Below, in pieces: positions 1 to 22,711 of a stretch of 22,711 nt of DNA. Position 1 is the first letter of the stretch, and each line of letters begins with the position of its first letter. Source of the DNA: Promethearchaeia archaeon. Lineage in GTDB: Archaea; Asgardarchaeota; Lokiarchaeia; Sigyniarchaeales; SOKP01. The notes beneath the pieces were generated by a model. The model had not been told where the DNA came from. It did no database searches and saw only the letters and a list, made by a program, of their open reading frames with translations. The stretch lies in assembly GCA_029856125.1 (NCBI GenBank), contig JAHQWJ010000116.1, positions 1 through 22,711 on the forward strand, written 5' to 3'. Made by a program: the position numbers and the translations under genes.

Positions 1-2
1 AA

Positions 3-137
3 GAATTAACGGCATCACAAGAATTTGTTACAGGAGGACGCTGGTATTCAAGTAACCCAGAAGATTATGCTATAGTTGAATCTGTAAGAGATGGCCGTCA
101 GGCAGCTCTGAAAATTCATAATTTTAATTTATTTTAA
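3..137 (+). CDS. 3' end (partial) of a probable FAD/NAD(P)-dependent oxidoreductase, GltD/SudA-like; possibly degenerate
   Basis: Frame from nt 3 reads ELTASQEFVTGGRWYSSNPEDYAIVESVRDGRQAALKIHNFNLF*, resembling the C-terminal 'FAGGD...V.A..DGR.AA..I' motif. The usual Asp after GG is missing. Confidence 0.45.
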   Translation, partial: ELTASQEFVTGGRWYSSNPEDYAIVESVRDGRQAALKIHNFNLF

Positions 138-138
138 A

Positions 139-537
139 TTAGCAGGAGATTTAAAAAATAAAAGAGTAACATTGTTAGGACTTGCTTTTAAACCGGGAAC
201 AGACGATATGAGACAAGCAGCCAGTATAAGAATCGTCAACGAATTAAGAGAAAGAGGAATAGAAGATATCGTTGGATTCGATCCTAAAGCTATAGAAACA
301 GCAGAGATTGAATTTGGAGATAAGATAAAGTATGCCGATTCGATTGAAGAAGCCCTTAAGGATTCAGAATGCGCTTTTTTAATAACCGAATGGGATGATT
401 TTAAGACATTAAATCCAGATGACTTCAAAAAACATATAAAAGTTCCTAATCTTGTAGATGGAAGAAGACTTTTCGATTACGAAGATTTTAATCGCGCATT
501 ACCATTTAGAGCGATAGGTCGGACAGATTTAAAATAA
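139..537 (+). pseudogene. ugd: UDP-glucose/GDP-mannose dehydrogenase family, C-terminal UDP-binding domain only (5'-truncated)
   Basis: Reads LAGDLKNKRVTLLGLAFKPGTDDMR...FDPKA...ITEWDDF...VDGRR. Similarity extends upstream of the TTG at 172 to ~139. In-frame TGA at 109-111; N-terminal NAD-binding and central domains are absent. Confidence 0.8.
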
Positions 538-679
538 AGTAAAACTAATTTTTTCTTTAGTGTTGTTTTTTCATTTTATCTTTTTATTTGGTATTTATAG
601 AGACAATAATTTTATAGGTAACCTAATATACTAGTAAGAGTAAAAGAGATAAAATAGAAAATATTAAAAAATCGAAACA

Positions 680-904
680 ATGAAACTACTAAACGATTCC
701 GCAGACGATATAAATGGAAGTAAGGTTGTTTTGAAAAAATTATGTGAATATTGTGGAAAACCTTTAAAGCTCTATCAGCGAAATTATGATAGACCCCACA
801 AATTTGTCTTTATCAATATCGCTCAAGAACCACCAAACCACTATTTTTGTTCTAAAAAATGTAAAAACGATTGGATATTTAACCCAAGCAAAACAGCGCG
901 ATAG
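680..904 (+). CDS. Small TRASH/YHS-like metal-binding protein
   Basis: 74 aa with CEYCGKPL ... HYFCSKKC (CxxC...FCSxxC treble-clef pattern). Confidence 0.65.
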   Translation: MKLLNDSADDINGSKVVLKKLCEYCGKPLKLYQRNYDRPHKFVFINIAQEPPNHYFCSKKCKNDWIFNPSKTAR

Positions 905-1304
905 GTCGTGCTAACAAAAAAAAATTGATTTTGTTATAGAACTAAAGTTGATTTTTTTTTGTTGTAAGTTTTTTGTTGTCTAATGTGTCAAATTGTTATC
1001 TTTTTTAGTTAAAATTGTTAAGAAATGTAACTATTTATATTTGAAGGTTCATTATAAAAAATTGAACTAACTGCCATTAATTCATCGGGATGTTATTAAA
1101 TATTTTTAATCAATTTTGATACATCCTTTTTATTTTTCTTGTATTATCTCAATACATTGACATTTTTATCTAAATACGCTCTATCCTACATCTCCGTAAA
1201 GAAAAGTTTATTACTATCTTAACATAATTATAATTGTTTTATTTGAAATTGTAATAAAAAATAATAAAAAACTTTAAAAACGAAACAAAATGGATTGATG
1301 AAAA

Positions 1305-1538
1305 ATGGTCGATATAAACGATACATTAGATTGTAGAGGAGAAGTCTGTCCTTATCCTGATGTTAAAAGTAAGAGAAAGACTAAAAAGATGGGCTCAGGA
1401 GAGGTCCTAAAGATTATTATAGATTACCCTCTTTCCGCGGAGCGAATTCCAGAAACAATGAAATCAATGGGACACGATGTACTGTCTGTAGATAAGACAG
1501 CCAATTCTGAATGGGAAATAGTAGTAAAAATCAAATAG
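1305..1538 (+). CDS. tusA: TusA/SirA/YedF-family sulfur carrier
   Basis: 77 aa; LDCRGEVCPYP (CPxP motif), GEVLKIIID.P, C-terminal W.I.V.I strand. Confidence 0.92.
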   Translation: MVDINDTLDCRGEVCPYPDVKSKRKTKKMGSGEVLKIIIDYPLSAERIPETMKSMGHDVLSVDKTANSEWEIVVKIK

Positions 1539-1557
1539 ACTAGAGGATGAAAAAGAT

Positions 1558-2616
1558 ATGGTAGATATTTTAGTTGTATTATTACCTGGATTAATTCTAG
1601 GAATAATATTTGGAATTATTTTGCAACGTGGCCGCTTTTGTATGAATTCTGCTTTTAGAGATATCCTTGTATTAAAAGAATTCTCTCTTATAAAGTCTGT
1701 AATTCTTGCGATTTTAATCTCTATGCTTGGATTCGCAATAATGGCCTTTGCCGGCATCATAAATTTAAACCCTAAACCATTCGCCCCAGTAGCAAATATT
1801 ATAGGCGGATTTATTTTTGGTATGGGTATGACGTTGGCTGCAGGATGTGCTAGTGGAACCACATATAGAGTTGGTGAAGGTATGATGGGCTCATTAGTGG
1901 CATTACTTGGATACTCAATTGGTGCGTATGTGACAAAATCAGGAGCATGGGCAGAGATTAAAACATTATTACAAACGTATAAAATTAGCGAAGAAGGAAC
2001 AGGAGCAAGCCTTACTGTATTTGGTTCAGAGCTTACCCCAATACTTATGCTCATAATCGGGATTGCTGGGATTGCTGTAGTATTAATCTTTTGGATATTG
2101 CCAATGCTGAAAAAGAGAAAAGCATCTGATAGTAAGATGTTTGATTTTTCTGATATGGGCAAAAAGATTTTCAAAAATGGATGGCCTTGGAGTATTACTG
2201 GACTCGCAATTGGAATATTAGCGTTATTTGCTTATGTTTCTTCAGCTGCGACTGGTAGAGATTATGCATTAGGAATTACTAGTGGTTGGTCCAATTGGCT
2301 TAAATATTGGACTACTGGTGCTGAATCAGCGTTAACTTGGGAAACTTTCTTAGTAGTTGGAGTTGTAATAGGTGCTTTTATTAGCTCAATGATTGCTGGT
2401 GAATTTAAATTAAGAGCCCCAAAAGATGGAAAAAGGATATTGATCCAATTTATCGGTGGATTAGCAATGGGCTTTGGAGCAGTAGTTGCAATGGGATGTA
2501 ATATAGGAAATACATTAAGCGGAATTCCACTTCTTTCGGTCGGTAGTTTAGTATCAACTGCGTTTATTATATTAGGTGCCTGGTTCTTGGCTTATTTCCT
2601 ATTTATGAGGAAATAA
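1558..2616 (+). CDS. yeeE: YeeE/YedE (TsuA-like) sulfur-compound membrane transporter
   Basis: 352 aa, multi-TM; three conserved Cys motifs QRGRFCM, LAAGCASG, AMGCNIG; GAGGA RBS. Confidence 0.92.
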   Translation: MVDILVVLLPGLILGIIFGIILQRGRFCMNSAFRDILVLKEFSLIKSVILAILISMLGFAIMAFAGIINLNPKPFAPVANIIGGFIFGMGMTLAAGCASGTTYRVGEGMMGSLVALLGYSIGAYVTKSGAWAEIKTLLQTYKISEEGTGASLTVFGSELTPILMLIIGIAGIAVVLIFWILPMLKKRKASDSKMFDFSDMGKKIFKNGWPWSITGLAIGILALFAYVSSAATGRDYALGITSGWSNWLKYWTTGAESALTWETFLVVGVVIGAFISSMIAGEFKLRAPKDGKRILIQFIGGLAMGFGAVVAMGCNIGNTLSGIPLLSVGSLVSTAFIILGAWFLAYFLFMRK

Positions 2617-2640
2617 TATAATATATATGGAGTTTAAACT

Positions 2641-3003
2641 ATGGCACGACTAGGAATTCTTTTTTTTGATGGCCCATACCAAACGCAAGCTTCTGAAACA
2701 GTAGTGAAACTAGCCAACGCTGCTTTAGATAAAGGTCACGACGTACATATCTTTTGCTACATGGATGCCGTGAATGCGCTCTTAGAAAATCAGAAAAAAA
2801 TTGAAGGAATTTTTAACATTGAAGAGGGTTTCAAAGAAATCCTAAGCAAGGGAGCTGTGATAAGGTTGTGTAATCTATGCCTTTTGGTGCGCGGAACTAT
2901 AAAAAACTGTATGAAAAAAGAACACGGCGATGTGAAACGGGCAGGAACGCCAGATCTTGCGAAAATTATAGAAGAAACTGATAGACTCGTGGTAATTTGT
3001 TAA
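2641..3003 (+). CDS. dsrE: DsrE/TusD-family sulfurtransferase subunit
   Basis: GPY motif, GHDVHIFCYMDAV, and C77-x2-C80-x3-RG matching TusD/DsrE catalytic C-x6-RG. Confidence 0.85.
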   Translation: MARLGILFFDGPYQTQASETVVKLANAALDKGHDVHIFCYMDAVNALLENQKKIEGIFNIEEGFKEILSKGAVIRLCNLCLLVRGTIKNCMKKEHGDVKRAGTPDLAKIIEETDRLVVIC

Positions 3004-3016
3004 GGTGATAAAAAAA

Positions 3017-3361
3017 ATGTCAGAAGGAAAAAATGTGGTTATCCTTTTACGGCAACCTCCTCATGGAACATTGTATCCTGTTGAGGGATTAAGAATGACG
3101 GTTGCCGTCAGTGGTGATTTTGAGCCAATTACTATAGCTATCAACGATGGTGTGTTTGCCTTTCTTAAAGACGTAGATAAAACTATGTATTCAATGCACA
3201 TCGATTTTATCAAAAATATCGATTTAGATATTTTTATTGATAAAAAGTCGCTTGACGAGCGTGGCCTTACAAAGGACGATTTAGTTGAACAGGTTGAAGT
3301 TAAAGAACATAGCGAAATATTAAAAATGATTGCGGATTCATCCGTAACCATACCATTCTAG
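3017..3361 (+). CDS. dsrF: DsrF/TusC-family subunit
   Basis: RQPPHG...EGLR, NDGVF, SLDERGL. ATG 3017 follows AGGTGA RBS (ORF track starts at GTG 3005). No Cys. Confidence 0.85.
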   Translation: MSEGKNVVILLRQPPHGTLYPVEGLRMTVAVSGDFEPITIAINDGVFAFLKDVDKTMYSMHIDFIKNIDLDIFIDKKSLDERGLTKDDLVEQVEVKEHSEILKMIADSSVTIPF

Positions 3362-3375
3362 GAGGATTGAATAAA

Positions 3376-3675
3376 ATGGGAAAAAAAGTGTTGTATTTTA
3401 TAACAAGTGAAGATTTTACAGGTGTAGAGCTTGCAATGGAACATACTGACGACGACGATGTGACAATCCTTTTACTTCAGAATGCGGTCTATTTCGCAAA
3501 TAAAGCAAACCAATCAGTTTCACAGGCGCTTAATCAAAAAAAAAGGGTAGTTGCTTGTAAGGAGCATATAGATATTCGTGGATTATCCAATTTCATCTCA
3601 GATGAAATTAAATTAGTCGCATCTGATGATGTGGTCGATTTAATTTTTGAAAATGAAACGATTATAAATATGTAA
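3376..3675 (+). CDS. dsrH: DsrH/TusB-family subunit
   Basis: ILLLQNAVY and IDIRGL motifs; ~100 aa; third gene of the E-F-H trio. Start is ATG 3376 or TTG 3367. Confidence 0.8.
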   Translation: MGKKVLYFITSEDFTGVELAMEHTDDDDVTILLLQNAVYFANKANQSVSQALNQKKRVVACKEHIDIRGLSNFISDEIKLVASDDVVDLIFENETIINM

Positions 3676-3694
3676 TATAATTATTTAAAATTAA

Positions 3695-3709
3695 TTTTTT
3701 TTTTTTTTT
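3695..3709 (+). terminator. Oligo-T terminator of the sulfur operon
   Basis: 15 consecutive T beginning 20 nt after the dsrH stop. Confidence 0.65.
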
Positions 3710-3808
3710 AATTTAATACTAAACAATGGTTTTTGTTAATATCAATATTTGTAAAATAAAGGAAGTAAATTTTTAAGAGTTAATACCCAATAATTTAATA
3801 TTAGTAAA

Positions 3809-4399
3809 ATGAAGAAATTCAAACTTGACAAAATCAATTTGGAAATATTAAATTCTCTTGTAAAGGATAATAAGATAAATTACTCACAATTAGGAAAAAA
3901 ATTAGGATTATCACACGTTGCTATTAAGAATAGATTTGAGAGTTTGATAAACAATAACTTTATTAAAACAAACATAGCAGTCAATTTTTCAAAACTTGAT
4001 TATAAATTAGGATTAATATTAATGGAAGTAGAGACTTCAGTTTTAGAACATCTTTTTGAGATATATCAAAAATGTCCTAGAGTAATTTATTATTTTGAAG
4101 TAATGGGTCAATATAATCTGGCACTATTATTTTTTGGTGAAAATGAAAAGACCTTTGAAACAATTCTTAAATCTTGTATGCTATATTCGATAGAGGGGAT
4201 ACATAAATCAAATATTTTAATATATAGATATTCTCCTGAAGATATATTTTTACCATTAAATTTTTCTTTACTTAATCAGGAAAGTGAGGATACCCCATGT
4301 GGGACTTGCTGTAACAATTGCGGAGCATTTAAAGAAAATAGATGTGTTGGCTGTCCGGCATCATTTTATTATAAAGGTTCCCTTAAAGTCACAGATTAG
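3809..4399 (+). CDS. Lrp/AsnC-family transcription regulator with Cys-rich C-terminal extension
   Basis: N-terminal HTH (LDKINLEILNSL...YSQLGKKLGLSHVAIKNR), RAM domain (EVMGQYNL), tail PCGTCCNNCGAFKENRCVGCPAS. Confidence 0.88.
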   Translation: MKKFKLDKINLEILNSLVKDNKINYSQLGKKLGLSHVAIKNRFESLINNNFIKTNIAVNFSKLDYKLGLILMEVETSVLEHLFEIYQKCPRVIYYFEVMGQYNLALLFFGENEKTFETILKSCMLYSIEGIHKSNILIYRYSPEDIFLPLNFSLLNQESEDTPCGTCCNNCGAFKENRCVGCPASFYYKGSLKVTD

Positions 4400-4454
4400 A
4401 TTAAAATTTAATCCAAAGCTTAAAAAACCAATTTTAAACAAGTTGATTTTTATT

Positions 4455-4817
4455 ATGCCTTCTGAAAAAACTCTAAGTGATTACTACGATACTACCGGTC
4501 GTGAAGATATTTTAACTGGTGGAATCAAAATGATACCTATCCAGACTCCATTCGGTGAATTTAAAGTCTGGACTAAAAGGATTGGAAATAATCCCACAAT
4601 CAAAGTACTTCTCCTTCATGGAGGTCCTGGTGCAACCCATGAATTTTTTGAATGCGTTGATAGCTTCTTTCCAGCAGAGGGATTTGAATACTACTATTAC
4701 GACCAGTTGGGATCCTATTATAGTGACCAACCTACAGAACCCGGCTTATAGGAGACATCTAGATTTGTCGAGGAAGTAGAACAAGTTAGAAAAGCTCTAA
4801 AATTAGACAAATCTAAC
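4455..4817 (+). pseudogene. pip: Proline iminopeptidase-family alpha/beta hydrolase, nonsense-disrupted and 3'-truncated
   Basis: ATG 4455; LLLHGGPG and YYDQLGS motifs. TAG 4749-4751 falls where Trp is expected, then similarity resumes in frame (ETSRFVEEVEQVRKALKLDKSN) and stops before the GxSxG nucleophile. Confidence 0.85.
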
Positions 4818-4954
4818 ATCTCAGCAACAATCCTAGAGAATCCAATTCCTTCCTTATATATTATTCATAGTTTTGTGTTCATCCACCTTATCTATAAAAA
4901 AACAAAAATTATTTTTTTTTGCTTGTTCAGATAACTACTTTTCAAATGTACTCA

Positions 4955-5788
4955 TTAGTATTCCCCCAAGAATTGCTTTATTTTGGGGTTTTGAGCTAGT
5001 ATCTCCTTCATTTTTATCTTTGGATGGTTATATCTAGCCCTACCTAGAGTATATTCACCCCATTGAATAGCTATTTGGGGACAATAATGGAGACACGCTG
5101 TGCACATTTGACATCTATGCTGCCACTCAGGTTTTTCATTTACGAGTTTTATATTATCGACGGGACAGATTTGTTGACAAATTCCACAACCATTACAATT
5201 TTCATCTGTATAGTACTTTTCATCCATAGTATTTACTTCTTTTATAAAAGAGTAATAAGAATTCTTCATTGGGTAAATAGAACTTTCCCTTACCTTACCT
5301 TTCTGATTATTACGAATTATTTTAGCAATTTTTTCTATCTTTAATTCACCGTTCTTTATTCTCTTATCTCCTTTTTCTTTTGAAGGAACGGGATTCATTC
5401 GTTTTGATCCCCATATGTTATTTGAAAAAATTCTTATATTATATGCAGCATCAAGCTCTTTGTTTTTTGGTTTCAATAACTTTATCAGCACCGGCGATAC
5501 ATACTGCTTGGAAAAACCTCCCATAGTAGTAACAGCAAAAATATATTTTGCATTACTTAAATCTATCTTCTCAATAAAATCAGAGACAATTTTAGGGAGA
5601 GCCCAAGAATAAACTGGAAAAACAAAGCCAACTTTTTCTGATGTGGCGATTATAGAATCTTGTTTCATTAGACTCGCAATCGGTAGAAGTTCGCAATCAT
5701 CAAGTTTTTCTTTAAGACATTTGGCCGTATGTAATGAGTTTCCTGTGCCAGAAAAATAATATAGTGTTGTATTGATATTTTGAGTAAT
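4955..5788 (-). CDS. EFR1-type flavodoxin-ferredoxin fusion (2x[4Fe-4S])
   Basis: CNGCGICQQICP and CQMCTACLHYCP; VFPVY. The frame stays open upstream of ATG 5668 through TTLYYFSGTGNSL (FMN loop) to ATT 5788, with no ATG/GTG/TTG before the upstream TAA. Confidence 0.85.
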   Translation of the reverse strand: MTQNINTTLYYFSGTGNSLHTAKCLKEKLDDCELLPIASLMKQDSIIATSEKVGFVFPVYSWALPKIVSDFIEKIDLSNAKYIFAVTTMGGFSKQYVSPVLIKLLKPKNKELDAAYNIRIFSNNIWGSKRMNPVPSKEKGDKRIKNGELKIEKIAKIIRNNQKGKVRESSIYPMKNSYYSFIKEVNTMDEKYYTDENCNGCGICQQICPVDNIKLVNEKPEWQHRCQMCTACLHYCPQIAIQWGEYTLGRARYNHPKIKMKEILAQNPKIKQFLGEY

Positions 5789-5800
5789 TTTTTATCACTT
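5776..5800 (-). repeat. 25-bp RBS+ATT leader element, copy 1
   Basis: + strand tattttgagtaattttttatcactt; 23/25 identical to 7729-7753. Confidence 0.75.
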
Positions 5801-6002
5801 TTTTTTATAATGTTAATAATATAGTGATAGTTTAATTTTTATAATATTGTTAGTGTCAAAATTTTTAAGCATTATAAAATTAGTAAATTAATAATATAAC
5901 ATTGGAATCCCTTTCGTTTCGTTCCTTCATGCTGTGAACAAGGAAAGGTGATATTAAAATGTTAATAAATGAAATTGAGTAAAAAAAATTGGTGGATTCT
6001 CT

Positions 6003-6689
6003 TTGAGTATTGAAATTTTCCTATCTGGTTTTCTCTATCTGTTTATTTTGGTTTTGCAAATTGCGATGGCAGTATTTGGTTACATATTAGAGCCTACACC
6101 GAAGCATTATGAATCAGACGATAAACTGCTAAGTTTTAACAATAATCCAAAAAAGTTTCAAATAAGCGTCGTATTAGCGCTCATTGAACATTTTAGCGTC
6201 GTTACTCTTCCTATAGTATTGTTTATTGTTTTTAGTTCCTATAACATAATACTTGGAATTGTATGGATGATCTTCCGAATAGCAGAAGGCTTGATCCAAG
6301 TCTATATAGAAAAAGACTATTGGAGACTTCTCAATATAGCAAAAAAATACTCAATTAGTAGTGATGCGGAAAAGAATCCGTTGATTGATTCATATCATAC
6401 AATTCTCAAAGCAAAAAGCTATAGATTTACATTTGCAATGATCTGTTGGTCCATTGGTACTCTTGCATTATCAATCGTGTTAGTTACCTATGTATTAGCG
6501 GTACCCCCCTTTATCGGATGGTTAGGAATCGCTGCGAGCATTGGCATTGGTTTAGTTAATGTGGCAAAACTGGTAAAACCTAACTTAAAGGTTTATGACA
6601 CCGTCTCATCTATCTTTGGCATGTTGTCGATTGTATTTGAACTAATCATCGGAGGATGGCTAATATATTATTCGTTCATCATCCCTTAG
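6003..6689 (+). CDS. DUF4386-like multi-pass membrane protein, paralog 1
   Basis: 228 aa, about 6 TM; SGFLYLFI, RIAEG, P.FIGWLGIAAS, FELIIGGWL motifs shared with the two paralogs; TTG start. Confidence 0.7.
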   Translation: MSIEIFLSGFLYLFILVLQIAMAVFGYILEPTPKHYESDDKLLSFNNNPKKFQISVVLALIEHFSVVTLPIVLFIVFSSYNIILGIVWMIFRIAEGLIQVYIEKDYWRLLNIAKKYSISSDAEKNPLIDSYHTILKAKSYRFTFAMICWSIGTLALSIVLVTYVLAVPPFIGWLGIAASIGIGLVNVAKLVKPNLKVYDTVSSIFGMLSIVFELIIGGWLIYYSFIIP

Positions 6690-6701
6690 CTGATTTTTAG
6701 G

Positions 6702-6720
6702 AAAAAAAAATAAAAAAAAA
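6702..6720 (-). terminator. Oligo-T terminator between convergent genes
   Basis: A9-T-A9 on + strand, immediately after the MDR stop. Confidence 0.5.
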
Positions 6721-6721
6721 C

Positions 6722-7684
6722 CTAAATATGGTCTAGAGTTAATACTACTTGTCCCTTTTTCTGCCCGGATTCGATATACCTGTGAGCTTCAGATATCTGT
6801 TCCAACGGATAGCGTTTATCTATGACCGTCTTTAATTTTCCAGCTTCAATAAGTTCTTTAAGATAAATTAAATCTTCAGCTCTTTCTTCTAAGAGTCCAC
6901 TTACTGCTTTCTTGTTACTAAATACTCGAAGAGCCCGTCCCAACCCAAAGGTCGTAAAAACATAGAATCCCTCTTCCGTTAGCATTCTTTTGCTAGCTGA
7001 AAACGGACTCTTGCCTATCGTATCAAAAATAATGTCATACTTCTCGTCGCTTTTGGTAAAATCCTCTTTGGTATAATCAATTACTTTATCGGCTCCAAGA
7101 GACCTCACTAATTCTAATTTCGGGGTGCTGCATACTCCAGTTACTTTTGCCCCAAAGTACTTGGCAAGTTGGACTCCAAAAGTCCCTACCCCTCCCGATG
7201 CGCCAAAGATGAGAACTTTTTGTCCGCTCTGGATCTTACCCATTCTTAAGAAATACAATGCGGTTAAACCCCCATAAGGAATGGCAGTGGCTTCTTCATA
7301 TGTCATATTAGCGGGTTTTATTGCCACTGCCCCATCTTCAGGCATACATACGTATTCAGCATTAGCTCCCAAATTCATCCCGGTGAATCCAAAAACTTGG
7401 TCACCCTTCTTGAATAGATTTACATCTTTACCTACGGATTCAATTTCCCCAGCTAATTCAGTCCCAAGTATTGGTTTCTTTGGTTTTCTGAGTCCAGACG
7501 ATAATTTTATTAATAACCCAAATCCAGGAGGACCTGTGCAAGCTCTCCCCCAACAGTCGTATAATGTTGCTGTCGTCGCATATACTCTTATCAGTACTTC
7601 ATTGTCCTTGGGAGTTGGTTTTTCTACCTCCTTGACCTGAAGAACCTCCGGAGGTCCGTATTTTGAGTATACAGCCGCTTTCAT
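6722..7684 (-). CDS. Zinc-independent MDR (quinone-oxidoreductase-like) NAD(P)-dependent oxidoreductase, paralog 1
   Basis: [15 protein letters not shown]; GTELAG in place of the Zn-binding GHE; GASGGVG; LGADKVIDY; AHRYIESG. Possible 19-codon extension from ATT 7741. Confidence 0.9.
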
Positions 7685-7728
7685 AAAAGTTTCATGCTTA
7701 CCATCAATAGATTCCTCTTTATTTTTAA

Positions 7729-7753
7729 TATTTTGTGTAATTTTTTATCACCT
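7729..7753 (-). repeat. 25-bp RBS+ATT leader element, copy 2
   Basis: + strand tattttgtgtaattttttatcacct; minus strand reads AGGTGATAAAAA-ATT-ACA-CAA-AAT. Confidence 0.75.
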
Positions 7754-7963
7754 TTTATGTAATTAATTTTAATTCTTTATTTATTCTTAATCAAAAATTC
7801 AATAAATTTATTAGAATAATCATTAACTAATTCAAGTGATCCCTCATCTAAATCTCTAATAAAAAATATGAAAATAATTTTAGGAACACTTTACTCAATA
7901 CATCATTTAATACAAGTAACTATATCGCTCTATTAAGGAAAAAAAAAAATTTTTATTATTTAA

Positions 7964-8218
7964 TTATTCTTTGCCACGAATTAATTTAACCAAAAAAATT
8001 ACGAGGAAAATTGCTCCGATTGTGACACATATAACGGGAATCGCTTGAGAAACGAGCCCGATAATCAAACCTTCTGCTGTGCTAATAGAATCTAAAAAAT
8101 CCTGCCAGCTTAAAATAGTGGGCGAAGTCCATCCTAATAACGGCGGTAATACAAACATAGTTATTATAAAAATAACAACCAGAATTATTCCAATACTAAA
8201 TGCTGTCCATTTTTTCAT
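7964..8218 (-). CDS. Small 2-TM membrane protein
   Basis: 84 aa, two hydrophobic segments; GGAGG RBS; followed by a T11 tract (A-run 7939-7949). Confidence 0.7.
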   Translation of the reverse strand: MKKWTAFSIGIILVVIFIITMFVLPPLLGWTSPTILSWQDFLDSISTAEGLIIGLVSQAIPVICVTIGAIFLVIFLVKLIRGKE

Positions 8219-8281
8219 ACAAATCCCTCCGATAATTTATTTATTTTTCCAATATTTTATTTCAAATTAAGATTTTTCATT

Positions 8282-8295
8282 AAAAAAAAAAAAAA
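8282..8295 (-). terminator. Oligo-T terminator after ABC permease
   Basis: 14-nt A run on + strand, 5 nt beyond the stop at 8301. Confidence 0.55.
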
Positions 8296-8300
8296 TTATT

Positions 8301-9047
8301 TTACGCTTTTCCAAATCTCTTGAATATTACTGTTCCAATAATTACTATAACTATACTATAAACAGCTAAGACTCCTAAATTAATCCAAATAGTTATGTCT
8401 GTCAATGGAACACCATTAAAGATCATTTGTATTGAATTAGTAGAATAATAGATTGGAAAAAATATTCCTATTACTTGTGTAGCTTCTGACATTGGGATCC
8501 AAGTACCTAAAAGCATTTGTGGCATGAAAAATATCATTGATACTCCCACAGCAGCTCCAGAGCTTTTTGCGAATGTTGCAGAGATAAGACCAAAACCAAC
8601 AGATGATAGCGCTAGGAATCCTACAAACGCAAATGCTAATAAAAAGCCCGAAGACCTAATACGAAAGCCTAGTATTAAAGCTAACCCCGTTATAATTGCT
8701 ACTTGTAAGAGAGATATTAGTATATTAGCGATTACATGACTTCCCATAAATTCTCCGGATGTTGTAGGTGTGGTATTCATTCTGTCGAGTAATCCATCTT
8801 TTCGGTAGTCAGTAAACGCCATAGCAACAGTCATGACGATATATACACACGTAAACCCATATATCCCAGGTATCATGAAATCAAAAATACTGACTCCAGG
8901 GGTGGAGGTGGGAGTATCTGACAAAGCTAACCCAAATGTTAGAGTTAATATTACAGGCAATAATATCAAAGAGAAAAGATAAGTTGGATCTCGTATCAGT
9001 TTTTTAAGTTCCAATTTTAACAGTGCCATAGTTCTTTGTAAATTCAT
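8301..9047 (-). CDS. ABC-2 type exporter permease
   Basis: 248 aa, 6 TM; ELKKLIRD, FMIPGI, R.DG.L.R..TP, LLG.W.P motifs; 2 nt from the ATPase gene. Confidence 0.9.
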   Translation of the reverse strand: MNLQRTMALLKLELKKLIRDPTYLFSLILLPVILTLTFGLALSDTPTSTPGVSIFDFMIPGIYGFTCVYIVMTVAMAFTDYRKDGLLDRMNTTPTTSGEFMGSHVIANILISLLQVAIITGLALILGFRIRSSGFLLAFAFVGFLALSSVGFGLISATFAKSSGAAVGVSMIFFMPQMLLGTWIPMSEATQVIGIFFPIYYSTNSIQMIFNGVPLTDITIWINLGVLAVYSIVIVIIGTVIFKRFGKA

Positions 9048-9049
9048 TT

Positions 9050-9850
9050 TTAAAGCCCCTCCGTAATTCTTCTACCTGTAATTTTTAAAAATACTTTCTC
9101 TAAATCTTCTACATTGTGTTTTTCCATTAATTCTTTAGGCGTACCAGTATCGATCAACTCACCAAAATCAATAATAGCAACGTGATCACTAAGAGCTTCT
9201 GCTTCCTCGATATAATGGGTTGTCAAAACAATAGTTTTTCCTCTCTCCTTAAGAGAACCGATAAATTCCCAAGTTTTTCGACGTACTCGTGCATCCATAC
9301 CCACCGTAGGTTCGTCAAGAAATAGAATATCTGGGTCCCCAATTAAGGCCATCAACATATTAATCTGACGCAGCATTCCACCGCTATAACCCTTTGCTTT
9401 TCGCTTGCTTTGTTCTGTAAAATCTGTTGCTTCTAAGAGCTCATTGGTTTTCTCTTTTAACACCTTTTTATCTAGTGCATGGAGATTTCCATAAAGTTCA
9501 ATATTTTCTCGTCCTGAAAGAAACTTATAGATAGCTGCTTGTTGAGGGCAAACACCAATCAATTCTTTGATCTTATTAAGATCATTCCTTACATTATACC
9601 CTCCTACATAAATTTCACCGCTCGTCGGTTTTAATAGACCAATCATCATTTTAATAGTCGTAGTCTTCCCCGCACCATTTGGTCCTAATAAACCAAATAT
9701 TTCACCTTTATTTATCTTAAAAGAAATATCTTGAACGGCCTTTACATCATCGAAATGCTTTTTTAGATTTTGAACCTCAATTGCTATATTGTTAGAACTT
9801 CCTTTTTTCAAATCAGATTCTTCTGAAATTGTCATTTTTTCATCACTCAT
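9050..9850 (-). CDS. ABC exporter ATP-binding protein (DrrA-like)
   Basis: Walker A GPNGAGKT, signature YSGGM, Walker B ILFLDEPT, H-loop LTTH. Confidence 0.95.
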   Translation of the reverse strand: MSDEKMTISEESDLKKGSSNNIAIEVQNLKKHFDDVKAVQDISFKINKGEIFGLLGPNGAGKTTTIKMMIGLLKPTSGEIYVGGYNVRNDLNKIKELIGVCPQQAAIYKFLSGRENIELYGNLHALDKKVLKEKTNELLEATDFTEQSKRKAKGYSGGMLRQINMLMALIGDPDILFLDEPTVGMDARVRRKTWEFIGSLKERGKTIVLTTHYIEEAEALSDHVAIIDFGELIDTGTPKELMEKHNVEDLEKVFLKITGRRITEGL

Positions 9851-9852
9851 AT

Positions 9853-10065
9853 TTAATTATTTTTTGTTTTATTTATCTTGTACCATAATAATCCATAATT
9901 TAACGCTGGACCCGCAATTGTAATTACAAGTGATATGATAAAGAACGCTAAGTTTGGAGCGTTCATCCAATAAATAGGCCACATAATTATCAATACGACG
10001 ATCCATATCCCCAAAATTACCCAATTAATTTCTTTATATGTTGGGGATTTTTTTGTATCACTCAT
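9853..10065 (-). CDS. Small 2-TM membrane protein, first gene of the ABC operon
   Basis: 70 aa, two hydrophobic helices; stop lies 2 nt from the ATPase start. Confidence 0.7.
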   Translation of the reverse strand: MSDTKKSPTYKEINWVILGIWIVVLIIMWPIYWMNAPNLAFFIISLVITIAGPALNYGLLWYKINKTKNN

Positions 10066-10346
10066 TTTTATTGTTTTTTTATTTTTTTTTGTTCGGTTTT
10101 TTTTTGTTTAAACCTATTTTATATGAAAATTATTGCCCAAAATTAAATTTATCGATAATATCCTATAACCTTGCGCATTATGAATAAATATTCAATTAAA
10201 AAAATGTAAAAATACTTGGTCAATTAATCAACTAATCTAAATAATCTAATAACAATAACATTAGACTAAAAAGAAGTTATTTTTTCAAAATTCACTTCTT
10301 TTACAAAAATAAAAACAAAGATTATTATATAGAATTAGAAAAAACA

Positions 10347-10502
10347 CTATTTAGGAACTATAGTTATTACTACATTTCCCTTTTTGTGTCCTTTTTCGAC
10401 ATATCTGTGAGCTTCTACTATTTGTTCCAATGGATATTTTTTATCTATAGCTGATTTAACCTTTCCAGTTTCACAGAGTTCTTTGAGAAAAATTAGATTC
10501 AT
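10347..10502 (-). pseudogene. C-terminal 51-aa stub of a fourth MDR oxidoreductase
   Basis: Not in the ORF track: [51 protein letters not shown], matching the C-termini of the three intact paralogs. Confidence 0.85.
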
Positions 10503-10605
10503 TTTTTTATGTTTTATTGGTAATTTTAATAGATTATTTTTTTATTTAAAAATAATCATTTTTTGGCTAAATTTAATACAGATTCGCGTTCTAATAAAAG
10601 AAGGT

Positions 10606-10866
10606 TCACAAATTTGGAAAAAAAATATTCAACGGAAACTTATTGCCTTTAGATAGAAGGAAAGGTAATTTTCCATCGAAATAATCAGAATATAAAATAA
10701 AAAACAAACAACCTAAAAAATCAATAAAATCCTCATTTTTATTCTCAAATGAATATATATTGGAACTTAAAATATCAAAATTTTTTCCAATTAGTTGAAA
10801 TTTGGGAAAACAACCAGCTCTTTTTTTTTCATTTTGTTCTAAGTAATTGATCAAGCCAACAATCAT
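10606..10866 (-). CDS. Hypothetical protein or fragment
   Basis: 86-aa ORF co-oriented with neighbours; no motif recognised. Confidence 0.35.
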   Translation of the reverse strand: MIVGLINYLEQNEKKRAGCFPKFQLIGKNFDILSSNIYSFENKNEDFIDFLGCLFFILYSDYFDGKLPFLLSKGNKFPLNIFFPNL

Positions 10867-10922
10867 AATACTTTGCTGATAAAAAAATAAAAAAAATTAT
10901 TTTTTGATTTTAGAAATAAATT

Positions 10923-11288
10923 CTAGCTTCCTTTATTTTTAGCGCTTAACTTGATTATTCCTCCAGATAATACCCCAAACACAATAGTAAGGGAAATGGC
11001 AACAACGAGGAACATCATATTGCTTGGATCGAGTAGTGCGTAAGCAACCCAAACGACTCCTATAGCTGCTCCAAATAACCAGCCAATTACTTCTTTAACA
11101 TCAACTTCCTTTTTGCTTAACGCAATAAGTCCACCAGATACTGTACCCAACAATATTGTTAGGGAAATAGCTACAACGAGAAACAACATATTTCCTGCTC
11201 CGAGAAATGCAAAAGCTATCCAGACGACTGCTATAAGTGCGCCTAAGAGTTCGCCAATTAATGTTTTAGAATTATACAAATTTTTCAC
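10923..11288 (-). CDS. 4-TM membrane protein built from an internal tandem duplication
   Basis: Two ~57-aa units, each IG.L.GA.I.VVW.A.A.L...NM.FLVVAISLTI..G..SGG.I.LS. Confidence 0.75.
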   Translation of the reverse strand: MKNLYNSKTLIGELLGALIAVVWIAFAFLGAGNMLFLVVAISLTILLGTVSGGLIALSKKEVDVKEVIGWLFGAAIGVVWVAYALLDPSNMMFLVVAISLTIVFGVLSGGIIKLSAKNKGS

Positions 11289-11450
11289 TTTTAAAATTAT
11301 TTTTTTTAATTTAATTTTAAATTAATTCATTAACAATTATATAGATTGGGAATCTAATAAGAGAGACAACAAAAGTGGAAAAAAATTTGTAGTGAATATT
11401 AGCTATACTTAACTAAAAGGAATGGATATGCATAGGGAAAGGATGTAACA

Positions 11451-11597
11451 TTAAAATAATCTTTTTAATTGTTGAAGTTCTTCAGAACTGACTTGCTGTG
11501 GTGTTTTTATTTGAGCATTCAGAACTTTTGCGAAGACTTTAGCGATCTTCTCAGTATTATTATGATGATAAGAAAATAAAACTAAAAGCGATTTCAT
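11451..11597 (-). pseudogene. Flavodoxin-family N-terminal stub
   Basis: Not in the ORF track: MKSLLVLFSYHHNNTEKIAKVFAKVLNAQIKTPQQVSSEELQQLKRLF*. S..H.NTEKIA is an FMN-phosphate loop; similarity ends before the G.GS.IY strand. Confidence 0.75.
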
Positions 11598-11650
11598 TAT
11601 TATTCTTCCAATCTGCTAGGTTTCGTTATTTTATGGGACAGTTTTATTAT

Positions 11651-11667
11651 TTTTTTATGTAAATTAT
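11651..11667. repeat. 17-bp direct repeat, copy A (copy B 12364-12380)
   Basis: ttttttatgtaaattat, exact at both positions, bracketing the 11669-12340 gene. Confidence 0.7.
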
Positions 11668-11668
11668 T

Positions 11669-12340
11669 TTAAAAAAACAACAGAAATATCCCGATGATTA
11701 CTTCAAATGAAATCGCCGACAGACCACCTACAATTAATAGGACTCGAAAGCTAGTTTTTGTTTTAAGGTTAGGTTTTTTAAGTCCTATCACATTATCTAA
11801 GCCAATTAAAATACTGGCAACAATACCTAACCATCCAATAAAGATGGGTGCCACTCCATAGGTAATTAAAACGATTGAAAATGCAAGATTACCAATGGTC
11901 CAAAGGATCATAGCAAATTTGAATCTAGAGCCAATTGCTTTGGTAGTGGTACGAGCTAAATCAATCAACGAACTTTTTTCGGCGCTATCACTACTTGAGT
12001 ATTTTCCTGCTATTTTGAGAAAACTCCCGTAGTTTTTATCATTAGAGATTAGGATCAAGCCTTCTCCTATTCGACAGATGAGTAGAACAATTCCAAGTAT
12101 TATGTTATATGGAGGACCAAAAACTAAAAACAGTGTTATAGTAAGAGTAATGACGCTTACATTATGTATGAGCGCCAACACGAGCGTTAGTTGAAATTTT
12201 TTTCGATTCTCGTTAATCCTTTGTAGTTCAGCTTCAAAATCACTTATTTCTACTTTATAACCTAATACTGGTTGAATTACGACGTATAAAACTAGTATAA
12301 ACAGAAAGAGAAAACCAGCTAATTTTATTAGGATAATCAA
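11669..12340 (-). CDS. DUF4386-like membrane protein, paralog 2
   Basis: 223 aa; [31 protein letters not shown]; TTG start. Confidence 0.7.
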   Translation of the reverse strand: MIILIKLAGFLFLFILVLYVVIQPVLGYKVEISDFEAELQRINENRKKFQLTLVLALIHNVSVITLTITLFLVFGPPYNIILGIVLLICRIGEGLILISNDKNYGSFLKIAGKYSSSDSAEKSSLIDLARTTTKAIGSRFKFAMILWTIGNLAFSIVLITYGVAPIFIGWLGIVASILIGLDNVIGLKKPNLKTKTSFRVLLIVGGLSAISFEVIIGIFLLFF

Positions 12341-12363
12341 AGGGAATACTCCACATTGCTGTA

Positions 12364-12380
12364 TTTTTTATGTAAATTAT
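12364..12380. repeat. 17-bp direct repeat, copy B
   Basis: Exact match to 11651-11667. Confidence 0.7.
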
Positions 12381-12402
12381 ATTGTGTAATTTTTTGTCAT
12401 CT
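12378..12402 (-). repeat. 25-bp RBS+ATT leader element, copy 3
   Basis: + strand tatattgtgtaattttttgtcatct; 22/25 identical to copy 2. Confidence 0.7.
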
Positions 12403-12586
12403 CTGTTTTAATTTATTTCTAATTATATTTTTTTTATCATAACTGTTTAAAAAAGTTTATTAAAGTATTACCTTAAAATATCCTAAAAATGTCAAAAATA
12501 AAACTTAATCATCACATGGATAAAAAAAATATAGCAGATTTTAATTATTCGTTTATTCCTCCTTTTAAATCAGTCGAAACCACTTA

Positions 12587-13522
12587 TTAGGGTTTGTTAC
12601 TATGTTCCACATTTATGACCACATTTCCCTTCTTGTGCCCTTTGTCAACGTATCTATGAGCTTCTACGATCTCTTCCAACGGTAGAGTTCTATCAATGAC
12701 TGCTTTTAACTTTCCTGCTTCAATAAGCTCTTTGAGGAAAAATAGTACATCCGTTGACACCTTTGTTGACATCTTAATGTTAAGATAAGTTCCTGTCTTC
12801 TTTAGAAACTTTTTACCTTGAGAAGTCGGAATCTTGTCTACTGCATCAAAAATAACGTCATAAGGCTCACCACTTTTGGTGAAATCCTCTTTTGTGTAAT
12901 CAATTACCTTATCGGCTCCCAGAGATCTCACCATTTCTAAATTAGTTGTACTGCATACTCCGGTAACCTCTGCCCCAAAGGATTTGGCAAGCTGTACCGC
13001 AAGGGAACCTGCACTTCCGGAAGCTCCATAGATCAAAACTCTTTGCCCATTCTGGATATTTGCCTTTCTAAGAATACTCAGTACTGTAATTCCCGAAGCG
13101 GGAATTGCGGCAGCTTCCTCGTAGGTCATATTAGTCGGTTTTAGAGATATCACACCCCTTTTTGCCACCTTCCCTTCTACAGGTAAAGCAGGCTGACATA
13201 TATACTCGGCATAAGCACCAAAACTAAAACCGGTGAACGCAAAAACTTGGTCACCTTTCTTAAATACTTCTACATCTTTGCCTACTGCTTCAATTTCCCC
13301 AGAGAACTCCATCCCTAGTATAGTTATTCTCTTTGGTCTTTTTAAACCATTATAAAGTTTTGCTGCCTTTGGCTCACCCTTTCGCATGTTCGAATCCCCG
13401 TGATGGACTGTTGTTGCATGAATCTTCACGAGTACTTCATTGGCCTTTGGAATAGGTTTTTCTACTTCTTTGAGCTGAAGAACTTCAGGTGATCCGTATT
13501 TTTCATATACAATCGCTTTCAT
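12587..13522 (-). CDS. Zinc-independent MDR oxidoreductase, paralog 2
   Basis: 311 aa; [34 protein letters not shown]. Confidence 0.9.
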
Positions 13523-13566
13523 AATATTTTTTATCTCCGTTCTTTAAAAAAAATTTATTATTTAAT

Positions 13567-14220
13567 TTAATAAAAAAACAATAGCCATCCTCCCAAGACT
13601 ACTTCAAAAATCAAGATTAACAGCCCTCCTAAGCTCCACAGGATTTTAACGTTAGGTTTTACTCGAAATATCCCGTTACCGAAGCCATAGAGAATGCTAG
13701 CAATAATTCCAAACCATCCAATAATTGATGGTACAACTCCATAAGTAACAAACAGGATTGAGTATGCGAGTGTACCTATGGAGAATAAGATTTGTGCAAA
13801 TGTGAATCGAGACTCTTTTGTATTAAGAATGCTGCGACCTAAATCAATTAATGTATCTCTTTTAGCACCACTAGTATCTGGGTATTTTATTGCTAGATCG
13901 AGGAGTCCCCAGTAGCTTTTTTTATCATAGATTTGGATCAAGGCTTCTCCTATTCGAGAGATAGCCCAAACAATTCCTAGTATTATGTTATATGGGCTAA
14001 AAGCAAGAAACAATGTTACAGCAAGAGAAATTATGCTAAAGTGTTCTATGAGGATTAGCACGAAACTAATTTTAAATTTTTTTGGATCGGTGTTAATCTC
14101 TTGCAGTTTAGCGTCTGAATTCAAATCACTAAATGTTTTATAGCCAAATTTACCACTTGTAATGTTTGTAATTATAATAAACAGAAAGAGAAAACCAGAT
14201 AACTTCGCTTCGATAATCAA
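13567..14220 (-). CDS. DUF4386-like membrane protein, paralog 3
   Basis: 217 aa; [33 protein letters not shown] start overlaps the upstream MDR TGA (TTGA). Confidence 0.7.
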
Positions 14221-15170
14221 AAGGAATCCCTCATAGATATTATTACATGTCCTGTTTTATCGCCTGTTTCAACATACCTGTTGGCCTCGGCAGTCTGTTC
14301 CAGCGGGTAGCTTCTATCTATGATCGATTTTATCTTTCCCGCTTCAATAAGCTCTTTTATTATTAGTAAAACTTCAAGCTTCGGCTTGACTCCCGTACCC
14401 TTTATAACGTTTAGATAGAGTCCTGTCGTCTTTAGAGTCTTTTTAGCTCGTGAAGACGAAATCTTGCCTACTATGTCAAGAATATAATCATAAGTCTCAC
14501 CGCTTTTTGTGAAATCTTCTTGAGTGTAATCGATGACATGGTCTGCACCAATGGAGCGCAGCATGTCCAATTTATTCGTGCTGTCCACAGCAGTCACTTC
14601 AGCCCCATAGTACTTGGCCAGTTGTACCGCAAAAGTACCTACAGTTCCACCCGCACCATTAATCAGAACTTTTTGTCCAATCTGGATATTTCCTTGTCTA
14701 ATATACTCCAATGCTTCAAGGCCCCCAACAGGAACGGCGGTAGCTTCTTCATAGGTCATATTGGTCGGTTTTATTGCCATTATCGCCTGATCAGATTTTT
14801 CAGATTTTTCAGATTTTTCAGGTAGACATATGTACTCAGCCCAAGCACCCATACCGATAAAACCGGTAGCTGCAAAAACTTGGTCACCTTTCTTAAATAG
14901 TGTTACATCTTTGCCTACTGATTCAATTTCCCCGGCTAACTCCATCCCTAGTTTAGTTATCCTCGTTGGTCTTCTGAGACCCACATATGCGCGCATGAGG
15001 TACCGGAACTTGAGTGCGGTTTTCATTCTTCGCATTTCACAATCCCCAGCTGTTACTGTTGTTGCATGTATTTTTATCAATACTTCATTGTCCTTGGGAG
15101 TAGGTTTTTCTACTTCTTTGAGCTGAAGAACATCCGGAGGGCCGTATTTTGTCCATACAATCGCCTTCAT
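14217..15170 (-). CDS. Zinc-independent MDR oxidoreductase, paralog 3
   Basis: [15 protein letters not shown], start by analogy with paralogs (track start 15197); [22 protein letters not shown]. Confidence 0.9.
14791..14821. repeat. In-frame 9-bp tandem repeat (TCAGATTTT x3.4)
   Basis: Encodes EKSEKSEKS in MDR paralog 3. Confidence 0.9.
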
Positions 15171-15267
15171 AATAAGCCTTATTAGAATACATTCCATATA
15201 AATTGATGTCTGGGTTAAGAATGATTATTCTTTTCCATTTTTTTCACTCTTTTTTAATTTTGAACTG

Positions 15268-15286
15268 AAAAAAGTTATCTATCTAA
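15268..15286. repeat. 19-bp direct repeat, copy A (copy B 18733-18751)
   Basis: aaaaaagttatctatctaa, exact at both positions. Confidence 0.8.
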
Positions 15287-15288
15287 AT

Positions 15289-17172
15289 TTATATTATTGG
15301 AAGTGAAAAATAAAATTTAGAACCCTTGTTCCGACCTTCTGACTCAAACCACATCTTTCCATCATGTAATTCTACAATCTTTTTTGAAATATACAAACCT
15401 AATCCAGAACCTTCTGAAAAAACATCAAATCCATTACTTTCTCTAGCTATTTTTCCAAATTTATTAAAAATCGTTATTTTTTCATCTTCTGTAAAACCAA
15501 TTCCTCTATCTTTTATCGAAATAATAATAGATGTGCCATTTAGTTCTGATTTTATATTGATAATCGTATTATGTGGAGAGTATTTTATGGCGTTACTTAA
15601 TAAGTTTGATATAACTTCATAAATTTGGTCTTTATTAAATTTAGTTAAAATAAGATTGGCTATGCCTAAATTAATATCTATTTCTCTCGTCTCGGCCAAG
15701 GATTGTACTTCATTTACACAGAGTTTAATCAGTAATGATAAATCTTCTTCTTTTGTATGTAGTTCAATTTTGCAAGTTTCTAATTTAGAACTTTCAATAA
15801 GTTTATGTATAATACCTTCAAGTCTAACGCAACCTCTTTGAATCCCTTCAATCATATTTAATTGGTCCTGGTTAAGCTTTTTATTCTTTAATTTTATTAG
15901 TTCCGCATAACCCTTTATGCTATTTAAAGGAGTTTTTAGCTCGTGGGAAGCTCTGCCAAGGAATTCAGTTTTTAAGTTGCTAACTTCTTGTAATTCCTTA
16001 TTATGCTCTTCTAATATCCTTTCGGCGTTTTTAATTTTTGTAATATCTTGAGTAATGACTTGAAATAGTGTTTCCTTTTTCAGTCTTACAATAGATGCTA
16101 ACATTGATACCCAAATAACACTTCCATCTTTTTTGTGGAGTTTTAATTCTTGCGGTTCTGGTATTTCACCTTTAATCAACTTATTAAGGTTATTAAAAAC
16201 TATTGCACTATGTTCTTTTGAGAAAAGGGGAAATTTTCTGAAGTTTTGTCCAACAAATTCCTCTTTTTTATATCCAAAAATCTTTTCTATATTAGAGTTG
16301 CCTTGAATGACAATTCCTTTTGTATTTATTAAGCCAACAGCGTTAGGTGAGTTTTCAAAGAGTGTTCTATATTTTTCTTCTGATTCCTTTAATTTTTGCT
16401 CAGCTTCCTTCCTTTTAGCTATGTTTCTAGTGATACCCACAAGACCAAAGGCAATCCCTTTCTCGTTTCGCATAGGATTAACTGTTACTTCGCATGGAAT
16501 TATTGATCCATTCTTATGATATTGGTCTAATTCTAATCTAAGCACAGGATTATAATTTCTATCTTTAATGTTTTTGGGTGTTATATGTTTTTTTATCAAT
16601 TTTCCAATTTTCTTTAGTGATTCTGGTGTGAACTTTTCGGTAATAGGACGAGCAATATCTTCCTCAACAGTGTAACCAAGTATCTTTTTAACTGATGGGC
16701 TTGTGTATATAGGATTTGTGTTGAGATCATTTGTCCAGATTATATCATTGATATTGTTAGCAAGTAGCTCATATTTTTGCTCGGTTTCTCGTTCTTTTGT
16801 AATATCTCGTAAAACTGCAATTAGTTTTATGTTTTCGTTTTGCTTTACAACGGTACCTTTTGCAGATAAATAAACATAGTGACCATCCTTATGTAATGCT
16901 CTGTATTCAACTTGTATCGGACCTCCAGATTTTATCAAGTTAGTAAATTTACTAGTTAATTTCGGCAAGTCTTCTGGATGGATGAATTTGAACCCATTTA
17001 ATCCGATTACCTCTTCGGGTTTATAACCAAGAATACCATAAGCTTGAGGACTCACATAAGTGAAGATTCCATTCATTTCTGATTCTATGATTATATCTTG
17101 AATATGATTAATAATTACCTGAAGTTTCTCATTTGAATCTTTAATTTCTTTACTGGAAGATGAATTTGACAT
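15289..17172 (-). CDS. Cytoplasmic 3xPAS sensor histidine kinase
   Basis: Three PAS/PAC repeats (ending RDIT, RNIA, QDIT); H-box SHELKTPL, N-box NLLSNAIKY, G1 DRGIGF, G2 GSGLGL; no TM. Confidence 0.93.
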   Translation of the reverse strand: MSNSSSSKEIKDSNEKLQVIINHIQDIIIESEMNGIFTYVSPQAYGILGYKPEEVIGLNGFKFIHPEDLPKLTSKFTNLIKSGGPIQVEYRALHKDGHYVYLSAKGTVVKQNENIKLIAVLRDITKERETEQKYELLANNINDIIWTNDLNTNPIYTSPSVKKILGYTVEEDIARPITEKFTPESLKKIGKLIKKHITPKNIKDRNYNPVLRLELDQYHKNGSIIPCEVTVNPMRNEKGIAFGLVGITRNIAKRKEAEQKLKESEEKYRTLFENSPNAVGLINTKGIVIQGNSNIEKIFGYKKEEFVGQNFRKFPLFSKEHSAIVFNNLNKLIKGEIPEPQELKLHKKDGSVIWVSMLASIVRLKKETLFQVITQDITKIKNAERILEEHNKELQEVSNLKTEFLGRASHELKTPLNSIKGYAELIKLKNKKLNQDQLNMIEGIQRGCVRLEGIIHKLIESSKLETCKIELHTKEEDLSLLIKLCVNEVQSLAETREIDINLGIANLILTKFNKDQIYEVISNLLSNAIKYSPHNTIINIKSELNGTSIIISIKDRGIGFTEDEKITIFNKFGKIARESNGFDVFSEGSGLGLYISKKIVELHDGKMWFESEGRNKGSKFYFSLPII

Positions 17173-17197
17173 AATAATATTTTTTTTATTTATTTTC

Positions 17198-17467
17198 CTA
17201 ATCGAGAGCTATAAATTCCGATTTTAATAGTTTAAATAGTAACTCTTTCTTATCTTCATCAATATCCTTAATTTCTTTTCCTTTGCTAAAGTATGTATCA
17301 ATATAATTCGGGCTCGATATTACCATAGTGAGTATAAGACAATTTTTGAATTGTAATCCGGTTAATGCCTCAGATTTATTGTTTATCAAATCAGTCATAT
17401 AATCAATGTAATTGTCTATCCCATTATTCTCATGATATATCTTCAGAACATCATCATAACAATCCAT
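17198..17467 (-). CDS. Hypothetical protein, probably co-transcribed with the kinase
   Basis: 89 aa; GAGGA RBS before ATG; 25-nt gap to the kinase. Confidence 0.6.
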   Translation of the reverse strand: MDCYDDVLKIYHENNGIDNYIDYMTDLINNKSEALTGLQFKNCLILTMVISSPNYIDTYFSKGKEIKDIDEDKKELLFKLLKSEFIALD

Positions 17468-17508
17468 ATTTAATCCTCTATAAATAGAAATAGATCCTAA
17501 TTAATTAT

Positions 17509-17553
17509 TTTTTGTACAAAAATATTTGTTACTTGGTAACTTTTGTACAAAAA
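17509..17553. promoter_or_regulatory. Compound palindromic operator
   Basis: TTTTTGTACAAAAA (17509-17522), GTTAC-TTG-GTAAC (17528-17540), TTTTGTACAAAA (17541-17552); TATA-like TTATATAT on minus strand at 17566-17559. Confidence 0.6.
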
Positions 17554-17755
17554 CTCAAATATATAATAATAAATAGCATTAATAAAATTAGGATAAATTC
17601 TTTCTGTTCTTATTAATAGAACGAATTCTCATTAGAATTTACTTTTTAAAAAGACATAAATAATTATCGGTAATTCCAACTCCCATATCTTCGACAATAT
17701 TATCTATAGATTTATCAAAAAAAGATAAATGAAGACAGAAAATAGAATATTAGTT

Positions 17756-18661
17756 TTACATTAAAAAATCTGGGTTTTCATATTCTGGGTGAGGGTATTT
17801 ATAGAAACCCTGGCCTGTCTTTACTCCAAAATGTCCTTTATCAATATAATTAGTTTTAAGATATTCATATATTTTAATTGCTTGTTTATTCCCGGAGGTT
17901 AATGCATGATCTTCGCGTATTCCAAATCCTACATCTAAACCAATACTATCCATAATCCCGAAAATTCCTATCCCCATTTTCATAGTGCTCATCCAAGATT
18001 TATCTAATTGTTGAGGGGTGGTAATTCCATTTGCCACTAACGAAAGTGATTTATTTATCAATCCCAGCAATAATGTATTGATAATATATCCTGGTTGCTC
18101 TTTATCAAGAACGATTGGTATTAAACCAATTCTTCTACCAAATTCGATTGTCATATTAAGTACTTCTTTTGATGTGCCAGGGTGTCCCATAATATCTGTA
18201 TTTTTAGTAATAAATATAGGATTATTGAAGTGAAGCGCCAGAAACCTTTCAGGACGTCCTGTGCTTTCAGCTAATATTGAAGGTCGAAGTGTGGAAGTAT
18301 TTGTAGTAAAGATTGTGTGTTTAGGGCACAATTTATTAAATTTCTCAAATATTTCCTTTTTTAAAGAAACTATTTCAGGTACAGATTCCGAAAGCAAATC
18401 AGCATCCTTTGCCGCATCTGCGGGATCGTTTGTAGTATATATTCTCTTTAGCATTTGATCAGCTTCTTCCCTACTAATTGCTTTTTGTTTTACAATCAAA
18501 TCAGTTCGTTTATGTATATCAGCCCACACTAAATCATTTTTCGCGGGATTTCTTATAAAAATACTAACTTGGTATCCATGCATCGCTGATTGAATGCCAA
18601 TTTGGACTCCCATTGTCCCTGATCCTAATATTAAAACTCGTTTTATATCTTCTATCTTCAT
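17756..18661 (-). CDS. 3-hydroxyacyl-CoA dehydrogenase family protein
   Basis: ILGSGTMG, ESVPE...K, TNTST, LALHF (catalytic His), PGYIIN, D.IGLD, G.KTGQGFY. Confidence 0.92.
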   Translation of the reverse strand: MKIEDIKRVLILGSGTMGVQIGIQSAMHGYQVSIFIRNPAKNDLVWADIHKRTDLIVKQKAISREEADQMLKRIYTTNDPADAAKDADLLSESVPEIVSLKKEIFEKFNKLCPKHTIFTTNTSTLRPSILAESTGRPERFLALHFNNPIFITKNTDIMGHPGTSKEVLNMTIEFGRRIGLIPIVLDKEQPGYIINTLLLGLINKSLSLVANGITTPQQLDKSWMSTMKMGIGIFGIMDSIGLDVGFGIREDHALTSGNKQAIKIYEYLKTNYIDKGHFGVKTGQGFYKYPHPEYENPDFLM

Positions 18662-18732
18662 AATTTACTTTTGTTTTTTATTTTCTTGATAACTATTTCG
18701 TTTATTTATTCTTATTTTTTAAAACTAAACGT

Positions 18733-18751
18733 AAAAAAGTTATCTATCTAA
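18733..18751. repeat. 19-bp direct repeat, copy B
   Basis: Exact match to 15268-15286; contains the TAG stop of the 199-aa gene. Confidence 0.8.
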
Positions 18752-19347
18752 CGCCCTAATAATTTATAGAATCGTGTCTTTTCTTCATCCGTCATCTTAG
18801 TAAGAATGGGTACACCATATTTTGTATGTGGAAAATCCTTAACTTCAGGTGAATGTATAAGTCGTCTAGCGGTAATATTATGAAGGCCCTCTCCATCAAT
18901 CCCCATGAGTGCTTCTCCAATACCAGGTGGCCATATTGGTTTACTTATCAACATTTTTGTTTTTCTACCTTTTCCAGCATTAGTCAAATCATTATTTAAT
19001 ATTTCTTCATCTTTAAACCGCTTATTTTGACCTTTGAGGTCGTAGATAAAGGATGAGGCATGTGCTATTAATGCCCACTCTACACAAGCATGAAATCCAG
19101 GAAGTTCTAGACATTCAGTCGGTATTGATGCTCCTCCGCTGACCTTTCCGTTGTGGATCATAAAATGCCAACCTGCTTTATCACGCCCAGCCAAGAGACG
19201 TTTTGGTAAATGTGTATATTCTTCGCTAAATCCCCAATCAGGTTTACTAAGATCTAATTTACCTTGGTTAAGTAGTTCCACACCTGTACTTGCAGCAAAT
19301 TCACACCACTCTAAAGAACCAAACTCCCACTTCTTGAGTTCATTCAT
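18748..19347 (-). CDS. Hypothetical soluble protein
   Basis: 199 aa, protein-like composition, ATG start, divergent from the PEP-utilising enzyme. Confidence 0.75.
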   Translation of the reverse strand: MNELKKWEFGSLEWCEFAASTGVELLNQGKLDLSKPDWGFSEEYTHLPKRLLAGRDKAGWHFMIHNGKVSGGASIPTECLELPGFHACVEWALIAHASSFIYDLKGQNKRFKDEEILNNDLTNAGKGRKTKMLISKPIWPPGIGEALMGIDGEGLHNITARRLIHSPEVKDFPHTKYGVPILTKMTDEEKTRFYKLLGR

Positions 19348-19560
19348 ATTTTAACTTCTCTCAAATTAAAAATAATAGTTAATTCTTGTATTTTTTCTAA
19401 TATTTTAGTATTGATTTGTGTAAAATAAAAATTTTAGGTTTCAATATTATTACTGAGATTTGCTTACATTTTATATTTGAAATAAGCTTATTAAATGCAC
19501 ATCGTAAATTTAAAATTGTAAACATCACTTACTCAACTATAAATCAAATCGAGGATTGAA

Positions 19561-22380
19561 ATGACTTTTAAATATATAATGCCGATTGACGCTAAAGATG
19601 TCTCCTTGGAAATGGTTGGTGGAAAAGGAAAGTCATTAGCAAGGATGGCATCTGCAGGAATGCAAGTACCAACAGGTTTTTACTTGACGACAGCAGCATA
19701 TAAGGATTTTGTAGAAAAGAATGATTTACAGAAAACAATCATAAATCTAGCAAAGCCAGAAATCATTGGCAAAACAATATCGTTCGAATCAGCATCAAAA
19801 CGTATTCAAGAACTAATAAATGGAGTAGAGATCTCCAATGAGATTGTAGATGAGGTACGGCATGCATATGGAGACTTAGATGGACAGGATCCGGCAATAG
19901 CCGTGCGTTCTTCGGCCAATGCTGAAGACCTACCAGACTTATCCTTTGCCGGTCAACAGGATACTTATTTGAATGTTCGTGGTGCTAAGGCACTAATAAA
20001 AGCTATACGCGATTGTTGGGCATCTCTTTGGACACCACGAGCGATTAGTTACCGACACCAAATGGGGATTGAACAGGATGTGGTCGCCATGGCTGTAGTT
20101 GTACAAATTATGGTACCATCAGATGTATCGGGGATCTTATTTACAGCCAATCCCGTGAATGGTGAAAGATCAGAATTCATCATCAATTCAAGCTTTGGTC
20201 TGGGTGAAGCGGTAGTAGGAGGACAAGTAACGCCAGATACATATGTAGTAGATCGTAAAACTCAAGCTGTAAAAGAAAGGATAATCGGTCCAAAAGCACA
20301 GAAGATTGTTTACAGTGGCAATCAAGGAACAGTATTGCAAGATGTCTCTGAACATGAGCGCAACAAATCGTCTTTATCAGAGGAATTACTAAAGGAATTA
20401 TCATCAACAGCACTTGAAGTAGAAGAACTCTTTAACGGAGTTCCACAAGATATCGAATGGGCTATATCTGATGAAAAACTATGGATGCTACAATCTCGTC
20501 CCATCACAAATCTTCCTCCCCAGCCCATAGAGGTTATTTGGGAACCAACTCCACCAGCAAGGATTCTCGCCCGACGTCAAATCGTAGAAAATATCCCGGA
20601 TCCTTGTAGCCCCTTATTCGATGAGTTGTATCTTACTGAAGGTCTGGAAACCTCTTCAAAAGGAAAAAAACGAAATAGTTACTTTGTTGGGGGCGGTTCC
20701 ATGTTCGTAACTGTAAATGGATACGCTTATCAGCGTTTTGACTTCCCTCAGGTTGTAACTATTCAGGATGAAATAGATGAGGCTCTCACAGGAGAAGAAA
20801 AAGATAATATAATTAAAAAGATTGAAGAACGATGGGTGGAAGAAATGGCTCAAGCGAAAAAACACGATCCCACGATGGAGCAGCATGACTTGAACTTGTT
20901 CTTGGCAGATCTTTCAACAGAGGATTTAAAAGCATATAATGAATGGGCTAAAACAATAGATATTAAAGACATTGCTTATGCGGTGACCATGCCCGAAAGC
21001 AAGAATCCAACTTATATCGCCTTTAACAAGACTAAGGCTAATGAAAAGCAAATTAATGGATGGAAGGAAAAGGCGTTGCCCGACCTTCTTGCCACTGTGG
21101 AAGAATGGCGAAATCTTGATTATAAAACAGCGTCGGATGAAGAATTATTAAGAGGAATTCGCGAATTGGCTACCGCTGGAGGAATGTATTGGTCAAGTAA
21201 CGCAAGTCATACTTTTGGTGTTGCGAAATCGACTGACGATCAACTGCAGACATTTTTGCGAGAAAATCTCCCAGATCATAATTTCACTAGTGGACACTTC
21301 CTGAGTGGTTTTAAATCGAGAACTTTAGAAGCTAATGAGCATATGTTTAAGATCGCTAAACTTATTCAGGCAAACAAAGAGCTTTTTGAATTGGTAGTCA
21401 CAACTCCGCCAAAACGACTGATGCAAACACTACAAAACCATCCTAAAAGTGGTCCAGTGATTAAAGCTATTGAAGACTATCTCAATATTTATGGACATTT
21501 AGGCTTCAGTTTAGACTTTGTCGAACCTCTTCCGATTGAGGATCCTTCAGGGCTTGTAGGCACCTTAAAAACAATGGTCACTGCTAAAAATTATAATCCA
21601 GAAAAACATGGAATTGATGCTACTCGGAAACGTGAACAAGCTATACAGAAGATCGAACAACTTCTCGATGGATTACAGTATTGGCAATTCCGTTATCGCA
21701 ATTGGTTCACCCATCGTTTTTACTTCATCCGTGAGGAAGTTATGTTTTATTTAACCAGTGGTTGGCCAGTTCTTCGGCTTTTCGCTTTAGAACTTGGACG
21801 TCGCCTTGTAGATGTTGGTACAATTACGGCTCCCGATGACGTTTTTTATATGGTTACGGAAGAATTAACCAAAGCCACAAACGCTCGCGAAGAGAACAGA
21901 GCGATACCTGAATATCAACAATTAACCTTTGAGCGCAGAGAGTTGAGAGAGGCACGCAAACGATTGCATCCGCCAGGAACCATTCCAGAAGTTGCTAGTA
22001 ATAATCCCGGTGTAGCATTTAAAGAGACACAAGTAAAGAACGATCCGAATAGTGATATTTTGAGAGGTATTCCAGTTAGTCCTGGAACGGTCACCAGTCC
22101 GGCCAGCTTAATTAAATCGCCAGTAGAATTCGATAAAATGCAGCCTGATTCTACTCTGGTATGCCCCATGACCAACCCTGCATGGACGCCACTATTCGCT
22201 CATGCAACTGGTTTAGTAACAGATATGGGTGGTATTCTTGGACATGGATCCATCGTTGCGAGGGAATACGGCATCCCTGCCGTTGTAGGGACCGGAACAA
22301 GTACTCAACGCATTAAACATGGGCAGACGATTAGAGTTGACGGTGACGCTGGAACTGTCGAGTTAATTCAGGATGAATAA
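19561..22380 (+). CDS. PEP-utilising enzyme with rifampin-phosphotransferase/PigC-like domain order (ATP-grasp, central domain, C-terminal phospho-His swivel)
   Basis: VGGKG, AVRSSA..EDL...SFAGQQDT, GLGEAVV, QDIEWA, LQSRPIT; C-terminal T.PAWTPLF...GGILGHGSIVAREYGIPAV; no PEP-binding TIM barrel. Confidence 0.9.
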   Translation: MTFKYIMPIDAKDVSLEMVGGKGKSLARMASAGMQVPTGFYLTTAAYKDFVEKNDLQKTIINLAKPEIIGKTISFESASKRIQELINGVEISNEIVDEVRHAYGDLDGQDPAIAVRSSANAEDLPDLSFAGQQDTYLNVRGAKALIKAIRDCWASLWTPRAISYRHQMGIEQDVVAMAVVVQIMVPSDVSGILFTANPVNGERSEFIINSSFGLGEAVVGGQVTPDTYVVDRKTQAVKERIIGPKAQKIVYSGNQGTVLQDVSEHERNKSSLSEELLKELSSTALEVEELFNGVPQDIEWAISDEKLWMLQSRPITNLPPQPIEVIWEPTPPARILARRQIVENIPDPCSPLFDELYLTEGLETSSKGKKRNSYFVGGGSMFVTVNGYAYQRFDFPQVVTIQDEIDEALTGEEKDNIIKKIEERWVEEMAQAKKHDPTMEQHDLNLFLADLSTEDLKAYNEWAKTIDIKDIAYAVTMPESKNPTYIAFNKTKANEKQINGWKEKALPDLLATVEEWRNLDYKTASDEELLRGIRELATAGGMYWSSNASHTFGVAKSTDDQLQTFLRENLPDHNFTSGHFLSGFKSRTLEANEHMFKIAKLIQANKELFELVVTTPPKRLMQTLQNHPKSGPVIKAIEDYLNIYGHLGFSLDFVEPLPIEDPSGLVGTLKTMVTAKNYNPEKHGIDATRKREQAIQKIEQLLDGLQYWQFRYRNWFTHRFYFIREEVMFYLTSGWPVLRLFALELGRRLVDVGTITAPDDVFYMVTEELTKATNAREENRAIPEYQQLTFERRELREARKRLHPPGTIPEVASNNPGVAFKETQVKNDPNSDILRGIPVSPGTVTSPASLIKSPVEFDKMQPDSTLVCPMTNPAWTPLFAHATGLVTDMGGILGHGSIVAREYGIPAVVGTGTSTQRIKHGQTIRVDGDAGTVELIQDE

Positions 22381-22458
22381 TTAAAGGAATCTAGATAAAG
22401 AAAACAGTTTTCAAGTCTTTTTTAAAATCATTGATTTATAATTATAGGTAGAAAAACT

Positions 22459-22711
22459 ATGGAAAAAACCAAAATTTTTGATACCAAAGCAGGTAAAATT
22501 CAAGGAATTAAAGACGAGGGTATAGAGATATTTAAAGGAATCCCATACACTGAAAGAATCGTAGGAAAGTTACGTTTTAAACCTCCCGTTCCCGCAAAGC
22601 GATTTCCAGGAGTATTTTTAGCAACGGAATTTGGGCCAATTTGTCCCCAAATTATCTCTCCAAAATTGATAAGTCCACCGAATCCACAAAGCGAACCCGA
22701 TTGTCTTAATT
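22459..22711 (+). CDS. Type-B carboxylesterase/lipase, 5' part (runs off window)
   Basis: Not in the ORF track: MEKTKIFDTKAGKIQG...FKGIPY...VGKLRFKPP...FGPICPQ...SEPDCLN. Confidence 0.88.
   Translation, partial: MEKTKIFDTKAGKIQGIKDEGIEIFKGIPYTERIVGKLRFKPPVPAKRFPGVFLATEFGPICPQIISPKLISPPNPQSEPDCLN

Follow-up and report, generated by a model that had tools for sequence, protein, structure and literature searches.

A putative sulfane-sulfur uptake-and-relay operon of an Asgard archaeon and its candidate hydrogenase-HdrCB acceptor

Members of the YeeE family that have been characterised are all importers (PMC11073785, PMC11582611), and the YeeE/YeeD pair of E. coli works in assimilation (PMC11073785). 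T. maritima reduces thiosulfate in the cytoplasm and carries a yeeE/dsrE/tusA transcription unit that is induced 42.6-fold by thiosulfate (PMC9431562). A functionally similar yeeE-tusA-dsrEFH cluster, termed YTD or DsrEFH type II, has been published for Desulfobacterota and Nitrospirota (PMC13293266, PMC12998232), and about 74% of the genomes that carry type II hold a reductive dsrAB (PMC13293266). For the Asgard archaeon Nerearchaeum marumarumayae, the available part of a preprint draws a route from TsuA over TusA/DsrE persulfides to a group 3c hydrogenase-Hdr (bioRxiv 10.1101/2025.07.22.663070).

Here, we analyse a tusA-yeeE-dsrEFH operon in a 22,711-nt stretch of DNA from a Loki-type Asgard archaeon (the window) and its counterparts in related genomes. 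Based on homology, conserved residues and gene neighbourhood, the operon probably encodes a sulfane-sulfur uptake-and-relay module, most likely ending at a hydrogenase-HdrCB.

Layout and products of the operon

Five ORFs on the same strand were found in the order tusA-yeeE-dsrE-dsrF-dsrH (Table 1), with gaps of 19, 24, 1 and 5 nt in the sequence. The ATG at 3017 is preferred as start of dsrF because the orthologues are 114 aa long; the dsrE-dsrF gap is then 13 nt, and the dsrF-dsrH gap is 14 nt when dsrH starts at ATG 3376. The T15 tract begins 20 nt downstream of the dsrH stop codon. Archaeal transcription terminates at oligo-T tracts, and by this general pattern the tract is probably the terminator of the operon. 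A preliminary description of the locus had reported five genes with gaps of at most 24 nt, a T15 tract and then an Lrp gene, which the coordinates and gaps confirm. TusA C15 (CPYP) and DsrE C77 are likewise located at the positions it gave. The HMM searches it proposed (TusA, Sulf_transp, DsrE, DsrH) all give matches above the Pfam cutoffs, as holds for all five products, and an import module (YeeE/TusA) is indeed joined to a heterotrimeric, DsrEFH-like relay in one archaeal operon.

Table 1. Coordinates of the operon, its regulator gene and associated elements in the window
Feature	Position	Strand	Remarks
putative promoter region	1201..1254	+	TATA-like TTTATTA 1207-1213; half-palindrome TTTGAAATTGTAA 1242-1254
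tusA / yeeD(tsuB)-type sulfur carrier	1305..1538	+	77 aa; active Cys15 in CPYP; PF01206
yeeE / tsuA-type membrane transporter	1558..2616	+	352 aa; PF04143
dsrE-like subunit	2641..3003	+	120 aa; C77-x-x-C80 ... R84-G85 motif; PF02635
dsrF-like subunit	3005..3361	+	GTG 3005 or, more likely, ATG 3017 (114 aa); PF02635
dsrH-like subunit	3367..3675	+	TTG 3367 or ATG 3376; 99-102 aa; PF04077
T15 tract, probable archaeal terminator	3695..3709	+	read off the sequence
Lrp/AsnC-type regulator, C-terminal Cys cluster	3809..4399	+	PF13404 and PF13412 HTH matches

The transporter gene adjoins that of a TusA-like partner with a CPxP Cys, whose stop codon lies 19 nt upstream. TusA scores 76.5 bits against PF01206 (cutoff 28.6); its closest relative is T. 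maritima TM0983 (1JDQ, 4e-25), it also matches S. thermophila YeeD/TsuB (8J4C, 9e-21), and C15 is kept by 15/15 Asgard orthologues. YeeE scores 303 bits against PF04143 (Sulf_transp; cutoff 27) over residues 24-343 and finds its best match in S. thermophila YeeE/TsuA (6LEO, 5e-68, residues 9-351), while all 16 orthologues retain the three pore Cys (C28, C97 and C314). By sequence, the pair is thus of the TsuB/TsuA (YeeD/YeeE) thiosulfate-uptake type. YeeE scores below the NCBIfam equivalog cutoffs (324 versus 400 bits for the Spirochaeta-type TsuA, NF052577; 205 versus 645 bits for NF041049), as do the DsrEFH-like proteins, and the substrate assignment therefore stays putative.

In the trio, DsrE and the dsrF product score 65 and 30.9 bits against PF02635 (cutoff 22.7), and DsrH scores 39.5 bits against PF04077 (cutoff 24.4). 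DsrE C77 shares its alignment position with the active-site Cys of E. coli TusD and also matches the CxxC of YchN. In the Asgard orthologues, C39, C77, C80, C90 and C120 are invariant; in a set of 20 distant homologues, conservation of C77 and C80 reaches 90% or more and RG never varies. The dsrF product has no conserved Cys. The structures of A. vinosum DsrE/DsrF and of E. coli TusD/TusB recognise the trio weakly, with 4e-6 for DsrE, 2e-7 for the dsrF product (A. vinosum DsrF, 2HY5_B) and E = 0.014 for DsrH (E. coli TusB, 2D1P_C). The NCBIfam cutoffs are not reached by DsrE (TIGR03012, 34 versus 89 bits) and DsrF (TIGR03010, 46.8 versus 94 bits), and are narrowly missed by DsrH (TIGR03011, 48.3 versus 49.2 bits).

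The regulator has an AsnC-type HTH (PF13404, 29.5 bits). A RAM/AsnC_trans_reg domain gave no Pfam match, and sub-threshold NCBIfam matches (ChrS, LysM, AsnC) cover residues 3-141. Residues 160-196 form an extra Cys-rich tail without a family match, comprising C164, C167, C168, C171, C179 and C182; all of these except C167 are invariant in the seven aligned sequences. Orthologues of this Lrp-Cys protein (56-58% identity) adjoin window-type operons in genome G003 (two copies) and at loci L036 and L042. When the regions upstream of tusA of six window-type operons are aligned, TTTATTA followed, about 30 nt further 3', by the degenerate half-palindrome TTTGAAATTGTAA stands out as a conserved block. 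Relatives have three copies of the full palindrome TTACAAWTTGTAA in the interval that separates the Lrp-Cys gene from tusA; the window's match to it, with two mismatches, is not above chance when taken alone, and the genome contains no exact copy. The promoter and operator roles of this region are putative. The window copy may represent a second module under the separate control of the Lrp-Cys regulator.

Paralogue, conservation and hydrogenase-HdrCB neighbourhood

All related loci that were inspected keep the five-gene order, which is therefore not a chance arrangement. DsrE orthologues with more than 60% identity occur in about 41 of the 161 Lokiarchaeia genomes (44 at E ≤ 1e-10). The operon is accessory, being found in about 27% of Lokiarchaeia and in 5/40 high-quality genomes.

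A paralogous tusA-yeeE-dsrEFH copy is located on another contig (C18) of the same genome. Its YeeE and TusA share about 51% and 74% identity with those of the window copy, versus 92%, 84% and 86% for DsrE, DsrF and DsrH. Divergent import proteins beside a more similar trio suggest that the two copies differ in substrate, affinity or regulation and feed the same downstream chemistry. About 480 bp away, head-to-head and divergently oriented, lies a [NiFeSe] hydrogenase-HdrCB operon. It encodes an MvhG-like small subunit with an extra 8-Cys C-terminal domain, an MvhA-like large subunit (5ODC_F, 9e-105), a VhuU-like ORF with an in-frame TGA (Sec codon) within a DCU..C..H motif, HdrC, and an HdrB (8RVU_b, 7e-67) that retains both CCG cluster motifs. 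The adjacency recurs in at least 20 Lokiarchaeia genomes, which are related and not independent samples, in three different arrangements; in Promethearchaeum syntrophicum MK-D1 all nine genes are on one strand. The term 'self-contained' in the preliminary description is thus not supported, as the paralogue and many orthologues adjoin a hydrogenase-HdrCB operon.

No hydrogenase or Hdr gene adjoins the window copy, which is paired with the Lrp-Cys regulator instead. Moreover, an orthologue of the hydrogenase-HdrCB is encoded in 159/161 genomes versus about a quarter for the sulfur operon; the Hdr must therefore act on another substrate, and an insertion hot spot could account for the adjacency. 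In G003 (83% complete), which carries two window-type operons, the best match to the C18 HdrB reaches only 3.8e-91, and an orthologous Hdr may therefore not be required.

Proposed sulfur route and alternatives

The genome is 99% complete. A search of the whole genome gave no PF04358 match (DsrC/TusE), no PF01077 (NIR_SIR) match, which covers siroheme sulfite reductases including DsrAB, and no MnmA, with PF03054 retrieving only PP-loop fragments of at most 25 bits. The absence of DsrC/TusE, MnmA and DsrAB, noted earlier for the window, thus extends to the genome, and for this reason the relay would not deliver to the classical Dsr or Tus pathways. For the terminal acceptor that the preliminary description postulated, the hydrogenase-HdrCB is a candidate.

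In the route that we propose, YeeE (TsuA type) would bring in thiosulfate or a closely related sulfane-sulfur anion, and the cognate TusA/YeeD would accept the sulfane sulfur on Cys15, releasing sulfite if thiosulfate is the substrate. Such sulfite could not be assimilated because the genome lacks a sulfite reductase; three TauE-type putative sulfite exporters are encoded. For cable bacteria, in vitro work showed no persulfidation of TusA or DsrEFH type II by thiosulfate (PMC13293266), and the transported species could therefore be polysulfide instead. TusA would then pass the sulfur to Cys77 of DsrE in a DsrEFH-like complex. The most likely sink would be a CCG-type disulfide/persulfide reductase, composed of the [NiFeSe] hydrogenase (Vhu-like small, large and Sec-bearing U subunits), HdrC and HdrB; its adjacency to the paralogue and orthologues makes it the best candidate acceptor. 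It would spend H2 to form H2S; one possibility is that it re-reduces a disulfide or trisulfide between Cys77 and Cys80 of DsrE. Biosynthesis could draw on the sulfide, and for a fermenter the reaction would serve as a sink for electrons and H2.

We tentatively propose that sulfane sulfur delivered in carrier-bound form by TsuA-TusA-DsrEFH might be a physiological substrate of the non-bifurcating [NiFeSe] hydrogenase-HdrCB in Lokiarchaeia. Cys77-x-x-Cys80 of DsrE would act like the two Cys of DsrC for DsrK, the persulfide or trisulfide yielding H2S and the disulfide being re-reduced with H2. If this is true, Asgard archaea have a thiosulfate/polysulfide sink that consumes H2 and possesses two uptake modules under different regulation, and the Hdr of non-methanogenic Asgard archaea, long without explanation, is assigned a substrate.

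A purely biosynthetic supply seems unlikely. In this reading, sulfur from imported thiosulfate would go as TusA/DsrEFH persulfide to the enzymes of Fe-S clusters, tRNA thiolation, molybdopterin or thiamine, hydrogenase-Hdr would play no part, and the neighbourhood of the paralogue would be coincidental. It would agree with the assimilatory role of E. coli YeeE/YeeD (PMC11073785), with TusA proteins as general sulfur hubs, with the window copy having no reductase neighbour and with the single Ncs6/TtuA-like PP-loop enzyme of the genome. The genome also needs reduced sulfur because it has no sulfite reductase, and the Nerearchaeum preprint, in its available part, frames the pathway as 'reductive assimilation' (10.1101/2025.07.22.663070). 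However, two cysteine desulfurases, one of which directly adjoins another tusA on contig C25, already give the usual route, the patchy occurrence is odd for a core supply in sulfidic sediments, and the linkage to the hydrogenase-HdrCB persists through three gene arrangements.

The preliminary description had also called the CPYP motif YedF-like and the relay possibly one for selenium. Selenium import and trafficking of the YedE/YedF kind, with delivery to SelD for selenoproteins including the Sec hydrogenase beside the paralogue, is very improbable, even though YedF is the best NCBIfam match of TusA (53 bits), the genome holds two Sec-containing selD genes and a Sec codon in that hydrogenase, and YeeE-family and DsrE-like selenoproteins are known (PMC13188914). 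The scores fall well below the cutoffs for YedF (NF008242, 53 versus 79 bits; TIGR03527, 28 versus 110) and YedE (NF033796, 124 versus 350, partial; TIGR04112, 65 versus 200), whereas the closest characterised relatives of TusA and YeeE are TM0983 and the thiosulfate proteins TsuB/TsuA. SelD is nearly universal (144/161 Lokiarchaeia) and the operon patchy (44/161), so most selenium users lack it; conversely, at least three carriers (G071, G073 and G100, two of which are less than 80% complete) show no detected selD, and the selD on contig C24 is linked to neither operon.

Dissimilatory sulfur oxidation or disproportionation, either through DsrC-DsrAB as for YTD/type II or through an sHdr-LbpA system that oxidises sulfur on a carrier to sulfite, is hardly to be expected. 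The architecture agrees with the yeeE-tusA-dsrEFH of Desulfobacterota (PMC13293266). In addition, the nearest non-Loki DsrE relatives adjoin TusA and CCG/Hdr-like genes, and a Hodarchaeota locus has an sHdr-like layout (dsrEFH-tusA-tusA-GcvH/LbpA-like-hdrC-hdrB-hdrA). Yet the genome lacks DsrC and DsrAB, and no HdrA or GcvH-like (LbpA) gene is found near the window operon or its C18 paralogue. The candidate partner is an H2-oxidising hydrogenase, and by established redox potentials sulfur oxidation cannot drive H2 formation, which argues against this direction. Finally, the window DsrE gave no BLAST alignment at E ≤ 100 with the 104-aa DsrE-like protein of L167, a Desulfobacterota locus called a probable YTD cluster by architecture only.

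Sulfane-sulfur detoxification or export, with YeeE working outward, the relay gathering reactive persulfides and Lrp-Cys sensing sulfane sulfur, is scarcely credible. The adjacent regulator does have a Cys-rich tail, the transport direction in this YeeE clade is only putative and, in Hyphomicrobium, YeeE-like SoxT genes are controlled by regulators that respond to sulfane sulfur (PMC11582611). However, the characterised family members all import, and external thiosulfate induces the T. maritima unit together with H2S production (PMC9431562).

Comparison with described systems

As in the YeeE(TsuA)-YeeD(TsuB) systems of S. thermophila and E. coli (6LEO, 8J4C; PMC11073785), the tusA-like gene and yeeE are adjacent and the pore Cys and CPxP Cys are kept. 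In contrast to these systems, the Asgard pair shares its operon with a DsrEFH-like trio, scores under the equivalog cutoffs and belongs to an archaeon without sulfite reductase.

Like DsrEFH type I (A. vinosum, 2HY5) and TusBCD (E. coli, 2D1P), the trio consists of three adjacent paralogous subunits, arranged E/D, F/C, H/B. The sequence matches are weak but significant, and the catalytic Cys has the same position in DsrE. It differs in scoring under the TIGR03010-03012 cutoffs (DsrH only just), in having no DsrC/TusE, DsrAB or MnmA partner in the genome, and in its DsrE, which adds a partner Cys in the CxxC and three more Cys that are invariant.

The YTD/type II cluster similarly encodes a YeeE-family transporter and TusA with a heterotrimeric DsrEFH-like sulfur transferase whose DsrE holds a single functional Cys. 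Its proteins, however, are smaller and invisible to Pfam (95, 57 and 104 aa in L167), and the Asgard HMMs did not match these three small L167 proteins. Its gene order is yeeE-tusA rather than tusA-yeeE, and it mostly occurs with DsrC/DsrAB, which are absent from the Asgard genome.

The order tusA-yeeE-dsrE-dsrF-dsrH itself also occurs in Marinitoga lauensis (L069) and at one uncultured Thermotogae locus; the T. maritima unit is known through PMC9431562. DsrE of this Thermotogae unit is 33% identical to the window DsrE and shares the CxxC..RG motif, TusA is nearest to TM0983, and the Thermotogae host is a fermentative H2 producer. The neighbours differ: a pyridine-nucleotide disulfide oxidoreductase and an ArsR-TusA fusion regulator follow the Marinitoga operon, whereas those in Lokiarchaeia are the [NiFeSe] hydrogenase-HdrCB or, for the window type, the Lrp-Cys regulator.

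Given the Thermotogae gene order, the published YTD cluster and the Nerearchaeum preprint (10.1101/2025.07.22.663070), the earlier suggestion of a possibly undescribed pathway was overstated. The preprint scheme is a genome-based cartoon, and its available part holds no synteny or paralogue analysis and no Lrp-Cys regulator. As described there, it has the same components and flow as the route proposed here, in an organism that also lacks sulfite reductase, and independently proposes the same scheme for another Asgard archaeon.

Operon layout and import pair

Five genes lie in the same orientation at positions 1305-3675 according to the ORF calls, with spacings of 1-24 nt. The preliminary description had reported five closely spaced genes, a T15 tract and a Cys-rich Lrp gene, and this arrangement was borne out in all details. 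The window is a complete contig (C116, 22.7 kb) from a genome of 3.69 Mb with 99% completeness. Its proteins have their closest named relatives in Promethearchaeota/Lokiarchaeota MAGs and in Promethearchaeum syntrophicum, which marks the source as a Loki-type Asgard archaeon. Contamination was rejected as an explanation, since the GC content of the contig is typical (about 31-38%) and the operon proteins share 84-88% identity with their counterparts in a genome from the same genus. The main features of the operon and of related loci elsewhere in the genome are collected in the table.

Features of the operon, its regulator gene and related loci in the genome
Feature	Location	Length	Remarks
tusA	operon gene 1	77 aa	above Pfam cut-off
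yeeE	operon gene 2	352 aa	above Pfam cut-off
dsrE	operon gene 3	120 aa	above Pfam cut-off
dsrF	operon gene 4	114-118 aa	above Pfam cut-off
dsrH	operon gene 5	99-102 aa	above Pfam cut-off
T15 tract	3695-3709		3' of final operon stop codon; read from sequence
Lrp-Cys regulator gene	3809-4399		AsnC-type HTH protein with C-terminal Cys cluster
Hydrogenase small subunit, MvhG-like	contig C18	441 aa	extra 8-Cys C-terminal domain
Hydrogenase large subunit, MvhA-like	contig C18		5ODC_F, 9e-105
HdrC	contig C18		both 4Fe-4S motifs kept
HdrB	contig C18		8RVU_b, 7e-67; both CCG cluster motifs kept
VhuU-like small ORF	contig C18, L013:12082-12234, between large-subunit gene and hdrC		in-frame TGA in DCU..C..H nickel-site motif
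Cysteine desulfurase gene adjoining tusA	contig C25:6368-10785 (L017)		800-aa ORF with TusA domain ~3 kb off

Several other features were observed in the window. A gene pair encoding a DUF4386 membrane protein followed by a zinc-type alcohol dehydrogenase occurs three times (6003-7684, 11669-13522 and 13567-15197), with copies 52-56% identical to one another. A short ORF with an HGGPG motif (4448-4751), presumably resembling the N-terminal part of a proline iminopeptidase-like alpha/beta-hydrolase, ends after ~100 aa before a convergent EFR1-type ferredoxin gene (4955-5668) and probably represents a gene remnant. The ~1-kb stretch at 9850-10923, flanked by an ABC-transporter ATPase gene and the next gene, has a GC content of only 23% and lacks ORFs of ≥ 90 aa.

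In a PDB search, YeeE of the window aligned over its full length with the crystallised and functionally characterised YeeE/TsuA of Spirochaeta thermophila (6LEO, 5e-68). It keeps the three pore cysteines, at C28, C97 and C314, which do not vary across 16 Asgard orthologues. The top matches of TusA were TM0983 of Thermotoga (1JDQ, 4e-25) and YeeD/TsuB of S. thermophila (8J4C, 9e-21), whereas the matches to E. coli YedF (1JE3, 4e-7) and E. coli TusA (1e-4) were far weaker. Scores against selenium-specific NCBIfam models were far under the cut-off. A Sec-containing selD is near-universal in the class (144 of 161 Lokiarchaeia), the operon is present in only 44 of the 161, and both selD genes of this genome sit on a contig other than that of the operon. 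With selD so widespread, its co-occurrence with the operon does not discriminate for or against the selenium reading. Judged by sequence similarity, the import pair is of the thiosulfate type and not of the selenium type; the selenium relay that had been offered as an alternative is unlikely, and no support was found for it. Homology and the conserved residues suggest that YeeE would import thiosulfate or similar sulfane-sulfur species. The two selD genes are arranged in tandem (C24:553-2855) with one in-frame TGA (Sec) apiece; two copies are also common in Lokiarchaeia of the same genus and of genus g22.

Relay proteins and the window-type variant

DsrE and DsrF show weak, significant similarity to their namesakes of A. 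vinosum (4e-6 and 2e-7, respectively), while the PDB search with DsrH gave only a marginal match to E. coli TusB (E = 0.014) and no Thermotoga DsrH-family structure among the matches. All three proteins score under the TIGR equivalog cut-offs for TusBCD/DsrEFH. C77 of DsrE aligns with the catalytic Cys column of TusD and is part of the motif C77-x-x-C80 ... R84-G85, in which C77/C80 are ≥ 90% conserved and RG is invariant among 20 homologues, down to ~30% identity. Three further cysteines of DsrE (C39, C90 and the C-terminal C120) are invariant in Asgard archaea, whereas no invariant Cys was found in the Asgard orthologue alignment of DsrF. At E < 1e-10, DsrE matched no more than 17 clusters in a set of 1.84 billion representatives; its clade is thus rather isolated by sequence. 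The best match of this DsrE search was a predicted 2350-aa protein of the representative library (P0116) with 41 separate DsrE-like stretches, which may be an assembly/gene-calling artefact or a giant repeat protein. Homology and conserved residues point to a sulfur relay that would run from C15 of TusA to C77 of DsrE. Import by YeeE followed by such a relay is a reading of the operon that we hold with good confidence.

A second tusA-yeeE-dsrEFH operon was found on contig C18 of the same genome. The window and C18 copies are ~51% identical in YeeE and 74% in TusA, compared with 92%, 84% and 86% in DsrE, DsrF and DsrH, so the transporter and first carrier diverged while the relay was shared or homogenised. 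In trees, YeeE and TusA of the window cluster with copies from two other Lokiarchaeia genomes (G016 and G003) that have no hydrogenase neighbour, and this window-type YeeE clade is sister to the hydrogenase-linked YeeE clade of the MK-D1 family (MK-D1 is the cultured P. syntrophicum). The window copy is a distinct variant. In window-type loci (G003, L036 and L042), the Lrp-Cys gene is divergent from the operon. Its cysteine tail (C164, C168, C171, C179 and C182) is invariant in the alignment of orthologues, and a TATA-like box 5' of tusA is common to window-type operons. Each Lrp-Cys/tusA intergenic region of the relatives (L019, L020, L036 and L042) contains three copies of the palindrome TTACAAWTTGTAA, one of which lies directly downstream of the TATA-like box of tusA. 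We consider TTACAAWTTGTAA in these relatives a candidate operator of the Lrp-Cys regulator. The window keeps one degenerate copy (1242-1254, 2 mismatches), at a frequency no higher than chance, and no exact copy occurs across the genome; a regulon of this palindrome is therefore not claimed here.

Sulfur acceptors and the hydrogenase-HdrCB neighbourhood

The preliminary description had noted that classical acceptors are lacking in the window and had asked whether they are encoded elsewhere. Whole-genome searches of this 99% complete genome found no DsrC/TusE and no NIR_SIR domain, hence neither DsrAB nor any siroheme sulfite reductase, and yielded only PP-loop fragments for MnmA. The window operon does not act via DsrC, DsrAB, TusE or MnmA. 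The genome has one Ncs6/TtuA-like gene and codes for three putative sulfite exporters of the TauE type; it further contains a dsrE-tusA pair and a third set of dsrEFH genes, the latter with no transporter. It also encodes two cysteine desulfurases, one of which adjoins another tusA; these desulfurase/tusA genes outside the operon are the usual biosynthetic sulfur route.

The C18 operon is divergent from a hydrogenase operon, with ~480 bp between them. Within the latter, standard ORF calling overlooked a small ORF that resembles VhuU and contains an in-frame TGA; the enzyme therefore has a split large subunit and belongs to the Vhu-type [NiFeSe] hydrogenases. Neither HdrA nor MvhD was found in this hydrogenase locus. 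The sulfur operon lies beside hydrogenase-HdrCB genes in at least 20 Lokiarchaeia genomes in varying arrangements: divergent operons in this genus, nine genes on one strand in MK-D1 (tusA-yeeE-dsrE-dsrF-dsrH-small subunit-hdrC-hdrB-large subunit) and yet another layout in a MAG that is more distantly related. In the hydrogenase-linked operon of this genus, genes for a 266-aa protein without Pfam family and for an amino-acid-kinase-family protein are always located 3' of dsrH (L013:4784-6426 and orthologues in L023, L026, L027, L038 and L039).

This gene neighbourhood suggests a scheme in which sulfur would pass to hydrogenase-HdrCB, with H2 used and H2S released, and in which the C77/C80 pair of DsrE is possibly the counterpart of the two cysteines of DsrC. 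Sulfite, if formed, would exit through TauE, and the window copy may serve as a feeder under separate regulation. Hydrogenase-HdrCB as the sulfur sink is a tentative proposal, which we rate slightly below even. Against it, the window copy is unlinked to the hydrogenase, and in the 83% complete genome G003 a close orthologue of this HdrB is missing despite the presence of two window-type operons. Moreover, most genomes without the cassette still have Hdr: an orthologue of hydrogenase-HdrCB is present in 159 of 161 Lokiarchaeia, while the sulfur operon is accessory (44 of 161, and 5 of 40 high-quality genomes).

Eukaryotes have their closest prokaryotic relatives in the Asgard archaea, and one model of eukaryote origin invokes hydrogen-sulfur syntrophy. 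The presence of an import/relay cassette beside hydrogenase-HdrCB in the cultured MK-D1, and of two copies of the import/relay cassette itself in the genome studied here, bears on the substrate of Asgard heterodisulfide reductases, and the linkage makes the acceptor question testable in culture.

Comparison with known sulfur modules

The same five-gene order occurs in Thermotogae. In Marinitoga lauensis (L069), tusA, yeeE and dsrE precede a 118-aa ORF in the position of dsrF and then dsrH; a pyridine-nucleotide disulfide oxidoreductase gene comes next. DsrE of this operon is 33% identical to that of the window, with the CxxC..RG motif common to both. A gene close by on the other strand codes for a 196-aa ArsR-HTH/TusA fusion, a candidate regulator that would sense sulfane sulfur; it and the oxidoreductase gene occupy L069:8194-10076. 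Thiosulfate raises the yeeE/dsrE/tusA transcription unit of T. maritima 42.6-fold and is converted to H2S in the cytoplasm (PMC9431562). The window operon is an Asgard member of this known module and hence not the new kind of pathway initially proposed; of that interpretation, the absence of classical acceptors is supported, and the selenium option and the novelty are not. The result is mostly one of annotation: an Asgard version of a module known from Thermotoga, with its own Cys-tailed Lrp regulator.

The yeeE-tusA-dsrEFH type II (YTD) cluster of Desulfobacterota and Nitrospirota transfers sulfur from TusA to DsrC in vitro (PMC13293266; PMC12998232). A search of 201 Desulfobacterota genomes with DsrE of the window gave only tusA-dsrEFH clusters without yeeE and no type II cluster. 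Searching Desulfobacterota with YeeE identified yeeE-tusA with three small proteins unseen by Pfam (example L167), probably a YTD cluster, as assigned by architecture only. BLAST gave no similarity between the DsrE-like protein of L167 and DsrE of the window, and the L167 trio is unseen by Pfam; on sequence grounds, the Asgard trio therefore does not belong to type II.

For Nerearchaeum, an Asgard archaeon that lacks sulfite reductase, a 2025 preprint presents a scheme in which import by TsuA is followed by persulfides bound to TusA/DsrE and their reduction by a hydrogenase-Hdr of group 3c (10.1101/2025.07.22.663070). Outside Lokiarchaeia, the nearest relatives of DsrE (34-42% identity) are encoded in tusA-dsrEFH clusters that adjoin CCG/Hdr-like genes; these occur in Desulfobacteraceae, anammox Planctomycetota, Actinomycetota and Chloroflexi. 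The Hodarchaeota MAG DZ1B.339 (L082:1-6374) has an sHdr-like cluster, in which dsrE (truncated at the contig end) is accompanied by dsrF and dsrH, two tusA genes, a gene for a GcvH/LbpA-like lipoate protein, hdrC, hdrB and a gene for a 789-aa HdrA-MvhD fusion. Pairings of DsrE/TusA carriers with CCG-domain reductases are thus widespread.

Follow-up and report, generated by a model that had tools for sequence, protein, structure and literature searches.

Why should three neighbouring, unrelated reading frames of an uncultured Asgard archaeon be preceded by near-identical copies of one short leader, and is the ATT codon within that leader read as a start? No known relatives of eukaryotes are closer than the Asgard archaea, which have eukaryote-type initiation factors. 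The three copies lie on the minus strand of the window (the whole stretch of 22,711 nucleotides analyzed here), and a first-pass annotation had proposed that they reflect initiation at ATT, a leader reused in front of different genes, or both. The features concerned are the following:

5775 to 5800, minus strand: leader copy 1, with an SD (Shine-Dalgarno)-like GTGAT at 5798-5794, an A5 spacer at 5793-5789, ATT at 5788-5786 and then Thr-Gln-Asn codons
7728 to 7753, minus strand: leader copy 2, with GGTGAT at 7752-7747, an A5 spacer and ATT at 7741-7739
12377 to 12402, minus strand: leader copy 3, in which ATGAC replaces GTGAT (12400-12396), with an A5 spacer and ATT at 12390-12388
4955 to 5788, minus strand: EFR1-family ferrodoxin gene with flavodoxin-like and 4Fe-4S domains, 277 residues when read from ATT
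6722 to 7741, minus strand: MDR1, a zinc dehydrogenase of the quinone-oxidoreductase type, its N-terminus extended by 19 residues when read from ATT
12337 to 12390, minus strand: mini-ORF of 17 codons from ATT, whose TGA (12339-12337) overlaps the TTG start of the next gene
11669 to 12340, minus strand: DUF4386 paralogue 2 (DUF4386-2), with a TTG start and probably coupled to the mini-ORF

The leader is 22-25 bases long. The near-identity first noticed at 5776-5800, 7729-7753 and 12378-12402 is borne out, with 25-mer scores of 23/25 and 22/25 to copy 2, and the ATT codons stand in the frames originally assigned to them (EFR1, MDR1 and the 17-codon ORF). The 24-mer of copy 2 (7728-7751, minus strand) is found again at 5775-5798 with one mismatch, a match for which dinucleotide shuffles give an expectation of 0.00, and 4 of the 24 positions differ in copy 3 (12377-12400); a repeat search likewise grouped the three copies as one family (D12, length 31 nt). 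When both strands of the 3.69-Mb genome were scanned for the motif, no further copy was found at up to three mismatches, and at up to five the three known copies were the only convincing ones. Could they be alike by chance, given an AT-rich genome, a common SD and A-rich spacers? GGTGAT followed by a run of A is indeed a generic SD and spacer here (it precedes dsrF and MDR2), but the shuffles, the uniqueness of the three copies and the absence of Thr-Gln at residues 2-3 from all 205 SD-led ATG genes make the odds of this negligible.

The same conclusion follows from the order as a whole, in which the A6 form of the leader, at up to two mismatches, gives 37 matches in 32 of 154 genomes versus 4 for a reversed-pattern control. 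Twenty-nine of the 37 are in frame with recognisable genes. The in-frame leader precedes genes of six families (EFR1, MDR, DUF4386, GNAT, ABC-ATPase and ubiquitin-like), and its copies lie mostly within one rearranged gene island found across related genera; the ubiquitin-like gene carries the leader outside the island. Chance is thus refuted for the island genes and is possible only for the ubiquitin-like gene. The idea of a leader reused before different genes is upheld for at least six gene families in one island across genera, and near-identical DNA upstream of non-homologous genes (here a 22-nt leader before six families) is the pattern by which reused or mobile promoters are recognized. 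A 5-nt form of the leader was rejected as a separate conserved element, its 16 matches at two mismatches standing against 19 for the reversed control; only its matches at zero or one mismatch are real.

EFR1 provides the clearest case for ATT. In its frame, TAA is followed by AAA, ATT and the FMN loop without an intervening ATG, GTG or TTG, and the gene thus has no canonical start upstream of the loop, as had been proposed; only past the loop, at residue 41, does an ATG (5668) occur. The NCBIfam profile NF038196 matches EFR1 at 243 bits with its position 1 at residue 9, which is also where the Pfam Flavodoxin_5 alignment begins. The 6-nt spacing recurs in six EFR1 orthologues (relatives G080, G111, G125, G136, G126 and G143), where the GTG frame runs into a stop after seven codons, and G143 has ATC at the start position; in five orthologues that belong to other genera, the GTG is out of frame and closes after about seven codons. 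Because orthologues in other genera have the same 6-base spacing, the extra A in EFR1 is neither a sequencing error nor the mark of a pseudogene. A second candidate start, ATC at 5776-5774, was rejected, as this position is AAT, AAC or ACC in the orthologues and lies too far from the SD. The leader was also considered as a TATA box or core promoter and rejected for EFR1, since transcription would then start within the conserved N-terminus.

For MDR1, copy 2 is in frame as described, with ATT (7741-7739) 19 codons before the ATG at 7684. This internal ATG has no SD and the family profile begins at it, so that it is only the extension that lacks a canonical start. ATT is always in frame in the MDR1 orthologues, with extensions of 6, 14 or 19 codons, whereas the GTG is out of frame in four of five, its frame closing after about seven codons; the 6-nt spacing is kept in G007 (AAGAAA), G014 (GAAAAA) and DZ1B.338 (A6), and G011 has a 5-nt spacer with ATT still in frame. 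The bin108 orthologue has an SD and an ATG 18 codons before the same Met. The extension is poorly conserved in sequence, and since the third frame of the leader is also open in the organism's own genome, the case for its translation rests on frame conservation in the relatives.

These comparisons bear directly on a competing explanation, namely that translation truly begins at the GTG of the leader (ATG in copy 3) and that the sixth A reflects an error, a frameshift in an EFR1 pseudogene, programmed +1 frameshifting or transcriptional slippage. A spacer shorter by 1 nt, with GTG in frame, occurs in EFR1 of three close relatives (G003, G004 and G022), in MDR1 of G011 and in the ubiquitin-like gene of G032, copy 3 does carry ATG at the GTG position, and in G003, G004 and G022 the GTG could be the EFR1 start. 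Yet intact orthologues, six of EFR1 and about ten of MDR1, have the GTG out of frame with its frame ending after seven codons, the GTG has no SD before it, and 6-nt spacing without a homopolymer recurs in independent assemblies (AAGAAA in G007, GAAAAA in G014 and G080, and also AAAGA and AAATA), which rules out homopolymer error and removes the slippery run. A programmed +1 frameshift site of the prfB type was rejected as well: the sites would read AGA-A in G007 and AAA-A in G014, the 5-nt forms need no shift and there is no stop at the site. The comparisons largely refute a start at GTG, and we consider it very improbable.

What, then, would direct ribosomes to ATT? The 16S rRNA ends in GGATCACCTCCT, and GGTGAT is therefore a perfect SD. 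The (G)GTGAT lies 5 nt before ATT in copies 1 and 2 (in copy 1 it is GTGAT only, preceded by A), with weaker complementarity in copy 3, and the ATT is placed like the ATG of dsrF, where GGTGAT is likewise followed by an A run and then ATG, as the first-pass annotation had pointed out. Codons behind an SD were counted across the genome wherever a stop shortly preceded them, the ORF ran to 100 codons or more and the next canonical start was 8 or more codons away; we found ATG 158 times, ATT 47 times, TTG 34 times and GTG 16 times, versus 10, 13 and 5 times for the control codons AAT, TTT and TAT. An enrichment of ATT behind the SD is thus present genome-wide, and the position of ATT in the leader, 6 nt past the A of GGTGA, is the modal spacing of the genome's ATT candidates (16/47) and inside the ATG range. 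Of 10 ATT candidates tested, 8 have a Pfam profile that begins at residues 3-14, well before the next canonical start. In the relatives, ATT stays in frame while spacers vary (5 or 6 nt, with several substitutions); other codons at the start position are the ATC of the G143 EFR1 gene, ACG in the ubiquitin-like gene of the organism's own genome and the ATG of the bin108 MDR1 gene. Together, the in-frame ATT of the relatives, the enrichment behind the SD and the upstream profile starts argue for initiation at ATT, and on these counts ATT starts appear to be a genome-wide habit of the lineage rather than special to these three genes. An unusual initiator tRNA was considered and ruled out by the normal CAU anticodon of the only initiator-like tRNA (ARAGORN, which found few tRNAs in this genome).

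Copy 3 differs in what it opens. Its ATGAC pairs less well as an SD, although a start codon persists in the other frame, and the mini-ORF is joined to DUF4386-2 in the way first described, its TGA overlapping the TTG at 12340. An SD-like GGAG for this TTG sits within the last codons of the mini-ORF, and the orthologous mini-ORF of G007 has the same 17-codon length and the same TTGA overlap. The TTGA overlap typical of termination-reinitiation pairs is thus present at 12340-12337 (mini-ORF/DUF4386-2) and again at MDR3/DUF4386-1, and two further features are relevant here:

14217 to 14220, minus strand: TTGA stop/start overlap of MDR3 and DUF4386 paralogue 1 (DUF4386-1), the intact version of the junction that copy 3 retains
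5945 to 6005, plus strand: leader of DUF4386 paralogue 3, with AGGTGAT, an ATG mini-ORF (5959-5982), a GGTGGAT...TTGA junction and a TTG start (6003)

The latter, with the same junction, is an ATG-led counterpart of copy 3. The start codon in the other frame of copy 3 would also fit an overlapping 7-codon ORF, and it is conceivable, though quite improbable, that a leaderless ORF of 7-8 codons beginning with GTG or ATG at the mRNA 5' end modulates use of the ATT start. The GTG frame is nearly always seven codons long in the 6-nt forms, in G014 and G080 its second codon has become an in-frame ATG, and transcription probably starts near that G; on the other hand, the short frame is an automatic consequence of the shared sequence, the 5-nt forms lack it, as does L166 (32 codons), and the peptide bears no independent sign of selection.

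The island in which the leader has spread contains an ABC-2 exporter, MDR, DUF4386, EFR1 and small membrane proteins. In the islands of relatives, the leader is often accompanied by a shared promoter repeat of about 65 nt with a palindrome, which precedes ABC, MDR, DUF4386, EFR1, flavodoxin-like and small membrane-protein genes. We did not find this repeat before the three leader copies of the window; the organism's own genome has two, before other genes:

11345 to 11363, minus strand: promoter repeat core (palindrome and CCCAAT, then a TATA-like box) before a gene for a 121-residue membrane protein, with 2 mismatches to the consensus 19-mer
10582 to 10600, minus strand: degenerate promoter repeat before the MDR stump at 10347-10502, with 4 mismatches

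The TATA-to-leader distance is 21-31 nt in the relatives, whereas the TATA-like box homologous to theirs is only 8-10 nt from the window's own leader copies, so that it is uncertain which promoter serves them, and the transcript may not include the SD. Pfam searches revealed no transposase or integrase gene in the window; an AT-rich 17-bp direct repeat flanks DUF4386-2. An integron-like cassette array was rejected, as the window holds no integrase and the repeat sits, promoter-like, at the 5' end of each unit. A regulatory RNA structure was also rejected: the leaders fold like shuffled sequences (z = -0.7, +0.3 and +0.4), and the small hairpin over SD and start shows no compensating changes. 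An Rfam gathering search identified no known RNA family in the window.

The promoter repeat with its 5+5 palindrome indicates that the island units are co-regulated at some level, and one may ask whether the leader is chiefly a site for a shared regulator that holds its sequence beyond descent, either as a DNA operator where transcription begins or as an RNA operator that covers the SD and start codon and is bound by a protein or small RNA. The leader is confined to one island across genera and near-identical before non-homologous genes, it sits in relatives behind a strongly conserved promoter repeat, the 21-31 nt distance sets the likely transcription start at its first bases, and both G007 copies have the same A-to-G change in codon 4. 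Against this, its variation (spacer substitutions, a 1-nt indel and all three Thr wobble bases) is what coding and an SD tolerate, codon 4 varies (Asn, Tyr, Asp, Ser or Lys), the leader is weakly palindromic and the indel would displace half-sites, no complementary sequence occurs elsewhere in the genome at up to five mismatches, Pfam found no regulator gene in the island, and the ubiquitin-like gene has its leader outside it. We consider such a site possible but unlikely, and descent by recombination within the island is the most likely source of the identical leader. A further, improbable reading is that leader and promoter repeat act together as a portable adaptor for expression in a cassette-like island, giving common control. 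If so, genes would be attached to one common set of promoter, 5' end, AUU start and Met-Thr-Gln tag, and the whole set would answer together to start-codon stringency (the level of aIF1) or to one leader-binding regulator.

Very probably, then, the leader is a complete translation initiation region with an AUU start that has spread within one rearranging island. The (G)GTGAT would pair with the 16S rRNA 3' end, and AUU, after a 5-base A spacer, would be read by initiator tRNA, the element also holding the first three codons after AUU (Thr-Gln-Asn/Tyr). Copy 1 would start the EFR1 ferrodoxin, copy 2 would start MDR1 and add its 19-residue extension, and copy 3 would start the mini-ORF, from which terminating ribosomes could restart on DUF4386-2. 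Spread would have occurred by deletions and recombination that fused a gene's four initial codons to the remainder of a different gene, and we propose that the leader was retained because it is functional.

Among bacteria, infC and pcnB of E. coli have a near-cognate start codon (the SD-led AUU/AUC type) at the usual SD distance (PMC5499595), and the AUU described here is likewise placed and would likewise be read as an initiator; there, however, two genes and factor autoregulation (infC by IF3) are concerned, whereas the Asgard case involves eukaryote-type initiation factors, an AUU about as frequent as UUG among SD-led genes, and redox enzymes and membrane proteins. For the Asgard tubulin gene atubA, a "rare ATT start codon" has been proposed: the deposited protein is N-terminally short, and an upstream ATT at a plausible RBS distance brings back the first beta strand (PMC13394414). 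That, too, is an Asgard gene whose annotated N-terminus is cut, but it is a single "rare" case, while here one ATT leader is common to several families and ATT was counted genome-wide. Reused or putative mobile promoters of prokaryotes are known as highly similar upstream sequences before non-homologous genes, within and between genomes (PMC3575422); in contrast to these, the reused piece includes the RBS, start codon and three codons, giving a shared N-terminal tag, and is confined to one island with no IS element or transposase in view. Overlapping stop and start codons couple translation in archaea and bacteria (PMC6728339), and the mini-ORF/DUF4386-2 and MDR3/DUF4386-1 junctions resemble them, except that the upstream partner in copy 3, where coupling is predicted, is a remnant-like 17-codon ORF from AUU and not a full gene.

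Gene finders restricted to ATG, GTG and TTG would lose the FMN-binding loop of EFR1 and the MDR1 extension and miss the mini-ORF, with the same loss for dozens of genes in this genome. The leader could be placed before a reporter for AUU initiation or used as bait for a possible regulator. Frequent SD-guided AUU starts would bear on the evolution of start-codon choice, and the shared promoter repeat marks a compact, shuffled island (exporter, quinone-reductase-like enzymes, ferrodoxin and DUF4386) that is probably activated as a single response.

The leader (an SD-like (G)GTGAT, an A-rich spacer, ATT and then Thr-Gln-Asn/Tyr codons) occurs three times in the window, on the minus strand:

5775-5798, minus: copy 1, start of EFR1
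7728-7751, minus: copy 2, start of MDR1 with an N-terminal extension
12377-12400, minus: copy 3, start of a 17-codon ORF

The 24-mer of copy 2 is matched by copy 1 with one mismatch, where 0.00 matches are expected in shuffled sequence, and copy 3 differs from it at four positions; a repeat search places all three in one 31-nt family. The near-identical leaders reported in the first-pass annotation are thereby confirmed, their reading frames match its description, and the genome-wide motif scan that it proposed left the three window copies as the only convincing ones in the whole assembly (3.69 Mb in 153 contigs, 32.7% G+C). Elsewhere in this genome, at C112:104479-104499, a look-alike with a 5-nt spacer and two mismatches precedes a 473-aa condensation-domain protein, with its ATT in frame.

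The 16S rRNA of the genome is archaeal and has the 3' end GGATCACCTCCT, and GGTGAT is therefore a perfect Shine-Dalgarno (SD) site. The same GGTGAT and A run precede the ATG of dsrF, as had been noted when the leader was compared with that gene, and MDR2 has a similar GGAGAT and A-rich spacer ahead of its ATG. The dsrF-like gene (window 3005-3019, plus) is listed from GTG 3005, but because that GTG sits inside the GGTGAT before the A run and ATG, the ATG four codons downstream is the more likely start.

With a 5-nt spacer the GTG of GTGAT is in frame with ATT, whereas with 6 nt it is not. In the EFR1 orthologues of three related genomes (G003, G004 and G022), the spacer is one base shorter and GTG is in frame; the frameshift in EFR1 suspected from these three was overturned by a wider comparison. 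In six EFR1 orthologues from other genera (G080, G111, G125, G136, G143 and G126), the spacing is 6 nt and the GTG frame ends after seven codons. In MDR1, the spacer is A6 in DZ1B.338, A5 in G011, and 6 nt but non-homopolymeric in G007 (AAGAAA; its MDR1 is 98% identical in protein to that of the window) and G014 (GAAAAA). GTG is out of frame in four of five MDR1 orthologues. ATT is in frame in every one of them and lies 19 codons ahead of the Met at which the family usually begins. The recurrence of the 6-nt spacing in both genes, also as a non-homopolymer, excludes a frameshift or sequencing error as the origin of the sixth A; the orthologue comparison indicates that it is the common state and that ATT is the sole start common to all. 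A 7-codon overlapping ORF read from the GTG/ATG of the leader is possible, though we found no independent support for it.

The protein evidence points the same way. The EFR1 family profile matches from residue 9 of the ATT-started window protein, whose next ATG is residue 41, past the FMN loop. The more distant MDR1 relatives have in-frame extensions of 6 or 14 codons, and the bin108 orthologue opens an 18-residue extension with a normal SD and ATG, which argues that the MDR1 extension is translated. Initiation at ATT, the first half of the earlier interpretation, is supported; one EFR1 orthologue (G143) has ATC in its place. The protein relatives of MDR1 come from MAGs labelled Promethearchaeota or Candidatus Hodarchaeota, which places this genome among the Asgard archaea. 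At the locus of the close relative G007 (L058, G007:C45), where MDR1 DNA is 95% identical, the EFR1 and DUF4386-3 segment (window 4873-6702) is missing and ∼3.5 kb of other DNA takes its place; the MDR1 leader is much more diverged between the two than the gene body.

Candidate starts were counted across the genome as codons 3-9 nt behind an SD-type motif that closely follow a stop in the same frame and open an ORF of 100 codons or more, without a further canonical start in the next 8 codons. This gave 158 ATG, 47 ATT, 34 TTG, 19 ATA, 16 GTG and 14 ATC candidates, against 10, 13 and 5 for control codons of similar abundance (AAT, TTT and TAT), several of which adjoin an ATT or ATC. The ATT candidates peak at the spacing of the leader. 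In eight of ten checked against Pfam, the profile begins at residues 3-14, and the next canonical start lies 20-98 codons downstream, well behind the profile start; domains among these eight include Ras, ApbA, TatD, AFOR_N, RuBisCO_large_N and ATP-synt_D. Nothing is unusual about the initiator tRNA. Other near-cognate codons behind an SD also appear to serve as starts: ATC in an S4-domain ribosomal protein gene, ATA and ATC in two small GTPases, and CTG in a short-chain dehydrogenase. These sites are:

own genome (G000), contigs C82:28861-29361, C102, C124 and C84:65324: apparent SD-led starts at ATC, ATA and CTG

With at most two mismatches, the 6-nt form of the leader has 37 matches in 32 of 154 genomes from the order, compared with 4 for the reversed pattern. 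ATT is in frame with a recognisable gene in 29; the other eight, a number close to the control level, have core mismatches and no gene behind them. The genes served are EFR1, MDR with an extension, DUF4386 (directly fused to the leader in G099), a GNAT acetyltransferase, an ABC ATPase, a membrane protein and a ubiquitin-like protein. Except for the ubiquitin-like gene, the in-frame matches have homologues of genes in the window as their neighbours (membrane proteins of 121, 84 and 70 aa, the ABC-2 pair, MDR, DUF4386 and EFR1), which assigns the leader to a single shuffled gene island. Not one of 205 SD-led ATG genes encodes Thr-Gln at positions 2-3, so the N-terminus shared behind the leader is not a common one. 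In the ubiquitin-like gene of the window's genome, the same Thr-Gln-Tyr follows ACG and another spacer, and part of the likeness to the leader may be coincidence. The excess over the control and the several gene families, mostly of one island, bear out the other half of the interpretation, a leader reused before unrelated genes.

Alignment of the regions upstream of the leader copies, followed by a search with the conserved part, uncovered a repeat of ∼65 nt composed of a T run, GTGAACATG, a palindrome (GCTCT-TATT-AGAGC, 5+5), CCCAAT and a TATA-like box. In related genera it is highly conserved and stands before many island units, with several copies per contig (loci L232, L233, L234 and L236), and it leads ATG-started units as well as units with the ATT leader. 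In the window it survives only twice:

11345-11363, minus: promoter repeat before the 121-aa gene
10582-10600, minus: promoter repeat, degenerate, before an MDR stump

The TATA-like box mostly lies 21-31 nt from the SD, which would probably put the transcript start near the first base of the leader. The repeat has the look of a regulon promoter that includes an operator; a regulator gene for it was not identified in the island. A purely operator or promoter role of the leader itself does not hold for EFR1, and the changes that the leader tolerates are those that an SD, a spacer and a coding sequence would permit. Binding of the leader by a regulator is possible and would account for the leader's restriction to the island. 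Neither folding nor an Rfam search of the window revealed an RNA structure or family at the leader. The 121-aa protein (10923-11288, minus) is a membrane protein with an internal duplication and no Pfam match, kept in the island of several genera; its gene probably starts at TTG 11279, behind AAGTGA.

The 17-codon ORF at copy 3 ends in codons that correspond to the 3' end of MDR3 and contain the SD for DUF4386, and the overlap of its TGA with the TTG start is exactly that of the MDR3/DUF4386-1 junction. The G007 counterpart has equal length and the same overlap, and copy 3 of G007 resembles that genome's own MDR1 leader over ∼35 nt. In the simplest history, an internal deletion of MDR in an MDR-DUF4386 pair would have left the leader and the coupling junction at copy 3. 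The junction has the form of a termination-reinitiation pair (PMC6728339). DUF4386-3 has an ATG-led counterpart of the mini-ORF: upstream of it (5945-6005, plus) lie AGGTGAT and an ATG mini-ORF with its stop at 5980, then the same GGTGGAT...TTGA junction at the TTG start. Each of the three DUF4386 genes thus has an upstream ORF, or what is left of one, in front of it. An exact 17-bp AT-rich direct repeat (12364-12380 and 11651-11667, minus), its upstream copy inside the mini-ORF, brackets DUF4386-2 and may be due to chance; removing the 713-bp DUF4386-2 unit in silico yields a 25-codon ORF whose end adjoins the ATG (11597) of a flavodoxin-like stump. The two gene stumps are:

10347-10502, minus: MDR stump, last 51 codons, behind the degenerate promoter repeat
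11451-11597, minus: flavodoxin-like stump, first 48 codons

Taken together, the original observation is confirmed, and non-AUG initiation and a reused leader are both supported. Descent through recombination inside the island most likely explains the base-for-base identity of the leader, and a shared regulator is possible. Its reuse is similar to the reuse of promoters (PMC3575422), but here extends into the coding region. A "rare ATT start codon" has been proposed for one Asgard tubulin gene in a 2026 paper (PMC13394414). In its mode of action the leader would match the AUU start codons of the bacterial genes infC and pcnB (PMC5499595); unlike in those genes, the host is an archaeon, the frequency is high, and one leader is reused before unrelated genes.
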